From a virus, in IMG/VR virus record IMGVR_UViG_3300008113_000084, positions 25,382 through 89,381 of that record: a stretch of DNA of 64,000 nt. One strand, written 5' to 3'. Numbering within the stretch: the stretch's first letter is position 1; every line of letters begins with the position of its first letter. Positions 1 to 64,000 of this stretch are shown piece by piece. The notes below the pieces were generated by a model, which was given only the letters and a program-made list of their open reading frames with translations, had not been told where the DNA came from and did no database searches. Made by a program: the position numbers and the translations under genes.

Positions 1-207
1 CATAAGGTTTTCGACCACAGCTGCCTTTTGCTTATCGTCCACAGCCTTCTCCTTGGGACCTAAGGCAGAACCGAGCTTACGCATATCAATAACAAACGAC
101 TCACCAAGGTGAGCCCTGTCTGGATCGACCACAATCTCGTAAATCTTTTTGTCTGCAAGAGTTGTTGGTTGAGTCGCGGATGAGACAGAATCGAAGTCAG
201 CGCTCAT
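1..207 (-). CDS. hypothetical protein, partial (runs off window start)
   Basis: Open frame MSADFDSVSS... from ATG at 207, preceded by a GAAAGGAA SD-like sequence; no stop before base 1. Confidence 0.6.
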   Translation of the reverse strand, partial: MSADFDSVSSATQPTTLADKKIYEIVVDPDRAHLGESFVIDMRKLGSALGPKEKAVDDKQKAAVVENLM

Positions 208-280
208 CACTGTTCCTTTCTATGGTATGCCCTGAACTAATATAACCGTTTTATTGTAAACGGAAACCTGTGTTTCTCTG

Positions 281-327
281 ATAGCTAAAAAAAAGCCCCA
301 CAGACTAGCCCGAAGGCTATCTGTGGG
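281..327 (-). terminator. intrinsic terminator with UUCG loop, followed by T-tract and TTAGCTAT
   Basis: Hairpin CCCACAGA..TAGCC-TTCG-GGCTA..TCTGTGGG then a T run, directly after the stop of ORF 334..1185. Confidence 0.85.
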
Positions 328-333
328 ACTGTG

Positions 334-1185
334 TCACGCTGTAACGGAATCCCCAAAGCTGAGGACTCCATAAGGCGTGATGGCATCTAGGCCCGCCGTC
401 AGGACAGGCTTGCGCTGGGGACGAGCGCAAGCCTTGACCTCCAGGACGTAGCCGCCATGGTTGGGGCTCATCCTGAAGTCTTCTGGGATGAGTTGCAGGG
501 GAACTTCCCCCGCACTCATCAAGCCGTCGATGTAATCCTCGACGAGCCTCTCGGCCTGGGACGAGGCCATGAGTTGCTCCCAGGTGTAGCTCACCTTGGG
601 CAGCAGATCGGCGACGACGGTGCCTTGCTGCACCACGACGCCGATCTTCAGCCAGGGCTTGAGCCTGGCTGTGGGAGGGAGGGACATGACCGGACCCTCC
701 CTGAAGCCGACAAGGGTCTCAACCTCGTCGGCTATGATTTCCTCGACCTGCCCCGTCAGGGGGGCCTTGGAGCTCGGGGCCGGTACCCCGAAGTTGACTC
801 GGCTCAGGATAAAGTCCTGAACCGCTGGATCGTCGAACTCCACGTGGAGTTCGGGTGTGACCCGTGCCACCAGCTGTGGCATCGGGGCTGGGTAGGCCTT
901 GTCGGCAGACCTACCCACTTCGCCCATGAGGGCGACAAGACGGGCCGTGCGCCCGTCCTCGGCCCTGCCGCCGAGGCGGGAGGGCCTTTGCCAGCTGCTG
1001 GACGGGCAGCGCAGAACGCGCTTCGTCCACAGCTGGCCCGTGCGCTGGGAGTGGTGGATTTTGTAACCCTCAACCACCCCAGCGTGGTCGAGGGTCATCA
1101 TCATCCCCTCGTCGAGGGGAAAGGTCCCTTCATCGAAGGGACGGGCGTGGGTCGGCACCCACGCCATGACTTTGGGAGCGCTCAT
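334..1185 (-). CDS. hypothetical protein (GC-rich cassette gene)
   Basis: 283-aa ORF between a promoter motif and a terminator; GGAGG upstream; no recognisable motifs. Confidence 0.7.
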   Translation of the reverse strand: MSAPKVMAWVPTHARPFDEGTFPLDEGMMMTLDHAGVVEGYKIHHSQRTGQLWTKRVLRCPSSSWQRPSRLGGRAEDGRTARLVALMGEVGRSADKAYPAPMPQLVARVTPELHVEFDDPAVQDFILSRVNFGVPAPSSKAPLTGQVEEIIADEVETLVGFREGPVMSLPPTARLKPWLKIGVVVQQGTVVADLLPKVSYTWEQLMASSQAERLVEDYIDGLMSAGEVPLQLIPEDFRMSPNHGGYVLEVKACARPQRKPVLTAGLDAITPYGVLSFGDSVTA

Positions 1186-1186
1186 G

Positions 1187-1288
1187 TTAGCGCCCTCCCA
1201 GCGACTGGATAATCATCCAGACGCAGAAGAAGACCACAAACCCCCACATGGGGACTACGATCTTCCCTTCAACTTCTTTCTCTTGCAT
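1187..1288 (-). CDS. 33-aa single-TM peptide (not in ORF track)
   Basis: MQEKEVEGKIVVPMWGFVVFFCVWMIIQSLGGR*; AGGAG SD; stop 1 nt before the next ATG. Confidence 0.6.
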   Translation of the reverse strand: MQEKEVEGKIVVPMWGFVVFFCVWMIIQSLGGR

Positions 1289-1340
1289 TCGCTCTCCTAG
1301 CTAAAGAGAAATGCCCAGAGCGATAGCTGCTGGGCATTTG

Positions 1341-1369
1341 ATTATGACGTGTTTGTAGGGCTGTATTTA
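1341..1369 (-). promoter_or_regulatory. putative phage promoter TAAAT-N16-GTCATAAT
   Basis: Motif recurs at 60469-60496 and 60940-60967, each time heading a terminator-bounded unit. Confidence 0.6.
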
Positions 1370-1690
1370 GCTGATGAGTCCTGACTCGTTTATCTGGTCC
1401 TCTGGCTCCTCGTCAAACAGCGGTACGCGTACCTTGTTGTCGTACGACACAAGATACGGACTGTGGCCAGAGGTGGTGTGCCAGCGCTTGCCTTCAAAGA
1501 TGTAAGCGTTAAACCTCTTGTGGGACTGCTTGTACTCTTTGATACAGTTAGCCACTTCCTCAGCAGAGCTGAAGGTCAGAAGCTGCGGAGCGTCGAACTC
1601 AGACACCAGAACGATATGCAGCTCAAGAGGCTGCGGCTGTTCCGTCTGTGAAGTCTGCTCCGAGTTCTCTGTACTCTGGGAAGGTTCCAT
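1367..1690 (-). CDS. hypothetical protein
   Basis: ORF 1367..1777; start probably at MEPSQ. Confidence 0.6.
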   Translation of the reverse strand: MEPSQSTENSEQTSQTEQPQPLELHIVLVSEFDAPQLLTFSSAEEVANCIKEYKQSHKRFNAYIFEGKRWHTTSGHSPYLVSYDNKVRVPLFDEEPEDQINESGLIS

Positions 1691-1943
1691 CGGCTGTGTC
1701 CTCAACAGGCATATAGATAACGACAATAGACAGAATGATAACTTTTCGAGTGTACGTATTGTCAAGCCATTCGGCATGCATGGCTGGCGCAGATACGTTC
1801 ACTATTCGGCTATGAGTACTGTCTACCCAGTCGCTCACCTGCTTGTCGATATCGTCGGTCTTGTTAAGCAGGGACCAGAAGTCCTGCCCTGGACTTCTCT
1901 CCAAAACAAACTGCGACGAGAATGTTTTAGTCTTATGGTACAT
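1623..1943 (-). CDS. hypothetical protein
   Basis: 106-aa ORF overlapping its neighbours in operon fashion. Confidence 0.6.
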   Translation of the reverse strand: MYHKTKTFSSQFVLERSPGQDFWSLLNKTDDIDKQVSDWVDSTHSRIVNVSAPAMHAEWLDNTYTRKVIILSIVVIYMPVEDTADGTFPEYRELGADFTDGTAAAS

Positions 1944-2622
1944 GGTTGTTTATAGCCTCTTGCAAAGCCAGGGTCTCAGGTTCAGGGTCATCATAAACAA
2001 TATACGGCTTTAAACCAGACTTCATGTAAGCCAGACGGTCTGGTCCAGACACGCCCATAACGTAGATTTTGGCGGCGGTAGGATAGTTAGGAAAAGAGAC
2101 GCTGGAATAACGCGCGTCACCGCTCAAGCCCCTATCTGCTTTTTCGCACAGGTCGCCCCAGTCAGATAAAGGAACTGTGATCTTTTCCGTGGAGCCGTTC
2201 CACAGGTAGGGGTCTGGCAGATAGACGTTCTGCACAAAGCAGGAATAAACTTTTTTGTCCAAAGCCTTGAAAAGAATGCTGTTCAAAGCCGTGCGCAAAG
2301 CAGGCCACAGCTCTTTTTTGCAGCCAAATATAACGCTGTTCCAAAACGGGTTGACCAGGTTCCTGAACAGAGGCCTGTCATAGCTAAGAAAAAACACGGA
2401 ATCGCTCTGACCAGACCGGTATACGAACTCCTGTACGGGGTCCGTATCCAGTCTGATCTCGGTGAAGAGGATTCCGTGGTTGAAGAAAACAAAGTCTGAC
2501 TGCATGTCAGACAACTTCAGGGAGATACCAGCCCGATCTATAGCTGGAAGGTTGGAAAGCTCCTGGGCCGACAAGGAGTCGGCTATGCAGATTCCCTCAG
2601 GCTCAGGAAGCTTTCCGTCCAT
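1933..2622 (-). CDS. hypothetical protein
   Basis: 229-aa ORF in a tight operon. Confidence 0.7.
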   Translation of the reverse strand: MDGKLPEPEGICIADSLSAQELSNLPAIDRAGISLKLSDMQSDFVFFNHGILFTEIRLDTDPVQEFVYRSGQSDSVFFLSYDRPLFRNLVNPFWNSVIFGCKKELWPALRTALNSILFKALDKKVYSCFVQNVYLPDPYLWNGSTEKITVPLSDWGDLCEKADRGLSGDARYSSVSFPNYPTAAKIYVMGVSGPDRLAYMKSGLKPYIVYDDPEPETLALQEAINNHVP

Positions 2623-2624
2623 GC

Positions 2625-3245
2625 TTAGCCGTTGCTGCCGAAGTTTTTAACGATCTCTTCGTTAAGACCGATGGCTTTGTAAAGCTCATGCTGCTTTTCA
2701 GCCTGAGTTTTGACGTTGGCCAAATCGTCTATGGTTAGGCTTACGCCATAATATTTGAAGAGACCAAACACGCCAATCCTGGACTGCTCCTCAACAGTAT
2801 TGAGAAACAGTTTGGGAAGGTCGTAAACGCAGTTGCGCACGCGGCTGTCGTGCAGAAGCCACAGAAGAGCAAAGGGGTTTGGCTTGATTCGCAGCGACTC
2901 AAAGCAAGCAATTCGCATGAAGTTGCTGCTGTTCATCAAGAAAACTTTTGCGTCGCCGTTGAAGTGCGCGTGCGCAAAGGTGGTGAAGTCGGTTACTGCG
3001 GTGGGACCGTTCCACCAGCGAGACTCCTTGACCACGCCGTCCTTGTCCACCTGCATGAGATAAATCTCCTTCACCTGAGCGGTGAAGGGTTTGGAGGAGG
3101 CAGTTGATAGCTGCTCAGCCACAGCCTTCTCTACATACTCGTCGATCTTGGCCTGGTCTTTGTAATTCCTGGGGGCTTTGACCTCAGACAAGTAGTCGCT
3201 GGCATTTTCGGCAGTAGCTGTTGTGTGACCGATGAAGTAAGTCAT
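2625..3245 (-). CDS. degenerate PolB-type 3'-5' exonuclease-like protein
   Basis: APRNYKDQAKIDEYV resembles the phage stand-alone PolB-exo family; the ExoI DIET motif is replaced by GHTT. Confidence 0.45.
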   Translation of the reverse strand: MTYFIGHTTATAENASDYLSEVKAPRNYKDQAKIDEYVEKAVAEQLSTASSKPFTAQVKEIYLMQVDKDGVVKESRWWNGPTAVTDFTTFAHAHFNGDAKVFLMNSSNFMRIACFESLRIKPNPFALLWLLHDSRVRNCVYDLPKLFLNTVEEQSRIGVFGLFKYYGVSLTIDDLANVKTQAEKQHELYKAIGLNEEIVKNFGSNG

Positions 3246-3904
3246 GTCGTCGTTTCGTCCACTTCTTGTGAGATTGTGTCAAAAGTCAATCCGTTGGCGT
3301 AATGCTCCATGGTGAGCAAACACACAAAGGCGCTGTCCGCAGCGTTGTCAAATCCAGCAGTCTCGTAGTTCTCTGGATCAAACTCAGTGCGGAACAGGGT
3401 GTTGCAAGCCTTGATCATGTCAGACTTGTTGGCATTACCTTTCCCAGTCGCTCGGCGCTTGATGGTACCGATGGGAAAGCTGCCGCAGGGTACGTTGTTC
3501 TCTTCGGCCCACGTGCAGACCGTGGCCTTGAGGGCTCCGAAGAACTCGCAGGACGTGGCGGCTCTGGCCAGAATTGCATGCATGTTGAACTTAGTAAGCT
3601 TCTCGGAAGGCGTGTAACGCACATCTTCAAAAGCCAGCAAGTCTGGTTTCAACGCATGCAGAAACTGCCTAAGCCGAGCGAAACGAATGGCTCCGCTGTC
3701 GTAGGGACCTGCTGACAGGTCCCACTGGCCGATATGCATGTCCAGTTTTTCTGGAACTATCAGCTCGCCTTCGCGAACGTAGCAGTAGCTGTATCCGCAG
3801 TTTGTGCCCAAGTCCAAGCCAAGAACGATATTGGTCTTATCGCTTTTGGTGTTAAGCCCTTCTCTGAAAACCCAAGGATCGCTGGAGATGTTGTACTTGG
3901 GCAC
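3242..3904 (-). CDS. ruvC: RuvC-like Holliday junction resolvase
   Basis: LGLDLGT, LAFEDV, ATGKGNANKSDM and DNAADS motifs. Confidence 0.85.
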   Translation of the reverse strand: MPKYNISSDPWVFREGLNTKSDKTNIVLGLDLGTNCGYSYCYVREGELIVPEKLDMHIGQWDLSAGPYDSGAIRFARLRQFLHALKPDLLAFEDVRYTPSEKLTKFNMHAILARAATSCEFFGALKATVCTWAEENNVPCGSFPIGTIKRRATGKGNANKSDMIKACNTLFRTEFDPENYETAGFDNAADSAFVCLLTMEHYANGLTFDTISQEVDETTT

Positions 3905-3911
3905 GCTCTAC

Positions 3912-4667
3912 CTAGCTTTCTGTTGTAGCCAGCTGCTTATATTCTTGAAGCAGATGATGTGTCAGAACGCAGTCGAAGTCAGCTTCGTGGGCCTTCTCCA
4001 TGCTGAGTCCGTGTTTGTTAGGTAAGTCGTACTTGACCGCGCAATGTCGGTCAAGCGACCCTTTTACTTTATGCCCGCCCAGGTGGTAAGCCCTGCGAGC
4101 AAAGTCCAGCCATGACTCGTTTTGGTCGATGTCTGGAAATATCTGGACGCTTTTCTCGATGGACAGGGTGTCAAAATAGTCGTCAGGCTTGAAGCGAAAC
4201 CGCATCTCGCCTCCCGACATGTCGCTTATAACCCTGTCCAATATGGGCTGGTCATGACGCAAGCCGTTATGGGCTATAAACCCAAAACCGTTTTTGCGAC
4301 ATTCAGAAAACAGCCTATAAAACTCAGAAAGAACTTGCTCTGGGTTCTCGCCCTCGGCCATGCGCTCCATGGATACGCTGTAAACGCTGCCCGTGGCGTA
4401 ACCGTTCTTGAACTCAAACTGACGCTTGGTTGTGGCTATCCTGTTTACCAGCCAGCTGTAGTCTTCGCTGGAACAGTTAGCAGCCCAGTTCATAAACCTG
4501 GCACCTGTGTCCACCAGCTTATTTTTCTCGATGATTGCCCAGCCAAGTTGGGCAGGCAAATCAACGTTGACGTTAAGCCCTGTGGTTTCGATGTCAAATA
4601 CGAGGTAGCTGTCAGGTAACGGCCCGAGACGTGTCTGGGCGTACCTGAGCCATTCTCCAGGTTTCAT
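3912..4667 (-). CDS. DEDDh 3'-5' exonuclease (DnaQ/epsilon-like)
   Basis: VFDIETTG, IAHNG..HD and AHEADFD motifs. Confidence 0.85.
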   Translation of the reverse strand: MKPGEWLRYAQTRLGPLPDSYLVFDIETTGLNVNVDLPAQLGWAIIEKNKLVDTGARFMNWAANCSSEDYSWLVNRIATTKRQFEFKNGYATGSVYSVSMERMAEGENPEQVLSEFYRLFSECRKNGFGFIAHNGLRHDQPILDRVISDMSGGEMRFRFKPDDYFDTLSIEKSVQIFPDIDQNESWLDFARRAYHLGGHKVKGSLDRHCAVKYDLPNKHGLSMEKAHEADFDCVLTHHLLQEYKQLATTES

Positions 4668-4679
4668 TGTTGAAGTCCT

Positions 4680-5177
4680 TTACGCAAAAAGTTTCCACGG
4701 CTTAAGCACGTAGTGGTACCACCTAAGCCTGGACCTTTTGATAAAAGCTTCTTTAGCCTGCTTGCCTATTTCAACGATCTTGGCGTCGTTATAGGGCGGA
4801 TCGTTGGAATCGATGTAAACATCTCTCACAGCATAAAAGAAAGCGCCTGTGGCTACTTGACCCAGCCTGGTCAGAATCACCGCCTGGTGACTGACGGGCA
4901 GGTCAAAAAAGCCACAGGCCGCTAGTGCATCCTCAGGGCGCTTGTATTCCTTGCCGCCCTGAGCCAAACATTCTTTGAAGTAGTTGGCGTAGCGTTGAAT
5001 GAGCTCACCAAGGTCGCGGTCGTTGATGTTGAACTCTTGGATAAGGAATGCCGTAATAGGCTCTCCCTTTTCCTTCTCAAAAGCAACCAGAGCAGCCTGC
5101 ATAAGATTAGGCCAAGCGTAAGCTATGTCTCTGCTCGGGTTGTATCTGCGTGTGTCAACGTGCCCCTTGATGTTCAT
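4680..5177 (-). CDS. hypothetical protein
   Basis: ORF 4680..5270; likely start MNIKGH just downstream of the thyX stop. Confidence 0.65.
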   Translation of the reverse strand: MNIKGHVDTRRYNPSRDIAYAWPNLMQAALVAFEKEKGEPITAFLIQEFNINDRDLGELIQRYANYFKECLAQGGKEYKRPEDALAACGFFDLPVSHQAVILTRLGQVATGAFFYAVRDVYIDSNDPPYNDAKIVEIGKQAKEAFIKRSRLRWYHYVLKPWKLFA

Positions 5178-5190
5178 TACCACGGCAAAC

Positions 5191-5895
5191 CTAGCCTTTC
5201 TCTCCGTCACTATTGTATCCGTGCAGCTCGCGCCACAAAGACATAGTAACAGGGAAATGCTGTTCTGCAAGCTTAAGCATAGCTTTAGCGTACTGCCTTA
5301 TCTCAAACTGGGCGTCTGAGCTAAGTCGTAGGTCTAAGAAATGCATCAGAGAACGCAGGTTGCATGTGGCCCACATTGAGCTGTACATGCCTACTGGCAA
5401 TACAACTCTGGCTAACTCCCTGGCAACACCGTTCTCTATCAGTTTCCTGTAGGCTCCAGCAGAAGCTGAATAAGTGGCCAGAACAGCCAGAGTCAAAGAC
5501 TCATCGACGAACGATTCACCAGAAGCCTGTCGGTTGGACTTAGACTGCCTGCGCATCCGAACGGGCAGGTAGAACTCAAGCTCGATGTCCTTGCCACCCT
5601 CCAAGTAGCGCATCGACCATTCGTTGTAGCTCCAGCCGACCCTGTGACGGTGCCATTCGCGAAACACGAACAGTGGAGCCTTGACCTCGAACACAAGCTG
5701 GTTGTGCTCGAAGGGGGTCTCGTGCTTGTGCTCGATGAGAAAGCGCATCAGCTTCTCATCGCGCTCCGTCATGGCATCTACCTTTTTGGCTCGGCTGACG
5801 CGAGCGGAGTTGACGACATCGATGTCGGCCCCAGATACCCGCTCAAGCCTGACCAGGGATCGCTCGTCATTCAGCGGGTCGATTTCCGTCAGCAT
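5191..5895 (-). CDS. thyX: flavin-dependent thymidylate synthase
   Basis: HETPFEH, RHRVGWSYNEWSMRY (RHRx7S) and ELARVVLP; start trimmed to MLTEID. Confidence 0.95.
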   Translation of the reverse strand: MLTEIDPLNDERSLVRLERVSGADIDVVNSARVSRAKKVDAMTERDEKLMRFLIEHKHETPFEHNQLVFEVKAPLFVFREWHRHRVGWSYNEWSMRYLEGGKDIELEFYLPVRMRRQSKSNRQASGESFVDESLTLAVLATYSASAGAYRKLIENGVARELARVVLPVGMYSSMWATCNLRSLMHFLDLRLSSDAQFEIRQYAKAMLKLAEQHFPVTMSLWRELHGYNSDGEKG

Positions 5896-6784
5896 TCTCG
5901 GTAAAGCTCCTGAAAAGATATGCGCCAGTCGTATCCTCGTGCCGCTGGCAATTGACGCACTTGTCAACGGCATAACCCACGGACAAGGGATCGAACACCG
6001 ATTCCTTGCCGCAGTATTGACAGAAATCGCTCTCAAAGTCTTTGACGTGAACAGAGGCCAGGCAGGATTCCGTGCCGCGCCAGCAGCGAAAGCACGGAAG
6101 CTGCTCGGCTGTCTTGTCCAGCGGGCAGTTGAAGTTCCACTTCTGCATCGAGGTGGTGACGCAGACCTCCTTGAAGCTGGGCTTGTTGTCCCTGGCCAGG
6201 TCGGGCGTGCAGAGAGCGCCAAAGCGCATTCCGAACAGCTCGCGCTCGTCGCGAAACGGCATGTTCTTGAACGGCGGCGTGAACCCCAGGTCAGCGGCCA
6301 TGTAGCGCAGGTGCTTCAGGGACATGAACTTGTCGATGGTGATGCCTGCGGCGTGGCCACATAAAATGAAGCAAGTCAGAATACAGCCACGCTGCCTCTT
6401 GTCTTTGGACTTGGCGTTGCGCAGGTAAGGTCGGCAGTAGGTGACCTGCACGGCGCACCAGCCAGCCTTGCGCACGGAGATGTCCTGCGTGATAATCTCG
6501 CCTCGTCGCAGCATCTCGGTGTTGCCAGCCAACCGCCAGGCCGTCTCGCTGAGAACCTGCTCGGTGAGAGGCCTGCCGAACAGGTGAGCCATAGAGTCCT
6601 GTATCTTGACCATGGATAGGTCTTGCGGTAGCACCTCCAGCGACCGCTTCATCAAAGACTTGAGCTGATCCTTGTCGAGGGTCAGACCGACGTAATCCCG
6701 AAAAGTCTGTTTTAGCTTGGTGACACGAGTCTTAGTCTCCGATATATCAAAATACTTTTTTATTTCAGTAGTTTGATCTTCCAT
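5867..6784 (-). CDS. hypothetical protein with C-terminal Cys/Zn-binding motifs
   Basis: CFRC, CQYC and CVNC motifs. Confidence 0.7.
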   Translation of the reverse strand: MEDQTTEIKKYFDISETKTRVTKLKQTFRDYVGLTLDKDQLKSLMKRSLEVLPQDLSMVKIQDSMAHLFGRPLTEQVLSETAWRLAGNTEMLRRGEIITQDISVRKAGWCAVQVTYCRPYLRNAKSKDKRQRGCILTCFILCGHAAGITIDKFMSLKHLRYMAADLGFTPPFKNMPFRDERELFGMRFGALCTPDLARDNKPSFKEVCVTTSMQKWNFNCPLDKTAEQLPCFRCWRGTESCLASVHVKDFESDFCQYCGKESVFDPLSVGYAVDKCVNCQRHEDTTGAYLFRSFTENADGNRPAE

Positions 6785-6786
6785 GG

Positions 6787-7485
6787 TTACAACCTACCTA
6801 TCGGTTTGGCTGTCTTGCTGGCTCCCCTGCGCTCGGCAGCGGACTCTTTGCCTTCAGAGTTGGCATTGATCGCAACGCCTTCCCTGAAATGCTTGAGGCG
6901 CAAGCCGTGTTGATGCAGCAGAACGCCCAGAGCCACATCTCCACCGCAGTGCTGTAGCTCTGGTATGGGCCAGCCAAATGTGTTCAGGACCTGTGTCTTT
7001 ATACACCACCAGCCGCCTGTAGCGAACTGCGGCCTGTCTGGAATAGTTTTGCCTGTGTACCAAGGCTGTTTTACACACCACTGCTTCTGCGACGGCGTGT
7101 AACCTATCGTGTAAACAGAACCCAGCATATCGCATGAAGACATGGCTTTTTCTACAGAGTCAAGCCAGTCAGAAAGGTTGTCAGCCTTGACGTATGAGTC
7201 ATCGTCGAACCACATAACGTAGTCCGTGCTGACAGGTTTGTCGTAGAAAAGCCTGCGCATCATTGGATACTTGAGTATCTGAGGATCGGCTGAGATAATC
7301 TCGGCTTCAGACGGGGCGCTATCCGCCACGTAGTCGCGAGTCTCCTGAGAAACCTCGTTCATGCCTATGCGCAGGTCCACCCGACCGGACCCGCAGAGCT
7401 CGAAAACAGGCTCGAGACATCTGCGGGCCAGGTCTGGGTAGTTTCCGTAGAGAAGCACACAGACAGTGAATTTTCTGTCTGACAT
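6787..7485 (-). CDS. GT-A fold (GT2-like) glycosyltransferase
   Basis: YVMWFDDDSYV DxD motif and GGD motif; paralogous to the C-terminal domain of 61762..63780. Confidence 0.75.
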   Translation of the reverse strand: MSDRKFTVCVLLYGNYPDLARRCLEPVFELCGSGRVDLRIGMNEVSQETRDYVADSAPSEAEIISADPQILKYPMMRRLFYDKPVSTDYVMWFDDDSYVKADNLSDWLDSVEKAMSSCDMLGSVYTIGYTPSQKQWCVKQPWYTGKTIPDRPQFATGGWWCIKTQVLNTFGWPIPELQHCGGDVALGVLLHQHGLRLKHFREGVAINANSEGKESAAERRGASKTAKPIGRL

Positions 7486-7493
7486 AGCTTCTC

Positions 7494-8405
7494 CTACTTG
7501 GCGCGCTTCTCGGAAGTCAGGCGGTTTTGTATCGCCTGGACCTGGTCCAGGTACTCACCCACCTGCCCCTTCAAGGACTCCAGCACCTCGACAGAAGACT
7601 CGAAACCCTTGAAGACTTCCTTCTCGCAGCTGCTACCGTGAATCTCAGCTGTGGCGATGGTGAGGTCACCTACAAGCTCGACCAGCTTATCGCCAAACTT
7701 GGCGGCAGCTGTCACCAGCTTGCGCAGCACCACCTTGGGTCCGTCAGTGGACACCCAATCGTCGCCGCCGTCGGTGGCGTGCTCCTCGGGCAGCTCCTCA
7801 GACTCCTCCTCGGAATAGTCCTCGTTGGTTTCGTGCGCTGGCTGGGACATCTCGACGGGACCGGTGGCAGTCGGAAGTGCGGCATCGGCCCCGTCGGAAA
7901 ACTCAGGCAGAACCTCGTCATCATCGACGGTGATGCGCTTGCTCTTCAGCAGGTCGTGCAGGGCGCGAACAGACAGCTTGTTCTCCAGCGCCTGGCCGAT
8001 CAGCTCCTCACGCAACGCCTCGTCGTTGACATGGACGAGGCAGTTGAAGTGAGACCAGGACAGGTCGAAGTTGCTGTTGTCAAAACTGTCCAACAGGTCC
8101 TGGAACTTGTCATTGTCCTGGTAGATTTCATAGAACGTGGCCAGCTTGTAGGCGTATGATCGGCTCACTCCCAGGCTGTCGGCCAGAATCTCGACAGGAT
8201 TTTGGCCGTAGTCCACGGCTGTCTTACCGTCAAGACTTCGGCCGTTCTTGACGCGATTGATGACCTTGCCACGGTCACGGTGAAAGCGAAGGTTGCGACG
8301 CAACATGATGCTGCGCTCAGCCAGCTCCTGCTCGTAAACCTTGAAAAGGTTCTCGTTCATCGCAACGGGCTTGGTTTCTTTGACGACTACTGCGGTATCA
8401 CTCAT
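7494..8405 (-). CDS. DUF1016/YhcG N-terminal-like HTH protein with acidic linker
   Basis: LADSLGVSRSYAYKL HTH followed by LSWSHFNCLVHV..LSVRAL, the DUF1016-N signature. Confidence 0.55.
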   Translation of the reverse strand: MSDTAVVVKETKPVAMNENLFKVYEQELAERSIMLRRNLRFHRDRGKVINRVKNGRSLDGKTAVDYGQNPVEILADSLGVSRSYAYKLATFYEIYQDNDKFQDLLDSFDNSNFDLSWSHFNCLVHVNDEALREELIGQALENKLSVRALHDLLKSKRITVDDDEVLPEFSDGADAALPTATGPVEMSQPAHETNEDYSEEESEELPEEHATDGGDDWVSTDGPKVVLRKLVTAAAKFGDKLVELVGDLTIATAEIHGSSCEKEVFKGFESSVEVLESLKGQVGEYLDQVQAIQNRLTSEKRAK

Positions 8406-9540
8406 GATGGAGCTTCAACTTTCCTGACAACAACTTGAATGCAACCTGCTCTATGTTGTCTTGAGCAGGTCTATCGTAAATAGGGTTGGCGCTTTCCGCT
8501 AGTAGAGCTACGAACAGGTCCAAGTGATTTTTCTTGGGCCAACTTTCGTAGCTACTGCTAGCTAGACTTGATATCGAATGCTTGGACGCGCCAGACATAA
8601 GCAAGGAAGTGATGACCTTGTCAGCCACTTTCGGTTTAAGTTTGGCACGGCACAGTTTCTTTACAAGTTTTGACTTTGTCAACTTGTCTTTTTTAAACTC
8701 ACCGACAAAGCCCAGTCTTAAGGCCTGCATGCTCTCAAGAAGCGTGACGACCCTATAGCCTTCAAACTGTTTCATGCTGTTACAGCAGGCCGTAAACATC
8801 GCATTCATTCTAAGGCCAAAGTCGTCTATACCCTTCTCGAATCGAATGGGTGGACCTAAGGCTGAACCCAACGAGTCAAAGCTTATGCAGATTTGAAATG
8901 AAATATGCTTGGCCGCATATTCACTGTGCGTAAACACAAACCCAGTCTTAAAACCCAATCTGTCCAAGCTGTAAAACTTGTTTGAGTTTGTAGGCATTAC
9001 CTGAACAAACAGCTTTCTGCCTGACAACTTTGCCTGCGACGCCTCTAGTAAGGTATCGCATCGTTTATTCTCCTTTAGCATTTTGGCTAGCGAGGAGTAT
9101 GCGTCACAAAGAGGTATACGACTATGCTGTTGAGATAACAAAGTCTCAATAACATTTGTCCTTATATTCTTTATGACTTGCTTGCGTTCTAATCCCTGGC
9201 TGAAGCGCCTATTAGCGACCATGTTGTAAACAGACACGGCATCGATGTTGGAGTAAATAATCTTGTCAGACTTTTTACTGAAACTCCTGCCGCACAGATC
9301 AGCCACAACCTTGTAGAACCCAGATGACATGGCGTTGCAGAATTGCCGTAGCGCCAACCAGGTCAGCCTGGAGACGCCGCTTATAGTCGTGAAGTTGTTG
9401 CTCAGCAAAACTTGCTGAGTTGTATCCAGAACAAAAACAGACGTGTTTTTCTCCAAATCGTTCAAAACGTCCATCAAGCTGTTTAGCTTGGCTTTGTCAA
9501 AAACGGCTTCTGGAAGCTCTACGGCAATCTGCTTGTCCAT
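8398..9540 (-). CDS. hypothetical protein
   Basis: 380-aa basic ORF in the operon. Confidence 0.7.
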   Translation of the reverse strand: MDKQIAVELPEAVFDKAKLNSLMDVLNDLEKNTSVFVLDTTQQVLLSNNFTTISGVSRLTWLALRQFCNAMSSGFYKVVADLCGRSFSKKSDKIIYSNIDAVSVYNMVANRRFSQGLERKQVIKNIRTNVIETLLSQQHSRIPLCDAYSSLAKMLKENKRCDTLLEASQAKLSGRKLFVQVMPTNSNKFYSLDRLGFKTGFVFTHSEYAAKHISFQICISFDSLGSALGPPIRFEKGIDDFGLRMNAMFTACCNSMKQFEGYRVVTLLESMQALRLGFVGEFKKDKLTKSKLVKKLCRAKLKPKVADKVITSLLMSGASKHSISSLASSSYESWPKKNHLDLFVALLAESANPIYDRPAQDNIEQVAFKLLSGKLKLHHE

Positions 9541-9543
9541 CGG

Positions 9544-10089
9544 TCACCCTGGTAGTTGCCAAGACAGCGTCTTCAATAACTGAGACAGAGGCTCGATTAT
9601 AAATCTTTCCTCAGAGCTGGGCATCTTTCGTGTAATCCAGATACCGTCTGCGTTAGCCAGGTACGACGGAGTGTACTGGTGAATGCAGCAGATACCAAAA
9701 GACGGCCACGTGAAGACGCAGCCCGTGCTGCGCTCCTCATCCTCTGGCTTGGAGTCGTGGACCTCCTCCCAAGCCTTGTAGCACGGAGTCATCGTGAAGC
9801 GCTTCAGCAGCGTACCGAAGACGTCGCGCTGCCATTCGACGCGCCTGGTGCCGAGCCAAATTGGAAAGCTCGGATACCGGTTGACGAACCAGCTCAAGTT
9901 GACGGCGTTGACGCCCGTGTCCTCACGGCACTCGGCGAGCATGCCTTTGAAAGTCTGCGAAGCGTCAGCAGCCTTGAGAATGGCTTTGACGATCTTCTCC
10001 TCGCTGGTAAACGCATGGCTGTCGTCAGTCTCGGCTCTGAAGAAGTCATCAGTCATCGAGCTTGACTCCGCCAGTTGCTGTTTCTTCAC
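9544..10089 (-). CDS. hypothetical protein
   Basis: 181-aa ORF. Confidence 0.65.
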   Translation of the reverse strand: MKKQQLAESSSMTDDFFRAETDDSHAFTSEEKIVKAILKAADASQTFKGMLAECREDTGVNAVNLSWFVNRYPSFPIWLGTRRVEWQRDVFGTLLKRFTMTPCYKAWEEVHDSKPEDEERSTGCVFTWPSFGICCIHQYTPSYLANADGIWITRKMPSSEERFIIEPLSQLLKTLSWQLPG

Positions 10090-10393
10090 AAACCTTATCT
10101 ATCAGCATGCGCATAACACTGCCTTCAAGAAACTGGTCAGCCCAAATCTTCTCAAGCTGATCGCGACTAAACCGCTTGGCTAGCAAAACCTTGAAACTGT
10201 AACCCGACCAGGCCATCACCACGTCAAATCCGTTAGAGCGCTGCATGGGCACTACTGCCAGAACGTAGGCCTTTTCAGACCCGCTGTCTGACGAGTAACG
10301 CAGCGTGCAGCTGATGTGCGTCGTCCTGTCTGTCGGGCTGTTAACGGGGAAGGCCTTGGAGATGCGGCGGTCGGCGCGATTGATCTTAGACAT
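10049..10393 (-). CDS. hypothetical protein
   Basis: 114-aa ORF with overlapping start/stop. Confidence 0.6.
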   Translation of the reverse strand: MSKINRADRRISKAFPVNSPTDRTTHISCTLRYSSDSGSEKAYVLAVVPMQRSNGFDVVMAWSGYSFKVLLAKRFSRDQLEKIWADQFLEGSVMRMLIDKVCEETATGGVKLDD

Positions 10394-10718
10394 GACTTAC
10401 TCCACTCTTCTTGTGACAGGCACATTCGCAACGACGGGCTTTGCCGTCTGCGTCCAAACCAAAAGTAAACGAGGACCCACCGCAGTACACGCAGCCAGCT
10501 GAGTGGTGGCGAAGCATGTACTCCAGACGCAGGACCTCAATTGACAGCTTTTCTACCTTGTCGTTAGCCTCGGCTAACTTGTGTTGTAGGTTTTCGTTTT
10601 CAAGCATTAGCAAATCCTTTGAGTCTTTTAGCTCTACCCAGCTTTTATTGCAAGCTGTGAACATTGTTTTGAAGGCAGACTCAGAAGCTTCCATTTTCGA
10701 TTTGCGGCAATCACTCAC
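10386..10718 (-). CDS. coiled-coil plus Cys-rich small protein
   Basis: Heptad region, then CVYC and CECACH. Confidence 0.65.
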   Translation of the reverse strand: MSDCRKSKMEASESAFKTMFTACNKSWVELKDSKDLLMLENENLQHKLAEANDKVEKLSIEVLRLEYMLRHHSAGCVYCGGSSFTFGLDADGKARRCECACHKKSGVSHV

Positions 10719-10969
10719 CGCTCCTTCTTAAACCAATACTTTCCACAACCGTTGCATCGGTCTAGACCACCAACGTCATCGTCTTCAAAGACGTCCTCTG
10801 TCCCGCAATAAGGACAGGTTCCGCCAAACTGAGCGCCGCTTTGCTCTGAAATAGCCTCTTGCTCAGAAATCGTTTTGCCGATGGCTTTTAGAATAGTGCT
10901 TAAGGCATTTACCTGCTCTTTTAAATTTTGGTTTTCTTGTTCTAATTGAGCTATACGTTCATCGGACAT
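10715..10969 (-). CDS. coiled-coil plus zinc-ribbon protein
   Basis: CPYC...CNGC; GGAG SD. Confidence 0.7.
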   Translation of the reverse strand: MSDERIAQLEQENQNLKEQVNALSTILKAIGKTISEQEAISEQSGAQFGGTCPYCGTEDVFEDDDVGGLDRCNGCGKYWFKKER

Positions 10970-11627
10970 GTTGTTACTCCGTGTTATTTAAACATGCATA
11001 GCTCTTTGAATAGCCTGTCAAAGTGTATCCTCTAGCTTTCTAGCCGTTACGGGCTTTCCCTCAGCTATTTCAAGAATAGCTTTTCTGATCGCTTCGACTT
11101 CCTCGCTGTACAGCGGATCGTCCGAAGACCGCTCTAAACCTTTGGCCAGGGCGATAAGGTCATGCCTGTCAGCCTCTGAGACTTTGGGTTTAAGCCAATC
11201 CGCCAGCCTAATGTTCATACGATGGACGTCATAAACAATAAGCGGTATGACGCCTAAGAAGCTTCCAACCTGCCTTCTCCAGAAGTTTGACGATCCGGTC
11301 GTGCCTATCCCAGTATTGCTGCCTGGGACCATAATAAACCCCTTCTTCCTTGTTGTCCTTGAGCAGGCTCAGGACGTGGGCCGCTTCCACCAAGGTAAAG
11401 GTTACCGTTATTTTCATGGCTTTCCTTAAAGCTGAGCGGCCAAAATTACCAAACAATCACGTAAGTGCTTTAGCCTCAACAGCTTGCTTGTTTAAACGCA
11501 AAGCGATAAACTGCTCGTGGGAATGGGGAACCCGTTCGGAGCAGGGGTGCAGCGCAAGCCACACCCCTGCTTTTATCCCTGTTACAAAACCTCGGTACTT
11601 ATTGACAAGTACATACTTTTTGTACGA

Positions 11628-11936
11628 CTAGACATTAAACCTGGCCTGGCAGTCCAGGCAGTCAAAGGTGTTCTCGTAAACTGTGCTTTCAGAGATGTGC
11701 TCAGAGCCGCACACCTTACAGGTACCGTCGTATGGCGGTGCTTCATCCTCGGTCAGGTCAATGTCTGGGTAGGCCAAGTAAGGCTCCTTAACAGATACCT
11801 CTGATATATCGACTGTCTCTCCAGCCTCGTTTTCCCATATGAGGTCGTCTCCTACGACAAACTGCTGAGACAGCCAGGATCGTGTATGTGGGTCGTAAAC
11901 CTGGCGCATATAGCCGTGTGTAATCTTGTGCAGCAT
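11628..11936 (-). CDS. zinc-ribbon hypothetical protein
   Basis: CKVC...CLDC. Confidence 0.65.
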   Translation of the reverse strand: MLHKITHGYMRQVYDPHTRSWLSQQFVVGDDLIWENEAGETVDISEVSVKEPYLAYPDIDLTEDEAPPYDGTCKVCGSEHISESTVYENTFDCLDCQARFNV

Positions 11937-11938
11937 TT

Positions 11939-12223
11939 TTACTTCCTAAAAGGATAAGCCCATCCAGTTCCCTCGTAGCGCATGTCGGCAATACCTCGCC
12001 TGTTTATGCGCCCTGGCTTGCGCATACGCATTCGCTGCCTAGCCTCTTCGCTTCTGACGCGTCTATAGTTTTCTTTGGTTTGCTGGACATCTTCGTCGTC
12101 TTCGGCCTCTTCCACCACTATTTTTTCTGCTGGAGTAGGCTCGTACTTTTTGATTACCTTCTCGTAAACTTTGGTATGCCACTTACCAATAATGAACAAA
12201 GTGTCGCTGTAGTCTGTTGGCAT
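11939..12223 (-). CDS. hypothetical protein
   Basis: 94-aa ORF with AGGAG SD. Confidence 0.65.
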   Translation of the reverse strand: MPTDYSDTLFIIGKWHTKVYEKVIKKYEPTPAEKIVVEEAEDDEDVQQTKENYRRVRSEEARQRMRMRKPGRINRRGIADMRYEGTGWAYPFRK

Positions 12224-12259
12224 GGCTTCTCCTGGTCAGAAAAACCAGAGGTGAATGAA

Positions 12260-12294
12260 GAAACGCTGTAACGCCAGAAGCGCTACAGCGTTTC
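12260..12294 (-). terminator. hairpin downstream of recA
   Basis: GAAACGCTGTA...TACAGCGTTTC inverted repeat. Confidence 0.6.
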
Positions 12295-12310
12295 AAGTCA
12301 GCCAGCGTTG

Positions 12311-13537
12311 TCAGTCCGCTGACTCTACGTCCAGGCCGCCGAGATATGAAGCATCCAGCTTGGCCTTGTCCACTTGTTCGCAGTAGGGCACGCCCAACTC
12401 AAACTTGCGGCGATTACGCACACCAAAGAACCGGTCCAAGCCCTTGACGATCTCGGGCTCTTCCATGATGGCCTTACCCAGCTCGTGCCAGGAGGTCTTC
12501 TTCAGGCCGAGAGTCGGACAGTCGGCGGTGCGCCTGCTCTTGTCCACGCTCTCGATGTTGATGATCTCGGAGATGCGGCGCTTGCGCGTCGCGTCAAACG
12601 AGGTAAGCAACTCGATGCTAGCGTCGTGCCAGTCCCAGATGGTCTGCTGCTCGCCATTCTCGTCGAAGCGCCAGGTCATGCGAACCTTGAGCTTCTCGTG
12701 GTTGGCTGGAGACAACGAGTTCTTCTCGGTGGCGATCTCGATGTAGCGACCGCTCTCGTTCAGAGTCTCAATGTCGTCCTTGCGCGAAAGGCGCAGCAGG
12801 AAGGTCGAGGCGAACTTGATGGCCGTGCCACCAGGAATCTTACGGTCGATGGCACCATTAGCAGCCCTGTGTTCCTTCAGGTGGTTCACACCGACGAACG
12901 ACACGGGCCAGCGTGCCATCTTGTTGCAAAACACCTTGAACCAAAGGTTGATAGACTTCGCGATCTGGGAGTAGCCTGGATCGGCGAAACCCTGCGACCA
13001 AGTCTTGTCCATCTCGTCCTGGGTTGTCACAGCGGTCAGCGAGTCAACGCCCAAAGCCACGGGGTAAGGCATGGCTCCTAGCTCGAAACGCTCCTCGGCC
13101 TTCTTGACCCAGTCCGTGCAGCTTTTCTGCCAGTCCTCGACAGAGTCGCTCTGGATGACAGGGTAGGGGCTGTACGGCCCAAGTTGAAGAATCGACTCGC
13201 GCAAGTCTGGGCTGTCGCGAGGCTCGACCAGGTTGTGGACGTAGCCGCCGTGCATCTCTGACGGGTCGTAGGCAACGAGGTCGGTGGTGTTGAAGATGTG
13301 CCACCGATAAATCTCAAACAGCAAAGCTGTCTTGCAGCTCTCGGACACGCCCACCAGCTCAGTCACGCGACTGTATGGGAACACGTCGTTGCTGAATATG
13401 TAACGGAGGCTGATGGCATTCAGCGGAAGGCCGATCACAATTTTGTCGAAGTTCTCCTTCTCTCGCTGTGCCAGCTGCGTGGCGAAAAAGTCATTGTTAT
13501 TGAACTGCTCAACTGCGGTCGTCTTACGCTTGGCCAT
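12311..13537 (-). CDS. recA: RecA/UvsX-like recombinase
   Basis: ELVGVSESCKT (Walker A variant), GVDSL, VNHLKE and PGGTAIKFAS; start trimmed to MAKRK (AGGAG SD). Confidence 0.85.
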   Translation of the reverse strand: MAKRKTTAVEQFNNNDFFATQLAQREKENFDKIVIGLPLNAISLRYIFSNDVFPYSRVTELVGVSESCKTALLFEIYRWHIFNTTDLVAYDPSEMHGGYVHNLVEPRDSPDLRESILQLGPYSPYPVIQSDSVEDWQKSCTDWVKKAEERFELGAMPYPVALGVDSLTAVTTQDEMDKTWSQGFADPGYSQIAKSINLWFKVFCNKMARWPVSFVGVNHLKEHRAANGAIDRKIPGGTAIKFASTFLLRLSRKDDIETLNESGRYIEIATEKNSLSPANHEKLKVRMTWRFDENGEQQTIWDWHDASIELLTSFDATRKRRISEIINIESVDKSRRTADCPTLGLKKTSWHELGKAIMEEPEIVKGLDRFFGVRNRRKFELGVPYCEQVDKAKLDASYLGGLDVESAD

Positions 13538-13567
13538 GTAACAACTCCTGAGGCAAAAGGGGGCAAG

Positions 13568-13601
13568 GAACACACGCAGGAATTTCTTCCTGCGTGTGTT
13601 C
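13568..13601. terminator. perfect 15-bp hairpin between the SSB-like gene and recA
   Basis: GAACACACGCAGGAA-TTTC-TTCCTGCGTGTGTTC. Confidence 0.6.
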
Positions 13602-13620
13602 TGTCAACAGTCAAAGGTGA

Positions 13621-14994
13621 TTAGTTGCCTGCGGGGCGGGGAACAGAACCGCCGCGCATGGCCTCTTGACGAGCGCGCATAACCAGGTTGAGCGCGTTGG
13701 ACATGTCGTCCTGGTTGGCCAGGGTCTCTCGGACTACGGGAGCACCTGTCGGTTGCACCCCTGGAAAACTAGTCCCAGGGGTATTTGTAGGGGGATCGAT
13801 GCTTTCGCTGCTCCTAGGTGCTGGAGCGCCAAAGCCCGAAGCCCTAGGTCGGGCAGGGGCCGGTTGGCTGGCCGCTGGAACGTGCTGCACAGGAGCCTGG
13901 GCAACGGGAGCTTGAACAACCGGTGCCACCTCGGGAGGACGAGTGCGCCCAAGGCGAATATTGCCCTCGCGGCGGATGGTCGGATCGAGCACGTCGCCGT
14001 AGACGTCGTCCAGAGCGTAGACCAGCAGGTCAGGATAGGGTCGGAACACCTGCTCCAGGTATTTGACCTGCTCCTCGTTGCTGGGGAAGTAAACGGCATC
14101 CTCCCAGTTCTTGACGTGAGCACGGACGATGTCTTCGTACTCAGCCAGATTGGAACCAATACCGTTCCAATCTTTGGTGAGGAAGGCGTCGTAGCCGATA
14201 ACTTCACGACCGGAGCGGCTTTCTCGGGACTGGCCGAAGCCTCCAAGATGCTGCTGCGCGTTGCGGGGGTCCTTGCCCTTCGGGAACAGTACGACAAAGC
14301 AACCGTCATTCAAAGCGATGGGGTCGCCGTGAAGATAGTGGCCAGCGATGTTCTCGGGATCGCCACGGAACTCTGGGTTGCGCTGATCCATGGCCGACTT
14401 GATGGCCTGGACAGCGCTAACCGGAAGCAGCATGAACACAGTCTCGTCGTCGGCACCGCCGCCGCGAGGAGGGTTGTAGGTGTTGCCCTTGTGCTCAAGG
14501 AGCGCCACCTGGACCAGCCAGCACTCCTTGGCCTCAGCCAACTCAGCGCCGCGTCCCTGCCCGCCCTGCATCATCGATATCCAGTTGACGGAGAAGGGCT
14601 GCTTCTGGGCCAGCGCCGACTTGACTGCCGTGCGCATGAGTACCAAGGGGTTCCTGCTCATGTCGTATCGGTTGTCGAGAGGGTGGCACAGCGCCCACGC
14701 CCTGCCCATGCCGGAAGCCTGGCAGCTGACATTGGCCGTGACGATGGGAAAGAACCACTGACCGTAGTTGTCAGCGCGAGTGTCGAAGCGCCAGGGATCG
14801 AACTCGACAGGGTTGTCGGGGTTTAGACCTGGGTAGATGCGAAAGACGTTGGGCTTCCCGCTGAAGTCTGGACGCCACAACTCGCCATAGCCGCGCTTCA
14901 GAATCATCGTCTGAAACGGGCGATCCGAGGTGTTGAGAGCGCTCAGGGTTGCGGAAACGCGACGGGAACGAGACATACCATCATTCGTAGACAT
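13621..14994 (-). CDS. probable single-stranded DNA-binding protein
   Basis: Lies between recA and dcd/polA; NVFRIYPG motif and low-complexity P/A/Q-rich tail; call is mainly positional. Confidence 0.45.
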   Translation of the reverse strand: MSTNDGMSRSRRVSATLSALNTSDRPFQTMILKRGYGELWRPDFSGKPNVFRIYPGLNPDNPVEFDPWRFDTRADNYGQWFFPIVTANVSCQASGMGRAWALCHPLDNRYDMSRNPLVLMRTAVKSALAQKQPFSVNWISMMQGGQGRGAELAEAKECWLVQVALLEHKGNTYNPPRGGGADDETVFMLLPVSAVQAIKSAMDQRNPEFRGDPENIAGHYLHGDPIALNDGCFVVLFPKGKDPRNAQQHLGGFGQSRESRSGREVIGYDAFLTKDWNGIGSNLAEYEDIVRAHVKNWEDAVYFPSNEEQVKYLEQVFRPYPDLLVYALDDVYGDVLDPTIRREGNIRLGRTRPPEVAPVVQAPVAQAPVQHVPAASQPAPARPRASGFGAPAPRSSESIDPPTNTPGTSFPGVQPTGAPVVRETLANQDDMSNALNLVMRARQEAMRGGSVPRPAGN

Positions 14995-15004
14995 GCTATA
15001 CCTT

Positions 15005-15526
15005 TCAAGAAAAATCTTTATACAGGCAGCTGGGCATGACGCCCTTTTGCCCTGAATACTTACCAGAGTATGGAACAATCTTTCCGTACGGTGTCTCGTA
15101 AGAAATCTGACAGACACACGTACCGGCGTACACCTTCAAAGGATGCACAACAGTAATTTCCAAAGTCCACTTGCCTTTGAAGCCCACGTCGCCGAAACCG
15201 GCTGTAACGTGAACCTGCATACCAAGCCGACCAACGGAACTGCGCCCCTCTATGTGAGGAACGTGATGAGGGGTCTCGGTGTACTCCTCAGTCTCACCCA
15301 AGTATAGGACTCCTGGGTTAAGGTATAAACCCTCTTCGGGTATTTTTATCTCCTGGACCGGATTGTCTCTGCGCATGTCCAAAATAGCGCTTTTGTAAAC
15401 AAGCAGCCTTTTGCCAAGGCGCAGGTTGTAACTGTTTGGGTTCACCTGCTCCAGCTTAAACGGCTCGATCACAATTCTTTTTTGGGCAATCTCTTCGACA
15501 ATAGCCGATCCAGTGAGAATTGACAT
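15005..15526 (-). CDS. dcd: dCTP deaminase
   Basis: NPNSYNLRLG, EGRSSVGRLG, AGFGDVGFKG-WTLEI and YSGKYSGQ. Confidence 0.93.
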   Translation of the reverse strand: MSILTGSAIVEEIAQKRIVIEPFKLEQVNPNSYNLRLGKRLLVYKSAILDMRRDNPVQEIKIPEEGLYLNPGVLYLGETEEYTETPHHVPHIEGRSSVGRLGMQVHVTAGFGDVGFKGKWTLEITVVHPLKVYAGTCVCQISYETPYGKIVPYSGKYSGQKGVMPSCLYKDFS

Positions 15527-18500
15527 TTACACTCCGTAGCTTTCACTGATGCCCATCTGCTGACACTCCTCCTTGGTAACAGGAACCGACCATTTGCGGA
15601 AGATGTCGGGAGGAGGAACCTGCAAATGAAAAGGTCCAGCTTGAGTGTATCTCGTGCCATCCAAGTGACAAGGGTAAACCTCGACTCTTTTACTCATGCA
15701 CGTTGGAATGACGTCGGTTATCACCCAATCGACGCAGTGATATGGGACTTCCAGAACCACGGCATCATGCACCTGTAGGACGATGTCGTACCACAGGTCT
15801 GGGTTTTCCTGCTCATACCTGTACCAGTACAGGTGGTCCAGGGCGCGGGACATGGCGTCTGCCACAGCGCTCTGGATGGGGAAGTTCATCGCTTGCCTCT
15901 GCTGCTCGCTGACAACGTCCCTTTCTCGCGTGGGGACGAATCGACGATATCGGCCAAAGCAGTTGACGATGTAGCCAGGGTTCTGGCTCATCTCCCTACA
16001 GCTGTGGAAATAGTGAGGCAAAGCTTCATACATAGCCACCAGCCCGTCGATGAGGCGCTGGGCCTGCTCGACGCTGACGTCTGCACCTTCTTGCTTGGCT
16101 TTGCGTGAGGTTGCTTCAGCTTGCTGGCCGTAAGCGTAGCCGAATACCACAGCCTTGGCCGCAGTACGCAGTGCCGCCTTGCCGATGCTAGCCAAGCCTT
16201 TCTTGGTGGCTGGGCAAGCCAGACCGAAAGCAGACACGGCCACATTGCTGTGGATGTCGTAGTACTCTGGATCGGACTCGTCCAAACCAGAGCGACGTAC
16301 ATGGTCGATCATGTTCTTGTCGCCAGACTGCCACGCCATGATAGCCAGCTCAGCACCTGTGTAGTCGGCATCGACGAACACATGGCCAGGTCTGGCCTCG
16401 ACAATGGAGCGCAGGGGAAACTTGTACCGAAGGCCAGTCTCGTCGCCGTGTCGTTTGAAGACCGCCTTGTACTTCTCCTCAGCCGTCTTTCCCAGATTCT
16501 GCAACGGAGGACGAGCGCTGGAGGCTCGCCCCGTCTCCTTGGTCTGGAAGAACTGGCTGCGCACCCTGCCGTCGATATGGACATACGACAGCAGGCCTGA
16601 CTCGTATTCAATGCGCCCGTCCTCGTCCCTGACTGCCTCGCCCTCCTCAACGCCCTTGCCTGGCCTGAGCACGTACTTGGTCAGCTGGGCAACATAGCGA
16701 ATATCCCGCAGCAGGGCCACGCACTCGTGCTGATCGGCCATGATCTGCAAGACTTCCTTGTCGGTGGAGACTTGATTCTCGGCCTCCTGGCCCTTCTGCA
16801 TGATCTCGCGCCACAGTTTGGGGCGCTTGCCCGTGGACTTGTAGGGAGTCAGCTCCAGGGAAAGCGCACCCTCGGGTCGGACACGCCTAGGGCCGAAGGT
16901 CTCCTTGTCGAATATGCCGTTGTACTTGACGCCGAAAAGCATCTCGCGGCAGTGCGACACGCTGTTGGGATTGAAATCAGGCCAGTTCAGTTTTCTGCGC
17001 AGAATTTCCAGAAGACTGTCCCTGGTGCGGACATAATGCTCGGTCAGCTCCTCGGCGGAATCCAGGTTGATCTTCAGGCCGGTCATGTGCATCTCGCCGA
17101 AAGCGAGGGCGGCGCGAGCAGACACCCAGAAGGGAATACGACAGTTGTTGCCGTAGGCGTCGCGGTCCAGCAGGCCAGGGCTGTCGCCCACGCCGTTGTA
17201 GACATCGAAGAGCCGTCGCGTCGTGTCGGCGTCGTAATTGCCGTACGGCACGATGATCTCGTCTGGGCAGTCGCCGTAGCCCTCCAAGCCGTCCGAGTCC
17301 AGCTTGTTCTCCTCGCAGTAACGCTTCTTCCATTTCTGTAGTTCAACGTCGTAGCGAGGAACACCGACGAGGCGAGTGCCCAAGACCTCCAGCTTGAAGT
17401 CGCCCGTCTCGTTGACCGAGTGGGCCGCAAGCAGGGTGTCAAAGCCGCCTTGTGTCTTTGTCTTCTGGTAACCGAAGAGCTTGGTGGTCCCGTCAGCCTC
17501 ATAGTCGTCAATCGGAGCGCAATACTCCTCGCGGATATCCAGACCCACGCTCATCAGCCACGGCATGTCGGCGTTGAGGTAATGGCCGACAACACGGACT
17601 GGACGCTCAGGCGTGGACTTGAGTATTTTGCGCAGTTCTTGCACAGCGGCTGGGATGCCGCCCGCTATAGGCTCCTTTCCGCCCTGGGTGTGCATGATGA
17701 CAGCAGCTGCCTTGCCTGGCTTCCAGCTGATCTGGATGGTGCGAACGTAGGAGTTCTTCTCGCCAGGAAAAGCGCCATTCCACTCAGCGTCTATGGCTAT
17801 GACGTCGTTTGTCTTATCGCTAAGAATTTCTTCACGCAGGTCTGCCAGCTCCTCCACGGAACGTATAGTCCTGTGGTCGATCTGGTCAACGACTACGCTG
17901 CTGCCGTTAACGCACCTGGCCAGGTACTCTACAGAACATTTGATCTCGTCGAACTTCTCGGGCTTCTTGACGGCGATACTGGGACTGATCGAGGTTATGG
18001 CGTTGGCCTCGACAATTTCTCCATCTATGGCCGTGTACGTGTACTTGAGCACGCGTCCTTGGGTGTTGCTGATAGTGTGGCCTCTGCCGAGCACGGCGGA
18101 GATGGCTTCTGACCCAAGCAGAAGAATGTGCTTGGGTTTGACGATGCGTATCTCCTGGTGCAGAATAGGCAGGCAGTTCTTCATCCAGCATGCCTTGAAG
18201 TTGGTGCTTCTGGGGTCTGGGTGATCGTGCTTGATCACGGGAGTAGCGTAGACAGGCACGGTGTTGTCCAGACCAGCGCCCATGAAGCACCTGTCCAGAA
18301 TGTCATGAACGCTGCCTGTGATGGGCCTGCCCTCACGAATGTCGGTCTTCGTGGCATGCTTGTAGATCATCATGATGTCGCAAGGCTGCGGCCCCATGAC
18401 AACATCGGCGTCCCAAATGCCACCGATCAAAAACGGCAGAGTATGCATTCGGGCCATGTAGGCGACGGGCATGGCGAACATATCATCGTACATCGCTCTG

Positions 18501-18724
18501 TAGTAGAGCTGCTGCAACTCAAACTCTTTGGTCTTGTAGAGAATTCCTTTGTTCTCAAGCAGACTGGAATAATTGTCGAAGTCAGGTCCTGGTCCTGGCA
18601 TCTCGTCCGAATCGATAGGCAGCATTGGAAAGAGTGAACCTAGACCCGCCTCTCCGTTCTCCTCTCCGCGCAGCATGTGCAAGAACTTGATCTCGGAATA
18701 AACACTTCTGAACAGGTGACTCAT
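15527..18724 (-). CDS. polA: family A DNA polymerase with N-terminal UDG-like domain and 3'-5' exonuclease
   Basis: UDG-like CLPILHQEIRIVKPKHILLLGSEA; exo DAE/YGNYDAD; TGRASS, DYTGAEL (motif A), RTAAKAVVFGYAYG (B), QVHD (C). Confidence 0.95.
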   Translation of the reverse strand: MSHLFRSVYSEIKFLHMLRGEENGEAGLGSLFPMLPIDSDEMPGPGPDFDNYSSLLENKGILYKTKEFELQQLYYRAMYDDMFAMPVAYMARMHTLPFLIGGIWDADVVMGPQPCDIMMIYKHATKTDIREGRPITGSVHDILDRCFMGAGLDNTVPVYATPVIKHDHPDPRSTNFKACWMKNCLPILHQEIRIVKPKHILLLGSEAISAVLGRGHTISNTQGRVLKYTYTAIDGEIVEANAITSISPSIAVKKPEKFDEIKCSVEYLARCVNGSSVVVDQIDHRTIRSVEELADLREEILSDKTNDVIAIDAEWNGAFPGEKNSYVRTIQISWKPGKAAAVIMHTQGGKEPIAGGIPAAVQELRKILKSTPERPVRVVGHYLNADMPWLMSVGLDIREEYCAPIDDYEADGTTKLFGYQKTKTQGGFDTLLAAHSVNETGDFKLEVLGTRLVGVPRYDVELQKWKKRYCEENKLDSDGLEGYGDCPDEIIVPYGNYDADTTRRLFDVYNGVGDSPGLLDRDAYGNNCRIPFWVSARAALAFGEMHMTGLKINLDSAEELTEHYVRTRDSLLEILRRKLNWPDFNPNSVSHCREMLFGVKYNGIFDKETFGPRRVRPEGALSLELTPYKSTGKRPKLWREIMQKGQEAENQVSTDKEVLQIMADQHECVALLRDIRYVAQLTKYVLRPGKGVEEGEAVRDEDGRIEYESGLLSYVHIDGRVRSQFFQTKETGRASSARPPLQNLGKTAEEKYKAVFKRHGDETGLRYKFPLRSIVEARPGHVFVDADYTGAELAIMAWQSGDKNMIDHVRRSGLDESDPEYYDIHSNVAVSAFGLACPATKKGLASIGKAALRTAAKAVVFGYAYGQQAEATSRKAKQEGADVSVEQAQRLIDGLVAMYEALPHYFHSCREMSQNPGYIVNCFGRYRRFVPTRERDVVSEQQRQAMNFPIQSAVADAMSRALDHLYWYRYEQENPDLWYDIVLQVHDAVVLEVPYHCVDWVITDVIPTCMSKRVEVYPCHLDGTRYTQAGPFHLQVPPPDIFRKWSVPVTKEECQQMGISESYGV

Positions 18725-19740
18725 GCCAAACCCCTTTTCTCAATCTCGTGATTGATGAGGCCCCAGCACTCCTCCCTGGTCATGCTTCCTGGGTCCTTGG
18801 CCGTACTGACCACGGGAAAAACCCTTCGACCCAGGTACGGGTACAGCGCCGACGCGAAGCCGACAGACTTGTCGGAAGCGTCGGCATCGAGAAAGATGGC
18901 GACGGGCTTGTCAGCAAAGCCTTCCTGAATCAGCTTTTTCTGGTTGTCGGTCATGTCCGACCCCAGCAATGCCACAGCTTCAGGACCTACTCGCCAAACG
19001 TCAGCTGCGCCCTCGACCACAACGCAGATATTTCTGGTCTTGGCCAGGTCGTAGTTGTAGAGCATGTCTTTCTTGGACATGCCCCTAAGGTTGAAATACT
19101 TCTGTACGTTGCTCTCCTTCCAGTTGGGATCGCCAATATAGCGACCCTGCCAGCCCACAAGCATTCCCTTGAAGGCTATAGGTATGAAAATGCGATTGGT
19201 CAGCGGATAATAGGTGCGGTCAAAGACGCTCTCACAGTAACCTACTCCGAAATTCGACTCAAGCTCGTAGGGGTCGTAGCCCCTGCCTTGCAGATAGGTT
19301 ATCGCGTGGTGCTCTGGCGGCAGCTCCGAGAAAAGCCTTATGACACCTGGAAGAGGTTTTTCTTCCAGGGGTTTAGACGGGTCTATCTCAGAACCTTGCG
19401 TGACTTGCAACACAACATGACGCTGGCCGTTGAAGATAATGTTGTACAGCTCCTTGCGGTTCTCCGATCCGAAGATACCGTCAAGGCAGCGAGTTTCGTT
19501 GTAGCAGACTGCCAACCATCGATGCTCGGCAAACCTGTGATTAACCCACAGTCGCTGTTTCCTGTCTCCACAGAAGGGACAGTTGACGCGATAGTATTCG
19601 CCAGGGGACAAAACCTCGGTAACAACCCTGTAGCCGATTAGCCTGTCGCGCATCTGTAGCGACATGCCTTGGTTGGCGATCTTGACTACACCGAATTTCT
19701 CCTCAAGTCTTGCATACAGCTCTCGACATAGTACTCGCAT
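18721..19740 (-). CDS. DNA primase (Zn finger plus TOPRIM)
   Basis: NCPFCGD, GWQGR, VVEGAADV and FLDAD. Confidence 0.88.
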   Translation of the reverse strand: MRVLCRELYARLEEKFGVVKIANQGMSLQMRDRLIGYRVVTEVLSPGEYYRVNCPFCGDRKQRLWVNHRFAEHRWLAVCYNETRCLDGIFGSENRKELYNIIFNGQRHVVLQVTQGSEIDPSKPLEEKPLPGVIRLFSELPPEHHAITYLQGRGYDPYELESNFGVGYCESVFDRTYYPLTNRIFIPIAFKGMLVGWQGRYIGDPNWKESNVQKYFNLRGMSKKDMLYNYDLAKTRNICVVVEGAADVWRVGPEAVALLGSDMTDNQKKLIQEGFADKPVAIFLDADASDKSVGFASALYPYLGRRVFPVVSTAKDPGSMTREECWGLINHEIEKRGLA

Positions 19741-19749
19741 GGTTCACTC

Positions 19750-21390
19750 TCAGTTTGGGTTCATGTCGTCAGCCGTGACGGATGGGACCCTGGCTGAGCG
19801 TGTCGCCCTCCTCTGTGGTGCTTCGTTAGTAACGGCAACGTTCCTAGCTTCTACGTGTTGTAAAGAATTGTTTACTATGCGGAACTCGTCGGTGAGGCGC
19901 AGACCCTGGCAGTAGGGAATGTACTCAAGAGACGGCATCTTCCTGGGTGGCTCGACGTCGCGTGCCTTCGACATGTTCATGTTGACGACAAGTTTGTCGT
20001 CGCTGTCCTTGGTGGGCTGCGACAGAGTGAAGCAGAACCAGCAGTTTTCGCCGAAGTCGGAAGCCTCGGACGAGTCTATGTGCGACAACAACGTGCCAGG
20101 CTTCTTGCTCAACGCAGCCTTGTTCATCTGCTGCAAAATCAAGGATGCGCAGTTAAACTTGTCAGCCACCTGCCGTCTGACGTAGTCGGGCAACCTGCCC
20201 AGGTGGTGTCGAATCTGCTCGGCGGAAATGCCGTTCAGGTCCATGTACCGCCTGGTGAAGGCCTTCGCATAGTCGAGTATGAACAGCGACACGCCCTTGC
20301 CGGACTCCTGGCAGTACGTGTCCGTCATCATCTCCAGGTCGGACACATAGCCCTTGCCGAGAACGTCAGACCCTTCGGTTGCCCCAGACAGATCGATGAT
20401 CTTCAAAAACTTATCGATCTTTTCTATAGCCTCTTCCAGCCGAACGGTCTCGGGAAGGGCTATGCCGTACTTGACTTGGTAGTCGTCTGGGTCGGTTGGA
20501 ACATAATCACGCAGTGGGTTGATGGAGTTGAAATGATCGCGAATGCGCCTAGCCGGAATCTTGGACAGGAACGACAGCACCCTAAACGATATTTCCTCGG
20601 GAGCGCCCTCGCAGTTTGCGAATACAACAATCTCAGACTCTTCTCCACGCAGGTGCTTGTTCCACTCTAGGCTGATACGGCAGGCAGCCGCCTGTGTGGC
20701 AACGGTGGTTTTACAGCCGCCGAACACGCCAAACAGACCGCTGACTGTCTTCCTGTGCAAACCGCCCTGGGTCAGCGCGTTCAGAAAATCCATGTGCTGG
20801 TCGAAGGACACATAGTTGTTCAGCCGCTGCCGTACTTGAGGAACAGAAGATATGGTGCTGCGATTCAACAACCGCTGAACTTCCAGCAGATTGCGACTGG
20901 CCGCCTCAAAGATATCGCCTGGGTTGGCTAACGACGCGTTAGAAGCGTTGAGCAAAGCGCTGCGCGTCGGCATGACTACGCGACGATCAATAATCAGTTC
21001 GCGCAGCAGCTGCGTTGCCACAAATTCTGTGGAACGCACTTCCTCTGGTGTCGAGATAGCCAGTAGCGAGTAGATGGCCAAGGTTTCTTCGCTGGCCACT
21101 TTCTCAGAAAAGCCTGAGTGGTTCTCCCTTGCCAGACTGGTCATCTCGGCTACCGCCAAGCCCTGCACGGGCAGTTCGTTGGTAGCGTCGAAGTGCGACA
21201 GTAGCATGCGTAGGAACGCTGCGTGAAATTCTTCGCCAGGGTTGTTGAGAATCTCAGGAAGAAATGAAGGCTTTACCTTGACGAACAGTACTTTGTTTCT
21301 GACCAGAACACCGAATATGACTATCAGATGTTCTGGTGTTATTGCCCTCTTTACAAGCGGCTGTCGATTGCCAGGTCTCTGGCCAAACAT
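19750..21390 (-). CDS. DnaB-like replicative helicase
   Basis: GVFGGCKTT, ANCEG, FILDYA, LQQMNK and SKAR; adjacent to the primase. Confidence 0.75.
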   Translation of the reverse strand: MFGQRPGNRQPLVKRAITPEHLIVIFGVLVRNKVLFVKVKPSFLPEILNNPGEEFHAAFLRMLLSHFDATNELPVQGLAVAEMTSLARENHSGFSEKVASEETLAIYSLLAISTPEEVRSTEFVATQLLRELIIDRRVVMPTRSALLNASNASLANPGDIFEAASRNLLEVQRLLNRSTISSVPQVRQRLNNYVSFDQHMDFLNALTQGGLHRKTVSGLFGVFGGCKTTVATQAAACRISLEWNKHLRGEESEIVVFANCEGAPEEISFRVLSFLSKIPARRIRDHFNSINPLRDYVPTDPDDYQVKYGIALPETVRLEEAIEKIDKFLKIIDLSGATEGSDVLGKGYVSDLEMMTDTYCQESGKGVSLFILDYAKAFTRRYMDLNGISAEQIRHHLGRLPDYVRRQVADKFNCASLILQQMNKAALSKKPGTLLSHIDSSEASDFGENCWFCFTLSQPTKDSDDKLVVNMNMSKARDVEPPRKMPSLEYIPYCQGLRLTDEFRIVNNSLQHVEARNVAVTNEAPQRRATRSARVPSVTADDMNPN

Positions 21391-21404
21391 AAAAACCTCC
21401 GTGA

Positions 21405-22088
21405 CTACACGGCAGAAAGCTCAGCCTCTTCAACAATGTCTTTGGGAATAATTTCTTTCCACAAAGAACTGTCGTAAGACCTTTTCTGCCTGAGATATTC
21501 GATGACAGCAGGCGACCTTGTTACCTGTGCTACAGCGTCTATTCCGTTGACGAGAGCAAGGTGGTGCCTAAACAACGCAGAAAAAGGCAGGGTTAAGTCA
21601 CGAACAATACTGTCGATGACTTTCTCTGGAGTCCAACCGTAACGTGATATGTAAACACTTCTGTTCTCCGCTTCTATCTCTAGGTTTTTAAAGTATTGGT
21701 ACAACTGTTGGTTTAGCGCGTCAACAGGTACCTCTTCTTTTCTACACAAATCCAGCGCAGCGCTGGACATGCAATCTGTCGGTTCTGGAGCGCGGGGGCC
21801 TCTAGTGTGTGTAAATCTTGTCTTGATCAGCTCTATGGGGTCCACGCCTGACTTAAAAGCAAACTGAGCTATCTTTGGCCATATAGGCTTATAGCTTTTA
21901 CCGTATTTGTCTTGCACTGGTCTTCTAGTAGAGCCAGGCCTGACATCGTCTGTTCCGTCCCATTTAGGTATAGGTGATAAACCATAGGAGCTAGGCCGAC
22001 CGCTCAGTCTCGACTCAAACTTTCTCCTTTCTGTAACGTATGTCTGCCGTATGCGCTGGTGCAGCTCTGTCTCTGCGTCTCTTTGCAT
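21405..22088 (-). CDS. hypothetical protein
   Basis: ORF between the two helicases; start MQRDAE. Confidence 0.7.
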   Translation of the reverse strand: MQRDAETELHQRIRQTYVTERRKFESRLSGRPSSYGLSPIPKWDGTDDVRPGSTRRPVQDKYGKSYKPIWPKIAQFAFKSGVDPIELIKTRFTHTRGPRAPEPTDCMSSAALDLCRKEEVPVDALNQQLYQYFKNLEIEAENRSVYISRYGWTPEKVIDSIVRDLTLPFSALFRHHLALVNGIDAVAQVTRSPAVIEYLRQKRSYDSSLWKEIIPKDIVEEAELSAV

Positions 22089-22089
22089 A

Positions 22090-23595
22090 TCACAGCTTAC
22101 CCCTTGTCCTGGCTGGAGGCTGCTCCCAGCCCTGTCGAACATACGTCCGTTTGCGCTCTTGGCTACGCCTGAAGAAACCGCTGTCGAAGTAGTCCATACA
22201 GTCTATGACCAAACCGTGATCTTTGCCAGAAGCGTCATGCCTACGAACAACACGGCCAGGAGCCTGTATGTCCATAATCTCACTGGCACGAGCGTCTGCT
22301 CGTATCAGTACTGACAGCTGAGGAAAGTCCACGCCTGTGGACCATACATCTGTAGCTATCACCTTCTTCAAGGTACCAGCTTCAAAATCCTTAGACATCT
22401 TGTCTCGAATCTGCGGTGTCATGGCAGGCTCGGTTAGCTTGTCGAGCATACCCTTCTTGACAAGCGCCTCGTACTGGTCGGTATCCATTTTGTCGTAGCA
22501 AAGTTTGAAGTCTGGCAGCTCTTGCTTGAGATAAACGGCATGCTCGAGCGTGCGCACCAAGATAAGCACCTGGTCGTCAGAGTCAAACTCGTTTGCCTTC
22601 TGGGCAATGAGGTTGTTCCTGAACTGGTTGCGCCAGATGCCCCAGCGCTCCTTGGCGGTGTCCTTCTTGAACTCGCATGGATTAACCGGCATGCGCACGT
22701 CAATCCACTCAACCTGAACAGGCAAAACCAGTCCGTGCTGTACAGCCTCCTGGTAAGTCATCTCAAAGATGCGTGGGCCGAACAGGCCTTCCAGTCGGTG
22801 GTGAGCACCGTCGAATCGACCCTCTGGTGTTGCCGTAAACCCGAACATGCGAACATGCTGGTACTTGGCTAGCTCGACGGAATAAGACGGGGCCGCTGCT
22901 TCATGCACCTCGTCGTATAGGACGATGTCAGCGCACTCGCCTGGCGTGTGGTCAACCAGATGCAGCGAGTCAGCCGTGATAACGGTAACCCGACCCCACC
23001 GACGCTGACCGCCGCCGACTTGACCGACGTCAGGAATGAACTTGACCAGATGGCGCAGCAATCGCTGCATAACATCTTTGCGCTTGGTGATGACGTGGAT
23101 ACGGGCGTTGGGATGCATCATGCAGATAGCGCCGAACAGGAACGACTTGCCGAAGCCTGTCGGTGCGACAATGATGCCTCCCTCGCTAACGGATATGGCA
23201 GCTATACACTCGTCCTGTTTGGCCTTCAAGTCCATCCGCGCGAAAACACGATTAAAGTCTGTGTGAAAGCGCTCAGGGTTTGGCAAAGGTGGAGGGTAGT
23301 CCACAATCTCAACTGGCGCGCCGAATTCCTGACACAATCCGTAAACCCTGTGGCTGAAGCCTTTGGGAAAAATTAGACGGCCTGTCTCGTCGTAGGCGAA
23401 GAGCTTTACTTCCTCGGATTGAAAGGGGGCGTATCCGCCTCGCTGATAGGCGTCCTGTCCGCGCAACTGGGATACGTGGGTGTAGGTCAGCTGGCTTTCA
23501 ATCTTCTTGATCATGCCAAAAGGCGGTTCACCACTGACTACTTCCAGCTCCGCCAGGTTGCCTTTTCTGTGCAGTCTGAAACGTGAAGACGACAT
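22090..23595 (-). CDS. superfamily 2 helicase (UvsW-like)
   Basis: APTGFGKS, DEVH, TATP, TGVDFP and QAPGRVVR. Confidence 0.92.
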   Translation of the reverse strand: MSSSRFRLHRKGNLAELEVVSGEPPFGMIKKIESQLTYTHVSQLRGQDAYQRGGYAPFQSEEVKLFAYDETGRLIFPKGFSHRVYGLCQEFGAPVEIVDYPPPLPNPERFHTDFNRVFARMDLKAKQDECIAAISVSEGGIIVAPTGFGKSFLFGAICMMHPNARIHVITKRKDVMQRLLRHLVKFIPDVGQVGGGQRRWGRVTVITADSLHLVDHTPGECADIVLYDEVHEAAAPSYSVELAKYQHVRMFGFTATPEGRFDGAHHRLEGLFGPRIFEMTYQEAVQHGLVLPVQVEWIDVRMPVNPCEFKKDTAKERWGIWRNQFRNNLIAQKANEFDSDDQVLILVRTLEHAVYLKQELPDFKLCYDKMDTDQYEALVKKGMLDKLTEPAMTPQIRDKMSKDFEAGTLKKVIATDVWSTGVDFPQLSVLIRADARASEIMDIQAPGRVVRRHDASGKDHGLVIDCMDYFDSGFFRRSQERKRTYVRQGWEQPPARTRGKL

Positions 23596-23620
23596 GTTGA
23601 CTCCGTGGACAAAAAGACAT

Positions 23621-23648
23621 CTATGTCGGCAGGGGTGTGCCGACATAG
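23621..23648 (-). terminator. 11-bp hairpin 3' of the IS110-like gene
   Basis: CTATGTCGGCA-GGGGTG-TGCCGACATAG, followed on the - strand by ATGTCTTTTTG. Confidence 0.55.
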
Positions 23649-23676
23649 GAGAGTATGCGCCTGTAAGAAAAACAGT

Positions 23677-24678
23677 CTAGGTTTTCTTACAGAAAGTTTC
23701 CCTAAACCGAACTACTTCTTCAGGGCTGGCGAAGAAGTGCTCTGGAACGAACAGGGACTCGTTCCAGGGATTGGGCATAGGGTACAGCAAGTTTAGCCAG
23801 CAGCCGTGTAGATACGATAGGAATTTCTGGCACGTGGCAAGAACAGCCTCGTCAAAATATTCTTTACGCTCTAGAGGGCTGCCGCTGATAAAAGACGACG
23901 CGACGTTAAAATAAGTGCCTAGCAGGAAATCCGTCTTGCCTGAGTCAGGCGTGATTAACATGGCGTCCCAGTTCTTGTAGGCCTGCCAGGAGCTGACCAC
24001 AAAACCTCGGCGCTGTGCCTTGGTGATAACGCCATCGTGGCCCTGCTCTTCGGACAGCCCGTGCTTGAGCTTGTTGACACCCATGTAGTCGTAATACTTC
24101 GACAGCTTGTTGGGGAAGAAAGTGTCAACAAACCAGCGAGGATCAATAGTCTGAGCGACGACCAGCATGCACGCATGATCGTTGACGCCTGGGACAAAAC
24201 GCAGGTATTTAGCCAGAGGAAGCTGCTCGTACAGGGCCATCAAAACATCCAGGTTAGCCGACACTGAACCAGGCTCAGCCAGGATGTGCGACATCGTGTA
24301 CACGATGTGATCGTCTTTGGTAACGCTGTGAAAGCCACCCAGAGTCGATGGATACTTCCAGCGACGCATGTTGAGCAAAACTTTTTCTGGGCAATATTCA
24401 TCGAGATTGATCAGCTCGACTTGAGGGCTGCAAACCTGTACGTCTTTCAGCTCTCCCTTAACTTTGGCTTCATACAAAGCCGTTATCATCCTGGCATTTC
24501 TGCTGTCACCAACCAACCGAACAGTCAGTTTCTTGTTTAGAAAAGAAGGGCTGTCGCAGTAGTCCTCGTAGAGTATGTTGGACGGCCTTGGTGTGCCGTT
24601 ACCTGAGATATACCACACTTCATCGTCGAGAGAGTTGTACAACTTGAGTGTGGTTGTTTCATCGGTAAGGACACCCAT
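23677..24678 (-). CDS. IS110/Nop-fold-like protein, apparently catalytically inactive
   Basis: LRFVPGVNDHACMLVVAQTIDPRWF..KLSKYYDYMGV resembles the Transposase_20 HhH region; VQVCSP resembles the IS110 VxVVNP motif; no DEDD residues or catalytic SG seen. Confidence 0.5.
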   Translation of the reverse strand: MGVLTDETTTLKLYNSLDDEVWYISGNGTPRPSNILYEDYCDSPSFLNKKLTVRLVGDSRNARMITALYEAKVKGELKDVQVCSPQVELINLDEYCPEKVLLNMRRWKYPSTLGGFHSVTKDDHIVYTMSHILAEPGSVSANLDVLMALYEQLPLAKYLRFVPGVNDHACMLVVAQTIDPRWFVDTFFPNKLSKYYDYMGVNKLKHGLSEEQGHDGVITKAQRRGFVVSSWQAYKNWDAMLITPDSGKTDFLLGTYFNVASSFISGSPLERKEYFDEAVLATCQKFLSYLHGCWLNLLYPMPNPWNESLFVPEHFFASPEEVVRFRETFCKKT

Positions 24679-24693
24679 GGTGCCTCCTCAGAC

Positions 24694-26820
24694 CTAATGC
24701 AGGTCTATTGTATGGTCGAATAAGTGTCCAATGTTCTTCTCGTGAGTTACCACGAGAATCTGCACACCGTTAGAGGCTGAAAATTGTTTTAATCGGTCAA
24801 AGGCTTTCTCCAACGCGCCCAGGTTAGCCTCGTCCAAACCCACCGTGGGCTCGTCAAGGCAAAGTAAACCCAAGTTAGCAGCGAAAGTGGAATTAACAGC
24901 CAACCTGTAGGCGATGGTCAGGATAACCTTTTGACCGCCCGACAACCTGGCTGCTGGTACTTTCTTAGACCCAAAATTCGCTGTGAATGATAGGTCTTGC
25001 TCTAACTCTATATTAAACGGAACGCCAATCTGAGCCAATGTGTTATTTAGCTCTGTGACAACCTTAGCCATGTACTTGTACGACAGCACCATAGGAAGCG
25101 CGTTGTACTTGAATACCTTTTTAAGGTTGTCAATGCGCTCGTTCCAAGAGTCGTGCAGCGCTGCGAGGCTGAGCTGGTTGCGCGCCGCTTCTATCTTTTG
25201 ATTGCAATTTTTGACCTCAGCTTCAGACAGGGCAATGTCCGTCTTCAGCTTCTGGATGCGCGACTTGGTGATTTTCAGCTCGGAAATCACGGTGTTTGCC
25301 GAGTTGACGCTGCTCTCGTCCAGGTCGGAGTAGCCCTTCAGCTCATCCAATTCCTTCTGCATTTCAGCTGTCTGGTGGTCCAGAGAGGTGCCAAGCCTGC
25401 CGCCCAAGACATCCAGGGCGTTGATTTTGTTACCAGTGGCGACGAACGAATCTTTCAGGATTTTCTTCTTTTCCAGTATTCCCTTGGCCTCGTCCCTGGA
25501 GACGGAGGGTTGGGCCACCTCAACCAGATCGGCCAGAGTTTTGTTGGCTGTCTCCAGTCGCTTGACGAAGTTGGTCTTCCAAGCCAGGTGCAGCACCTTC
25601 TTCTTGTCAAATGCCGCCGTGCTGGCGATCTGCTCCGTCAAGGCCGTGATGCTGTCGGACAGAGCCAGCAGCTCCTCCTTGGCCTCAAGCCACTTGTCCT
25701 TCAGGTTGCTGGCTGGAGTACCGCAGGTGGGACAGCTGGCTGACTCGTCCTCTGGGTTGATGGACGAGATGAACTGGTTGTGTTGGCGCTGCTTGAACTT
25801 CAAGCTGTCCAGAGTCAGGGTCACGGACTCCAAGTCCGTCAGGTAGTCGTAGGGTTGCTGGGGTTCTGGATTCAGCAGCTTCTCGGCCTCCAGGATGTTC
25901 AGGGCCTTCTGGGCCTGCTGCTGCTGGTGGAGGTAGCTGTCGTACTTGATCCACAGCGCCTCGACTTTCAAAGCCTCCTCAGCTGACGGCTCGATCTGGT
26001 CTATGGCGTCATGCAAAGCCAGCAGCTCATCGGTGAGCTCCTGGGTCTTGGCATCGTGCTCCGTCTTATCCTGCTCCAGCTTTTTGATCGCCTCCAGTCG
26101 GCTGGCTACAGAGTTCTCCAGCTTTACCTTTCTTGCCCACAGGCTGACGATGTTGCTGTACTGCAAAATTTCAGAGTCGAGATCGGTCTCGGAAGGCAGT
26201 GCTTCCAGGGCAGTCGTGAGGTCCTTGACAGCCTGCACCGCCTTGCTGAAATTGTCGTTAAGCTCCTGGAGGTTCTGCGAGGCGATGCCGACGGTGGACA
26301 GCTTGAGGCTGCCGTCAGACAGGTTGTCGCCAATCTTGTTCAGCTGCTCAATCTTGAACAGCTTCTGGAAAGCCGAGATTCGCTTCGCTGCCGACAGCGC
26401 CAGAGGACCAAAGTTGTCCCACTGCTCGACGAAAACGTATTGCCCGAGAATCTCCTTGTCTACCTCCAGGATGTGCAGCAGCTTCTCCAACACTTCCTTG
26501 TCCGAGGTGTATATCTTGTCGTTGACAAACAGCTGGCGGTCCACGGGCTCCAGCCGACGTAGCAGCCGCAGGTCCTGGCTGTTGTGTGAGAAGTGCAGGT
26601 CCACACTGCACTCTCCGCCGTCGGTGTTCAAGGAGATGTTCTCGGCTGCCTTGCCCGCATTCCTGCCGAAGTCGCCAGTCAAAGCGCCGTAGACGGCGTT
26701 TAGGATGTTTGACTTTCCCGAACCGTTAGGACCGACGATGACGTTCAGACCCTTCTGGAACTCGACGGTCCTGCTGATGTGCTGGCAGAAGTTGCGCAGT
26801 TTTACCTTCTTAAGAAACAT
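24694..26820 (-). CDS. sbcC: SbcC/Rad50 SMC-like ATPase
   Basis: GPNGSGKS, CPTCG zinc hook, LSGGQ, LDEPT and VTH. Confidence 0.93.
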   Translation of the reverse strand: MFLKKVKLRNFCQHISRTVEFQKGLNVIVGPNGSGKSNILNAVYGALTGDFGRNAGKAAENISLNTDGGECSVDLHFSHNSQDLRLLRRLEPVDRQLFVNDKIYTSDKEVLEKLLHILEVDKEILGQYVFVEQWDNFGPLALSAAKRISAFQKLFKIEQLNKIGDNLSDGSLKLSTVGIASQNLQELNDNFSKAVQAVKDLTTALEALPSETDLDSEILQYSNIVSLWARKVKLENSVASRLEAIKKLEQDKTEHDAKTQELTDELLALHDAIDQIEPSAEEALKVEALWIKYDSYLHQQQQAQKALNILEAEKLLNPEPQQPYDYLTDLESVTLTLDSLKFKQRQHNQFISSINPEDESASCPTCGTPASNLKDKWLEAKEELLALSDSITALTEQIASTAAFDKKKVLHLAWKTNFVKRLETANKTLADLVEVAQPSVSRDEAKGILEKKKILKDSFVATGNKINALDVLGGRLGTSLDHQTAEMQKELDELKGYSDLDESSVNSANTVISELKITKSRIQKLKTDIALSEAEVKNCNQKIEAARNQLSLAALHDSWNERIDNLKKVFKYNALPMVLSYKYMAKVVTELNNTLAQIGVPFNIELEQDLSFTANFGSKKVPAARLSGGQKVILTIAYRLAVNSTFAANLGLLCLDEPTVGLDEANLGALEKAFDRLKQFSASNGVQILVVTHEKNIGHLFDHTIDLH

Positions 26821-27946
26821 TGGCTACTCCCTGTAAATGCTCGTTGCGCATCTCTAACAGCTCCTGCTCGACATTTCCTGAATTGAAGATGCGCACGGCA
26901 TCCTTGTGGGCGACAGTGCTTTCGGAGAACCCTGTCTGTTCCACGCATTCAGATATGTCAACAAGCTCTTGTATGTGTTTACGTTCCACAGCTGCCGTGA
27001 CTTCACTTGAGTTGAAGTCAGTCGGAATGATTTCGTAATTCCAGTTGCGGAACTTGTCACACAGCAAGTCGTAAGCGTTAGGAATGTTGTTTTGATATCG
27101 CACACATACCAGCGGAGTGGCTATGTGTTCTGGCAAATCCCTGTGCGGCCATTCGATCAGTAAGTCCTCGTTAGTCAGGTTCATCAGTATGTCAAAATGC
27201 TTTTCAGACTTGAGCTCAAATAGAGCGAATGGCCTAGTCTTAAGACGATACTGAGTCCAACTAAGATCACTGTTCAAAATGAATATGAACTTGTGAGGAG
27301 GCTCATTAGTCGCCTGCATATTAATGGAGCCAGAAGACAAACACTCTGTGCCGTCTATGCGCAGAATCTCAGTCTTGTGGTAATCGCCAGTGTAGATAAC
27401 CTTGGCGAAAGCGGCGTTTTTGAACATAAAGTTCTCGTCGCTTTTCTTTATAAAGTCAGCCCATACCTGGTGCGTCACGTATAGGTCAAAGCGGTCCTTG
27501 CCTGCATAAGAGTGCATGACGCGACACTGATCGGCAAAGCGGTTGCCTGAGAACTCGATGTCTTGACCGACGACACGAAGACCCTGTATCTCAAACTCCT
27601 TGAACGGCTGGGAAGTCTTGAAGCTGTCAATATGGACGGCGTTGGAGCACAAGCTCATCCACGGAACTTCTGACAGCTCATGCTGGCCTTGCACGTAGAA
27701 AACAGGAATGCCGACGCGCTCCAACCGTTTCATCTGCTCAAAGCAGAATACGACAGACTCACTGGGCGGCTGTTTGATGTCGAAAAGATCGCCAGCAGCA
27801 ATTAGAGGAACATCCAGCTTTATGCAAAGATCAACGATCTGTTGCAGAGAGTAATAAGAATCCCTGTGAACATTTGGATGTTTCTTCCAAGAAAAAGGAC
27901 TCAGATGCCAATCGGACGTCAGCACCAGCAGGGGTTTTACAGCCAT
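26810..27946 (-). CDS. sbcD: SbcD/Mre11 metallophosphoesterase nuclease
   Basis: SDWH, AGDLFD, GQHE, THQ and GDYH; start MAVKP with AGGAG SD. Confidence 0.9.
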   Translation of the reverse strand: MAVKPLLVLTSDWHLSPFSWKKHPNVHRDSYYSLQQIVDLCIKLDVPLIAAGDLFDIKQPPSESVVFCFEQMKRLERVGIPVFYVQGQHELSEVPWMSLCSNAVHIDSFKTSQPFKEFEIQGLRVVGQDIEFSGNRFADQCRVMHSYAGKDRFDLYVTHQVWADFIKKSDENFMFKNAAFAKVIYTGDYHKTEILRIDGTECLSSGSINMQATNEPPHKFIFILNSDLSWTQYRLKTRPFALFELKSEKHFDILMNLTNEDLLIEWPHRDLPEHIATPLVCVRYQNNIPNAYDLLCDKFRNWNYEIIPTDFNSSEVTAAVERKHIQELVDISECVEQTGFSESTVAHKDAVRIFNSGNVEQELLEMRNEHLQGVANVS

Positions 27947-28021
27947 AAATCTTTCTCCTGGGTTGAAGTGCTGATGCGGGTCTATACAATGTCCCAAGAG
28001 GCACGTTGAAAGGAGTTCAAA

Positions 28022-28201
28022 ATGCTCGTTGTGACGCGGAGACCTAAAGAGATTATCAGAATAAATGAGAACATAGTTGTAGAGGTTTTAATCATCAACA
28101 ATGGAAGTGTCAAGATAGGCATACAGGCTCCAAAAGATATACCGGTGATGCGTGGTGAATTAAGAGGTTCGTGCAGAAAGACTAGAAAGGATAGCGAATA
28201 A
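28022..28201 (+). CDS. csrA: carbon storage regulator CsrA (59 aa, missed by the ORF track)
   Basis: MLVVTRRPKEIIRINENIVVEVLIINNGSVKIGIQAPKDIPVMRGEL; AAGGAG SD; stop overlaps the next ATG. Confidence 0.92.
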   Translation: MLVVTRRPKEIIRINENIVVEVLIINNGSVKIGIQAPKDIPVMRGELRGSCRKTRKDSE

Positions 28202-28833
28202 TGTCAATCAAGTGCGCTGTTGTCGTGAGTCATCCTGCTGGCGGCGGCAGTCTTATCGCTAAGACGCTTATGGCCATGGGCTTCAAAACTCCAGGCATTC
28301 CGTCAGACGAAACCAACGACTGGAACCTGGTGGCTGTCAATCAGATCATGTGCGACAGAGCGCACAAACCAAAGATATCCCTAGGCATGGCCAAGCACGC
28401 CATGGAGCCTATGACGGGATACATCGACGACAAGATCAAAGAGGGCCAAAACTGGATCATGCACGATCCAATGCTGTGCATGACATTTTTCGAGTTCGCG
28501 CAGCTGCTGAAGGAAAAGGGAGTAGACTACAAAATAATAATAGCCCTGCGTAAGCCCCACTACAGCGCGCTGGAAATTGTCAGGTCAGACAAAGAATGGA
28601 CGCTTGAAGAAGCCTCCAGCCTGTTGGGAAAATACATCGTAGCCAGGTCTCTAAACACAGACCGCTTCTATCTGGAGAACAAAGAAGACGTGTCGCGTGT
28701 GCTGCATCTGGACGTCAACAGTCTGCTGGACGACACAGACAAGGCAGTAGAGCTGTTGGCTACAGAAATTGGCGTCGAGCTGACTGACGAGGCTAAGGAA
28801 GCAATTGGAAAGCTGCTCAAGCCTGCGTCTTGA
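28201..28833 (+). CDS. sulfotransferase-fold protein (degenerate)
   Basis: VVSHPAGGGSLIAKTL (cf. GMHRSGTS), WIMHDP (cf. WKDP) and IALRKP. Confidence 0.5.
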   Translation: MSIKCAVVVSHPAGGGSLIAKTLMAMGFKTPGIPSDETNDWNLVAVNQIMCDRAHKPKISLGMAKHAMEPMTGYIDDKIKEGQNWIMHDPMLCMTFFEFAQLLKEKGVDYKIIIALRKPHYSALEIVRSDKEWTLEEASSLLGKYIVARSLNTDRFYLENKEDVSRVLHLDVNSLLDDTDKAVELLATEIGVELTDEAKEAIGKLLKPAS

Positions 28834-30274
28834 CGCCTTCAGCCGTTCTGGTGGTAGACATGTCAGGAACCATGTCTACCAGCATCAGCTGACCGCCGCT
28901 GTTCACAACGAACTCTGCGCCAGGAACAACAGAAGACACGTACTCGGAACCCTTGACAAGGATGTCCGGTTTGACCGCCTCGATCAGAGGCACCAGCTCT
29001 TCCTGCTCAAATGTGACAACGGCATCAACGCACTCCAGGGCCGCAACCATACGCGCCCTGTTGGCAGCGCCGACAAACGGCCTGCCTTCCCCTTTGAGTG
29101 CCTTGATGCTGGCGTCGCTATTCACACCAACGAGAAGATAGCCACCAGCGAATTTAGCCTGCTCGAGCAGATGCACGTGGCCTGCGTGCAATAGGTCGAA
29201 GCAGCCGTTGGCGAATACAATCTTCTCGTTGGTAGATCGGAGTTGCTGCGCCCAAGACAGCGCAGCCTGCTGAGACATCAGCTTGGACAGAGAGCTAACC
29301 TGCGTGGGTCGGGCCATAAACAGGTCCAGCTCCATGCGGTGAACAACAGTAGTGCCAGGCTTGGACACAGCCAAAGCGCTGGCCGCGTTGGCAAAGACGA
29401 TAGCGTCCCGAATCGAGCGGCCCTCGCAGATGGCTACAGACAGCGCGGCTATAAAAGTATCTCCAGCTCCTATGACGTCTGTCTTGCAGGTTGTGAAGGC
29501 AGGCAAGCTGCCAGCCGTTTTGGTGTTGTTGTCGTACCAGCTGCAACCGTTTTGCGCCCGAGTTACCACGGCCAGGGACAGGTTGGGCAGACGCTGCGCC
29601 AACTGCGCGGCAAGAGACTCGCAAGCGGAGTCGCTTTTGGAAGACACGGCTCTGGCATCGACACCAAGCACAGCACAAGCCTCGTTGAAATTGGGCGTGA
29701 TACAGTCGGCGCTGTGCCAGTCCAGCATGCCCGACGGCTTGGCGTCTACGAACAGAAAAATATTGGGGTGGCTTGAGCGTATATCCTGTAGGGCCTGGCG
29801 CAGCTCTGGGCTGACAGCTCCCTTGGCGTAATCAGAAACAATGATGGCCTTGATGTCCCTGCTAACGCTTCTGAGCTTGAACAGAACATTCTCCTGAAAC
29901 TTGCCGTAAGTGGGCGAGGCGTCTGCCCGCATCTCTCTGTCGGTGCGCAGCACCTGGTAGCCTCCGACCATAATGCGCGTCTTGACAGATGTGTGGTACT
30001 CAGACAGCGTCGTAACATCTGTCGAGACATTCATAGTGTCGAGGCTGAATGTCAGGCGCTTGGCTTCGGGGTCAGCTCCGACCGGCGAGAACAGGATAAC
30101 GGGGCTGTTGAGAGCCTGGATCGACGAAGCGACGTGGGCGGCACCGCCTGGGCAAAACATCTCGTACTTGGTGGTGACGACAGGAACGGGGGCCTCTGGC
30201 GATATCCTGTGTACGTCGCCGTGGACGTAGTGATCCAGGATGGAGTCGCCGACAACCGCGATAATGGTAGACAC
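28817..30274 (-). CDS. hldE: bifunctional heptose-7-phosphate kinase / heptose-1-phosphate adenylyltransferase
   Basis: RISPEAPVPVV, GGAA, SDYAKG, TPN and DVIGAGDT (PfkB kinase); NGCFDLLHAGH, NSDAS..LKG..RP and LVKG (adenylyltransferase). Confidence 0.95.
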   Translation of the reverse strand: MSTIIAVVGDSILDHYVHGDVHRISPEAPVPVVTTKYEMFCPGGAAHVASSIQALNSPVILFSPVGADPEAKRLTFSLDTMNVSTDVTTLSEYHTSVKTRIMVGGYQVLRTDREMRADASPTYGKFQENVLFKLRSVSRDIKAIIVSDYAKGAVSPELRQALQDIRSSHPNIFLFVDAKPSGMLDWHSADCITPNFNEACAVLGVDARAVSSKSDSACESLAAQLAQRLPNLSLAVVTRAQNGCSWYDNNTKTAGSLPAFTTCKTDVIGAGDTFIAALSVAICEGRSIRDAIVFANAASALAVSKPGTTVVHRMELDLFMARPTQVSSLSKLMSQQAALSWAQQLRSTNEKIVFANGCFDLLHAGHVHLLEQAKFAGGYLLVGVNSDASIKALKGEGRPFVGAANRARMVAALECVDAVVTFEQEELVPLIEAVKPDILVKGSEYVSSVVPGAEFVVNSGGQLMLVDMVPDMSTTRTAEGVKTQA

Positions 30275-30286
30275 GTCAGTCCTTTC

Positions 30287-30463
30287 TCAGCTGTCGCCGC
30301 CGTCGCATTTGAAAACTCTTGGGGTTCTTTCCCTGGAGTTCGAGTCGCTACAGTTGCCACAAATCCTGTTGGCGGTCATGTCGTACGACTTGAACTTCTT
30401 GCCACACTTCAAACAGTTGCGCTCACCTGGCTTTCTGTTGGGAAAATACCCTTTGTCTTTCAT
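30287..30463 (-). CDS. 58-aa zinc-ribbon protein (not in ORF track)
   Basis: MKDKGYFPNRKPGERNCLKCGKKFKSYDMTANRICGNC... Confidence 0.65.
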   Translation of the reverse strand: MKDKGYFPNRKPGERNCLKCGKKFKSYDMTANRICGNCSDSNSRERTPRVFKCDGGDS

Positions 30464-30475
30464 TCCTTGGGAACC

Positions 30476-30964
30476 TCAGTCGGACAAGTCATCGGCGTCC
30501 TCTGACTCGTCGTGCGCAGCAAACAGCCTGCCCCCAAGCCCGTCTTTGCGCTTTCGGTTCCTGCAAAACTTCTCAAGCATCACGGAAGCGTCCTTGTAGT
30601 TCTTGAACTCCGTGAGCGTGAAAGTCACTTCAGGATCACCGACGGCCTTGGCGTAGGGCTCAGTCCAAGCGTCCGCTCTTGTATGCTGCCATCTACTGTT
30701 AAATATTTCAAGAACATCTATTGCTTCTTGATATGTGTAAGTCTGTTCATCAAGCGGAAACGTTTTAAGCTTAATAAACACATATATTTCCCTGTCGTCT
30801 TTAACTTGGCCGTAGTTTACTTTGACATCCTGGTCTGACGGCAGATAAGGAATATGAGGAACAACCACTTTAAACTGTCGTCCCTTGAAGTTCTTGAGGA
30901 AGTCTTCAATAGATGGCTGCATAAGCTGACCCATAAAAAAATAGGCTTGAGTTTGTCGTCTCAA
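30476..30964 (-). CDS. hypothetical protein
   Basis: 162-aa ORF; start uncertain. Confidence 0.6.
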   Translation of the reverse strand: MRRQTQAYFFMGQLMQPSIEDFLKNFKGRQFKVVVPHIPYLPSDQDVKVNYGQVKDDREIYVFIKLKTFPLDEQTYTYQEAIDVLEIFNSRWQHTRADAWTEPYAKAVGDPEVTFTLTEFKNYKDASVMLEKFCRNRKRKDGLGGRLFAAHDESEDADDLSD

Positions 30965-31266
30965 GCCTATAGGTGGATCACTTTGTTGTCAAAAGTTTAC
31001 TGCGAATAGCTTCTACAACTTTGTTAATACCCGAACTGTTTGGCACATCCGCTCTCAAGTTAGGCTCGTCGTAAATGCCCAGGTGAGCCAGAAGGTTCTT
31101 CAAAAATATCATGTCATAGTACAGCTCAACCAGATACTTCTCTGACTGGGCTGAACCAATGGTGACATCAAAGTAAGAGCCTTTGAGCCGCTCCCGCATG
31201 TCGCTCAGTCGAGCAAAAGGATCAGCGAAATGTCGGCTAATCAGCGTCGGGTCGTCTGGGTTGTGG

Positions 31267-32046
31267 TCAACCGTCGTGCTCATTCGGGCCTCCGCTGCCG
31301 TAGAACTCCCCGAAGGATTTGAAACCTCGATCATTTTTTGTCTTTCTTTTCAGGAAGTAAACCAACTTCTTAGTGCCAGCGTTGGCGTTTAGAAAGTTGA
31401 ACGGGTACAGGCCGAAAACAAAAGCGGCCCTTACTTTGTTTCTTGACGCCAGGTTTGGCGTGAAGTCTTCCAAAGGCTCGAACGCCTCGGAGTCGCTGGC
31501 GATCAGATAGCGCGTCACAAGGCTGAAGCCCCCGTGAGAGGGCTCGAAGTAAACCAAGCTAAATCCACCTTTTATGTGTTTACGCCTAGTTAGTTTTCTA
31601 GACATAACTACAGCTGTTTGCAAGGCTTCTTTGTATAGCTTTATGCAATTCTTTACTGATTTGTTGCCATACCTAACCTTGCGATACATCGAGTAAAAGA
31701 TGTAGTTGTCTGACTTGAGCGTGCGCTTGAGCACCTCAGCAGCATATCGTCTAGACCAGCACCAAGGGCATGAGTAGAACTTGCAGGGTCGCAGCTGTTC
31801 GTTGGTCTTGTCAAACTTACCCAGGCTAGGTGGGCAGTTTCTCAGGTACTGCACCCTGACAGGCTTGTCGGTAAACATGCCGTACTTCATAAGCTTATAG
31901 GTTTTGACGCGCCACAGGCTGAGCACCTTGGCGATGCCCATGCGCAGCTCTCTTTTGCTGCGCATGGTTTTCTTGAATAGCGTTACAGACTTGCAACGGA
32001 AAAACGCGCTGCGACGAAAAGACGCCAGCTTGAACTCCACATCCAT
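31267..32046 (-). CDS. highly basic hypothetical protein
   Basis: K/R-rich with CKFYSCPWC; GGAGG SD. Confidence 0.6.
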   Translation of the reverse strand: MDVEFKLASFRRSAFFRCKSVTLFKKTMRSKRELRMGIAKVLSLWRVKTYKLMKYGMFTDKPVRVQYLRNCPPSLGKFDKTNEQLRPCKFYSCPWCWSRRYAAEVLKRTLKSDNYIFYSMYRKVRYGNKSVKNCIKLYKEALQTAVVMSRKLTRRKHIKGGFSLVYFEPSHGGFSLVTRYLIASDSEAFEPLEDFTPNLASRNKVRAAFVFGLYPFNFLNANAGTKKLVYFLKRKTKNDRGFKSFGEFYGSGGPNEHDG

Positions 32047-32090
32047 ACGGACCTCCGTGAAAGCCCAAGCTGGCGTCTTTGGAAAAGGCG

Positions 32091-32450
32091 TCAGGTTTGG
32101 GTCATCAGTTTTTTGACGTGTTCAATAAGGCTGTCCTCGTCAGAAGACAGGGCATGGATAGGATTGAAAAACTCAGTGACGTCCTGGTTGGACATCCTAT
32201 GCCAGGGACGAAACTGGTCGTCATCCCGCTCAGTCCTCACCCCGTGGCAGGAGCAGTGATCGAGATACTTGTACCAAAGCTCGCCATTACGATCCCTGGC
32301 AACAGCCTTACCGAAACCCTCCAAGAAGCCAGCGCTTTCGTACCAGTAGACTACCCAGACAAAGCTTTCGTCGCTGACAAGGTCTTCAAGAGTCAACGAG
32401 GAAGGACCCGCCTTGTGCAGGGCGGGTTTGGTCGAGGTAAGCATGTTCAC
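32091..32450 (-). CDS. hypothetical phage protein
   Basis: LDHCSCHG motif. Confidence 0.6.
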   Translation of the reverse strand: MNMLTSTKPALHKAGPSSLTLEDLVSDESFVWVVYWYESAGFLEGFGKAVARDRNGELWYKYLDHCSCHGVRTERDDDQFRPWHRMSNQDVTEFFNPIHALSSDEDSLIEHVKKLMTQT

Positions 32451-32716
32451 TCCTGGTTGAAGTCAGTCAAAACAAAGACAGGCGTTCCTTCTCCGACCCA
32501 GGCTGACGTGACGTTGAAAGACATGTACTCTTCCGCGTCTTCCTCGGTCATGCCGTCTCGTTTCATCAAGATAGCTACGCACTTGCTGTGGTCGTAAGCG
32601 ACGGTCTCGTGCTTAGAGGCCTGTACGCTGACGCCAATAATAGCGTCGTCAAATCCGTCCGCGAATAGAAGCTCTATACCTGTGTCTTCCGCGTACTCTT
32701 CAAGCTTTTGTCGCAT
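32447..32716 (-). CDS. conserved phage hypothetical protein
   Basis: ADGFDDAIIG...YD..KC...EEDAEEY..FN....WVGEGTPVF, a pattern common in phages. Confidence 0.75.
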   Translation of the reverse strand: MRQKLEEYAEDTGIELLFADGFDDAIIGVSVQASKHETVAYDHSKCVAILMKRDGMTEEDAEEYMSFNVTSAWVGEGTPVFVLTDFNQE

Positions 32717-32940
32717 GCTCATGCTGTTGCGCCTCTTCTTCAGTGGGGTTAATGTGGGCAAGGGCTTGGTCTAGCAACTCGACAGCTTTGTTGAACCTGT
32801 CTGGGTCTAGCCCTACTTTGTCAAAGTCAGCAGCCACGACCTTCAAGTAATCTTTTACAACCGACAAGACGTCATGCGGAGTAACCTCTTCGCACAGACG
32901 CATGACTATCTCGTCCCACTTTTCAATCAAATGTTTAAAG

Positions 32941-33417
32941 TTATAACCCTTGCGCATTCTTGTCCCTTTCGATAGCCAATAGCTCGGTCAGCTCTCGAAC
33001 TTTAGCAATCAACTTTGGAACTGCGTACTTGGCTTCACAGATAAACTCCATGTTGCGGTCGTAGCAGTCGTTTACGTCTGCCAACCTTGGAGACTGCAAC
33101 AAAGTGATGGCAACGCACTTGTCAGATGGATGTTCATAAATAAACCCGTTGTGTCGATAGCCTACGCCTGGGTCGGTAGAAATCCATCTTGCATTCATGC
33201 ACATGTCATCATCCCCAGCCCTGGGATACCACGGGCCTGGCGTTGTCTTGGAACAGAGCTTGTCAAGCATTGCGAGGTAATCTTCGTCAAGATTCTGCCG
33301 ATGATGCGAGACATCAACCTGTTTGTCTTCTTGCTCGTTGAGTCCTTTGAGAAGCTCTTCCAAATCGCCGTCAGTTAGATCGGAGTCAGAAGACATCGGT
33401 GCCTCCTTATTTGTCAA
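32941..33417 (-). CDS. Ead/Ea22-like hypothetical protein
   Basis: TPGPW...NMEFICEAK..VPKLI pattern. Confidence 0.5.
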   Translation of the reverse strand: MTNKEAPMSSDSDLTDGDLEELLKGLNEQEDKQVDVSHHRQNLDEDYLAMLDKLCSKTTPGPWYPRAGDDDMCMNARWISTDPGVGYRHNGFIYEHPSDKCVAITLLQSPRLADVNDCYDRNMEFICEAKYAVPKLIAKVRELTELLAIERDKNAQGL

Positions 33418-33496
33418 GAAACTTATCTCGACAGTTCGTAAGACTTGATCTTAGGTACACGTTTTGAATCTGTTTCAGCTTTGCCTTCAAACTCAG

Positions 33497-33976
33497 CTAT
33501 GGTGAGTCAGGGTCTTTTCGGTCTAATTTGCGATAAGGACTTGAGTAGACAGTTGGGACATAATCGCAGTGCTCAACGCAAATTAAGCATGTCGATATGC
33601 CTTCGCCTTTAAGGTTCATATCACGCATAATCAAGTCTCTGTCGCACCTAGGGCATGTGGAGTTGCTCTGAACGCCGTAACCAAGCGCGTTTTGTTCTTT
33701 AGCCCACTCTTCTTCGTCTTGTCTTAGTAGGTGCTCAGATACTTCTGGAGATATCCAGTTTTCCGGTTCGGTTATCGCTAGTTTAATATCGTCTAGCATT
33801 GTCAAAAAATCTGAGCCATCACGATACATTTTACCTTTGAACGCAATTTCAGGCGTTCCTAAGATAATATTTCCAAATCTGGGAGAAGCTGAAACACTCC
33901 AGTTCCAGGTTTTATCGTTTAAAAAAGGACCGTACATCCAAATTTTAAAATCGTATTTGGTTAAATCTAAACGCAT
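33497..33976 (-). CDS. hypothetical protein with zinc ribbon
   Basis: CPRC...CVEHC. Confidence 0.65.
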   Translation of the reverse strand: MRLDLTKYDFKIWMYGPFLNDKTWNWSVSASPRFGNIILGTPEIAFKGKMYRDGSDFLTMLDDIKLAITEPENWISPEVSEHLLRQDEEEWAKEQNALGYGVQSNSTCPRCDRDLIMRDMNLKGEGISTCLICVEHCDYVPTVYSSPYRKLDRKDPDSP

Positions 33977-33997
33977 AAATTGCCTTTCTTAAAAGCT

Positions 33998-34112
33998 AAC
34001 CCTGGAGGGACTCAGACCCTCATTTCCCCTTACGCGTTGGGGGTGTCCTCGTTGCGGCTCTCAGGCGACGCGCACGCTGATCCGCAACATGCCTCAATTA
34101 GACGACAGGGTT
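33998..34112 (-). ncRNA. candidate structured RNA element (multi-way junction)
   Basis: AACCCTG/CAGGGTT closing stem encloses GTTGCGG/CCGCAAC, CCCC/GGGG and GAGGG/CCCTC hairpins; intergenic. Confidence 0.45.
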
Positions 34113-34121
34113 TACGGGAAA

Positions 34122-34535
34122 TTACTCAGAGTCTTTCTTGGGTGTTTTTGGCTGCTTGGGGAACTCGCCCACAGCCTTGACACGCATCGGCACGGCCACG
34201 GGCAAGCCTCGGTTATCGCGCCAGAGACGCTTGTCCCAAATAGCCAGGTACGGTACTTTGTCGCTGAAATAAATAGCAACGTACCACTGATTGGCTACAG
34301 CGTCCTCAGGGTGACGCCACATGTCGGCCTCGGCTCTGGGAGAAGGAATAGGGATAACCGTGGAAAACGTCCTGGCGGCAGGCCTGACTTCAGCCTGCGC
34401 AAAACCAGATTTTTCTAATTGCGTTTCTGCCTGCGGTCTAGAGACAGTGGCAACCTGCTCTGGTTTGCCCTCAGTCAACTGGGCAGTTCTATCAAGCTTT
34501 TTTAAGTTGTTTTCTGCTTTCAAAGATTTAGGCAT
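34122..34535 (-). CDS. hypothetical protein
   Basis: 137-aa ORF with GAGG SD. Confidence 0.6.
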   Translation of the reverse strand: MPKSLKAENNLKKLDRTAQLTEGKPEQVATVSRPQAETQLEKSGFAQAEVRPAARTFSTVIPIPSPRAEADMWRHPEDAVANQWYVAIYFSDKVPYLAIWDKRLWRDNRGLPVAVPMRVKAVGEFPKQPKTPKKDSE

Positions 34536-34576
34536 ATGTACCTCTTACGTACTCCTATAGCTTGTGCAATATAAAC

Positions 34577-34612
34577 ACAACAGCGTAGCCTTTTGACGGG
34601 CTACGCTGTTGT
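34577..34612. terminator. 14-bp hairpin
   Basis: ACAACAGCGTAGCC-N8-GGCTACGCTGTTGT. Confidence 0.65.
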
Positions 34613-34642
34613 AGTAAAATCTTAGCTGTTAAGACAGCTGGC

Positions 34643-35041
34643 TCACACTTCTTCAGAAACGGGCTCAAGAGCGCTCGTAATCCGTTGGCGAGGCACAGGC
34701 GGCTTTACGGCCTCCGCGACCACCACGCGCGATTTCTGAGGCACAGGAACGCTAGTCTGAGACTGTGCTTGAACTTGAACGAACTGGCGAGTCTGCTCGG
34801 CCAGCTGGTTCAGCTTCTTGACATCCACCAGGTGGCGGATACGCACCGGCTCGGAAAGTCGCACACCGCAAGATGTCAACTTTTTGTACCGAGCGTTCAC
34901 GGAAACAACCGCCATTCCGAGAGCGTTGGCAATAGCTCGCCTGCCCTTGGAAGCGTAAGTTTCCCAGACACGGACAAAAGTCTCGTCGTCGCACTTGCGC
35001 GCAATCTTCTCAGCCTTGCGAGCCTTGGGGTCGTTCAACAT
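34643..35041 (-). CDS. HTH DNA-binding protein (paralog of 39109..39483)
   Basis: FVRVW..AIANALGM...VNARYKKL...GVRL..P. Confidence 0.6.
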   Translation of the reverse strand: MLNDPKARKAEKIARKCDDETFVRVWETYASKGRRAIANALGMAVVSVNARYKKLTSCGVRLSEPVRIRHLVDVKKLNQLAEQTRQFVQVQAQSQTSVPVPQKSRVVVAEAVKPPVPRQRITSALEPVSEEV

Positions 35042-35160
35042 AACCTACTTCCTTTCTGGGACGTGTTTAAATTAGCGAAGATAGGGACATAAAACCGTAT
35101 GCCCTATTTCCGAATACGTCAACTATCAAACAAACGCACCCAAAGCGGAACTGTTGAAGT

Positions 35161-35280
35161 TGTGACTTTATTATATTTTATTTTCAATAAAATATATTCT
35201 ATTTTTTTCTTGCATTGCCTGGGTCCAGACAATGACAAAAAAAGGTCTAGTACACTCATCTTATTAATAAGATGAGTGTA
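35161..35280. repeat. AT-rich tract with two palindromes
   Basis: TATATTTTATT-TTC-AATAAAATATA (35172-35196) and the perfect 30-bp palindrome TACACTCATCTTATTAATAAGATGAGTGTA (35251-35280). Confidence 0.8.
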
Positions 35281-35314
35281 TTAAACGCACAACCTCTACA
35301 TCTCCGCCTGTGGG

Positions 35315-35683
35315 TCATACTACTCCTGAAGAGTAATATTTAGTTATACTACCGACCAGTATCTGTGCTTGTTCTTCTTGGCTCAGTTTGTTTCTGGCAC
35401 GTGTGATAGCTTTCAAAAGCTCCAAGTCTTTTGCGATGTCGTACAGAAGTTCAAGGCAGAACACACCACGAATGGAATTAACCTTTTCGTGATTCTTGTC
35501 CAGGACGGCAGCCTTGCCTTTCCTTTTCCTTCGATGTGTGTCGGTTACCCGATCAATCAGTAAAGCTGGAAATCCTTCTTGCTTCAAAAGCTCGGAGTCC
35601 AGTACTGCCCATCCGTCGCAAAATTCCAAAAGCGCCATAACCAGTTCAGGTTTCACACTCAGCCAAGTCGCCAGAGTTTTCAT
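35315..35683 (-). CDS. hypothetical protein
   Basis: 122-aa ORF. Confidence 0.6.
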   Translation of the reverse strand: MKTLATWLSVKPELVMALLEFCDGWAVLDSELLKQEGFPALLIDRVTDTHRRKRKGKAAVLDKNHEKVNSIRGVFCLELLYDIAKDLELLKAITRARNKLSQEEQAQILVGSITKYYSSGVV

Positions 35684-35969
35684 CGGTAGTTCCTTGCACC
35701 TCGCTAGACGCGTGTCCTACGTCAGCAAAGTTCTTGGTTGTTACTTGGCTCGTCGTCTCTATCCAGACGCGAGCTCCGCAGGACAGTGGTTTGTCCGGTC
35801 GATAAATTATTTTACAAGGCCCAGAGATTTCGACCTCGTGGGCGTAAACGTTGGTCTTGCTTGTCTTGACTGTTAAGACAGGCTTCTGCTCTCCTTTCTT
35901 TTTGTTGGCGCGGATGACGTGCTGGTTTACGTGTATTACGGTCTTGCTAACTTGTTCTTTTGAAGGCAT
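35646..35969 (-). CDS. conserved phage hypothetical protein
   Basis: IHVNQHVIRAN...PVLTVK...YRPDKPLSCGARVWIET. Confidence 0.75.
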   Translation of the reverse strand: MPSKEQVSKTVIHVNQHVIRANKKKGEQKPVLTVKTSKTNVYAHEVEISGPCKIIYRPDKPLSCGARVWIETTSQVTTKNFADVGHASSEVQGTTDENSGDLAECET

Positions 35970-37155
35970 TGACGTACTCCGTAGCCGCTGTAACATTCTC
36001 TTTCTGCAAGAACGCATGTTCAATCACAGCGTATCGCTTGTTGTACTTGGCTATGTACTTGAAAAAGTTAGCGGCTCGGCTCAAAATATTACGCGCCGTT
36101 TGCCAACCAATTTCGTCTTTGCTGGCTTCTTTAACTAACTCAGCTGTGTACACAGCCATAGAGTTTAGAGTTGAGTCATTTATTTTGTGATCCAAAGTCA
36201 AAGATATGCATGCGTACTCAGGCCATAAACGTGGTTCTTCAGCGTACCCCTTCTCGATTTCTGGTGGTAAGGCGCTTACAGTTTTGTTGAGATACTTTGC
36301 CAAGTTTTCTGTAGCCGAGTCAATGTAAGACGCGCTGTCTGTGTCTTTTGACAAAAACTTTACTGCTGCTTTCAAATATCTAACAACGTTTTCCGCTAAA
36401 CGAACATTGTAAATAAAAAAGATGTCATCTAAATAGTTTGCAAACCTAAAGCTTGCTTTTAACGTTTCGTTATAACGCTTCGCTTCCTTATGCTCTGGAG
36501 CGTCTGTATCCTCGTACCTGCTTGCGATTCTGGCATTGTACTGTTCTTTTGTTAAGCTGCTTTGTTCTAGCTTTGTGTTGATCAAATCCCAAGCAGCCGC
36601 ATACGCGTCCGTTGCGGCGTTTAAACGAGCATCGTCTTTAGTGACTTTAAGGTACGCCACAACCTTAGCAAACTCGTTTACTACCCTGTGCGTTCTGTCG
36701 TCTCCAAAAAGAGACGCAAACCACTTTTGCCGCCTGCCGCACATCTCGATGATTTTGTTGAACTTTCGTATTTTTTTGTCTATGCTTTTGTCTATAGCTT
36801 CGCTGTGTTTGTTTTCGCTATAAGCTTCTTGAAAGTATATAAATAATTTTTCTAACCCCCAGTAGTATCCGAGCCGTTCGTTTACTGGTACAACATACCT
36901 ACTTTCAAATTCAGGCCATGGTGTTTTCCTTACCTCGCTGACATATTTTGCGCACTCATAAAACTCTTCAAGCAACGGGGTCTCAAACGCCGCATCGCCG
37001 ATCAGCTCTGGGTTTTCTTTCAGGTATTTTATAATACCGTAATTGCTCCAGTTTGATGGCGGCTTCTTTAGCTTCTTTTTCTGCTTGGTTTTTGCTTCGT
37101 CTTTTTTGTCCAAGCTAGTAAGCAACCTCGATATCGTGTTGAATGCTTCGCTCAT
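35947..37155 (-). CDS. AT-rich helical hypothetical protein
   Basis: ~400-aa ORF; start MSEAF. Confidence 0.7.
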   Translation of the reverse strand: MSEAFNTISRLLTSLDKKDEAKTKQKKKLKKPPSNWSNYGIIKYLKENPELIGDAAFETPLLEEFYECAKYVSEVRKTPWPEFESRYVVPVNERLGYYWGLEKLFIYFQEAYSENKHSEAIDKSIDKKIRKFNKIIEMCGRRQKWFASLFGDDRTHRVVNEFAKVVAYLKVTKDDARLNAATDAYAAAWDLINTKLEQSSLTKEQYNARIASRYEDTDAPEHKEAKRYNETLKASFRFANYLDDIFFIYNVRLAENVVRYLKAAVKFLSKDTDSASYIDSATENLAKYLNKTVSALPPEIEKGYAEEPRLWPEYACISLTLDHKINDSTLNSMAVYTAELVKEASKDEIGWQTARNILSRAANFFKYIAKYNKRYAVIEHAFLQKENVTAATEYVNAFKRTS

Positions 37156-37615
37156 ACTTCCACCATTCTGGTATGTCCCTGTCTCGCCACGCTGCCATGC
37201 TGGCTTTGTCGTGTATGTAGTAGGCACGATAAGCGTCTACTGCGTCGTGGCACTTGTATTTGTCAGGCATCGCCTGAGCAAAGTCTGTAAAGCTGCTTTC
37301 AGGTATGTGCTTGGACAGCCTGAAGCATTGATTGATTATGTGGTAACACTTGTGGACTTTGCCGTACCTAAACCTGTACTCGTGGCACAGTTCTAGTCCC
37401 AGGTCAACCAACCATAGGAAGTTCTGACGTGTCTCCCTTGTCCATATTGAACATGGGTGGTTCTTGTGCGCTTGTTTGTACGGAGCGGTGCCGCCATGAA
37501 AAATAACGGCCGTACACAGCATCTGCGCTGATTCCAGGGGCATCTTGACCACGTGCTTGTCCAGGTGATACCTGGCGCACAGCTGCGTGTCCCTGTCCAG
37601 GATGAATATGTTCAT
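37115..37615 (-). CDS. pyrimidine dimer DNA glycosylase / endonuclease V family
   Basis: MNIFILD..DKHVVKMPLESAQML..HKNHPC..W...YRFRYGKVH..QAMPD. Confidence 0.85.
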   Translation of the reverse strand: MNIFILDRDTQLCARYHLDKHVVKMPLESAQMLCTAVIFHGGTAPYKQAHKNHPCSIWTRETRQNFLWLVDLGLELCHEYRFRYGKVHKCYHIINQCFRLSKHIPESSFTDFAQAMPDKYKCHDAVDAYRAYYIHDKASMAAWRDRDIPEWWKYERSIQHDIEVAY

Positions 37616-37818
37616 TCAACATCGTCTTCAGACTCTTCCAGTAGCTCTTCCCTAAAGATTGCCACCTTTTCTGACGCGTTGAACCGAAGAGAAACTTTTC
37701 TCGGGTCGATCCAGGTCACGGTTATCCATATCTTTTCGTCTCCTATCATAAGCATTACTTTCTGGCCAGGTTTGCGAGTAAGAACCAGTCCTGGCTTTGC
37801 TTCGTCTTCTTCGTCCAT
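37612..37818 (-). CDS. csrA: second, divergent CsrA-like protein
   Basis: LVLTRKPGQKVML.IGDE.IWITV...KVSLRFNASEKVAIFREEL. Confidence 0.8.
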   Translation of the reverse strand: MDEEDEAKPGLVLTRKPGQKVMLMIGDEKIWITVTWIDPRKVSLRFNASEKVAIFREELLEESEDDVE

Positions 37819-38312
37819 GTTTTCCTCCGCAAGTTTTGCGGAGCTTGCGTCACTATTCTCCGCATTTTGGCTGCGTTAGTTACCCGACCTTTCGTTTAAC
37901 ACTTCCATGACTATGTCGATAAGCACGTCAGTGAACCCTTCGTTGTAATAGTCCATCAACCTATCAACAATTCTTTTGAACTCGTCGTCACTGATGTTGG
38001 AAGGTTTGATCTCTATTAGCTCCAAGTCCTCGTCTGATACGAACAGAAATGGAGTGCCTTTTCTGTCAATTTCCAATACCGTCTCCTTGTGTGAAAAACC
38101 CCACCCAGCCGAGAAGGCTGGGTGGGGGTGGCGTCCTGTGTGTTGCAAGGGCATCACCCACGATCCTTGGGTGATTTTGGTGGCTTGGCTCGACACCTTG
38201 CGGCAGAGCCAGTCGTTGGGTACGAAAAGTTTACCCCCTACCCTTGCAAGAGCTATTGACCATGTAACCAGCTCTCCACACAGGTGATCGTCTCCAGGCT
38301 GGGCCTGGTGTT

Positions 38313-38993
38313 TTACAGAGCTTTGAACGGATAAGCTACTCCACTCATCATCAGCTTTTTGCCGTCCCTGCTAGTTCTCAGTGTAGTTGAAGACTGTTTC
38401 CGCTTCTTCAAAAATCTAGCCAGAAACGCAGTGTGGATCAAGAACCTGGTTTCGTTTTTCTTGAGAAGGACGTAATTTTTGCTGGCGTTTACAACCCAAC
38501 CTTTGCTGTTCTGGTTGTACTTTACGACGTCCAGGTGCTCTGGGTTTATTCCCTCAGACTCTTTGACCCTTTGCTTTTCAGCCAGTTTTTCCAGCCTGGT
38601 CTTTCGGTTTTTGGTGTCAGCGACCGACACAGAACTTACGACTTTTCTTTCGTATTTTCTGGCGATATCGTCTTGGGTCTCGTCAAAGTTGAACAGCTTT
38701 TCTAGACACCCAATTTCATTGAGGATGTTTTGGAAGTCAGCTGTGCTTTCTGCTTTTGGTTCTGGCTTGGCTGTCTTGCTTGGATCGACAGCCCAGAAAC
38801 TGTTTGCTGCCTTGTTTTCTTCCGGTAGCGTTGAGGGCTTTGGTTGTGCTGGTTTTGGCTCTGTAGGCTTTTCTTGAAAGACTGGCTTCACAAAATACAC
38901 GTTGACCAAGTCTCTAGCAGTCATGAACTTTGTCATGGCTCTTCCTTGACTTATGTTTAGTGGTGACAAGACCAGAGCTGTAGCGCTGGTCAT
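38313..38993 (-). CDS. hypothetical protein
   Basis: ORF immediately 3' of the tRNA; true start probably MTKFM. Confidence 0.6.
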   Translation of the reverse strand: MTSATALVLSPLNISQGRAMTKFMTARDLVNVYFVKPVFQEKPTEPKPAQPKPSTLPEENKAANSFWAVDPSKTAKPEPKAESTADFQNILNEIGCLEKLFNFDETQDDIARKYERKVVSSVSVADTKNRKTRLEKLAEKQRVKESEGINPEHLDVVKYNQNSKGWVVNASKNYVLLKKNETRFLIHTAFLARFLKKRKQSSTTLRTSRDGKKLMMSGVAYPFKAL

Positions 38994-39066
38994 TGGGCTC
39001 CCTGGGATTCGAACCCAGAACCAAAGGATTATGAGTCCTCTGCTCTAACCGTTGAGCTAGGAGCCC
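38994..39066 (-). tRNA. tRNA with CAT anticodon, most likely Ile2 (lysidine type)
   Basis: GGGCTCC..TAGCTCAACGGTTAGAGC..GACTCATAATC..GGTTCGAATCC..GGAGCCCA; Ile2-like anticodon arm; no encoded CCA. Confidence 0.88.
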
Positions 39067-39108
39067 TGTGTACGCCACACCCGTTTAGACGAGCGTACAC
39101 CTTAGCCG

Positions 39109-39483
39109 TTACCGGCTGTTTTTTCTTTCCTGGGTCAATCTAATAATATCCTCCAGCTTGGCTACGTCTGCCCTGGGCCACGGACCATCGAACGCAGGTT
39201 CTTCTAGGGGCACACCTTCTTCTTTCAGCCTGAGGTACCGGTAGTAAACCCAGGCCTTGCTGATTTTAAGTTCTTGGGCGATTGCGTCTATACCCTCTGC
39301 GTGTAACATTGTCCAAACGTAAACGAAATACTCGTCTGTGACCTTTCTACTAAACTCTTTACCTTTTCGGGTTTTACCGTTAATTGATATAGGGTTGTTG
39401 AAGTCACAGTTTTTGTTGTTGATGTAGTTGTTTAAAATTACGTAGCTGTCTTCGATATTGATGTTGTCTGTAGAGATGTTCAT
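39109..39483 (-). CDS. HTH DNA-binding protein (paralog of 34643..35041)
   Basis: FVYVW..AIAQELKI...VYYRYLRL...GVPL..P. Confidence 0.6.
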   Translation of the reverse strand: MNISTDNINIEDSYVILNNYINNKNCDFNNPISINGKTRKGKEFSRKVTDEYFVYVWTMLHAEGIDAIAQELKISKAWVYYRYLRLKEEGVPLEEPAFDGPWPRADVAKLEDIIRLTQERKNSR

Positions 39484-39524
39484 CCTTGATTCCTCGTGTT
39501 GTGGTTGTTTAAATTGACGCTAAC

Positions 39525-40433
39525 TTAAACATTCAGGCTGATAAGGCTACTCAAAGTTTGTTTGACTTGTTCGAGATTAGCTGGCTTTAACTTCCTACTG
39601 CTCTGGTCTTCTTGGGTAAACACTGGAATAGCCTTCAAAAATAAATCTTGGCTAAGCTTAAACTCGCTGGACGTGGCTTTGCTGGTTATGCGTTTAAATT
39701 CAGCCATCAAAGGTGTTTCTTCAGGGTTGCTTATTAGGCTTTCCTGAAACTCTTCCTGGGTCAAAAGAAGCCACTTATCTAAAGCTAACTGCCTTTTGTG
39801 CATATCTCCGTTTGCAAGAAGCCAGGCGTAGACAAACGCTGAGCGCAAACCTCGTGAAGGACTTCCGCTTATAAACTTATTTCCTAAGCAGGAAGCGGTA
39901 TACGCTTCTGAAATCTGTTCAGCGATAGCCCCGCTGACCAGAGTTTTTGTTCTGCTTAGACCAGTCATAGTTCTGTAGAACAAGGTACACACTTCGTCGT
40001 GAGCCTTGTCGATACCGTTGGAGACCGCGTTGCTGCGCAAACGCGGTTTGTCCATGATCTTAAACTCTTCCCACGGAGCGTCCCACTTCAGGATGATCGG
40101 TATTTTTTCCAATTTGCTGAGTTTAAATCCATAGAGCCTGCTTTGGCCATTCGTGACGATAAGATCGTACGAGACGCAGATAGCGTCATTACTAACTTTC
40201 CAGCGGCCAGCCAGCATCTCTTCAGCGTAATCTTCCTCTCGGGCTTTATCCCGCCTGCGGTTGTTGGTGTTGAGGCTGAGAATATAGTCTGCCAATTCCT
40301 GAGTTAGCCAAACCATCCTGACATTACCAAAATCTTCCACAGGCACAGGCGCGAATTTTTCAATCATTGACAGGTGAAGTTTGCGAGCTTCGTCTGAGTA
40401 AGAACCGTTCGGCACGACGACTTTGGTAGACAT
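39525..40433 (-). CDS. ParB/Srx-like domain protein
   Basis: NTNNRR...YAEEMLAGRW...NGQSRL (cf. DGQHRL). Confidence 0.6.
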   Translation of the reverse strand: MSTKVVVPNGSYSDEARKLHLSMIEKFAPVPVEDFGNVRMVWLTQELADYILSLNTNNRRRDKAREEDYAEEMLAGRWKVSNDAICVSYDLIVTNGQSRLYGFKLSKLEKIPIILKWDAPWEEFKIMDKPRLRSNAVSNGIDKAHDEVCTLFYRTMTGLSRTKTLVSGAIAEQISEAYTASCLGNKFISGSPSRGLRSAFVYAWLLANGDMHKRQLALDKWLLLTQEEFQESLISNPEETPLMAEFKRITSKATSSEFKLSQDLFLKAIPVFTQEDQSSRKLKPANLEQVKQTLSSLISLNV

Positions 40434-40942
40434 TTTAAAATCTCCTGTTCTTCTGAGTTGCGGTCCTGTTCTTGTATTAGTCGCAAGATTTGAATCTGTG
40501 GAACAGAAGGCCAGTCTTGCCTTCGCTGTTGATTGCTCTGACGCTTGAACCGTAACCGGCTGGGTCATACCAGTGGTAGAACCAGTCGGTAAGTTCTTTT
40601 TCCTTGTCTGTCACGCCGTCACCGACAACGGTGATCTCGACGATTCCGCCGTAGTCATACTCGTAAACATCCCAGCCCTTGACGGCTTCAGGATTTTTCT
40701 CCGAGTATCCGCGCAGCCAGCTGATTCTTTCGGCAGGTACTTTTAGGCTCATTGGTCGTACCCCAGGATTTCGTTGACTTGGTCGAGCAGGCTTTCCTCT
40801 TCCAGCCCTTCGCTCAGCTCCCCTACCGTGTGCCTCAGGTTGTTCGTGTGCCTGGCCAGCTTTTTGACCAGGTCTTTCTTGTCCTCGGTCAAGCCTTCCA
40901 AAATGTCGTTGACCAAGTCTTCCAACGCTGCATCGTCCATGC

Positions 40943-41662
40943 TTATCCTCCTCGACTACCGCAGTAGTCCCAAGTTCTGTCTTCGTAACACTTTTCGCCC
41001 TTGAGACGCAGACGGCCCTGGAACCCAATGCCGCCTTCGTAGTACCGTAGCTGTATAAGCAGCTCGGGGTATTGCTTGGCCAGTTCTCGAATTACAGGTT
41101 CTGGCGGAGACCAAGCTGTACTGAAGCTGAGACCGTAAATAGACTTGCCGTCTTTTTCCTGGTAGCTGGAACCAGAACAGTCGGCGTTCCACTTTGTGCC
41201 CCAGTTCTTAACTCGCCAGTCGTACCAGTTCAGCACGCCATACGTTTTCATGTTGAAGTTGTAATTGTTAGCCATACGCTCGTACGACATGACCTTTTCT
41301 TCTGTCAGCGTGTCGCTGCCGTCGTCAATAGACGCATGACTTCCGATAACTGCCAAGAAAGCTTTGAGTCTATTTTCTGGATAAGCTATGGTTAGAGCTT
41401 CTGGAACAGCCAGATTTATTTTTCTTTTTTTGTCGCCGTCGTACTTATTGAGAACTTCTTGCACGTCCTCTTCTGTACCAAACAACGCTGTATAAACTGA
41501 CTCTAGGCTTCCTGAAACTGTGTCCTTTATAGTTATCGGCGTCGGTATTATCTTTTCAAAGTCTAGCGCTATTTCGCTTTCTCCTTTAATTCTCTTGCGC
41601 AGCTTCAGCACTACCTGTGGTTTTCCCTTTACTAGTAGATCGTTTTCGCACCAGTTCGGCAT
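40943..41662 (-). CDS. DUF1281/YubB ferredoxin-like protein
   Basis: MPNWCEN, WYDWRVKNWGTKW, FSTAWSPP and YYEGG. Confidence 0.8.
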   Translation of the reverse strand: MPNWCENDLLVKGKPQVVLKLRKRIKGESEIALDFEKIIPTPITIKDTVSGSLESVYTALFGTEEDVQEVLNKYDGDKKRKINLAVPEALTIAYPENRLKAFLAVIGSHASIDDGSDTLTEEKVMSYERMANNYNFNMKTYGVLNWYDWRVKNWGTKWNADCSGSSYQEKDGKSIYGLSFSTAWSPPEPVIRELAKQYPELLIQLRYYEGGIGFQGRLRLKGEKCYEDRTWDYCGSRGG

Positions 41663-41963
41663 TTTTAATATTGCCTTTCTTATCGATGAACCCTACCCAC
41701 TCGTGTATGCAGTCAGCAACGTGCATACGCAGCACGCTGGTTGGACAGGTGGTTAGCATGTTTTCAAACATATACGTGACCCACTTCAAGTCTTTTAAAA
41801 CTTTCTTGTGGTCGTTCCAGTAGACTTTCAACTCCGCAACTAGGCTTTCGTGTTCGTTGCGGAGTGATTCTCTTTTTGCTTTGTAAGCGTCTTCGTGAAA
41901 TTTGTAATGCACCTGCTGCCACTTCTCCAGCTTTTCTCTAAGCTGCTTCTCATCCTTGATCAT
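41586..41963 (-). CDS. hypothetical protein
   Basis: 125-aa ORF with GGAG SD. Confidence 0.6.
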   Translation of the reverse strand: MIKDEKQLREKLEKWQQVHYKFHEDAYKAKRESLRNEHESLVAELKVYWNDHKKVLKDLKWVTYMFENMLTTCPTSVLRMHVADCIHEWVGFIDKKGNIKNAELVRKRSTSKGKTTGSAEAAQEN

Positions 41964-41971
41964 TGGAACTC

Positions 41972-42301
41972 CTAGCTGTAGGCTTTGAATGCCACTATCG
42001 CTGCTACCGCTACGGCTAAGCAGACAAGAGCTTGAACGCTTATTTTCTTGTCAGTTAGCATCAGCGGTAGCGCCGAGTACATGACTGTTATGATTAGGTC
42101 CCAGATCAGCGATGCCGCCACGATTCGTTTCGTGTCGTTTAAGTGTCTTACCAGTAAGACCCACAGTGTTGCGGTCGCTAGAGTTAAAACCCAAGTAGCC
42201 GGAAAGACAAACCAAGCGTTTCTCAGGTTTTGGCTGTAGGTCAACCAGCTGAGCAGGCCATACAGGGCTATGGCCGAAGAGAAACACAAAATGACATACA
42301 T
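41972..42301 (-). CDS. small 4-TM membrane protein
   Basis: Four hydrophobic segments. Confidence 0.7.
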   Translation of the reverse strand: MYVILCFSSAIALYGLLSWLTYSQNLRNAWFVFPATWVLTLATATLWVLLVRHLNDTKRIVAASLIWDLIITVMYSALPLMLTDKKISVQALVCLAVAVAAIVAFKAYS

Positions 42302-42393
42302 AAAAGCCTCGGGGGAAAGAACTTGCGCTCTTTCCCCCGATAAGCTTATTCAGGTTTTATGTCAAGTTTTTATGTCAAAAACCTGACCGAATC

Positions 42394-42735
42394 TTAGTAT
42401 CGGCAGCATGCGTAGAACATGCCATTTGCCCCTTGCGCGATTCCGACTTCACGCGGTGCCCACTTATGCCTAAAACAGCAATTCATCTCAGCCTGGTGCG
42501 GGGTGACCCCACAGCCCACGCCTTCATAGCCGCTATTGCCGCCGAAGTGGCCGATGCGGCAGAGCGAGGCCATGTAATTGGCTGCGTGCTGCGCTGTTCC
42601 GAGAAACGGGCGATTGGTTTGTTGCGCGTTATTGGTGCCATATGTTCTGCGATTAACCAGTCCGAATGGTCCGGCAGAAACAACAGAAACGCTGGTCATA
42701 ACCAACAAAGCTGCAAACGCAACGCGACTACGCAT
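42394..42735 (-). CDS. secreted Cys-rich CAP-like small protein
   Basis: Signal peptide; GHFGG..YEGVG..NCC..YACCRY. Confidence 0.6.
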   Translation of the reverse strand: MRSRVAFAALLVMTSVSVVSAGPFGLVNRRTYGTNNAQQTNRPFLGTAQHAANYMASLCRIGHFGGNSGYEGVGCGVTPHQAEMNCCFRHKWAPREVGIAQGANGMFYACCRY

Positions 42736-42788
42736 ACTAAATTCCTTTCTTTACCATCCTTGAACTAAGGAACCTAACGGCAAAGCAG

Positions 42789-43082
42789 TCAGTTCTTCAG
42801 CTGAATGTCAGGCTGCTTGCCACTCTGGTGTACCTTAACGCCCTTCTCCTTGGCGGGAATCGTGGCGCTAAGTTTGCCATCCTTGCTGGTGATAGGAGCC
42901 AGTGTCCCATCTCGCAGCAACAGGGCGGGTTTGCCGCTCTTGTCCACCACCACAGACACGGGCTCATGGTGACGGGTTTCAACCCGAGACTCACGACGCT
43001 CGCGAATACGGTCTAAGGGCCCTGCAACTGCAAAGTTAGCGCTGCTCAAAGCAAGAACCGCAATCAAAGCAAACTTACGCAT
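42789..43082 (-). CDS. secreted hypothetical protein
   Basis: Signal peptide MRKFALIAVLALSSANFAVA. Confidence 0.65.
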   Translation of the reverse strand: MRKFALIAVLALSSANFAVAGPLDRIRERRESRVETRHHEPVSVVVDKSGKPALLLRDGTLAPITSKDGKLSATIPAKEKGVKVHQSGKQPDIQLKN

Positions 43083-43135
43083 TTAACTACCTTCCTGGAA
43101 CAAACAAAAAACAGACAAGGAATACTTGCCTGCAA

Positions 43136-43208
43136 TGGACCTGGCAGGAATTGAACCTGCGACCAGACGTATATAAGACGTCCGCTCGTACCACTGAGCT
43201 ACAGGTCC
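43136..43208 (-). tRNA. tRNA-Ile (TAT)
   Basis: Full cloverleaf GGACCTG..GACGT-CTTATAT-ACGTC..GCAGG-TTCAATT-CCTGC-CAGGTCC-A. Confidence 0.88.
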
Positions 43209-43245
43209 AGTCAGACTATGGTATCGAATATAATACCGTAGTCAA

Positions 43246-43319
43246 TACTCTCGGCGGGAATTGAACCCACAACCTACGGAGTAGAAATCCGTTGCTCTAT
43301 ACAGTTGGGCTACGAAAGC
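43246..43319 (-). tRNA. tRNA-Arg (TCT)
   Basis: ACGGA-TTTCTAC-TCCGT anticodon arm; GGTTCAATTCC T-arm. Confidence 0.85.
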
Positions 43320-43325
43320 CTTGGT

Positions 43326-44006
43326 TTAAGATAAGTTTTCTAAAGTTTCAAAATAAACGTTAGCTCTGCGTACGTTATCTTCTGACGCTGGTAATCCTAC
43401 GCTTACAAAATAATTAGGCTCTATACCTAAAGCTTGGTTAACCGCTATTCTGCCTTCTTGAGACGCTTCAAAATAAATATATTCCATATTAAAATCATCG
43501 TCCCAAAGTATTCTTTCTTGCATACACTCTATTACTTCTTCCCAAGCTTCGTTATTAGTGTCTTTAATTCCAGTTATTTCTACTTCTTTGTCTAAGTATT
43601 TGATATTACACTTGTTTAACCAATGTCTTAGTGATTTATTTTTCCAAGTTGCGTATTGAGGTTTGTTCGTTTTAGGATCATATAGCTCTATTTCGTCGTT
43701 AACCGTTTGTTTTAAAATGCAAAACACAGCGTGTACTATAGCCTCTGACCACGCGTACAGTTCTTTTGGTTCTGTTTCATCTACAAGTTCTTTGACCACA
43801 TAAGCTAAATTTACTATTTTTTCTTCGTCTGGCATTTTGTTAAAAACTTCTGAACAATAATCAACGGAGACAGGTTCATTTTCATCGTCTTCTTTTAAAT
43901 CTGTATAGAGTAGTATAGTGTCATAAAGACAGAATGCGCCGAAAAGAAACAATTCTTTTTCAGGGCCTCTTAAAACTCTAACTCCTGCGGAAGTTGCCCA
44001 GCTCAT
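43326..44006 (-). CDS. AT-rich acidic hypothetical protein inside the tRNA cluster
   Basis: 226-aa ORF with AAGGAG SD. Confidence 0.75.
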   Translation of the reverse strand: MSWATSAGVRVLRGPEKELFLFGAFCLYDTILLYTDLKEDDENEPVSVDYCSEVFNKMPDEEKIVNLAYVVKELVDETEPKELYAWSEAIVHAVFCILKQTVNDEIELYDPKTNKPQYATWKNKSLRHWLNKCNIKYLDKEVEITGIKDTNNEAWEEVIECMQERILWDDDFNMEYIYFEASQEGRIAVNQALGIEPNYFVSVGLPASEDNVRRANVYFETLENLS

Positions 44007-44034
44007 AAAAACTCCTTTTCAGTTAAAAACATAT

Positions 44035-44106
44035 AGCCACCGATGGGAATCGAACCCACAACCCCTGGTTTACAAAACCAGAGCTCTACCGTTGAGCTAC
44101 AGTGGC
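44035..44106 (-). tRNA. tRNA-Thr (TGT)
   Basis: GCCACTG acceptor stem; CTGGT-TTTGTAA-ACCAG; GGTTCGATTCC. Confidence 0.9.
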
Positions 44107-44143
44107 AAGACCGTGCGGAATGCCGGTTCCGCACGGTCTTAGA

Positions 44144-44506
44144 TCAGAAGGGCAGTTCCATGTCAGTCTTGATACCGTTTATGGTATCGGAGAGTTTGAC
44201 AATCAGCTTGAACAGCTCGTCCTTCTTTACTGCGTAGTGTGAGGCTGTGACAATCTCCTTGTCAACGTGCATCACACGCTCCGTGAATGTCTTGATTACG
44301 GAGTTTACTTCAGACTTGTACGCCTCGAGGGCTTCCTTGAAGCTCTGCTCCTTTTCGGCGATGCTGTGCTCCAGCTCGGTGTAGTGATCCTCCAGCGCCC
44401 GCAGCCTCCTTTCCAGGTTATCCAGCCGCTGTGACGTAACAACGTCTGGCGCTGCCAGCGCTGGGATGGGTTGCGTAACCGTCTTCTCTTTCCTCAAGCT
44501 GAACAT
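44144..44506 (-). CDS. coiled-coil hypothetical protein
   Basis: 120 aa; AAGGAG SD; hairpin 44107-44140 downstream. Confidence 0.7.
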   Translation of the reverse strand: MFSLRKEKTVTQPIPALAAPDVVTSQRLDNLERRLRALEDHYTELEHSIAEKEQSFKEALEAYKSEVNSVIKTFTERVMHVDKEIVTASHYAVKKDELFKLIVKLSDTINGIKTDMELPF

Positions 44507-44517
44507 GTTTACTCCTT

Positions 44518-46227
44518 TTAGAAGTCGATAAACCGCGACAACTGCGGCGCAGAGACCGTCCTGGTCTGAACCTGCTCTCTCTGTATATCTCGAACAGTTA
44601 CCGTACTCCTTTCTGGAAAGATATCAAAACTCATAAACACCTTCTCGTCAAGGCACACGGTGACACACACCTCTCTGACGGAGGTGCCAGGGAAACAGTT
44701 ATCCCTGTTGTTTTCCTCCGTAATGCTAACAACGGAGGATCGGAAGTCCGTAATTCCGTTTGAGAAAGATTTCTTGAAGATCAAACGCCCACCCAAGTAA
44801 ACATAAAGCGCATCAGACTTGTGCTGCCTGTTCTGGCTAAGCTCTCCAAACCGGAGAGTATGCACGCACATCATCTCGAAAGGATCAGAACCCTGTACTG
44901 ATACGCTGGCGACATTCTCATCCGCGAAAGTGTAGACAGTTGCTGGATCACCCAGATTCAATTCGTTAACATTGTCCAAGCTGCCCGTGTAGTTATGCTT
45001 GAGCACGTCTTCCCACGACCGGCTGTAGTAGCTAACGTCAGCAGGGTCGGTGGGTAGCAGGCTTTTGACGGTAGCTTTTCTGTCTTCCTCGTTGATCACA
45101 CCTTTGTTAGTCGAAACAGCTTCGGTGTAAATTCTTTGGAAGTCGTCGTAAACCCGCACCTCATTATTGACAGCGGCATACACTTTGTTCCTGCTGCAAG
45201 ACAGAGACAAAGTGTCGTCTGGCAATTTGAAGAGCATCATCGCCTTTTCCAAGGCGTACTCCGAATAACGAATCGATGGGTTGCGGTATGGGAAAAAGCC
45301 GTAAGCTTCCTTGCCCATCGTGTTTTGCGAGTCGCAGCTTCGAAGCAGCATACACACCCAGTGCTGATTCGAGTCTATTTCAAGCAGCGTCCTGCGGCTG
45401 GTGTGGATGAACTTGCTATTCAACCTAGCTGAGTCAGAAGCGCTCAGCATGCAAGTTCCCCGACGATACCTGCTTACCAGATTCAACTCACTAAGCTGAA
45501 TAAACTTGTTTCTGTAACCGTTGTAGCTGTGTTTGAAAAACTGAACTATGCGAGCTGCTGACATGTTTCTAGCTACGACGTGTTGGGCTGTAACAGAGCA
45601 TTCGTCTGCGCCTATCCAGCTTCTGAAAGAAAAATGCGACAGCGCCCTGGTCATATTCTTACAGTCGCTGGTGAAGAACTCGTCTGGCGTAATCGACAGA
45701 TCGCCCATCATTAGAGTTGACATTGCGAATATGTCCTGGCTGTCTAGCCTGGAACCTTTTACCGTCTCTCCCGTTTTCTGGTCTACGTAGGACGGATTAG
45801 CGCAAAACGTGTCGAACAATATGTCTGGGTAACGCCGCAAAGACTTTTTCTCAGCGTCGTACTTTAGAATACAGGCGTGAAACTTTAAAGGGTTGCCAGG
45901 GTCTTCGTAAAAAGCCAGGATTTGGCCGTTGCCAAAGAAATTCTCGTGAATGGCAACGTGCAGCACTTTGCCAGGCAAGTCCACTTTCTTGATAACTTCA
46001 TTGGATGTCTCGTTCACCAGGTGCAGGCGCTTGGGAGTGTCAGCACCAACGATGACGCAGCTGGGCCATTTGTTGCTCAGGCTGGTCTCGCGCCAGACTC
46101 TGGCGCGTTTTGACTTGGTTAGAACACCTTGGGCGGTATCGCTTGAGCTGATCTGGAACGACGATATCTTTGCCAAATCAGCCTTGATCCTCACCGCTTC
46201 GTGGAACGTGTTCACTTGCGTGTTCAT
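44518..46227 (-). CDS. large hypothetical protein
   Basis: 569-aa, beta-rich ORF. Confidence 0.75.
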   Translation of the reverse strand: MNTQVNTFHEAVRIKADLAKISSFQISSSDTAQGVLTKSKRARVWRETSLSNKWPSCVIVGADTPKRLHLVNETSNEVIKKVDLPGKVLHVAIHENFFGNGQILAFYEDPGNPLKFHACILKYDAEKKSLRRYPDILFDTFCANPSYVDQKTGETVKGSRLDSQDIFAMSTLMMGDLSITPDEFFTSDCKNMTRALSHFSFRSWIGADECSVTAQHVVARNMSAARIVQFFKHSYNGYRNKFIQLSELNLVSRYRRGTCMLSASDSARLNSKFIHTSRRTLLEIDSNQHWVCMLLRSCDSQNTMGKEAYGFFPYRNPSIRYSEYALEKAMMLFKLPDDTLSLSCSRNKVYAAVNNEVRVYDDFQRIYTEAVSTNKGVINEEDRKATVKSLLPTDPADVSYYSRSWEDVLKHNYTGSLDNVNELNLGDPATVYTFADENVASVSVQGSDPFEMMCVHTLRFGELSQNRQHKSDALYVYLGGRLIFKKSFSNGITDFRSSVVSITEENNRDNCFPGTSVREVCVTVCLDEKVFMSFDIFPERSTVTVRDIQREQVQTRTVSAPQLSRFIDF

Positions 46228-46540
46228 GTTTTTTCCTTAATGCCTCTATCTGTTGGGCCAGCTCTGCTGCGGCAATGTCCGCAGCTTCAAACATCTGGTT
46301 AATCTGGGCAGCCTGGTGCATCAGCATTTTGGACGTCTGTCCGCTGATGCCGACCAAGCTGGTGGGGTTGCTGACCGAGCCATCTCGGCCCAGCAACAAA
46401 CCGAAAGGAAGGTCGGTATTTCCGACCTTCCAGTTAAAGACAATCGCTACCGTGTCCAGGTACGGGTCAGTCGAAAAGCCCGCCTTGGTCGCTTCCTCGA
46501 AGTGGGTCAGGGTTTTCTGGACCGGCAGCATCTCTGACAT
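46178..46540 (-). CDS. hypothetical protein
   Basis: 120-aa ORF. Confidence 0.6.
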   Translation of the reverse strand: MSEMLPVQKTLTHFEEATKAGFSTDPYLDTVAIVFNWKVGNTDLPFGLLLGRDGSVSNPTSLVGISGQTSKMLMHQAAQINQMFEAADIAAAELAQQIEALRKKHEHASEHVPRSGEDQG

Positions 46541-46862
46541 GTTCGTCCTCTGTCTTGTCGGTAAGACTTTCCAGGGTATCTAAGAACCCTGTTGTTGTGC
46601 GCACAGCCAACCACCAAGGTATGACCGACCACCAAGGTAATATAGGGAGGCACAGCAGAGTTAGCCAGAGAGACGAGTGATATGAAAAACAGAACCGACA
46701 AGACAGAAGCTCACCGAACTTTCGAGTTACCCACCATTTGCCTTCGTCTCTGAATAACTCAGCCCAGGCTCTGTAGTATGCGAATATTGATCCATCAAAC
46801 CAGACGTCGAGTATGGCTTTGGAACCTAACACGCACAATACAAAAGCCATGGGCTGAGTCAT
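46467..46862 (-). CDS. DUF1360-like membrane protein
   Basis: GELLSCRFCFSYH followed by hydrophobic helices. Confidence 0.55.
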   Translation of the reverse strand: MTQPMAFVLCVLGSKAILDVWFDGSIFAYYRAWAELFRDEGKWWVTRKFGELLSCRFCFSYHSSLWLTLLCLPILPWWSVIPWWLAVRTTTGFLDTLESLTDKTEDEHVRDAAGPENPDPLRGSDQGGLFD

Positions 46863-47703
46863 CAGGCTATCTCCTACGCAACTTCTTCAGGCTTCTTGAC
46901 AGTTTCTTTGCTGCACACAAAGACAACGCTTTCAGCGTCGTCTAGGTCGTCTTTCACTGCCAAGACGTAGTCGGTAGAGTAGTTTACCTCGAAGAACTCT
47001 TGAGAGCAAAACTTCCTCCAGGTTTCCACCAGCCGAAAAACAAAGCCAGCATAGTCTCCATATTTTGACTCAGGCTTTACACACTCTTCGTAAAACGTGA
47101 GGCCGTCAATTTTCTCTGCGATCTGTTTGATCAATTCCTTGACAGGGAGCACAACGGCGCGTTGGTAGTCATAGTACTTGTTCATTTTTTCCTTCCTTCT
47201 GATTTTGCAGGTGATACGATTTGACCGAGCTGCTGAATGACAGCAGTCGCTCAAACTTGTCCTCGTACTCTTCTGGGAAGTCCAGAACAAAGTAACTTCC
47301 CGTGCCCTTGTATAAATACTCAGCCAGGTGCGCTCCGTCGATGGCCATTTCCAGGATTCTTCCCAGATAGCCAGCGTCAGTTTCCAGCTGGGTGTAAACT
47401 CGGTAGCGGATTCTGCCGTTCCCACTCTCGCCAGTAGGCGCTGGACGGCCCGACTTCTGGACGTTCGACGCAGTCATCAAGGTCACGGTCCTCGATAAAT
47501 TCGCGTACAAACTCAAGAGGCGACAGGCCAGCTTGGATCGCACGCTCCATCTCTTCTTCGCTGATGTCTGCATCATTTTTCGTAAGGAGAGTCCTTCTCC
47601 GTAAGTGCCACTCGCACTGGGCTTTCCATAAACCCGTTTCAAGCTGTTCGCTCATAAGGCTCCTGTAAATACTAGCGGCCAGGGTCTCCCCTGGCCGCAT
47701 CGT

Positions 47704-47883
47704 TCACTTGGTTTTGTCCTGCACGTATGAAAAGCTATAAAGCGTGCAGTACAGAATAACACCAGCAAACACGATAGGTACAAAGCCGCCGGTTACGAAA
47801 CAAAGCAAAGCACAACCGGCCAGCGTGAAGATAAAGATTCCGCCCAGATCGCCTAGCAAGGTAGCTCCTGCTAGTTTGGCCAC
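47704..47883 (-). CDS. 59-aa membrane peptide (not in ORF track)
   Basis: GTG start; (M)AKLAGATLLGDLGGIFIFTLAGCALLCFVTGGFVPIVFAGVILYCTLYSFSYVQDKTK*. Confidence 0.5.
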   Translation of the reverse strand: MAKLAGATLLGDLGGIFIFTLAGCALLCFVTGGFVPIVFAGVILYCTLYSFSYVQDKTK

Positions 47884-48191
47884 TCAGCAGATGTGGCTCT
47901 ATCCGGCACCGGTTCTCCTTGGGTATAACCCTGGGTAGTCGCGGAGGGTAAAGGCGGCTCCAGTGGATAATCTCTCAGCCTAAGAGCTGGAAGACTCACG
48001 GTACTCATGGGCTTGCGATAGGTCCCTACAAGCCCCCGCCTTTCAAGCCAACGTCTGGGTGAGCGACTGGTCATATGACATACCTATGAGGCCCAATACA
48101 GAATTATCACAATCACCAGTATAACAGGCCAACACTCAATAATGATATTGTTGGTATCATTGAATAGACTTTTAACAAACCCTTCCTCGTC

Positions 48192-50042
48192 TTGGCTGTT
48201 CTTCATATGGACTCCCCCGAAAACGACATCGTCAAAGGCCTAGTTCAGAAAGAAATGAGCAGGCTATCCGACAGCGAAAGAATGAACGTCTTTCTGGACA
48301 TCATCAAGCAGGGACGCATACCCAACTTCTCTCCACTTCTGCCTCTCGTCCTTACTCTGGACGGGAAGCCATATTCACTTGACAACCACTTCCAGTTCGA
48401 GACTTTGTTCTACGTCAGAATGCCGAAGAACACAGTGCTCAAAACTGGTAGACAGGTGGGCAAGTCTACAGTCGGCTCTGCTCACGGTGTCATAACTTGC
48501 ACCTCCATTCCGTACTTCCGCACTTTGTACATTACCCCGTTGTTCGAGCAGGTGCGGCGTCTGTCGAACAACTATGTGCGACCGTTCGTTGAACAGTCGC
48601 CTATACGTTCCCTGTGGTTGGGGAACAATACGGAAAACTCCGTTCTCCAGAGGTCTTTCCGTAACCATTCAATGATGCAGTTCAGTTTCGCATCACTGGA
48701 TGCAGACCGCGTTCGCGGTATCCGAGCAGACAGAATCGTTATCGACGAGGTTCAGGACATGAACCGCGACCTGTTGCCCGTCATCAAAGAGACCATGTCC
48801 GCTAGCAAATGGGCGCTGAGTTCGTTCTCTGGCACGCCAAAGACGCCCGAGAACACCATAGAAGGTTTGTGGCTGATGAGCTCGCAAGCCGAATGGTGCA
48901 TTCCGTGCCGGTCGTGCAAGAAGTTGAATGTCTCATCGATAAGACACGACTTGGAAAAGATGATCGGTCCATATAGCGACGACATCTGCGACACGAGACC
49001 AGGCACCGTCTGCGCCAAGTGCTCCAGGGTTATCTATCCTGGCGACGGTCGCTGGATTCACAGGTACCCCGAGCGTCGCTTCCAGTTTGCCGGTTACCAC
49101 GTTCCTCAGCCCATCATGCATATCCACTACGCCGACAGGGCGAAGTGGGGCGAGCTGCTGGCCAAGCGCGAGGGCTATGGCAACTACACGCCTGAGAAGT
49201 ACATGAATGAAGTCCTCGGCGAAAGTTGCGGCACGGGCGTTCAGCTGGTGTCGATGTACGAGTTGCAGGACGCCTGCACGCTCCAGCACGATAACGACTC
49301 GCGCAACCCGCGCAAGTGTCCCGTGGACTTCAAGAAGTACCGGCACACTATGCTCGCGGTTGACTGGGGTGGCGGCGGAGAAGAAGGCATCAGCCTGACC
49401 GTCGCCGTCGTTCTGGGAATCACCAACAACGGCACCATTGATGTGCTGTGGGGCAAACGCCTCATGACGCCGCACGACCATATCGAAGAAGCTAAACAGT
49501 GCCTGGAGTTTTACAACATATTCAAGTGCTCGTTCCTGGCGCACGATTACACGGGAGCGGGCGCTCTGCGTGAGACTTTTCTGTGCCAGGCTGGAGTGCC
49601 GTACAACCGGCTGATTCCCATCCAGTACGTGCGGGCTGCGACGGCCAAGATCATGTCGGTTGTCAAGCCTACGGCCAACAACCCACGTACCTACTACCGA
49701 GTGGACAAGACTCGCTCGCTGCTGACGGTCTGCGCGGCCATCAAGCTCAAGAAGATTCGGTTCTTCAAGTACGATTATCGCTCGACCGATGACCCAGGTC
49801 TGATTCACGACTTCCTGGCGTTAGTCGAGCAGAAGACCGAGACGCGCATCGGGTCGGACATCTACACCATCACGCGCAATCCGCAGCTGAGCGATGACTT
49901 CGCTCAAGCCGTTAACATCGGGGCGTGCGGCCTGTGGTACACGACTAACTCGTGGCCCAGCCTAAACACGCCCAACAAGTTCATTATTTCAGATGAGATG
50001 GAACGCCATCTTAACCCATCTACGACTTGGGAGGCTGAGTAG
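48192..50042 (+). CDS. terminase large subunit (GpA-like)
   Basis: KTGRQVGKST, IVIDEVQD, SGTPKT, CxxC..CxxC zinc region, NEVLGE, AVDWGG nuclease and DDFAQA. Confidence 0.88.
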   Translation: MAVLHMDSPENDIVKGLVQKEMSRLSDSERMNVFLDIIKQGRIPNFSPLLPLVLTLDGKPYSLDNHFQFETLFYVRMPKNTVLKTGRQVGKSTVGSAHGVITCTSIPYFRTLYITPLFEQVRRLSNNYVRPFVEQSPIRSLWLGNNTENSVLQRSFRNHSMMQFSFASLDADRVRGIRADRIVIDEVQDMNRDLLPVIKETMSASKWALSSFSGTPKTPENTIEGLWLMSSQAEWCIPCRSCKKLNVSSIRHDLEKMIGPYSDDICDTRPGTVCAKCSRVIYPGDGRWIHRYPERRFQFAGYHVPQPIMHIHYADRAKWGELLAKREGYGNYTPEKYMNEVLGESCGTGVQLVSMYELQDACTLQHDNDSRNPRKCPVDFKKYRHTMLAVDWGGGGEEGISLTVAVVLGITNNGTIDVLWGKRLMTPHDHIEEAKQCLEFYNIFKCSFLAHDYTGAGALRETFLCQAGVPYNRLIPIQYVRAATAKIMSVVKPTANNPRTYYRVDKTRSLLTVCAAIKLKKIRFFKYDYRSTDDPGLIHDFLALVEQKTETRIGSDIYTITRNPQLSDDFAQAVNIGACGLWYTTNSWPSLNTPNKFIISDEMERHLNPSTTWEAE

Positions 50043-50265
50043 CTTCCTTCTCGTCCTCAAGCTCAATCAGCCTGTCTATCAGCCACCTGGCTTTCTTCAG
50101 GTCGATCTTGCCGTTCTTCTTGGGCCAACGCCACATATATTTAAGAACGTTGCCCCACAGGAAACCCCTGAACTCATCCTCTGTCAAGGCATTGCGAATA
50201 GCCTCTATGCAGGTGACTCCCCTGTAGCCGTCGTAGTGGTCTGGATTCTCTGGGGGCTTAGGCAC
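50020..50265 (-). CDS. DUF3310 (SaV-like) protein
   Basis: PDHY..CIEAI..GFLWGNVLKYMWRW..KNG..DLKKARWLI. Confidence 0.85.
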   Translation of the reverse strand: MPKPPENPDHYDGYRGVTCIEAIRNALTEDEFRGFLWGNVLKYMWRWPKKNGKIDLKKARWLIDRLIELEDEKEATQPPKS

Positions 50266-52945
50266 GCTTGGGTCTCCTTCTCTTGATGGGTCTGTTGGCT
50301 TCGATGTTCTGCACATACTCTACCACTTGCTCGTCCCACCATTCTCTGGAGACAATCCACCTGTCCGCTGGGCAGTGCTCAGGCAGAAACATGTCACGCA
50401 GGCGATCTCCGATTTCCAGGTGGTCTATGAACTTGAAGCCTATCTCCTGGTAGGTTTTGAGAATCTTAGCTTTGTCGATCAATACGTGTTTATCCTTGAG
50501 CCACACGTTGTTGACAAAGCTCAGGCCGCTACGCAACTCCTTGGCCTGCACCAGCTGTCGGCAAATGCCAGCCAGGCACTCCAGCATCGTCTCGGTCGAG
50601 TTATTGTCGTCGATGCTGATTCGCTCTTCGGCGGCATCGAGCGCAGTTGTGTTCTCGCAGCCGTTGACGCGCAGCCACTCCTTCATGCGTTCCAGCACGC
50701 TTAGTAACGTGTTCTCCCTGGGCGGCAGCTTCAGGCCGTGCGTCTGCAAAGCCCACAGAAGGAAGTGAGGTAGCATCTTGGGATAAGACGCTATGTTGTT
50801 CAGGCCGCGTAGTGAGGCGTCCAGATTCATGACCGTGTAGTTCTTCAGTAGACGCACCATGGCGACTTCCTGAGGTTTCAGCTCGATGAGGCAGTTTGGC
50901 TTGGCGTCTGCAACGAGCCAGACCTCGAACGAGTTTTTCAGCCTGCGCCTATGGTTCGAGGGCAGCAGCATAGGCCAGCGCCTGCTGGAGTCGCTAAACT
51001 TCTCGCCGTCCTCCTCGACTATGCCGAGCCAGCTGCATATCTTGTGGATTAGCTCCTCTGACTGCTTAGCTGTGGAGAAGAAACACGGCATCGGATTGAG
51101 GCCTATGGCAGGACCAAGCACGGCCCTGGCTGTGTAAGCTGCCAGCAGCCAGAACGTTGAGTTCATCGGCGCATCGTCGGTCACCGCCAGGAAGTCTGAC
51201 AGCGTCGGCTTGCTTAGATCGTCTGGAGGCAGGATATTCGATCCTGGCGCTACGGTCTTTTGCAGCACCGCCATCTCGTCAAGCACCAGCTCTCCGTCGA
51301 TGCTGATAGAAAAGCCTTTGAATCGGAACACCTGCTCAGAGCTGCTCCAGCCGAAGTTGTCTGACACATGCACAACCCTGGGCGTGTGAAAAGCCACAGC
51401 GATGTCGTACAGGAACCGGCTGAACCGCCTGTCAGTGTCCACGCCTGTGATGTTGTGCTCGACCAAAACGCCTTGAATGAAATCTATGCCTGAGTCCTTT
51501 AGCTCTTGGGCAAACTTGAAGAAGGAATAGCGCTTATCCTTGTATTGAACATATCCTGCTATTTTTTCTTTGCCTTCTCTATCGTTAAATATAGCCTGGA
51601 TTACCACTATCGCCGCAGAAACAATCGAGTGCTCCTGCATCAGCAACCAGCCTTCGCTGGTCTGGTAGAACTTCTCACCCATGACAGTGACGACACGCCT
51701 GTTGTGTTTGTCCAGGCTTTCCAGCGTCGAGTAAATCCTGGGGTAAACCCCAGACTGTATGTCCTGTAGGTCGCCGCTGGTGAACTCGATGTTGCCAACC
51801 GTGGCCTGCTGCTCAGGCAGGCGCACTGTGCCGAGCCAGTCCTCCAACACCTGCTTCCAGTCCTTAGAGCCAGACCGCACCGCGTCGAGCCAGACGCTGC
51901 TAGAGGTTCTAGCTAAAACAGTGTCGCTGCCGCCATCCACGTAAACACGCGACTTGGACGCCTTGATTGCTGGAAATGTCTCGATGCCCAGCTTGGGATT
52001 GCAAAGCGTGAACTTAAAGGGGAACAGCGCCTTGAGAAAGTCCAGCTGGCTCAGGTCAGCTATCGACACGACAGGAAGCAGGGGTTTACCCTCGCGCAGC
52101 TGCTTGGCGTGTAGCCGTATGGCAGCTTCCAGCGTGTCCAGCACCACCAGGTCCTCGTGGGCCGTGTGCTTGACAATCTGGTCGAAGAACGACAGGGATG
52201 CCGACTTCTGGTGTATCTTTCGGTGGTGCAGAACCTTGTTGGCGTAAACCAGCTTGCCTTCGTGCAGGCTGATAAACTTGAACTCCCTAATGCGTCCAGG
52301 CAGGTCGAAGAACGGCACTACCACAACCTTTTGCCAATGCTTTCCGACAAACGTTCGGTATTCGCCCGAGTGTCGCTTGTACTCGGTCGGGTCTTCCTCT
52401 TCGTGCATCTTGGGAGGAGCCGTGGCAGCTTCCGCGTCCTCTTTGGTTGCGAAGCCGATGAGCCTGCCCATGCCTCGCTGCCAGGAGGCTGCGTCTTTGG
52501 GAGTGGCGATACCCAGCTTTTCGCAGATGGCCCGTATATCTGCTGATGTGAATATCAGATCGCTGGTTCTGCACTTTTCCCAGAACGCATTGTGCTTGAG
52601 CTGCGCTTTGTAGCACTTATATTGATATATGTCTAAAGCAGCTGTAAAGTAAAAGTACGGCTCAATCAGATCGACAGCCTTCAGATTGAAGGCAGTCTTT
52701 CTTATATCCTCGTTCATTTTTTTAGCGACCAGCATGATAGGATCGCCAGCTGCTTTACAATTATTGCAGTGGAACCACACGCTGCTGTAGAATGGATCAG
52801 GGTAAAGGGTGTTTGTTTTAACACCCCCACAGAATGGGCAGTCGATCAACGCTGGTAAGGCATTAACGTTTTCGGCAAAACCGAAACGTCTAATAAGCGG
52901 TTCCCACTTGACCAGTTCAAGCAAAGGCGAGGTGGCTCTAATCAT
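50258..52945 (-). CDS. large protein with N-terminal primase-type (CHC2-like) zinc finger
   Basis: CPFC...WFHCNNCKAAGD; VVVPFFDLPGRI; degenerate TOPRIM-like and DUF927-like regions. Confidence 0.6.
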   Translation of the reverse strand: MIRATSPLLELVKWEPLIRRFGFAENVNALPALIDCPFCGGVKTNTLYPDPFYSSVWFHCNNCKAAGDPIMLVAKKMNEDIRKTAFNLKAVDLIEPYFYFTAALDIYQYKCYKAQLKHNAFWEKCRTSDLIFTSADIRAICEKLGIATPKDAASWQRGMGRLIGFATKEDAEAATAPPKMHEEEDPTEYKRHSGEYRTFVGKHWQKVVVVPFFDLPGRIREFKFISLHEGKLVYANKVLHHRKIHQKSASLSFFDQIVKHTAHEDLVVLDTLEAAIRLHAKQLREGKPLLPVVSIADLSQLDFLKALFPFKFTLCNPKLGIETFPAIKASKSRVYVDGGSDTVLARTSSSVWLDAVRSGSKDWKQVLEDWLGTVRLPEQQATVGNIEFTSGDLQDIQSGVYPRIYSTLESLDKHNRRVVTVMGEKFYQTSEGWLLMQEHSIVSAAIVVIQAIFNDREGKEKIAGYVQYKDKRYSFFKFAQELKDSGIDFIQGVLVEHNITGVDTDRRFSRFLYDIAVAFHTPRVVHVSDNFGWSSSEQVFRFKGFSISIDGELVLDEMAVLQKTVAPGSNILPPDDLSKPTLSDFLAVTDDAPMNSTFWLLAAYTARAVLGPAIGLNPMPCFFSTAKQSEELIHKICSWLGIVEEDGEKFSDSSRRWPMLLPSNHRRRLKNSFEVWLVADAKPNCLIELKPQEVAMVRLLKNYTVMNLDASLRGLNNIASYPKMLPHFLLWALQTHGLKLPPRENTLLSVLERMKEWLRVNGCENTTALDAAEERISIDDNNSTETMLECLAGICRQLVQAKELRSGLSFVNNVWLKDKHVLIDKAKILKTYQEIGFKFIDHLEIGDRLRDMFLPEHCPADRWIVSREWWDEQVVEYVQNIEANRPIKRRRPKRA

Positions 52946-54113
52946 GAGTAATATCCGTTTCGACCAGCAGGGTGATGCTAACGGCCAAACCCTACACAGG
53001 CTGGTTAAGCTTTACGGAGCGCCTGAGTTTGTTAAGGCTGCTTCTTCGACTGCCATCAATTACGTGGCGGAAGAAAGAAATCCGACAGCTTTCGCCGACC
53101 CCACCACCCTTTCGTTTCCGTGTCACACGGCTCCAGCCACCTACGTCTCCATGATGTACTTGCTGGATAACGAAGGAAGCCTCGGTAAAAAAGCTTCCCA
53201 CATTCGTGAGCGTATTGTCAAGGCAGCTAGCTTTTTCGGTATCAAGAAGCATGTTGATAACCTGCTTGAAAAACACGCTGCCATGAACTCCGATAACCTC
53301 GATACCCTTCCAGACGAGAAGTTCGCTTTTGTTGTCGCATACGACAATGGCACCAAAGAGCGCCATATGCCTCTGCGCAACTCTGGCGAAGTCAAAGCTG
53401 CCAGCGAGTATCTGCAAAAATACCGCGACGACTTTGTTTACTCGGATCGCGTCAAGATTGCCCAGAAAATTCTGAAGGTTGGCATGTCAGAAAGCCTGTC
53501 CGAGTCTGACAAGACCTACCTGTACAAGCAGGCTGGGGCTGCGCTGGGTAGCGCCAAGAACGCCGCCGAGCTGCTGTACAAGCGGGCTGTTGTGCTGCGC
53601 CGACTGGGTCGCGACCTGGATGTCCAGAAGACTTTGGCCAAGACAGCCGAAGCTTTGCTGGTCAACAAAGAGTACGCCCACGACATGGGCAGCATGACCA
53701 AGATCGCCAGTCTTATCGATAAGATTGACCGCGAGTACAGGCTTCAGCGCATTACCTCCATCGGCAAGCCTGAAGACCTGTTCCAGTTCACGGTCAAGCA
53801 AGCTAGCGACTTTGATAGCGACAGCGTCCAGCTGACCACAGGCAGCTTCTACAAGAAGTCCGACCTGGAAGCCCTGCCCGTGGACGGGCTCAGGGACATC
53901 CTTGGGTCGGAGTTTGTGGACAGGGTTTCTGCTGGCGGTCTGATGCTGGACACCGAGAAGCTTGCCGAAGAGCTGCGCACGCTGCCTCGCGGAGACGCCC
54001 GTATGTTTGAGCGTCTGGCTGAAGCCGCCAACGTCAAGCCCTTCGGAAAGGAAGCGTCTGTCAAGAAGGACGTGCTGCTGAAAATGGCCGAGGCTTACAG
54101 GGCTGCGAAGTAA
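52944..54113 (+). CDS. probable virion/head-associated protein
   Basis: Start MSNIRF with GAGG SD; LPDEKFAF..RHMPL motif; 16 K-x-A motifs. Confidence 0.55.
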   Translation: MSNIRFDQQGDANGQTLHRLVKLYGAPEFVKAASSTAINYVAEERNPTAFADPTTLSFPCHTAPATYVSMMYLLDNEGSLGKKASHIRERIVKAASFFGIKKHVDNLLEKHAAMNSDNLDTLPDEKFAFVVAYDNGTKERHMPLRNSGEVKAASEYLQKYRDDFVYSDRVKIAQKILKVGMSESLSESDKTYLYKQAGAALGSAKNAAELLYKRAVVLRRLGRDLDVQKTLAKTAEALLVNKEYAHDMGSMTKIASLIDKIDREYRLQRITSIGKPEDLFQFTVKQASDFDSDSVQLTTGSFYKKSDLEALPVDGLRDILGSEFVDRVSAGGLMLDTEKLAEELRTLPRGDARMFERLAEAANVKPFGKEASVKKDVLLKMAEAYRAAK

Positions 54114-54274
54114 GCCTGTCTTCCTCGACCTGCTCCTGAATCTCGTCAATCATCTGAACCACGCCCTCCAAAAGATGGGCGTGGCTTCTTTTTAGAATCT
54201 CGGACAATGACAGCAGCAGCTTCTTCTGGTCGTGCAGCTTGTTCAAGTCGATATACAAGCTGACGAACACGTCA

Positions 54275-54745
54275 TCAGACTTTCTCTTTGACTCGTCCCT
54301 TACTGGGGTCGAAACTGAAACGATACTTGTCTCCGTCATCCTTATCGTTCCTCACTAGCTGTGCTTTGAAACCCATGGAAGCAAACAGCTTCTGTGCCGC
54401 TGTGTTGTTCTCAGACACGTCAGCCAGGATGAGTTTCTTAGTGTCTGGATAGCTTTCTATAATCCAGTTTAGCAAAGATTTAGCCGCACCCTGGCGGCGG
54501 TCATTTTCATGCACAGCGACGTGCTTAATCTTGATTTCCTTGTCGTTGTGCCGGTACAGTGTGTAGCCGATGATGCTGCCTTCGTCGTCCTCGACTACGA
54601 CAGCCGCATGGTCGCGTGGCCCGCCTGGAAGGCAACGCTTCAGCAAGCCTAGCGTTTTCATCGGGCTTCTTTTTAGCACTGTCACAGCCAGGCTTACCAC
54701 AGCCTCGAAATCCTGCGGGCTAATCTGCATCCACCTGGCTTTCAT
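54275..54745 (-). CDS. GNAT acetyltransferase (RimI-like)
   Basis: VAVHENDRRQGAA; VSENNTAAQKLFASMGF. Confidence 0.88.
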   Translation of the reverse strand: MKARWMQISPQDFEAVVSLAVTVLKRSPMKTLGLLKRCLPGGPRDHAAVVVEDDEGSIIGYTLYRHNDKEIKIKHVAVHENDRRQGAAKSLLNWIIESYPDTKKLILADVSENNTAAQKLFASMGFKAQLVRNDKDDGDKYRFSFDPSKGRVKEKV

Positions 54746-54746
54746 G

Positions 54747-55007
54747 TCAGTTGCTCCTGAAGTTAAAATAGAATCGCGGCGAATGGGTGAATTCAAGAAC
54801 TCCAACCACGCCATCTATTTTACGTTCTACCGTTACAGTAGGCGCGTGAAAAGCCTTGAAGTTGAACTTTTCAGTAGCCTCAGCCGTGGTAAACACGTTG
54901 TCTTTACCGTGCAGGTCTTCCAGTGTCTTTCGCAGCTCTTCAGCCGACTGCGCCTGGGACACAAGTAATCTGGAAGAAGCTGAGTCGTAGTTGCGGATCG
55001 ATACCAT
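54747..55007 (-). CDS. hypothetical protein
   Basis: VERKIDGVVGVLEFTHSPRFYFNF. Confidence 0.65.
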   Translation of the reverse strand: MVSIRNYDSASSRLLVSQAQSAEELRKTLEDLHGKDNVFTTAEATEKFNFKAFHAPTVTVERKIDGVVGVLEFTHSPRFYFNFRSN

Positions 55008-55252
55008 TACTTGTCTCCAAACTTGTTGTCCCACAACCAGTTCTTCTCTGCGTCGAGTGCCTCTTCGCGCAGGTTGAAAGGGCCAAGAATAGGACCGCCG
55101 ACCCGTGTTAGGTCGGCGGTCCATCCGCCCTTTCCGTCAGGTTCGACGTCAGATGCCCTTTTGACTTCTGTCTTTCCCTGCTCCATGAGGCTCTTCAGGG
55201 AATCGTCGTAGAGCATCTTCAGAGAACCGTCAGGTCGGACTTCAATAAGCAT
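55007..55252 (-). CDS. small conserved protein of the DUF1257/DUF2997 module
   Basis: RASDVEP..GWTADL..VGGP.LGPF..REEAL.AE. Confidence 0.7.
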   Translation of the reverse strand: MLIEVRPDGSLKMLYDDSLKSLMEQGKTEVKRASDVEPDGKGGWTADLTRVGGPILGPFNLREEALDAEKNWLWDNKFGDK

Positions 55253-55259
55253 CGCTACC

Positions 55260-55451
55260 TCACAGACGGGTTTGAATGCGCTGGTCCTGGGGCTTGTTGT
55301 AGAACTCTGGCTTGTAGGTTTGCTCGGTGGTCTTGCCGAGCGCCTCCTCCAAACCCTTGGTCAGATTGGTGCAACTGCCGCCAGAGCCGCCTTCCACCTC
55401 AACCTTGGTGTCGCCAGTCGGGCTGATCGTCACGATAATTTCTGCTGCCAT
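55260..55451 (-). CDS. DUF2997 family protein
   Basis: IIVTISPTG..KVEVEG..G.SC...TKGLEEALG....YKPEFY; AAGGA SD. Confidence 0.8.
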   Translation of the reverse strand: MAAEIIVTISPTGDTKVEVEGGSGGSCTNLTKGLEEALGKTTEQTYKPEFYNKPQDQRIQTRL

Positions 55452-55467
55452 TTTCTTTATCCTTATG

Positions 55468-55842
55468 CTGAGTCGCTCGTTGTTGACGTAAACACTGTAC
55501 GAGTAGTCCAAGTCACCGCTTAGATATTCTAGTGTTCGCAGGGCAATCGCTTGTCTAAGCGACGCCCCACACGGCCCTATAGCTGCGTACAGGGCCGTTC
55601 CGAAAGTCTCCTGCCATACAAGCTCAAGAGACTGATTGTTCTCGAATACGCCAATGGTGGGGGTCGAGGGGGCGTGGAAGCGTTCCACTCGCGGGACCAG
55701 AACGCCTCGACTACGCCCCCTCGGCTTGTAACCCGTCAACGGCCATGCCCTGACTTCCTTGTGGGTCAGGTAGCAGTCTGTGCAGACAGCTGACAAAACC
55801 CGCTCACTGGCTATGACCGTGACCAACACGTTAGCGGCCCAG
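55468..55842 (-). ncRNA. candidate large structured RNA inside the operon
   Basis: At least 7 hairpins, a terminal closing stem and a possible pseudoknot; G-U wobbles work only on the - strand. Confidence 0.6.
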
Positions 55843-56199
55843 ACGCATCTGGATAGTGCCGTCCGTGTTCAGGCTGCGATGCAGGACTCGGTAGCCCTGG
55901 CGCTGCGCGTGCTCCACGGCTACGTTCTCCGCATACTTTTGACGGAAAGCGTCAAAAGCTTTTTGCTCCCCCCACTGGCCGTTGTAGTTATCAAGCATCG
56001 CCGAGCCGTCTTTCATAACGGCCACGGGATACTGCCAGCCCTTAGGCCTGAAAGCGAACTCGCATTGCAGGTTCTTGTGCTCGCTCTGAAACAGGCTGAC
56101 CTTCTTGACATCCATGAACTCGTAGCCGAGTTCCTCGCAAGTCTTCTTGGCGATCTCGCGGTCGGAAATCTGGGTCTGGATTGTGGCGGTGTGAGACAT
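55831..56199 (-). CDS. DUF1257 family protein
   Basis: MSH..TIQTQI.D...GWQYPV...DNYNGQWG...QKYA...QGY. Confidence 0.8.
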   Translation of the reverse strand: MSHTATIQTQISDREIAKKTCEELGYEFMDVKKVSLFQSEHKNLQCEFAFRPKGWQYPVAVMKDGSAMLDNYNGQWGEQKAFDAFRQKYAENVAVEHAQRQGYRVLHRSLNTDGTIQMRLGR

Positions 56200-56253
56200 G
56201 GGAATCCTTCTTCCTTGTAAAGTGTTAACGCTAAGACAAAACAAAAACCAAAA

Positions 56254-57426
56254 TCACAGGTCCAACCCACGCATGAACTGACCGAAGACAGCACTGTGCG
56301 TCTCCTCTGAAGTCAGGTCCTCGCGGATGTTCTTGAAGTGACCTGCCAGCTCTCGGCTGGCAGTCTCGGAGCTGTTGATATCTTTCGTATCGACAGCTCC
56401 GATGATGGCAGCGGCATTGCGCAGGCGCTGCTTCAGGTCGTTAGGAGCCATGAACGAGAAACCTTGCAGCTTCTCGAACGAGGCGCGCAGGCTGTTGAGC
56501 GTGTTGCTCTTCAGCGAGGACCCACGAGCCAGTATACCTTCAATGTTCGCCAAAGACTCGGCGAACTCCTTCAGGGGTTCCTGGATCATGGTCTTGATGG
56601 CGTCGGCAACAGCCTGGCTGGTCTGCTGCTGCGCCTCGACAAGCCACGCCTCCGAGGCGCTCTCGCTCAGGGCCGTGCCTGGGTCGGAAGCGGCCTCGTT
56701 GACCACGCCAAGAATCTCGGACAGGTGAGCCCGAAGCGTCGCCTCATCGGCGCTGCCTCGGAAGGTCTTTACAAACCCCTCCTCCAGCCTTTCCTGAAAG
56801 TTGGCAGGTAGCCCAGCCCCCAGAGGAAAACGGATTGAGGATACAGTGTGAGCTGCAACGAAGCTCTCACCATTCGGAAGGTACTGGCGGAGCGCCTCGT
56901 ACTCGAAGGGGTACTCGGATTGGATTTTGGCGACGTGTGCCTCCCAGAGGGGACGCAGTTCAATAGCCTTATCTCGGTACTCACCTCGAATCTCTCCGAG
57001 TCGAGTAAATGCCTTCTGTGCTGGAGAACTTCCATGCCTGTCCCTCGCAATCGGAATTAGATAAGCCCCTCCGATAAAGGGCGTCCCGTAGGAGTACGGT
57101 ACTTGTCGGGCATGACCAGCAATGCGGCCAAGAGGATTCTTGATGTTGTTTGGAACAACCTTGAAGCGAGCGCCAGCCAGGAACTCTGGGGCGATCTCGT
57201 GCTCGCCCACGGCAACCGTGGCGTTCTTCACCAATCGCTCGTAGCCGACGGCGCTGACACTGACCTTCAGGGCCAGGCAGTTCTTGGCCAGAGTGCGCAG
57301 CATAACGTCGCTGCGTGCGCTGCTGAGCTGGGAGATGTCCAGCTCGGGCACGTTGACCGGAGGTGCCTCAGCGACAGGCTCGGTCTGGGAAATGATGGCA
57401 ATATCAGTCGTTGTCTCTGTGCTCAT
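56254..57426 (-). CDS. DUF3150-like protein of the AAA module
   Basis: YGTPFIGGAYLIP motif; position in the module. Confidence 0.5.
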   Translation of the reverse strand: MSTETTTDIAIISQTEPVAEAPPVNVPELDISQLSSARSDVMLRTLAKNCLALKVSVSAVGYERLVKNATVAVGEHEIAPEFLAGARFKVVPNNIKNPLGRIAGHARQVPYSYGTPFIGGAYLIPIARDRHGSSPAQKAFTRLGEIRGEYRDKAIELRPLWEAHVAKIQSEYPFEYEALRQYLPNGESFVAAHTVSSIRFPLGAGLPANFQERLEEGFVKTFRGSADEATLRAHLSEILGVVNEAASDPGTALSESASEAWLVEAQQQTSQAVADAIKTMIQEPLKEFAESLANIEGILARGSSLKSNTLNSLRASFEKLQGFSFMAPNDLKQRLRNAAAIIGAVDTKDINSSETASRELAGHFKNIREDLTSEETHSAVFGQFMRGLDL

Positions 57427-57509
57427 GTCTACCCCTAAATATCCCCTTCCAAAAGGGGGCGCACTCGAAGTGAGTGCTCCCCCTGTTCAAACTGTGTAAA
57501 CAGCGCTGT

Positions 57510-59102
57510 TTAGCGCTTAGCGTTTGGATCGCCCATGGTCATGTCCATGGCGCGAACATGCTGGCGCACGACCTTGCGGCTGCGGCCAGATACGTTGCGA
57601 GCCCGCTCAGCGCCGAACGAACGAATCTGTTCTATGTTGATGGGATCGACTTTGGTGACGGGGTTCACCAGCTTCAGCTCGGAGACGAGCTGGGCCGCTG
57701 TGAACTTGCCCTCGGTCGATGGGTCCATCTCGTATGCGTTCAGCTGCGCGTCGGAGACCGAGTTCTGAATCTCGGCACCTACGAATCCCTCGGAAGCCTC
57801 GATGATCTCGGTCCACTCGTGGGCGTCGAACGAGGTGGGGTCGATGTCACGAGCGCGCATATGAATCTCGAAGATTTGACGGCGCTCGTCGGCGTCTGGA
57901 GTATCGACGAAGAACACCTCGTCGAAACGGCCCTTGCGCAGCATCTCGGGAGGAATACCAGCCACGCGGTTCATGGTCATCACCACGAACGTGCGGGTGG
58001 TTTTCTCAGCCAGCCAGGTCAGCAGCTGGCCGAAGATGCGGCGGGTCACGCCGCTGTCGCCAGAGCTCTCGACCGCACCGCCGAGCGCCTTGTCGGCCTC
58101 GTCGATCAGCAGAACTGACCCGTTCATGACCTGAATCTCCTCACGGGTGCGGCGCTCGGACTCGCCGACCAGGGAGTTGAACAGGGCACCGATGTCCATC
58201 TTCAGCAGCGGCAGGTGCAGCTGCTTGGCGATGGCCCGTGCGCAGACCGACTTGCCGGTACCAGGCACACCCAGCAGAACGATGCCCTTCGGCATGGCCA
58301 GCTTCAGCCGCTCGGCCTCCTCGGTGTAGGCGACCTTGCGGCGGTTCAGCCAGTTCTTCAACTCCAGGAAGCCGCCCAGATCGGTGCTGGACATGATCTC
58401 CTTCTTGGAGACGTAAGTCAGCACTTCGGACTTCTTGAGAAGCAACGCCTTCTCTTCCTCGACCGTGTCCATGACCTCCTCGCAGAACCGCCCGTGAGTC
58501 AGCACCGACTCGGCCAGCACGTCGGTAGCGTCAGGGCAGGTCAGACCAGACAGGCTGTTGACGATCTGGTGTCGCAAATCCTGAGTGCACTCGCGACGGG
58601 ACTCGTCGCGAATCGATTGCTGGATACTCTCAAAGACAGTGGACAGCTGCTGCCGGTTTGGCAGCACCATCTCGACCATCTTCATGTAGGGCATGACGTC
58701 GGGATTCATTACCGACCCCGTGGTCAGGATGAACAGCGGGCGGCGTTGACGGCCATTGTTGAACGCCTGCATCGACACCAGCCGCTTCAGGCTGGAGACG
58801 AGGGCTGGGATTGCGCCCAGGTCGTAATGCAGGTCGTGCATCGCCACGATGGCGTTGCCTTGAACGGCGTTCTCGCCGCTGGCAACGGCTTCGAGCGCCT
58901 GGACAGGGTTGATCATGTTGTTGGTGCCGAACCCCTTCGCGGGGTCCCAGGTCCTGAAGTCCAGGTTAAGGTTGTCCGCAATCTTCTTGAGCATCTGCTC
59001 GGCGGCGTTGATCTGGCCGCCGCACACCAGGTGGACAACCTGGACGCCGCTGCGGATGTAGTTACGAATCTTGTTCTCGACTTCTTGAGCGTCACGAAGC
59101 AT
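57510..59102 (-). CDS. Ycf46-like AAA+ ATPase
   Basis: Degenerate N-terminal P-loop domain (MHDLH); LGVPGTGKS, GESE, LLIDEADK and PPEMLRKGRFDE. Confidence 0.9.
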   Translation of the reverse strand: MLRDAQEVENKIRNYIRSGVQVVHLVCGGQINAAEQMLKKIADNLNLDFRTWDPAKGFGTNNMINPVQALEAVASGENAVQGNAIVAMHDLHYDLGAIPALVSSLKRLVSMQAFNNGRQRRPLFILTTGSVMNPDVMPYMKMVEMVLPNRQQLSTVFESIQQSIRDESRRECTQDLRHQIVNSLSGLTCPDATDVLAESVLTHGRFCEEVMDTVEEEKALLLKKSEVLTYVSKKEIMSSTDLGGFLELKNWLNRRKVAYTEEAERLKLAMPKGIVLLGVPGTGKSVCARAIAKQLHLPLLKMDIGALFNSLVGESERRTREEIQVMNGSVLLIDEADKALGGAVESSGDSGVTRRIFGQLLTWLAEKTTRTFVVMTMNRVAGIPPEMLRKGRFDEVFFVDTPDADERRQIFEIHMRARDIDPTSFDAHEWTEIIEASEGFVGAEIQNSVSDAQLNAYEMDPSTEGKFTAAQLVSELKLVNPVTKVDPINIEQIRSFGAERARNVSGRSRKVVRQHVRAMDMTMGDPNAKR

Positions 59103-59156
59103 GGTAGTACCTTTCAGCCTTTCGGGCCTGGTTAAGAGAAACTGTCTTTGAGTTGC

Positions 59157-59867
59157 TTACTTGGGCAAAGACGCCAGCAGCTTTCGGGCAGCGCCAGAAG
59201 CGTCGCCGTTAGCCAGTGGCAGTTTTTCCAGCTGCTGCACCATGGCAGCAAGTCTGGCTTTGATCATGTCGTTGATGTCTTGCGTCTTGGACTGTTCTGT
59301 CTCAAAGATGGCTTGAAACATCTCGGGGTCGTCAGAGAAGTCGTACCTGACCTTCTCGATAACTTCCTTGTAGTCCTTGCGCAGACCGACCTTCAAAATG
59401 TCTGGAGGCGTAAGAATACCCTCAGACTTCAGCATCTCGGAGATATAGTCAACGATCTCCTGAGTAAACGGTTCTTGCTCGTCGTCCTCGGGAGGACTGA
59501 GCATCAAAGCTTCAGTCATGCCCCACGCGCATTCTCCAGCGTCGGCTGGGTCAAACACGGTGGGGTCGAAGCTGTCTCCAGAAAGGACGTTGCACAGATT
59601 GATGAAGTCTGGCAGCGACTGGAAGAACGAGTCTGTAGAGACAATGGCTATAGCTGTCATCAGTCTGTCAAGTATGTTGCGAGGCAGCTTTATACCGTAG
59701 TCACTCTCGATCTCGCTCTCTATCGTCTTGGGGTCCCAATCGAAGGCTTCTGTGCCATAAGTGTCAATGAACAAAGTTAGCAGCGTTGTGGCAAAGCTGT
59801 CGGCGTTAAGCCACACCGCTTTCCTTGCTTCAAACCTTGTTCGCAGATTATGGCGCAGCTCAGCCAT
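59157..59867 (-). CDS. hypothetical acidic protein
   Basis: 236-aa ORF. Confidence 0.75.
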   Translation of the reverse strand: MAELRHNLRTRFEARKAVWLNADSFATTLLTLFIDTYGTEAFDWDPKTIESEIESDYGIKLPRNILDRLMTAIAIVSTDSFFQSLPDFINLCNVLSGDSFDPTVFDPADAGECAWGMTEALMLSPPEDDEQEPFTQEIVDYISEMLKSEGILTPPDILKVGLRKDYKEVIEKVRYDFSDDPEMFQAIFETEQSKTQDINDMIKARLAAMVQQLEKLPLANGDASGAARKLLASLPK

Positions 59868-60139
59868 TAGATGACCGCCTCCTGGACAGGGTAGTGAGCA
59901 CGTACCAGTCGTGTGGAGGCGTTCTTGAAGTCCTCGCCCAGGAGAGACTTACCGTTCTCGTCCACCCACTCGGTCCAGCTTCCGCCTGTGAATCCAGGAA
60001 CGGACAGCCCGTTCTTTCGTGCAAAGTCCAGAGCCAGGTTGCGAGCTTCGAGGCCCTTTACCTGCTCCAGGTTGTCAGCTTCGACTACAACGGTAGCCTT
60101 AGGCCCAGACCTCTCGAATGATTCTTCTACAATACGCAT
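59867..60139 (-). CDS. hypothetical protein
   Basis: 90-aa ORF with AAGGA SD. Confidence 0.7.
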   Translation of the reverse strand: MRIVEESFERSGPKATVVVEADNLEQVKGLEARNLALDFARKNGLSVPGFTGGSWTEWVDENGKSLLGEDFKNASTRLVRAHYPVQEAVI

Positions 60140-60197
60140 GTTTGTTCCTTTCGTAAAAGACCCGCCTACATCCTACTGTTTTTAAGGTTCTTTTCCA

Positions 60198-60260
60198 ATA
60201 GCTAAGGAAAAACCCCGACTAACCCGCAGCTCTCGAAAGAGTTGCGGGTTGTGGGGTTTT
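60198..60260 (-). terminator. intrinsic terminator (UUCG loop) plus TTAGCTAT
   Basis: AAAACCCC..AACCCGCA.CTCT-TTCG-AGAG.TGCGGGTT..GGGGTTTTT-CC-TTAGCTAT. Confidence 0.85.
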
Positions 60261-60264
60261 ATAG

Positions 60265-60426
60265 TTATTTGCATAACTGGCGCAGGTAGCGCTTTTTAGC
60301 GCCACTGCTGGTAAGGACTGTTGGGCGCATGGACACGCCCAGCTCGATGAGCCTCTGCTGGGTAGCAGTCAGCTCGATCTGGACCTTACCCACCACAAGC
60401 TGATTCTTAAGAACGATAGTCCTCAT
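60265..60426 (-). CDS. 53-aa basic peptide in its own cassette (not in ORF track)
   Basis: MRTIVLKNQLVVGKVQIELTATQQRLIELGVSMRPTVLTSSGAKKRYLRQLCK*; AAGGAG SD. Confidence 0.65.
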   Translation of the reverse strand: MRTIVLKNQLVVGKVQIELTATQQRLIELGVSMRPTVLTSSGAKKRYLRQLCK

Positions 60427-60468
60427 TAAACGTCTCCTTGACTGAGAGGGCTAATACTACACCAATAG

Positions 60469-60507
60469 ATTATGACCTGAAATCGCTGTGGATTTATTCA
60501 GGTCATA
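60469..60507 (-). promoter_or_regulatory. promoter TAAAT-N15-GTCATAAT overlapped by an 11-bp inverted repeat
   Basis: TATGACCTGAA (60471-60481) / TTCAGGTCATA (60497-60507). Confidence 0.6.
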
Positions 60508-60510
60508 GCT

Positions 60511-60933
60511 AAAAACAAAACCGACCAAGCCAGCGCTTAATAGCACTGGCCTAGTCGGTATGTTTATCCACGACTCATCACGTGGTCCCATTTAACTTAG
60601 GTGGGTTACCTAACGACGTTGACTGCTACACTTCGCAGTAGCTTCCATCAACGCGACCTCATAGCGCCCACCGCTCTCCGCTCTGGTCTGTGGGAGACCT
60701 CCTATGTTTACACCGTAGGTAATGGGAGCCTTGTCGCGGTATCCAATACGACACTGGTTTATTAGGATTGCCAGTGTGTTCCTTGCAGTATGTAGTTACT
60801 GCCAACTGCCCTTTTCAGGTAGGGCACTCTTTCGAGCCGCTAGAACGCGCACCTATCTCGTGTCGGGCGTCAGCCTTAGAGACATGGGGACTGACGGAAC
60901 GCAGTAGGTCTTGTGCGACAGCTACTTAGCATT
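60511..60933 (-). ncRNA. candidate independently transcribed structured RNA (~420 nt)
   Basis: Promoter motif at 60940-60967 and terminator at ~60511-60560; no - strand ORF with an SD; ~10 hairpins in two closed domains. Confidence 0.65.
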
Positions 60934-60971
60934 CATTTTATTCTGACGTGTTTTTTCTTTGAATTAAGCAG

Positions 60972-61274
60972 TCACATGGTGATCTGCACAAGCTTGCCAG
61001 ACTCGCTGCCGTAGATGACTCGTATCTTGTCAGCGCCCAGCTCCTTCTTCAGACGAGCCAGCGGTTCGCCCCTTAGGTTGGCGATGACTCGCTTGGCTTG
61101 GGCGTAGTTCAAGGACTTGGCAGCAGCTTTCCTGGCGCAAGGCCTGCACGTTGGGCTGCCTGGATTCTTGGAGGAGGCAGCCGTCTTCAGCGAGGGTATG
61201 TCTGCCAACAGCTTAGGATTGGTCAGCAGAGACGTGATGACCGAGTCCTCGACGATTACCAGTTTCTCAGCCAT
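60972..61274 (-). CDS. small basic protein with CxxC
   Basis: CRPC; 100 aa. Confidence 0.7.
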   Translation of the reverse strand: MAEKLVIVEDSVITSLLTNPKLLADIPSLKTAASSKNPGSPTCRPCARKAAAKSLNYAQAKRVIANLRGEPLARLKKELGADKIRVIYGSESGKLVQITM

Positions 61275-61277
61275 GGC

Positions 61278-61751
61278 TCACTCCGTCGGGGCGATTGTCG
61301 GCGGGGGGTCGCCGAACTTGAGTTCTGTTTGCGGGGCTGTTACGTCCATTCTGTTGAGCGTATTCACCAAGGCGGCTACTTCCTCGGTAAGCAGCTGCCA
61401 GGCTTCCTCGGCCAGAGACTGGGACCTAAACACCAGGTCCACGTAGTCCAGGCGACAGAACTCTGGGTATACGTTGACCAGAGGCTCGTCCTCTGGAAAC
61501 TCCTCCAGGTCTGAAGGGGAGCAGACGCCGTCAAAGGCCAGTCGGTACGAACCCTCTCTGGCGTTCAGAGCTTCCCTGGTATACCTGAAAATTTTGTCGG
61601 GCATGAGGTTGCCGCCGTAGGCCACAACCTTGAACCTGAAGCCCGTGATGCTGTTGGACCTATATTCTGTCTGGGTGAACCGCTTCAGCCAGATGCCCCT
61701 GCCGTAGTCTGGGTTACCCACGGAGGAACTGATAGACGACGAAGAGGGCAT
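61278..61751 (-). CDS. hypothetical protein
   Basis: 157-aa ORF with GAGGTGAGG SD. Confidence 0.7.
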   Translation of the reverse strand: MPSSSSISSSVGNPDYGRGIWLKRFTQTEYRSNSITGFRFKVVAYGGNLMPDKIFRYTREALNAREGSYRLAFDGVCSPSDLEEFPEDEPLVNVYPEFCRLDYVDLVFRSQSLAEEAWQLLTEEVAALVNTLNRMDVTAPQTELKFGDPPPTIAPTE

Positions 61752-61761
61752 GCCTCACCTC

Positions 61762-63780
61762 TTAGATGTTGAACAGAGGCTGGCTTGCACCGCGTCGGGC
61801 CGTGCTGGACCAGCAGATGATACGCTTATCGCCATTCCAGTTTTTAAGCGTATATCCATTTTGCCACATCTGCTCGCCGATGCAAATGTCACCGCCATTA
61901 TGACTTAGGCGCACATCTGGAATGTTAGCCTTGTGGATAGCTTCTGTTTTTACGGCCCAGCAGCTTCCTGTAACGAAGAATACTCGACTTCCGTTAACGG
62001 TTGGCTTTCCTTGCTTATCCCTGAAGTATTTTCCTCGATACCAGTCTGCTGACTTAAACCAAGCAGCATGTTTGGGCTGCATTGAGAAGTGGTAGATCGG
62101 CCCAAGCATGCCAAAATCAGAATCAGCAATAGCGTTAGAGTTAATAGCAGAACACAACTTGTTAAACCAAAGAGGGTCCACATCACACATTGTGTCGTCA
62201 TCGAACCACACTGACCATTTCGTTTTGATAGGGTTGTTGGGGTCGTGGAACATCTCGCGCATGCACGGATACTTGAACTTATTGGTTTCAGACCTGTACA
62301 TCGACGATATAACGCCTGCGTTCAGCATCTTCTGGCAAAGCGCGTCAGTATCTGGGCCTACGTTATTGCAGTACACGCGCAGGTCCAAGTCGTCTCTGCT
62401 CGTCGTGTTCTGTATTGCAGACAGGCAGCGCGTGTGCATGCTGGCGTAATTGCCATACAGCAGCAGGAACAGAGTGACTTTTCCTCCCAAAGTCTCCGAG
62501 TCTATCAGTCTGGTGGCTGGTGCTGGGGTGTTTTCTGGCGTTGTTGGAGTCAGAGCAGCCGTAGCAGCCATGTTTATGGCTTTTTTCTTGTTCAAATCCT
62601 CTGTAAGTCGTGGTGGGACAGGCTGAGTACCCAAATTGACCGACACGGGCTGCAAACCTGCCAGTTTTTTAGCTATTTCTGGCTTCTCTTGCGGCATTTC
62701 CAGTATTTTTTGGCTGACACGCGTGTCTTCTTCCTCTTTGAGCATAAACAGGCTGTATTTTTCACCGTTTTTCTCGAGAGTAAGCCTCTGAGTGATGTCT
62801 GGAAGCACCATACCCTCCAATAACGGCAGCGTACCGTCGATGTAGTAGGACAAAACCGAAGAAACTACCCTTTCGACGGAGATCATGTCCATGCAAAGAG
62901 GCACCATCTGCCCACTTTCAGCTGGCACAGCATAGTGGCAGAAGCTTTTATCCCCTTCCATCTTCTGTACTTTGTTCTTCCAGCAGCCTTTTGTGGCGCA
63001 ACAGTCCAGTTTTCCGATGGTGTGCAGGTACTGATGGTTCACAGGCAGCAGATTACGCACAGGATCAAGGCCTGGATTGTCCCTGTGATAGGCTTCCCAC
63101 CACCATTCCTCTCTACCACCCCCTGTTACGACGCAGGGTTTGCCCAAAGCAGCCGCTATATGCATGGCCGACGTGATTGTGCAGATGACCCCTTCGGCAT
63201 TGTTGATGATTCGGAACATCTGGCGCAGGTCAGTCTTACCGACAAGACTGGTGACGTTCTTGAGTTCAGGGTGGAAATGCGTGGGGAACTGACCTTTTCC
63301 GCCGATTTGCACGACGGGAATGCCGATTTCAGCCAGAATATCGACAACTTTTTGGTAGCGCTCGTAAACCCAATGTTTTGTGGTGAAATCACCCTTTCCG
63401 CCAGCCACAACCACCCAGTAACGGCCTTCCAGCAGCGGTTTTTGCTCTTCTGGCGACAGGTGCAGGTCTGGATGCGGGTAAAGCAGAGGCACGTCTATGC
63501 CTGTCTGCGTCTTTAAGTTTTTGTAGAAGGATGTCAGGAAGTGAATCTTTTCTGATGCTGCTTTTCTGATGTACTCTCCGTACGTCAGGTTTACAATCTT
63601 TGCGCCTTTTTTGTCAGGCATTGGTTTGATGTAAGGGTTGTTGCTCCATATTTCTTTGAATGATGTGTCTACGCCTATGTGGTACTTTCCTGGATACGCT
63701 ATAGTCAGATCGCGTACAAGAGCCGTCATGACAATGATGTCACCTGGGGCTCTTTGATGCCTCAACAGTAGGCGTTCCAT
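61762..63780 (-). CDS. GT9 (heptosyltransferase-like) plus GT-A (GT2-like) fusion glycosyltransferase
   Basis: APGDIIV, KHW, LVGKTDLRQ and TSAMHIAAALGKPCV (GT9); C-terminal WFDDDT..HNGGD. Confidence 0.85.
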   Translation of the reverse strand: MERLLLRHQRAPGDIIVMTALVRDLTIAYPGKYHIGVDTSFKEIWSNNPYIKPMPDKKGAKIVNLTYGEYIRKAASEKIHFLTSFYKNLKTQTGIDVPLLYPHPDLHLSPEEQKPLLEGRYWVVVAGGKGDFTTKHWVYERYQKVVDILAEIGIPVVQIGGKGQFPTHFHPELKNVTSLVGKTDLRQMFRIINNAEGVICTITSAMHIAAALGKPCVVTGGGREEWWWEAYHRDNPGLDPVRNLLPVNHQYLHTIGKLDCCATKGCWKNKVQKMEGDKSFCHYAVPAESGQMVPLCMDMISVERVVSSVLSYYIDGTLPLLEGMVLPDITQRLTLEKNGEKYSLFMLKEEEDTRVSQKILEMPQEKPEIAKKLAGLQPVSVNLGTQPVPPRLTEDLNKKKAINMAATAALTPTTPENTPAPATRLIDSETLGGKVTLFLLLYGNYASMHTRCLSAIQNTTSRDDLDLRVYCNNVGPDTDALCQKMLNAGVISSMYRSETNKFKYPCMREMFHDPNNPIKTKWSVWFDDDTMCDVDPLWFNKLCSAINSNAIADSDFGMLGPIYHFSMQPKHAAWFKSADWYRGKYFRDKQGKPTVNGSRVFFVTGSCWAVKTEAIHKANIPDVRLSHNGGDICIGEQMWQNGYTLKNWNGDKRIICWSSTARRGASQPLFNI

Positions 63781-63789
63781 TTAAGCCTT

Positions 63790-64000
63790 TCAGACCACTG
63801 GTTCGTATTTATCGCAGCTAGTGCATACAGCTATATCTTTATAGTCACCAGCGCGCCTACATTTTTCAAACAAATTACACTTGTGTGTTACTGCGCCATT
63901 GCAACCGCAGCTTGAAGCTTTTTCTAGCGGTGGTCCTAGATGTACGCAAGGCACTCTAAGCCTTTGAATTTTTTCGTTAGCTGTTCCTTTGACGTTTATA
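63790..64000 (-). CDS. Cys-rich protein, C-terminal part (partial)
   Basis: ...PCVHLG..SCGC..HKC...KC...VCTSCDKYEPVV*. Confidence 0.65.
   Translation of the reverse strand, partial: INVKGTANEKIQRLRVPCVHLGPPLEKASSCGCNGAVTHKCNLFEKCRRAGDYKDIAVCTSCDKYEPVV

Follow-up and report, generated by a model that had tools for sequence, protein, structure and literature searches.

A TasR-like protein lacking the first RuvC catalytic acids and canonical guide arrays is encoded behind sbcC in uncultured freshwater phages

A gene placed directly behind sbcC in the replication and recombination operon of a large clade of uncultured freshwater phages encodes a compact protein with the fold of TasR proteins and IS110 recombinases. 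We describe this gene (gene X) from an 89-kb IMG/VR record (IMGVR_UViG_3300008113_000084, estimated to be 43% complete), using a window of 64,000 nt that covers positions 25,382 to 89,381 of the record; all coordinates below count from the first letter of the window. Judged by strand register, the protein has lost the first two RuvC catalytic acids. Canonical arrays were absent from the genomes searched, the position of the gene and its coupling to sbcC are conserved, and the gene is under purifying selection. The reading that we favour, with about even confidence and by analogy with related proteins, is that gene X may encode a non-catalytic accessory factor that binds nucleic acid and assists the phage SbcCD nuclease and/or the neighbouring helicase. 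A TasR/IS110-type fold has probably been taken over for DNA replication or recombination in these phages. The genes concerned are as follows.

26810-27997, minus strand: sbcD, Mre11-like phosphoesterase and first gene of the operon, with a weak Metallophos_2 match; it precedes sbcC in all loci
24694-26820, minus strand: sbcC, Rad50-like ATPase (Pfam SMC_N, AAA_23 and SbcC_Walker_B; phrog_77)
24683-24689, minus strand: Shine-Dalgarno sequence GAGGAGG of gene X, in the 15-nt spacer after the sbcC stop codon (24694-24696)
23677-24678, minus strand: gene X, open reading frame for an array-less, apparently catalytically dead TasR-like protein of 333 amino acids (stop codon at 23677-23679)
22090-23595, minus strand: SF2 helicase downstream of gene X (ResIII and Helicase_C; phrog_16)

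A conserved viral family with a TasR-like fold

Two peptides of the gene X protein had been singled out in an earlier, sequence-only reading of this DNA as IS110/Nop-type motifs: LVGDSRNARMITALYEAK..KDVQVCSP (residues 55-85), likened to the RuvC-like N-terminal layout of IS110 proteins, and LRFVPGVNDHACMLVVAQTIDPRWF..KLSKYYDYMGV (residues 159-201). Both are present and fall within the best-conserved blocks of a large protein family, which comprises 520 clusters (50% identity) at E<=1e-3, 270 of these at E<=1e-10. Nearly all members are 290-350 amino acids long, and 15 close homologues share 44-90% identity with the gene X protein. The family consensus reads VRxxGxxxNAxLI...VCSPxV...RxxPExVLxxMR...SxGGWH in the N-terminal half, HPxWxxLSFIxxLxxxxxAxLLAxIxDPRWYxDxxxPxRxxKLxxYLGLxP in the middle and FLWR...LRASQxF...LFVPExFF at the C-terminal end. 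Because these stretches are conserved across such a large family, the IS110/Tas-like motif is a family feature and not a chance match. Gene X is a real gene under purifying selection: against its closest relative pN is 0.12 and pS 0.75 (synonymous sites being saturated), values similar to those of sbcC. The protein is acidic (pI 5.8, versus a family median of 8.7), so nucleic-acid binding is not obvious from its charge.

An AlphaFold2 model built from a 75-sequence alignment reached a pLDDT of 91.8 and a pTM of 0.91. It contains an N-terminal RuvC-fold domain with the predicted strand order b1-b2-b3-a1-b4-a2-b5, bearing out the layout proposed from the first peptide, and a C-terminal domain of the Nop-type RNA-binding fold. 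The protein is divided as follows.

24349-24678, minus strand: RuvC/RNase H-like N-terminal domain (residues 1-110), catalytic site lost by strand register
24181-24348, minus strand: short-helix linker (residues 111-166) with an invariant SLGGWH-type motif (G114, G115)
23680-24180, minus strand: Nop-like C-terminal domain (residues 167-333) with the motif FIP...DPRW...YxGx

Conservation within the family is highest in the Nop-like domain, whose helix-hairpin-helix-like motif FIP...DPRW...YxGx is common to Tas and IS110 proteins. In a Foldseek search of the PDB, the first ten chains matched by the model were the bridge-RNA recombinases IS621 and ISCro4 (E 5e-4 to 9e-3, probability 0.99-1.0, about 340 columns), followed by TIGR-TasR and TasH. 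TasR, TasH and IS110 make up its best structural matches in the PDB, and judged from the model TasR, not IS110, is the closest solved relative. The sequence-only reading had suggested comparing a predicted structure with IS621, Tas proteins and Nop5. This comparison returned specific matches to TasR and IS621, and no Nop5 or Prp31 chain among the best 50 matches of three structural searches. Searches of BFVD gave weak matches only, and those of the ESM Atlas unnamed clusters only.

At the sequence level, the gene X protein had no match in Pfam (E<=0.1), the IS110 families PF01548 and PF02371 included, or in PHROGs. Among 75 family members, 13 matched phrog_4285 ('transposase') over the HPxW...YLGL stretch (best E 8e-6), and two touched PF02371 at E of about 0.08. 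A PF02371 search of the whole record found nothing, and the family profile returned nothing from PDB sequences at E<=10. Comparison with IS4321 by hhalign was not significant, whether with the single sequence or with a 15-sequence profile of 69-94% identity (E 0.57 for the IS4321-type profile); as the IS110 profile was shallow, this is weak evidence. Since the IS4321 transposase itself matches phrog_2199 and not phrog_4285, the 'transposase' label of phrog_4285 could not be tied to IS110. The Tas-profile alignment of Faure et al. 2025 (Data S1, PMC12045711) includes an AlphaFold-DB entry with motifs of the gene X family (QHPVY..L.FIG.L......A..VGSILDPRWF, FLYRR and ATQAFLAYL..AWLD). Sequence comparison therefore lends weak support to an IS110/Nop-type fold which, though slight, agrees with the structural match.

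The TIGR-Tas family was defined by Faure et al. 2025 (PMC12045711), who described TasR proteins with active or inactive RuvC domains, mostly from phages and CPR bacteria; a link between IS110 and Nop5 was drawn by Vaysset et al. The gene X protein is only 12-13% identical to characterised TIGR-TasR proteins (TaTasR, PDB 9MTY; the dead PateTasR and CsTasR). A compact branch of TasR without arrays or coiled-coil, from dense viral genomes, is mentioned in passing by Xu et al. 2026 (bioRxiv 10.64898/2026.09.09.750476), the developers of TIGRFinder, who left the nature of the array-less Tas branch open. Each trait described for this branch was also found in the gene X family, and the two are very probably the same. 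Beyond the preprint, which gives no gene context, function or statement on catalytic residues for the branch, our data add a fixed placement behind sbcC in a replication and recombination operon, vertical inheritance throughout a clade, and the absence of arrays from whole genomes.

Catalytic residues, coiled-coil and guide RNA

The sequence-only reading had described the protein as nuclease-dead, and the family alignment agrees. Lys12 lies in strand 1 (K in 61 of 75 family sequences, R in 7) and Arg54 in strand 4 (in 65 of 75), three residues before the invariant Gly57, a register that corresponds to the Glu of the IS110 'EaTG' motif. An acid occurs at neither position in any of the 75 sequences. 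These equivalences follow the register of secondary-structure strands and not a residue-level superposition; by this register the first two RuvC catalytic acids are lost. Positions 93 and 98, in the helix after strand 5, are Asp or Glu in about 60% of sequences and could preserve a remnant metal site. The Lys12/Arg54 pattern agrees with the natural dead TasRs PateTasR and CsTasR, in which Arg is reported to take the place of catalytic residues or to lie over them (Xu et al. 2026, bioRxiv 10.64898/2026.09.09.750476). No column with at least 60% Ser/Thr was found across residues 161-282 of the family alignment, where the stretch behind YLGLxP is variable and modelled with lower confidence. Because no Ser/Thr is conserved after YLGLxP, the IS110 serine nucleophile appears to be absent. 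IS110 recombinases (IS621, PDB 8WT6/8WT9; ISCro4, 9T56) possess both a DEDD tetrad and a Ser nucleophile, whereas the gene X protein seems to keep neither.

The long coiled-coil of TasR, IS110 and Nop5 is likewise not predicted in the gene X protein. In TaTasR it is formed by two helices of about 28 residues each (K109-D138 and A142-H168; Xu et al. 2026, bioRxiv 10.64898/2026.09.09.750476), a hairpin through which TasR forms a C2 dimer around one tigRNA. The equivalent in gene X is the 56-residue linker, to which DSSP assigned four short helices (14, 4, 9 and 5 residues) in the monomer model; the model of a 32%-identical relative looks alike, again with four short helices. The Y/H dyad with which dual-repeat Tas proteins process their guides is also absent, with F325 and T328 standing where most relatives hold Y and H.

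TIGR-TasR proteins are encoded with a TIGR array, composed of dual-repeat or stem-loop units in which box C/D motifs flank pairs of 8-12-nt spacers. We searched for such arrays with our own simplified version of the TIGRFinder rules (a CNA box C and a YG box D separated by a 9-nt spacer), taking dual-repeat arrays as chains at 4-5-nt gaps and stem-loop units as intervals at most 15 nt apart with flanking stems; these published motif rules would pass over a divergent or single-copy guide. No dual-repeat chain of at least 4 and no stem-loop unit with a stem of at least 8 was found in the record itself (G000) or in three related genomes (G001, G002 and G003; 93%, 91% and 100% complete), and shuffled sequences gave 0-1. 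Because tigRNAs can lie within tas genes (Xu et al. 2026, bioRxiv 10.64898/2026.09.09.750476), gene X itself was scanned together with 150 nt on either side in 69 distinct loci, which at a 6-bp stem threshold gave 1 unit versus 0.6 expected. Tandem-repeat and k-mer spacing scans recovered collagen-like coding repeats and no other regularly spaced short repeats, and Rfam at gathering thresholds reported four tRNAs only.

Structured RNAs elsewhere in the window had been put forward as partners of the protein, a proposal that found no support. The candidate at 38094-38309 is not conserved in five relatives, the closest included, and that at 55468-55842 is conserved in the closest relative only. 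The third, at 33997-34112, is 83-86% conserved in two relatives with compensatory changes; it is tRNA-like, and nothing ties it to gene X. The non-coding flanks of gene X amount to 15 nt and 81 nt, and the longer of these contains two hairpins.

23596-23676, minus strand: 81-nt spacer between gene X and the helicase, holding the whole of hairpin 2 and the 3' arm of hairpin 1
23692-23661, minus strand: hairpin 1, which spans the stop codon of gene X
23648-23621, minus strand: hairpin 2, an 11-bp stem followed by a T-run, with a terminator-like match

Hairpin 2 is retained in the closest relative with a G-U change and not retained in G002. Complementarity of the spacer to the rest of the window was at chance level, with 8 matches of at least 10 nt versus 6.3 expected. 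The hairpins are most likely an mRNA attenuator or stability element.

These results bear on whether gene X still encodes an RNA-guided effector, as an array-less Tas protein whose guide comes from somewhere other than an array, for instance a single small RNA encoded at a distance, a transcript of the phage, a primer or R-loop RNA. With such a guide the protein would direct SbcCD or the helicase, or label an origin or an end of the genome. TasR, TasH, TasA, IS110 and Nop5 all bind guide RNA via the Nop-like domain, and it is this domain that the family conserves best. However, arrays and stem-loop units are missing from the record and from three genomes that are 91-100% complete, the one unit in or near the gene across 69 loci is close to expectation, and the candidate RNAs within the window either lack conservation or resemble tRNA. 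Besides the Shine-Dalgarno spacer, the only non-coding space beside the gene is the 81-nt hairpin spacer with its chance-level complementarity, and the coiled-coil by which a TasR dimer holds one dual-spacer RNA is not predicted. Our searches thus gave no positive evidence for a guide RNA, and the RNA-guided role suggested by the sequence-only reading found no support in them; a divergent or single-copy RNA could still be in use. Overall, we consider a guided effector possible but unlikely.

Placement behind sbcC and inheritance

As the sequence-only reading had noted, gene X is co-oriented between sbcC and the SF2 helicase gene and is preceded by a purine-rich Shine-Dalgarno sequence. The GAGGAGG lies 4 nt before the ATG, and gene X starts 15 nt past the sbcC stop. 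The open reading frame of the helicase opens at 23646, and relatives align only from about residue 18 (tblastn alignments begin at 11-29); the true start is probably the ATG at 23595, which is preceded by GGAG. On the same strand the order is sbcD, sbcC, gene X, SF2 helicase, a 245-aa gene, DnaB-like helicase, DnaG-type primase and PolA. A 409-nt 'gap' after polA, conserved in G001 and G002, was considered as an RNA and rejected; it belongs to a dCTP-deaminase-like gene at 15005-15526 on the minus strand.

The order sbcD-sbcC-X-helicase-...-dnaB-primase-polA was identical in all 61 IMG/VR loci anchored on gene X, at identities of the X protein down to 24%. Most of these loci lie on contigs of roughly 150-225 kb, and two are complete with terminal repeats. 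When loci were anchored on the helicase instead, gene X was found upstream on the same strand in 78 of 80; of the two misses, one locus starts with the helicase itself and the other extends only 2 kb upstream of it. Altogether, about 140 IMG/VR loci have gene X immediately behind sbcC. Of 70 distinct loci, 67 have the start of gene X between -32 and +27 nt from the sbcC stop, and overlaps of 4, 17 and 20 nt are common. Gene X and the helicase, by contrast, lie 30 nt to 3.6 kb apart, and one to five open reading frames are inserted between them. One of about 164 aa follows gene X in most relatives and has no Pfam match; it is absent from G000, G001 and G002.

Searches with tblastn of the gene X protein and a relative (P0020) against 50,697 phage records gave no match, and gene X therefore has no cultured relatives. 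Among 185,579 prokaryotic species genomes, a relative occurred in a single contig, a 13-kb MAG. The DNA of the window was fully present in lake and freshwater metagenomes from at least 13 studies; no RNA-seq run was among the sequencing runs listed as containing the phage. The phage PolA is at most 26% identical to PolA of T5-like phages, and the protein at the D11 position of T5 ('ssDNA-binding protein'), considered as a counterpart of the gene X protein, is unrelated. Given the fixed synteny, the single MAG contig and the lack of matches in cultured phages, gene X is a vertically inherited, virus-only core gene, and it is most tightly tied to sbcC. It occurs once in the 89-kb record. Because of this single copy and the fixed synteny in all related loci, there are no insertion-sequence ends at gene X, in keeping with what had been read from the sequence; its flanks are the short spacers described above.

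The operon context also invites a role as a replication-initiation or helicase-loading factor, which would recognise an origin, a fork or an R-loop and recruit the SF2 or the DnaB-like helicase. In 78 of 80 loci the SF2 helicase has gene X upstream of it, the DnaB-like helicase, the primase and PolA belong to the same operon, and no recognisable helicase loader or initiator was found there. A dead RNase H-like domain could also bind RNA:DNA hybrids. The variable distance between gene X and the helicase nevertheless stands against the nearly invariant junction with sbcC, and the 245-aa gene directly ahead of dnaB is a better-placed candidate for a loader. We consider a loading or initiation function quite unlikely.

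The same junction weighs on the idea that gene X encodes an RNA-guided or sequence-specific transcriptional repressor of phage or host genes. Dead TasRs and TasA are RNA-guided repressors of transcription (Xu et al. 2026, bioRxiv 10.64898/2026.09.09.750476), and the gene X protein has the dead-RuvC plus Nop architecture in common with dead TasRs. The known repressors own arrays and form coiled-coil dimers, however, whereas no array was found for gene X and no coiled-coil is predicted; strict translational coupling to sbcC across a clade would also be unexpected for a regulator. A repressor is for these reasons very unlikely. An active or recently decayed IS110-family transposase inserted into the operon, as the likeness to PF02371, the PHROG named 'transposase' and the top Foldseek matches to IS621 and ISCro4 might suggest, is refuted by the absence of a Pfam IS110 match at E<=0.1 and of a significant hhalign match to the IS4321-type profile, by K12 and R54 at the first two DEDD positions with the serine missing, by a single copy that keeps its place in about 140 loci, at identities as low as 24%, and is under purifying selection, and by the absence of flanking non-coding ends.

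Possible roles in replication and recombination

Our preferred reading, an accessory factor of SbcCD and/or the helicase, takes gene X as an exapted, compact member of the TIGR-Tas/IS110 Nop-domain superfamily, which kept the RuvC-like and Nop-like domains and would have shed the RuvC catalytic acids, the dimerising coiled-coil and the guide array. A core gene throughout this large clade of uncultured freshwater phages (genomes of roughly 150-225 kb), it would form the third cistron of the sbcD-sbcC operon, with its translation coupled to that of sbcC. During end processing or recombination-dependent replication, the protein would act with the SbcCD (Mre11-Rad50-type) nuclease and/or the helicase by holding or bending DNA that is branched, unwound or in hybrid form. 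Adjacency and translational coupling to sbcC offer a circumstantial link to SbcCD, and we infer this partnership as well as the binding of nucleic acid. The sequence-only reading had proposed a nuclease-dead protein that binds RNA, or binds DNA under RNA guidance, in the service of replication or recombination; its observations were confirmed and its interpretation was partly supported, in that the fold and the loss of nuclease residues hold and the RNA-guided role is unsupported.

TIGR-TasR genes are stand-alone one-gene loci with an array and a long coiled-coil, whereas gene X is a cistron of the sbcCD operon for which no array was found and no coiled-coil is predicted. IS110 elements are mobile and have a bridge RNA and non-coding ends; gene X is single-copy and immobile, and no bridge RNA or ends were found. 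The box C/D snoRNP scaffold Nop5/Nop56/Nop58 provides a precedent for an inactivated RuvC-like N-terminal domain that serves as a scaffold recruiting another enzyme, and we propose a Nop5-type docking scaffold as a functional analogy for gene X with SbcCD. Nop5 dimerises through its coiled-coil, in contrast to the gene X protein, which is predicted to be without one.

What speaks against an accessory role without RNA is that the Nop-like domain is known above all for RNA binding and that all characterised relatives use guide RNAs; gene X may yet have an RNA partner of an unrecognised kind. In a further reading, which we regard as distinctly improbable, the protein would be a specificity or sensing subunit of the viral Mre11-Rad50-type nuclease and helicase that draws on RNA produced at another site of the genome. 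This RNA could be a primer, a transcript from an origin or R-loop, or one small RNA encoded at a distance; with it the protein would guide the processing of DNA ends or toggle replication between its origin-dependent and recombination-dependent modes. If this were true, gene X would encode the first RNA-guided component of a core DNA replication and repair machine.

One fold underlies the RNA-guided machines of TIGR-Tas, IS110 and box C/D proteins. In gene X this fold appears without nuclease residues, coiled-coil and array, yet a large clade of widespread lake phages retains it under purifying selection, as a cistron coupled to sbcC. If the protein is a structural partner of viral Mre11-Rad50, as we favour, the fold would have been exapted a second time, as in Nop5, for a scaffold without catalysis; should RNA still be in use, guide RNAs would be linked to replication or repair. 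The fixed operon context suggests concrete candidate partners for the gene X protein, namely SbcC, SbcD and the SF2 helicase.

Spacing between X and the SF2 helicase gene

The gene for the TasR-like protein X is followed on the same strand by that of the SF2 helicase, the reading frame of which is open from window position 23646. Alignment with relatives begins only at residue 18, and a GGAG motif precedes the ATG at 23595, which is the likely start. With this start an 81-nt spacer remains between X and the helicase.

22090-23646, minus strand: SF2 helicase ORF, likely start ATG at 23595
23648-23621, minus strand: 11-bp hairpin followed by a T-run, within the 81-nt spacer

In most relatives a conserved ORF, about 147-178 aa long, separates X from the helicase gene; it has no Pfam match. 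It is absent from the window's own virus record (G000) and from its two closest near-complete relatives (G001 and G002), and so is dispensable for X. Examples in related IMG/VR loci, among others, are:

L011:8916-9410
L018:8932-9429
L049:9041-9577
L007:9095-9538

Other genes within and beside the operon

Three further genes were considered, two of them by reading of their translations (15005-15526 and 28817-30274).

21405-22142, minus strand: 245-aa protein, directly upstream of the DnaB-like helicase gene
15005-15526, minus strand: dCTP deaminase/dUTPase-like gene, 173 aa, directly downstream of polA
28817-30274, minus strand: HldE-like gene, 485 aa, full-length

Only about one in four related loci gave a tblastn match to the 245-aa protein, which has no counterpart in Pfam or PHROG and is by its position a candidate helicase loader. 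The 173-aa product resembles dCTP deaminase/dUTPase in its sequence, and its gene is conserved in G001 and G002 with a coding-type substitution pattern; it was missed by the greedy ORF map because the stop-to-stop frame of the next ORF overlaps it. The 485-aa product appears from its translation to be a bifunctional HldE-like protein of ADP-heptose synthesis, and in many relatives, with identities of 24-77%, the gene is conserved beside the sbcD end of the operon.

Structured RNA and repeats

One tRNA-like RNA, conserved in G001 and G002, received no call from ARAGORN or Rfam.

33997-34112, minus strand: tRNA-like RNA

It has a 7-bp acceptor stem and a T-arm, and its D region is expanded by a long hairpin that shows compensatory changes (GCGG/CCGC versus GCAA/TTGC). 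Identity is 83% in G001 and 86% in G002, far above that of neighbouring DNA.

Large ORFs in G000 and G001 carry long runs of short repeats spaced at multiples of 9 nt; these are collagen-like Gly-X-Y fibre genes, and they outweigh all else in any repeat scan of such genomes.

G000:C1:400-9200, upstream of the window: collagen-like fibre genes
G001:61600-76200: collagen-like fibre genes

Outside the window, two CRISPR-like mini-arrays were found in the 190-kb relative G002, the first directly preceded by a tRNA gene.

L075:13582-13795 (G002:C1:13582-13795): mini-array 1, four repeat copies
L076:10278-10490 (G002:C1:30278-30490): mini-array 2, four repeat copies

The repeat is 26-28 nt long and partly palindromic (CTTATCCACGCACGCGTGGGTGAGAC), with a period of 61-62 nt in both arrays and unrelated spacers. 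Its reverse complement presumably resembles type I-E repeats.

Occurrence in metagenomes

Among the sequencing runs searched, the segment at window positions 21000-28200 was present in no RNA run; it was recovered exactly and in full from 20 runs of lake or freshwater metagenomes (and four of 'fungus' metagenomes), which span at least 13 studies from 2019-2025.

Follow-up and report, generated by a model that had tools for sequence, protein, structure and literature searches.

Structure in messenger RNA is known to gate the start of a downstream gene in coupled operons, as in the coat/replicase and coat/lysis pairs of MS2 and in the ribosomal-protein operons. There are also RNAs which both encode a protein and act as regulators, such as SgrS/SgrT and RNAIII/hld, and in these the open reading frame (ORF) occupies only a minor portion of an sRNA whose ends are defined. 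As for the genes treated here, a DUF2997-DUF1257(ycf35)-fed7 cluster has been described in cyanobacteria (PMC4284462), and a literature search on DUF1257, DUF2997, Ycf35 and Ycf46 gave gene-neighbourhood mentions that state no function.

The locus discussed in this paper belongs to an 89-kb IMG/VR virus record estimated to be 43% complete, of which a 64,000-nt part, hereafter called the window, was analysed. It carries the three families of the cyanobacterial and plastid Ycf46 (AAA)/Ycf35 (DUF1257)/DUF2997 neighbourhoods in the same orientation. However, unlike those neighbourhoods, it is phage-borne, it contains a DUF3150-like gene and it has an extra gene, named X here, which lies between DUF1257 and DUF2997 and is fused to DUF2997 (Table 1). 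Downstream of DUF2997 there are two small conserved ORFs and a GNAT acetyltransferase gene. Thirteen studies of lake and freshwater metagenomes contain near-identical sequence, and 19 freshwater or lake DNA runs contain the locus; coverage by RNA runs is confined to 55213-55327, in one contig of depth 2. In another part of the window, 38994-44106, the minus strand carries four tRNA genes (Met-CAT, Ile-TAT, Arg-TCT and Thr-TGT).

A preliminary description of this DNA had taken the approximately 380 nt between DUF1257 and DUF2997 for a novel non-coding RNA (ncRNA). The present analysis removes that annotation and puts a gene of the small protein family X in its place. It is very probable that X is a translationally coupled coding gene whose mRNA carries a selected structure acting in cis. 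The case is also an example of a trap, namely a coding region that resembles a structured RNA since its mRNA is under some selection for folding.

Table 1. Genes, translation signals and hairpin domains of the locus (window coordinates)
Feature	Position	Strand	Remarks
Ycf46-like AAA ATPase gene	59102..57510	-	
DUF3150-like gene	57426..56254	-	
DUF1257 (Ycf35-like) gene, 122 aa	55831..56199	-	stop TAA 55833-55831; Pfam PF06868, E 1.6e-06
Gene X, 126 codons	55452..55829	-	GTG start 1 nt past DUF1257 stop; without its own stop
DUF2997 part of the 189-aa ORF	55260..55451	-	own ATG kept at 55451-55449; PF11211
Shine-Dalgarno (SD) AAGGA	55460..55464	-	8 nt upstream of internal DUF2997 ATG; predicted mostly unpaired
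81-aa ORF, next gene downstream of DUF2997	55252..55007	-	
D1, codons 4-30	55739..55820	-	closing helix ACGGYCA/UGGCCGU
D2, long GC hairpin, codons 33-58	55661..55734	-	core 55665-55723; -44 kcal/mol
D3, weak hairpin, codons 62-77	55599..55646	-	-13.7 kcal/mol
D4 + D5, adjacent hairpins, codons 78-98	55571-55598 + 55538-55570	-	-18.0, -19.2 kcal/mol

Gene X and its family

As judged from the way in which it differs among relatives, 55452..55829 is a protein-coding gene and not an intergenic RNA. X runs in frame into DUF2997 to form one continuous ORF of 189 aa, 55829..55260 (-), whose residues 131-177 match PF11211 (E 3.6e-16; 59.2 bits against a gathering score of 24.1). The non-coding separation of DUF1257 from DUF2997 that was first described thus gives way to a frame which is open over the whole stretch and conserved as protein. 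Full-length homologues at the protein level are 74%, 66% and 40% identical; homologues comprise P0002-P0014 and those encoded by the contigs L002, L004, L008 and L009. None of the relatives found has the frame interrupted (eight homologues, with identities as low as about 30%), and in relatives with 45% GC it is open over 134 codons. For the pair window/L002, dN/dS amounts to 0.174 in X, 0.154 in DUF1257 and 0.119 in DUF2997, and pS is alike in the three (0.56, 0.55 and 0.52, respectively), X not being depressed. Differences from a 75%-identical relative fall on codon positions 1, 2 and 3 in the numbers 27, 16 and 54, and the gaps in a plain nucleotide alignment are whole codons. It is because of this dN/dS of 0.17, the third-position periodicity, the triplet indels and the conservative substitutions that X is held to be coding, and with such values for the 126-codon extension the novel ncRNA fails the test which the preliminary description itself had set. 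A natural variant is also on record in another sample's contig, G>T on the plus strand at 55532, which turns Leu100 of X into Ile; the change is conservative, and Ile is the residue of the cluster representative P0001.

When 1.84 billion representative proteins were searched with a profile, X had 15 hits at E<=0.001, and the nine that were read include stand-alone forms of about 130 aa as well as X-DUF2997 fusions. Searches of Pfam with hmmscan gave no family match for X even at E<=10, nor did blastn and tblastn find a match in a phage collection; DNA of X relatives was found as four distinct contigs in IMG/VR and JGI. X is a rare, undescribed small protein family without a Pfam entry. Orthologues of DUF1257 were collected from 21 viral loci, and X occurs in the four closest of these only, so it is regarded as a clade-specific extra member of the module. 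In DNA it always sits between DUF1257 and DUF2997, and in loci without X, DUF2997 begins about 10-20 nt past DUF1257 in 16 of 17. A distant relative, L011 (IMGVR_UViG_3300029288_000065), has DUF2997 about 1.7 kb downstream of DUF1257 and not directly after it, which means that a different insertion occupies the junction there.

Both a separate and a fused form of X exist. It is a separate ORF of 128-134 aa in three lineages: in L004 it has 128 aa and its TGA overlaps the DUF2997 ATG (ATGA), and in L008 and L009 it has 134 aa and overlaps the DUF2997 start by 11 nt in a different frame. It is fused in frame to DUF2997 in the window, L002/L003, P0002, P0003, P0004, P0009, P0013 and P0014. The fusion does not stem from faulty assembly, as a DNA contig from another sample (run X15) spans the locus free of insertions and deletions. 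In this phage the stop codon of X has been lost, and the product is the 189-aa X-DUF2997 protein. The repeated fusion argues that both proteins work together, and suggests X to be a physical partner within the Ycf46/Ycf35/DUF2997 module.

The AF2 model of X is of modest confidence (pLDDT 64; that of DUF1257 has 84), sequence searches of the PDB gave best E values of 0.56 for X and 0.72 for DUF1257, and Foldseek of the X-DUF2997 model against the PDB gave no match at E<=0.001. A wide VIA-align search with the DUF1257 and X-DUF2997 models returned KA1/TBP-like alpha+beta matches with Z<=6, which is the tool's stated background. X and DUF1257 (PF06868) are nevertheless alike in several respects: their lengths are similar (126 and 122 aa), predicted secondary-structure elements come in matching order at nearly matching positions, many weak PDB matches are common to both models, and hhalign places the C-terminal helix-strand-strand in register over 36 columns, with a probability of only 8.6%. 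On the other hand, BLASTP gives no alignment of the two and X has no Pfam PF06868 hit at E<=10. An origin of X from a very old duplication of DUF1257 is possible and unproven.

Folding of the X message

The dense pairing reported at first is present in the sequence, with hairpins at 55665-55723, 55571-55598, 55605-55633, 55547-55562, 55749-55770 and 55776-55787, and the minus strand of 55453-55845 folds with a minimum free energy (MFE) of -167.5 kcal/mol and z -4.66, none of 100 dinucleotide shuffles being as stable. The plus strand of the same segment is weaker (z -3.54). In the window and in four relatives alike, the sense strand exceeds the antisense strand in stability by 12-30 kcal/mol and has more G-U pairs, and in this the strand specificity and the minus-strand G-U pairs of the preliminary description are confirmed. 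Two of its elements are lost. The terminal stem 55468-77/55833-42 (duplex -17.1 kcal/mol; 4.7% of shuffles as good) occurs in the window only and is missing from the four relatives and from the consensus fold, and what had seemed a possible pseudoknot, 55491-96/55531-36, is the nested stem of a hairpin, D6, which does not surpass codon shuffles in stability (z +0.97).

The strength of the fold was compared with that of codon-shuffled sequences in which the protein is kept. For X the z values are -4.5 in the window, -5.5 in L002, -4.2 in L004, -4.1 in L008 and -2.8 in L009, and for the DUF1257 gene of those genomes they are -0.9 to -2.5. The groups window/L002, L004 and L008/L009 are mutually saturated at synonymous sites, and the recurrence of the excess fold is consequently not a matter of shared ancestry. 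In statistical terms, the folding of the X mRNA goes beyond what the encoded protein demands, and this is kept in diverged relatives; the excess presumably has a function.

The fold consists of local hairpins. D1 has about -30 kcal/mol in 5/5 homologues and a local codon-shuffle z of -1.7 to -3.6; in its closing helix all five homologues have ACG for Thr4 and four of the five have CCG for Pro30, the codons of the remaining invariant residues being variable, and helix 1, which belongs to D1, is 95% paired. D2 has a local z of -3.9 in the window, -4.3 in L002 and -4.9 in L004, and -0.65 and +0.67 in L008 and L009, respectively, with double changes in 6 of the 10 pairs of its stem. The D4/5 region has -3.95 in the window, -5.05 in L002, -5.9 in L008 and -4.65 in L009, and +1.1 in L004; helix 10, situated there, has double changes in 6/13 pairs. 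D3 reaches z -2.2 in the window and is not significant in the relatives.

Covariation was counted on an RNAalifold consensus derived from the same six sequences that make up the covariation set. Double changes occur in 28/72 pairs of X and in 9/72 for the DUF1257 control, a contrast that is inflated since X is more divergent than this control; shuffled controls gave 15.9 +/- 2.4 (0/500 reach 28) and slid controls 8-13. Third-position changes are rarer at paired sites (72/172) than at unpaired sites (51/88; p 0.018). Compensatory changes exceed the controls. Of the pairs in which a change occurred, roughly half are disrupted, and this holds for close relatives too. Between distant lineages the exact pairs overlap weakly (z 0.1-2.5), and no single fixed architecture was found across the lineages, the hairpins being lineage-specific and the terminal stem not conserved. 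Such a pattern fits an mRNA selected for being folded at this place rather than a defined ncRNA. What is retained of the original suggestion is selection at the RNA level in the form of a cis-regulator, which is moderately supported by the codon-shuffle z of the window, its recurrence and the compensatory changes, and what is given up is the ncRNA.

Folding outliers also occur elsewhere in the window. The 3' third of the DUF3150-like gene, 56293-56670 (-), has a codon-shuffle z of -3.56, the strongest of eight chunks taken from the neighbouring DUF1257, DUF3150-like and AAA genes, and there may be several structured coding segments in this operon. Relative to GC content, the window is most strongly over-folded at 191-1330, on both strands, with residuals per 380 nt down to -52 kcal/mol (-) and -45 kcal/mol (+); repeats or a large structured element might account for this. 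Further GC-corrected outliers lie at 34961-35530, an AT-rich gap, and at 60231-60610.

In addition, the 81-aa ORF downstream of DUF2997 contains, at 55092-55122 (-), a 13-bp GC-rich hairpin, GGACCGCCGAYC-loop-GGTCGGCGGTCC, with a U-rich tail, which encodes WTADLTRVGGP and was flagged as terminator-like. Every synonymous position of the arms is identical in the window, L002, L004, L008 and L009, although the synonymous sites of these lineages are otherwise saturated; the sole change in an arm is GAC/GAT, that is, G-C/G-U on the sense strand. The hairpin is single-copy, an exact-pattern scan of IMG/VR found it only in the four X-bearing contigs, and its conservation at the nucleotide level is stronger than anywhere within X. 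It is a candidate for an internal terminator or attenuator, or for a protein-binding hairpin.

Other readings of the fold

The excess of structure might be incidental. X would then be an ordinary gene, its fold coming from chance, composition and a genome-wide folding tendency and not from any selection directed at X in particular. Over 30 coding chunks of 378 nt drawn at random from the window, codon-shuffle z averages -1.35 (sd 1.4), so that coding sequence here is in general more folded than its shuffles, and the lowest of the chunks reaches -3.8; 55481-55860(-) ranks 19th among 335 windows when MFE is regressed on GC, other parts of the genome folding at least as strongly for their GC; conservation of individual pairs between lineages is poor, as described above; and a Gly-rich segment (GGN) followed by a Pro/Ser/Thr-rich one (NCC) favours complementarity. 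All of these agree with such an explanation. However, protein-keeping codon shuffles give z values of -4.2 to -5.5 in three saturated lineages, unlike in the adjacent DUF1257, the D1 closing helix keeps its synonymous positions, and the covariation counts are above both the shuffled and the slid controls. Incidental structure is rather unlikely.

It is improbable that the message is a dual-function RNA, one which encodes X and whose fold of about 340 nt is also an RNA in its own right, serving the AAA, DUF1257, X or DUF2997 proteins as, for example, a scaffold, ligand or substrate. The excess structure kept in three lineages saturated at synonymous sites, the favoured sense strand and the compensatory changes in D2 and D4, some of which are non-synonymous, are in keeping with it, and RNA-binding KA1/TBP-like domains are among the weak fold matches to the DUF1257 and X-DUF2997 models, their Z of 5-6 being background. 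Against it, the architecture is not fixed, as the hairpins vary by lineage and half of the altered pairs are disrupted, Rfam gives no match, pS of X is not below that of the flanking genes, and no promoter or terminator bounds an RNA: no terminator-like site was found inside 55452-55829 (-), the nearest being 55122-55092 and 56271-56255, and no promoter was found on the coding strand inside the X stretch. Like SgrS/SgrT and RNAIII/hld, the X stretch is a structured RNA that also carries an ORF; unlike them, the ORF of X fills the whole structured stretch, the RNA has no defined ends and the fold is not fixed between lineages. A specific form of the idea, in which the sense-specific hairpins D1, D2 and D4/5 of a dual-function X message are bound or remodelled by the Ycf46-like AAA ATPase together with the DUF1257, X and DUF2997 proteins, is slightly less probable again. 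If it were true, the Ycf46-Ycf35-DUF2997 module would be an RNA-directed machine with its own RNA ligand inside one gene.

Finally, it is very improbable that a free-standing ncRNA, a mobile RNA element or an intron was inserted here, the frame being accidental and DUF2997 being made from its own ATG only, for, although the fold is strong, the internal SD and ATG of DUF2997 are kept and DUF2997 directly follows DUF1257 in more distant relatives, so that the approximately 380 nt are an insertion on that scale, the coding constraint of X, its frame open over 134 codons in the 45%-GC relatives and the stand-alone X proteins, which are ORFs of their own with their own stop codons, all speak against it. 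The small mobile RNA element of the preliminary description fails in the same way, as there is a single copy in the 89-kb record, a conserved protein is encoded and there is no Rfam family; cmscan of 54900-56400 at E<=10 gave chance-level hits only, the best inside the region being mir-322 with 16 bits against a gathering score of 62.

Junctions, proposed coupling and comparison with known operons

The reading preferred here, a translationally coupled gene X with a selected structure in its mRNA, brings the fold together with the gene junctions. In five lineages the DUF1257/X junction is TAAC-GTG, TGAC-GTG, TAAT-ATG or TAATG, and X begins 0-1 nt past the DUF1257 stop. This layout is the one expected for termination-reinitiation coupling and points to such coupling. 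The predicted unpaired probability of the X start region is 0.15-0.37 in the five homologues, their transcript means being 0.36-0.39; it is below the mean in four of the five and about at the mean in L004. The DUF2997 ATG is preceded by an SD in 5/5 lineages, and the unpaired probability of this ribosome-binding site (RBS) is 0.38-0.73 across the homologues, the window having 0.73 against an overall mean of 0.38.

The fold would act in cis on the X mRNA. With D1 beginning at +10 of X and the X start region predicted to be more paired than the sequence beside it, independent loading of ribosomes would be limited, and X would be translated mainly by ribosomes arriving from DUF1257; the hairpins would perhaps also slow or stabilise the message. 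Free DUF2997 could be made from the retained internal SD and ATG, and the relative amounts of DUF1257, of the X-DUF2997 fusion and of free DUF2997 would be set in this way. We infer this role in coupling and occlusion from the predicted pairing.

The operon is perhaps a useful small test case of phage mRNA structure setting protein ratios, and its use as such is strengthened by the conserved 13-bp hairpin in the next gene. When it is set beside the MS2 and ribosomal-protein coupled operons, two differences in layout appear: the structure spans the whole 378-nt ORF and not just an RBS, and the next RBS, that of DUF2997, is open and not sequestered. The likenesses concern the start of the downstream gene. 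As in those operons, a gap of 0-1 nt lies between the stop codon and the start codon that follows it, the downstream gene has a relatively base-paired start region, and a stable structure is predicted to begin about 10 nt into the downstream ORF.

What the first reader, a model, noticed from the sequence alone, without database searches (positions are those of the whole stretch)
60511..60967. Stand-alone ~420-nt structured non-coding RNA with its own promoter and terminator
Seen: the unit has the same promoter motif and terminator+TTAGCTAT end as the protein cassettes, but no - strand ORF with an RBS. It folds into two closed domains (TGTCGC 60732-37 with GCGACA 60915-20; TCCCATT 60586-92 with AATGGGA 60721-27). 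These contain about 10 hairpins, e.g. CGUCAGUC/GGCUGACG, UGCCCU/AGGGCA, GCAGUA/UACUGC, ACACUGG/CCAGUGU, CUC-GAAA-GAG, CGUUGA/UCAACG and UUAGGU/ACCUAA. A CUA triplet recurs in or next to several loops (CCUAC, CUCUAA, ACUAC, UCCUAA). I see no tmRNA, RNase P, SRP or hammerhead hallmarks. Inference: a previously undescribed phage ncRNA, possibly a protein sponge (CsrB-like logic with a different motif), a scaffold or a guide RNA.
Basis: partly seen in the sequence, partly recalled or inferred. Interest (0 to 1): 0.82.

Follow-up and report, generated by a model that had tools for sequence, protein, structure and literature searches.

The report
Expressed orphan phage non-coding RNA
An uncultured lake phage of about 190 kb carries a stand-alone gene for a roughly 340-base non-coding RNA that turns up as a discrete transcript in lake RNA samples, matches no known RNA family, and sits in a swap-in slot where related phages carry other small RNAs or a CRISPR mini-array; its function is unknown.

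Summary
The unit is real. A phage-type promoter (AAACACGTCAGAAT, 60940-60953) and an 18-bp terminator followed by TTAGCTAT bracket about 420 nt with no conserved ORF.

Assembled contigs from three lake metatranscriptome runs (two studies) cover only 60585-60923, 60585-60919 and 60674-60902. The flanking genes did not assemble in two of those runs. This points to a discrete, fairly abundant RNA of about 340 nt that ends before the terminator.

Rfam and ARAGORN find nothing, and there is no reverse transcriptase or Ro protein. Only two relatives (L003, L009) hold a homologous RNA. Conserved blocks persist although synonymous sites in the flanking genes are near saturation, and several hairpins keep pairing through double changes.

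- The RNA body folds no better than ordinary windows of this phage (z -1.55; controls average -2.09).
- The "two closed domains" fold depends on the exact 5' end, and its closing helices are not conserved.
- CUA enrichment is absent from the homologue, and GGA is not enriched even though the phage encodes two CsrA homologues.

The same slot in other relatives holds unrelated small RNAs or a five-repeat CRISPR mini-array. My best reading is a new, narrowly distributed accessory RNA, probably protein-binding. Its mechanism is untested.

The parts
60935..60971 (-). Promoter region. It holds the left boundary CTGCTTAATTCA (60960-60971), the phage promoter motif AAACACGTCAGAAT (60940-60953) and -10-like hexamers (CAGAAT 60945-60940; TAAAAT 60940-60935). 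The predicted start of transcription is about 60926-60934.
   Evidence: The same motif precedes other cassettes in relatives. It is 82% identical to L003, while third codon positions of the flanking genes are about 50% identical.
60585..60923 (-). RNA body recovered from lake metatranscriptomes (about 340 nt)
   Evidence: Contigs cover 60585-60923 (339 nt, run X19), 60585-60919 (335 nt, X20, a different study) and 60674-60902 (229 nt, X18). All have 0 mismatches and no sequence beyond these ends. The strand is inferred from the promoter and terminator, because contigs carry no strand.
60732..60920 (-). 5' domain. In this phage it is closed by UGUCGC/GCGACA and holds hairpins CGUCAGUC/GGCUGACG, CUC-GAAA-GAG, UGCCCU/AGGGCA, GCAGUA/UACUGC and ACACUGG/CCAGUGU. 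It is about 100 nt longer than in L003.
   Evidence: Only a core (GUUCUAG...CAGUUGG...ACAU) aligns with L003.
60657..60724 (-). Conserved core block 1: CAUUACCU-hairpin-AGGAGGU, a hairpin with a CCAGAG loop, a hairpin AGCG(G)...(C)CGCU, then AUGAG
   Evidence: 43 of 68 columns are invariant among W, L003 and L009. The pair CCUA/UAGG in W becomes CCUG/CAGG in L003 and CCUGUG/CACAGG in L009.
60584..60613 (-). Conserved core block 2: hairpin UUAGGU-AACCC-ACCUAA followed by GUUAAAUGGGACC. A possible pseudoknot pairs CCC(A) with UGGG. A possible conserved domain closure pairs GGUCUC (60700-60695) with GGGACC.
   Evidence: 3 of 6 stem pairs changed on both sides, and 92% of cells paired against 33-40% when the partner is slid. 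Searches give the RNAalifold consensus.
60561..60585 (-). Hairpin CCACG-UGAUGAGU-CGUGG followed by AUAAACA, lying just 3' of the RNA-seq contig end. It may mark 3' processing. It has a weak likeness to the CRISPR repeat found in relatives.
   Evidence: The likeness to the repeat is not significant (78 of 1000 shuffles score as high).
60505..60559 (-). Intrinsic terminator (18-bp stem 60559-60520, U-run 60520-60511) and the TTAGCTAT end motif (60512-60505)
   Evidence: L003/L009 have a terminator of different sequence but the same architecture, with an identical TTTTGTTTTTAGCTATG tail.

Best explanation
Shown: this is an independent gene for a non-coding RNA. It is transcribed on the minus strand from a phage-type promoter. 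It accumulates in nature as a discrete species of about 340 nt whose 3' end lies upstream of its own terminator. It belongs to a new and very small RNA family, found only in this phage and in the L003/L009 lineage. It occupies a promoter-to-terminator cassette slot whose cargo differs among related phages of about 190 kb: unrelated RNAs of about 90 nt or about 270 nt, or a five-repeat CRISPR mini-array.

Inferred: it acts in trans as a stable, fairly abundant structured RNA that works by binding a protein, as a decoy or scaffold. Binding would use the sequence-conserved, probably exposed elements CAUUA, AGGAGGU, the CCAGAG loop, the AACCC loop and GUUAAAUGGG. The hairpins that carry these elements are free to vary. 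Because the slot's cargo turns over quickly and includes CRISPR arrays in relatives, the role is most likely an accessory one in phage-host or phage-phage conflict rather than a core replication function. The binding partner is unknown.
For: - Transcription signals.
- Discrete RNA contigs in 3 runs from 2 studies. Two share the same 3' end at 60585. The flanking genes did not assemble in X19 and X20, while a DNA run covers everything.
- No conserved ORF.
- No Rfam, tRNA or tmRNA match; no reverse transcriptase or TROVE domain.
- Conservation against a near-saturated background. W versus L003 third codon positions are 45-54% identical in the three flanking genes. The RNA is 72.5% identical in aligned columns, with long invariant blocks.
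- Structure-preserving change: 3 of 6 stem pairs changed on both sides under an invariant AACCC loop. The module hairpin, the 3' hairpin and the terminator each keep pairing with different sequence. L003 versus L009 substitutions include G-C to G-U changes (sequences). For the anchored 3'-domain alignment, the consensus fold has z = -2.09 against column shuffles, with 8 of 200 as good.
- Slot variability and the mini-array in relatives.
Against: - Only two effectively independent sequences exist, so covariation is anecdotal. The shuffle control reaches the observed value in 68 of 500 trials, and the structure conservation index is only 0.45.
- The RNA body is not thermodynamically unusual.
- Between the close pair L003 and L009 the RNA diverged 3.7%, about the synonymous rate of the neighbouring genes. 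Short-term constraint therefore looks weak.
- The metatranscriptome data are assembled contigs without strand or true ends.
- No partner protein was identified. The neighbouring 100-aa protein has no family or fold match.
- The conflict role is inferred from context alone.
Confidence: 0.4

Rival explanations
1. Base-pairing regulator. The RNA acts through antisense pairing with host mRNAs, or with the 3' end of 16S rRNA. Its conserved AGGAGGU is a perfect Shine-Dalgarno mimic with no start codon behind it.
For: AGGAGGU is kept at least once in every homologue, and twice in L003. It is half buried in a hairpin whose stem covaries. The host is unknown, so host targets cannot be excluded.
Against: There is no significant complementarity to the phage's own genome: the best match is 13 nt at E = 0.37. 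One copy in L009 has mutated to AGGCGGU. In the partition function most of AGGAGGU is paired. At 340 nt with many hairpins it is large for a seed-pairing sRNA.
Confidence: 0.15
2. CsrA sponge. The RNA titrates host CsrA or the phage's own CsrA homologues, as CsrB and RsmZ do.
For: The phage encodes two CsrA homologues (61 and 43 bits against PF02599). Every relative that is complete enough also has CsrA. The ACA-N-AGGAGGU sequence of the module resembles, from my memory of the SELEX consensus, a high-affinity CsrA site.
Against: GGA occurs 6 times against 7 expected in the window RNA, and only 2-3 times in L003. Most GGA sites are not conserved. CsrA is also present in relatives that lack this RNA, G002 and G004, so the two do not co-vary.
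Confidence: 0.08
3. CRISPR-derived RNA. It is either a decayed mini-array or a solitary-repeat RNA anti-CRISPR (Racr) that engages the host's Cas6 or Cascade.
For: The orthologous slot in L006-L008, L014 and L015 holds five 29-nt repeats spaced 60-62 nt apart. The window hairpin CCACG...CGUGG-AUAA shares its stem and CGUGGAUAA with that repeat, and it sits at the RNA's apparent 3' end.
Against: The similarity is 9 contiguous bases, and 78 of 1000 shuffles score as high. That is far below the 41.1-bit cut-off used to call solitary repeats (PMC10651486, read). The closest homologue L003 has a different hairpin at this position. The window RNA has no direct repeats of 16 nt or more. The hairpin lies outside the assembled RNA.
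Confidence: 0.07
4. Filler or cis-acting element. The cassette matters as DNA, for example as a recombination module, transcriptional insulator or promoter-terminator pair. The transcript would be a stable by-product with no function in trans.
For: The RNA body folds no better than coding windows. It diverges at about the neutral rate between L003 and L009. Its content is replaced wholesale among relatives. PeSL cassettes in T4-type phages work at the DNA level (PMC2839356).
Against: Invariant blocks of 10-20 nt and compensatory stems persist between W and L003 although synonymous sites are near saturation. The RNA accumulates enough to assemble where neighbouring mRNAs do not.
Confidence: 0.17
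5. Self-processing or catalytic RNA. Its 3' end at about 60585 would be made by self-cleavage.
For: Contigs from two independent studies end at the same base, 25 nt before the terminator stem.
Against: No ribozyme family appears in Rfam even at E up to 10. Contig ends are not true RNA ends. RNase E cleavage in the AU-rich AUAAACAUA tract followed by trimming explains the same result.
Confidence: 0.04

Closest known systems
PeSL cassettes (promoter-early stem-loop) of T4-type phages (Arbiol et al. 2010, PMC2839356; Comeau et al. 2014, PMC4122927)
   Same: Both are short conserved units made of a strong sigma-70-like promoter and a stem-loop terminator. Both bracket non-essential, rapidly exchanged cargo in variable genome regions. 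Here the promoter and the terminator tail are far better conserved than the cargo.
   Different: PeSLs were described flanking small protein genes. Here the cargo is a 340-nt RNA, or in relatives small RNAs or a CRISPR mini-array. The motif sequences (AAACACGTCATAAT; TTAGCTAT) are unrelated to PeSLs, and this phage is not T4-like by any test I ran. Recombination at the motifs was not tested.
RNA anti-CRISPRs (Racr, solitary repeat units) and virus-borne CRISPR mini-arrays (Camara-Wilpert et al. 2023, PMC10651486; review PMC11656645)
   Same: Both are promoter-driven, highly expressed, cas-less non-coding units in phage intergenic regions. True mini-arrays occupy the same slot in relatives.
   Different: The window RNA has no significant repeat match, no repeat-spacer periodicity, and is several times longer than a solitary repeat unit.
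CsrB/RsmZ-type protein-sponge RNAs
   Same: Both are stand-alone, abundant structured RNAs of a few hundred nt ending in a terminator. CsrA homologues are encoded by the phage.
   Different: There is no enrichment or conservation of GGA motifs. There is no match to the Rfam CsrB, CsrC or Rsm families.
Large phage-associated orphan RNAs (GOLLD, ROOL) and phi29 pRNA (own knowledge; all are in Rfam)
   Same: All are phage-borne structured RNAs with their own transcription signals and, apart from pRNA, unknown function.
   Different: No Rfam match. This RNA is smaller than GOLLD or ROOL and is not next to tRNA genes. Nothing links it to the packaging genes.

Membership tests
Any Rfam 15 family (including tmRNA, RNase P, SRP, 6S, group I/II introns, ribozymes, CsrB/Rsm, Y RNA, pRNA, GOLLD, ROOL, CRISPR-DR) | Covariance-model score at or above the family's gathering threshold | tested here: not met
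   only four tRNAs, all elsewhere in the window; the best hits in 60300-61100 have E = 3.8 and 4.2, far below threshold; nothing in the homologous slots of relatives.
tRNA / tmRNA | Cloverleaf or tRNA-like domain detectable by ARAGORN | tested here: not met
   0 genes in 60000-61300.
CsrB/RsmZ-type sponge | Many GGA motifs, well above chance, presented in loops or single strands and conserved among homologues | tested here: not met
   6 observed against 7.0 expected. L003 has 2-3, and only the AGGAGGU site is shared.
CsrB/RsmZ-type sponge | A cognate CsrA protein is present | tested here: met
   two CsrA homologues, at window 28022-28165 (+) and 37633-37788 (-). They are also present in relatives that lack this RNA.
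Racr / solitary repeat unit | Significant sequence match to a CRISPR repeat (bit score of 41.1 or more in SRUFinder, PMC10651486), ideally the host's repeat type | tested here: not met
   the best local match to the relatives' repeat is 9 nt, and 78 of 1000 shuffles do as well. The host repeat is unknown. The genome-contig scan with the repeat core gave one chance hit.
Racr / solitary repeat unit | A promoter within 250 bp upstream, an intergenic position and no adjacent cas gene | tested here: inconclusive
   The position is intergenic and none of the neighbouring proteins matches a Cas family. However, the promoter-like site at 60963-60935 lies about 350 nt upstream of the repeat-like hairpin at 60585-60568, beyond the 250-bp limit. 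These features are not specific to Racrs in any case.
CRISPR mini-array | Two or more direct repeats of 24-40 nt separated by unique spacers of similar length | tested here: not met
   no direct repeat longer than 15 nt in 60450-61000. The feature is met in relatives L006-L008.
PeSL-type regulatory cassette | A sigma-70-like promoter plus a stem-loop terminator forming a conserved unit at the borders of variable cargo | tested here: met
   the promoter is 82% and the terminator tail and flank 91% identical to L003, while the cargo is largely unalignable.
PeSL-type regulatory cassette | Recombination between the motifs that produces shuffling or mini-circles; sequence homology to T4-type PeSLs | not tested
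   This needs read-level junction analysis, or PCR on phage DNA.
Retron or DGR non-coding RNA | An associated reverse transcriptase | tested here: not met
   no RVT_1 match in G000, nor in the 91-93% complete relatives G001 and G002.
Bacterial Y RNA (YrlA) | An associated Ro (TROVE) protein and a match to the Rfam model | tested here: not met

The most novel reading that the evidence does not exclude
The slot is a dedicated RNA-weapon bay of this phage clade. This 340-nt RNA would be a new, non-CRISPR class of structured RNA effector or counter-defence RNA, functionally interchangeable with the CRISPR mini-arrays that relatives carry at the same place. It would act on a host defence or a competing phage through its conserved loops.
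Probability: 0.18. Interest if true: 0.8.

Novelty: new variant of a known kind. Interest (0 to 1): 0.5.

Why it matters
Phage-encoded structured RNAs of a few hundred nucleotides are rare, and almost none has a known role. This one has unusually good support for an uncultured phage:
- transcription signals;
- a discrete transcript in natural lake RNA from independent studies;
- a diverged homologue with structure-preserving changes.

Its position is also informative. Relatives carry CRISPR mini-arrays or other small RNAs in the same exchangeable slot, which suggests that this clade keeps a bay for RNA cargo. If the RNA proves to be a decoy or a counter-defence molecule, it would add a new kind of RNA to the phage-host arms race. 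If it is neutral cargo, it still documents PeSL-like cassette shuffling outside T4-type phages.

Tried and rejected
- **More homologues.** Two motif scans of IMG/VR gave only coding or chance hits besides the known relative. Scans seeded with neighbour proteins gave no further carriers.
- **BLAST searches.** BLAST of the RNA against cultured phages found nothing (at E up to 5 only two 21-nt chance hits). BLAST against the relatives' whole genomes gave only a 16-nt match. Searches showed it lies just upstream of an ORF start on the opposite strand, which I read as a ribosome-binding region and so a chance match.
- **Host identification.** A genome-contig scan with the CRISPR repeat of the relatives gave one single-copy chance hit in an Acidobacteriaceae MAG. 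The amoC-phage idea taken from a preprint title was negative, but that search's own control did not ring, so it is uninformative. The genome search does not draw relatives for virus records.
- **Guide or antisense idea.** No significant complementarity to the phage's own genome.
- **Spacers of the relatives' mini-array.** No target in G000, G001 or the other held loci. In IMG/VR, spacers 1 and 2 matched only the arrays themselves.
- **Repeat mimicry by the 3' hairpin.** Not significant.
- **Neighbouring proteins as RNA partners.** No Pfam, PHROG, NCBIfam or PADLOC family. The AlphaFold2 model of the 100-aa protein (pLDDT 76) has no Foldseek match in the PDB.
The 333-aa protein at 23677-24678 has no Nop-domain or other Pfam hit and no PDB relative.
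- **Shared words between W and L003.** The shared 8- to 10-mers between W's 5' domain and L003's terminator are at chance level.
- **Depth of RNA contigs.** I did not use it to rank expression. The absence of flanking-gene contigs in X19 and X20 is only a hint.

Full report
**Source and setting.** The window is part of an IMG/VR virus record of 89,381 bases, estimated 43% complete. Its relatives are contigs of about 190 kb, 91-93% complete, from freshwater metagenomes. No cultured phage is close: the neighbour protein and the RNA have no match in 50,697 phage records. DNA runs from many lake and freshwater studies hold the 1.1-kb stretch word for word.

**The unit.** Read on the minus strand, the 100-aa gene ends at 60972. 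It is followed by:
- CTGCTTAATTCA, an A-run, and AAACACGTCAGAAT (60953-60940);
- -10-like hexamers;
- about 370 nt without a credible ORF;
- an 18-bp G+C-rich hairpin (60559-60520), TTTTGTTTTT and TTAGCTAT.

After that come a conserved palindrome, a second GTCATAAT promoter and the 53-aa gene. The 14-mer promoter motif occurs exactly twice in the 64 kb. The other copy, at 1341-1354, precedes a 5' hairpin and a small protein gene. In relatives the motif likewise precedes either hairpin leaders of protein genes or short terminated RNAs. TTAGCTAT follows terminators at four minus-strand sites with at most one mismatch.

**Non-coding.** The only minus-strand ORFs are 48 aa (TTG start) and 44 aa; the second runs through the terminator. 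A six-frame comparison with the homologous region of L003 shows stops in every frame and no shared reading frame. The perfect Shine-Dalgarno-like AGGAGGU has no start codon within reach in any homologue.

**Expression.** Three lake-water metatranscriptome runs from two studies hold about 26-27% of the words of the 1.1-kb query. Laid on the window, their contigs are 60585-60923 (339 nt), 60585-60919 (335 nt) and 60674-60902 (229 nt). All are error-free, and each contig ends where the match ends. The flanking genes are not covered in X19 and X20, whereas a DNA run covers the whole stretch.

These are assemblies, so they carry no strand, no true ends and no reliable depth. Even so, three contigs confined to the predicted unit are hard to explain by DNA carry-over. 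The 5' ends lie 3-14 nt downstream of the predicted start. The common 3' end lies 25 nt before the terminator stem, at the foot of the hairpin CCACG-UGAUGAGU-CGUGG. I read this as a discrete, fairly abundant RNA of about 340 nt (up to about 360 nt) that is probably trimmed at the 3' end. This is inference, not proof.

**Known families.** None applies.
- Rfam at gathering thresholds finds only four tRNAs elsewhere. A permissive scan of the locus gives noise only, and the same holds for the relatives' slots.
- ARAGORN finds nothing.
- There is no reverse transcriptase or Ro/TROVE protein in this record or in two nearly complete relatives. That removes retron, DGR and Y-RNA readings.

**Is the structure more than chance?** On thermodynamics alone, no. 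The whole unit scores z = -4.86. The RNA body without the terminator scores -1.55, against a mean of -2.09 (sd 1.75) for 30 control windows of the same phage. The fold into two closed domains is the minimum-energy fold, and nearly certain (p 0.97-1.0), when the 5' end is at 60930 or 60923. It drops to p of about 0.3 with three more 5' nucleotides, which allow a competing 5' hairpin.

The comparative evidence is better, but thin.
- Only L003 (IMGVR_UViG_3300046777_002520) and the near-identical L009 carry a homologue.
- Between the window and L003, third codon positions of the three flanking genes are 45-54% identical. The RNA keeps 72.5% identity in aligned columns, with 130 gap columns and invariant runs such as CAUUACCU, CCAGAG, GAGCGGU, GUAACCC and GUUAAAUGGG.
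- The hairpin with the invariant AACCC loop has three of six pairs changed on both sides. 92% of its cells are paired, against 33-40% for slid partners.
- The module hairpin changes from CCUA/UAGG to CCUG/CAGG to CCUGUG/CACAGG. The 3' hairpin and the terminator keep their form with different sequence.
- Reading the two sequences by eye, several L003-L009 differences are G-C to G-U changes.
- An anchored alignment of the 3' domain gives an RNAalifold consensus better than 192 of 200 column shuffles (z = -2.09, structure conservation index 0.45).
- The window-specific closing helix of the 5' domain lies in an insertion of about 75 nt that L003 does not have.
- The thermodynamic ensemble gives the best-supported comparative hairpin only p = 0.01-0.03. 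Single-sequence folds here should therefore not be trusted.
- Between L003 and L009 the RNA diverged 3.7%, against 0-1.7% for the genes, roughly the synonymous rate. Five of the twelve changes cluster in one hairpin, which becomes identical in its stem to the second module copy. That looks like gene conversion.

**The motif ideas.** CUA occurs 11 times against 4.8 expected. This is not significant over 64 triplets, and the homologue does not share it. GGA occurs 6 times against 7 expected. The phage does encode two CsrA homologues, but so do relatives that lack this RNA. A CsrB-like multi-site sponge is therefore unlikely. A single high-affinity site at AGGAGGU remains possible.

**The slot.** The same position, between orthologues of the 100-aa and the 53-aa or 90-aa genes and behind the same promoter motif, holds different cargo in different relatives:
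- an unrelated RNA of about 270 nt in L004, L010 and L011;
- RNAs of about 90 nt in L005/L013 and in L012/L125;
- a leader plus five 29-nt repeats at 60-62-nt spacing, a classical CRISPR mini-array, in L006, L007, L008, L014 and L015.

Apart from the window and L003, these cargoes share no 8-mers beyond the flanks. The spacers of the mini-array found no target in the sequences I could search.

The window's 3' hairpin shares CGUGGAUAA and its stem with that repeat. This is not significant and L003 lacks it, so I treat it as a curiosity.

Structurally the frame resembles the PeSL promoter-terminator cassettes that shuffle accessory genes in T4-type phages (PMC2839356, PMC4122927), here with RNA cargo. 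First-stage notes on relatives described the same cassette system (e1-5812049) and multi-copy leader-plus-array cassettes (e1-5875320). I checked the array myself, but not the multi-copy claim.

**Mechanism.** Three things are shown: it is an independent unit, it accumulates as RNA, and it is a narrow new family with conserved blocks. What follows is inference.

A stable RNA whose conserved parts are mostly loops and linkers, carried on variable hairpins, most likely works by being bound. It would act as a decoy or scaffold for a host or phage protein. A slot whose cargo turns over this fast, and includes CRISPR arrays, suggests an accessory conflict role. I give this 0.4.

The rivals are:
- a by-product of a DNA-level cassette (0.17);
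- a base-pairing or Shine-Dalgarno-mimic regulator (0.15);
- a CsrA sponge (0.08);
- a CRISPR-derived RNA or Racr (0.07);
- a self-processing RNA (0.04).

**Verdict.** This is a genuine, expressed, previously undescribed phage non-coding RNA, but with a very narrow distribution, unexceptional folding energy, structure supported by only two lineages, and no tested function. It deserves moderate interest. The most useful next steps are read-level mapping of the metatranscriptomes and recovery of the slot from the remaining relatives for a proper covariation test.

Noticed in passing
L006:3421-3693 (also L007, L008, L014, L015): A cas-less CRISPR mini-array sits in the slot orthologous to the window RNA. 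It has five 29-nt repeats (GTCTCACCCACGCGTGCGTGGATAAGGGG, the last two degenerate) at 60-62-nt spacing, behind the same phage promoter and a folded leader. The spacers found no target in G000, G001 or the other held loci, and spacers 1 and 2 found none in IMG/VR. The repeat core has no array match in 185,579 representative genomes.
   Followed up: partly
window 28022-28165 (+) and 37633-37788 (-): There are two phage-encoded CsrA homologues (PF02599, 61 and 43-44 bits). CsrA is also present in relatives G001 (two copies), G002 and G004, so it is a clade-wide feature of these lake phages.
   Followed up: partly
window 60427-60519 (-): The stretch between the RNA's terminator and the 53-aa gene is 91% identical to L003, although synonymous sites of the flanking genes are about 50% identical. 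It holds the palindrome GACCTGAA...TTCAGGTC overlapping a GTCATAAT promoter. It is probably an operator, and the small basic 53-aa protein may be its regulator.
   Followed up: no
window 1297-1354 (-); L136, L137, L139: The same promoter motif is followed at once by a hairpin that starts at the predicted transcript 5' end, then a U-run, then TTAG plus a ribosome-binding site and a small gene. This promoter-hairpin-terminator leader precedes protein genes and could be an attenuation or antitermination checkpoint.
   Followed up: partly
L003:3426-3560 and L009:2926-3060: The module UUACCU-hairpin-AGGAGGU is duplicated in the L003/L009 RNA. In L009 the first copy has five clustered substitutions that make its stem identical to that of the second copy (CCUGUG/CACAGG), which looks like gene conversion between the modules.
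   Followed up: partly
L004:3300-3700; L005:3330-3430; L012:2830-2925: Unrelated terminated RNAs occupy the same slot: about 270 nt preceded by a second mini-unit in L004, and about 90 nt in L005 and L012. The L005 RNA presents ACCUCC, which resembles an anti-Shine-Dalgarno sequence, in a hairpin loop. None matches Rfam.
   Followed up: partly
window 60972-61274 (-): The conserved 100-aa protein next to the slot (invariant P-x-C-x-P-C) forms 14 clusters in the protein database. It has no Pfam, PHROG or PADLOC family; its only NCBIfam match (YaaA, 17.5 bits against a 339-bit cut-off) is noise. Its AlphaFold2 model (pLDDT 76) has no PDB fold match.
   Followed up: partly
Pfam (E up to 1) and a sequence search of the PDB give no support.
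   Followed up: partly
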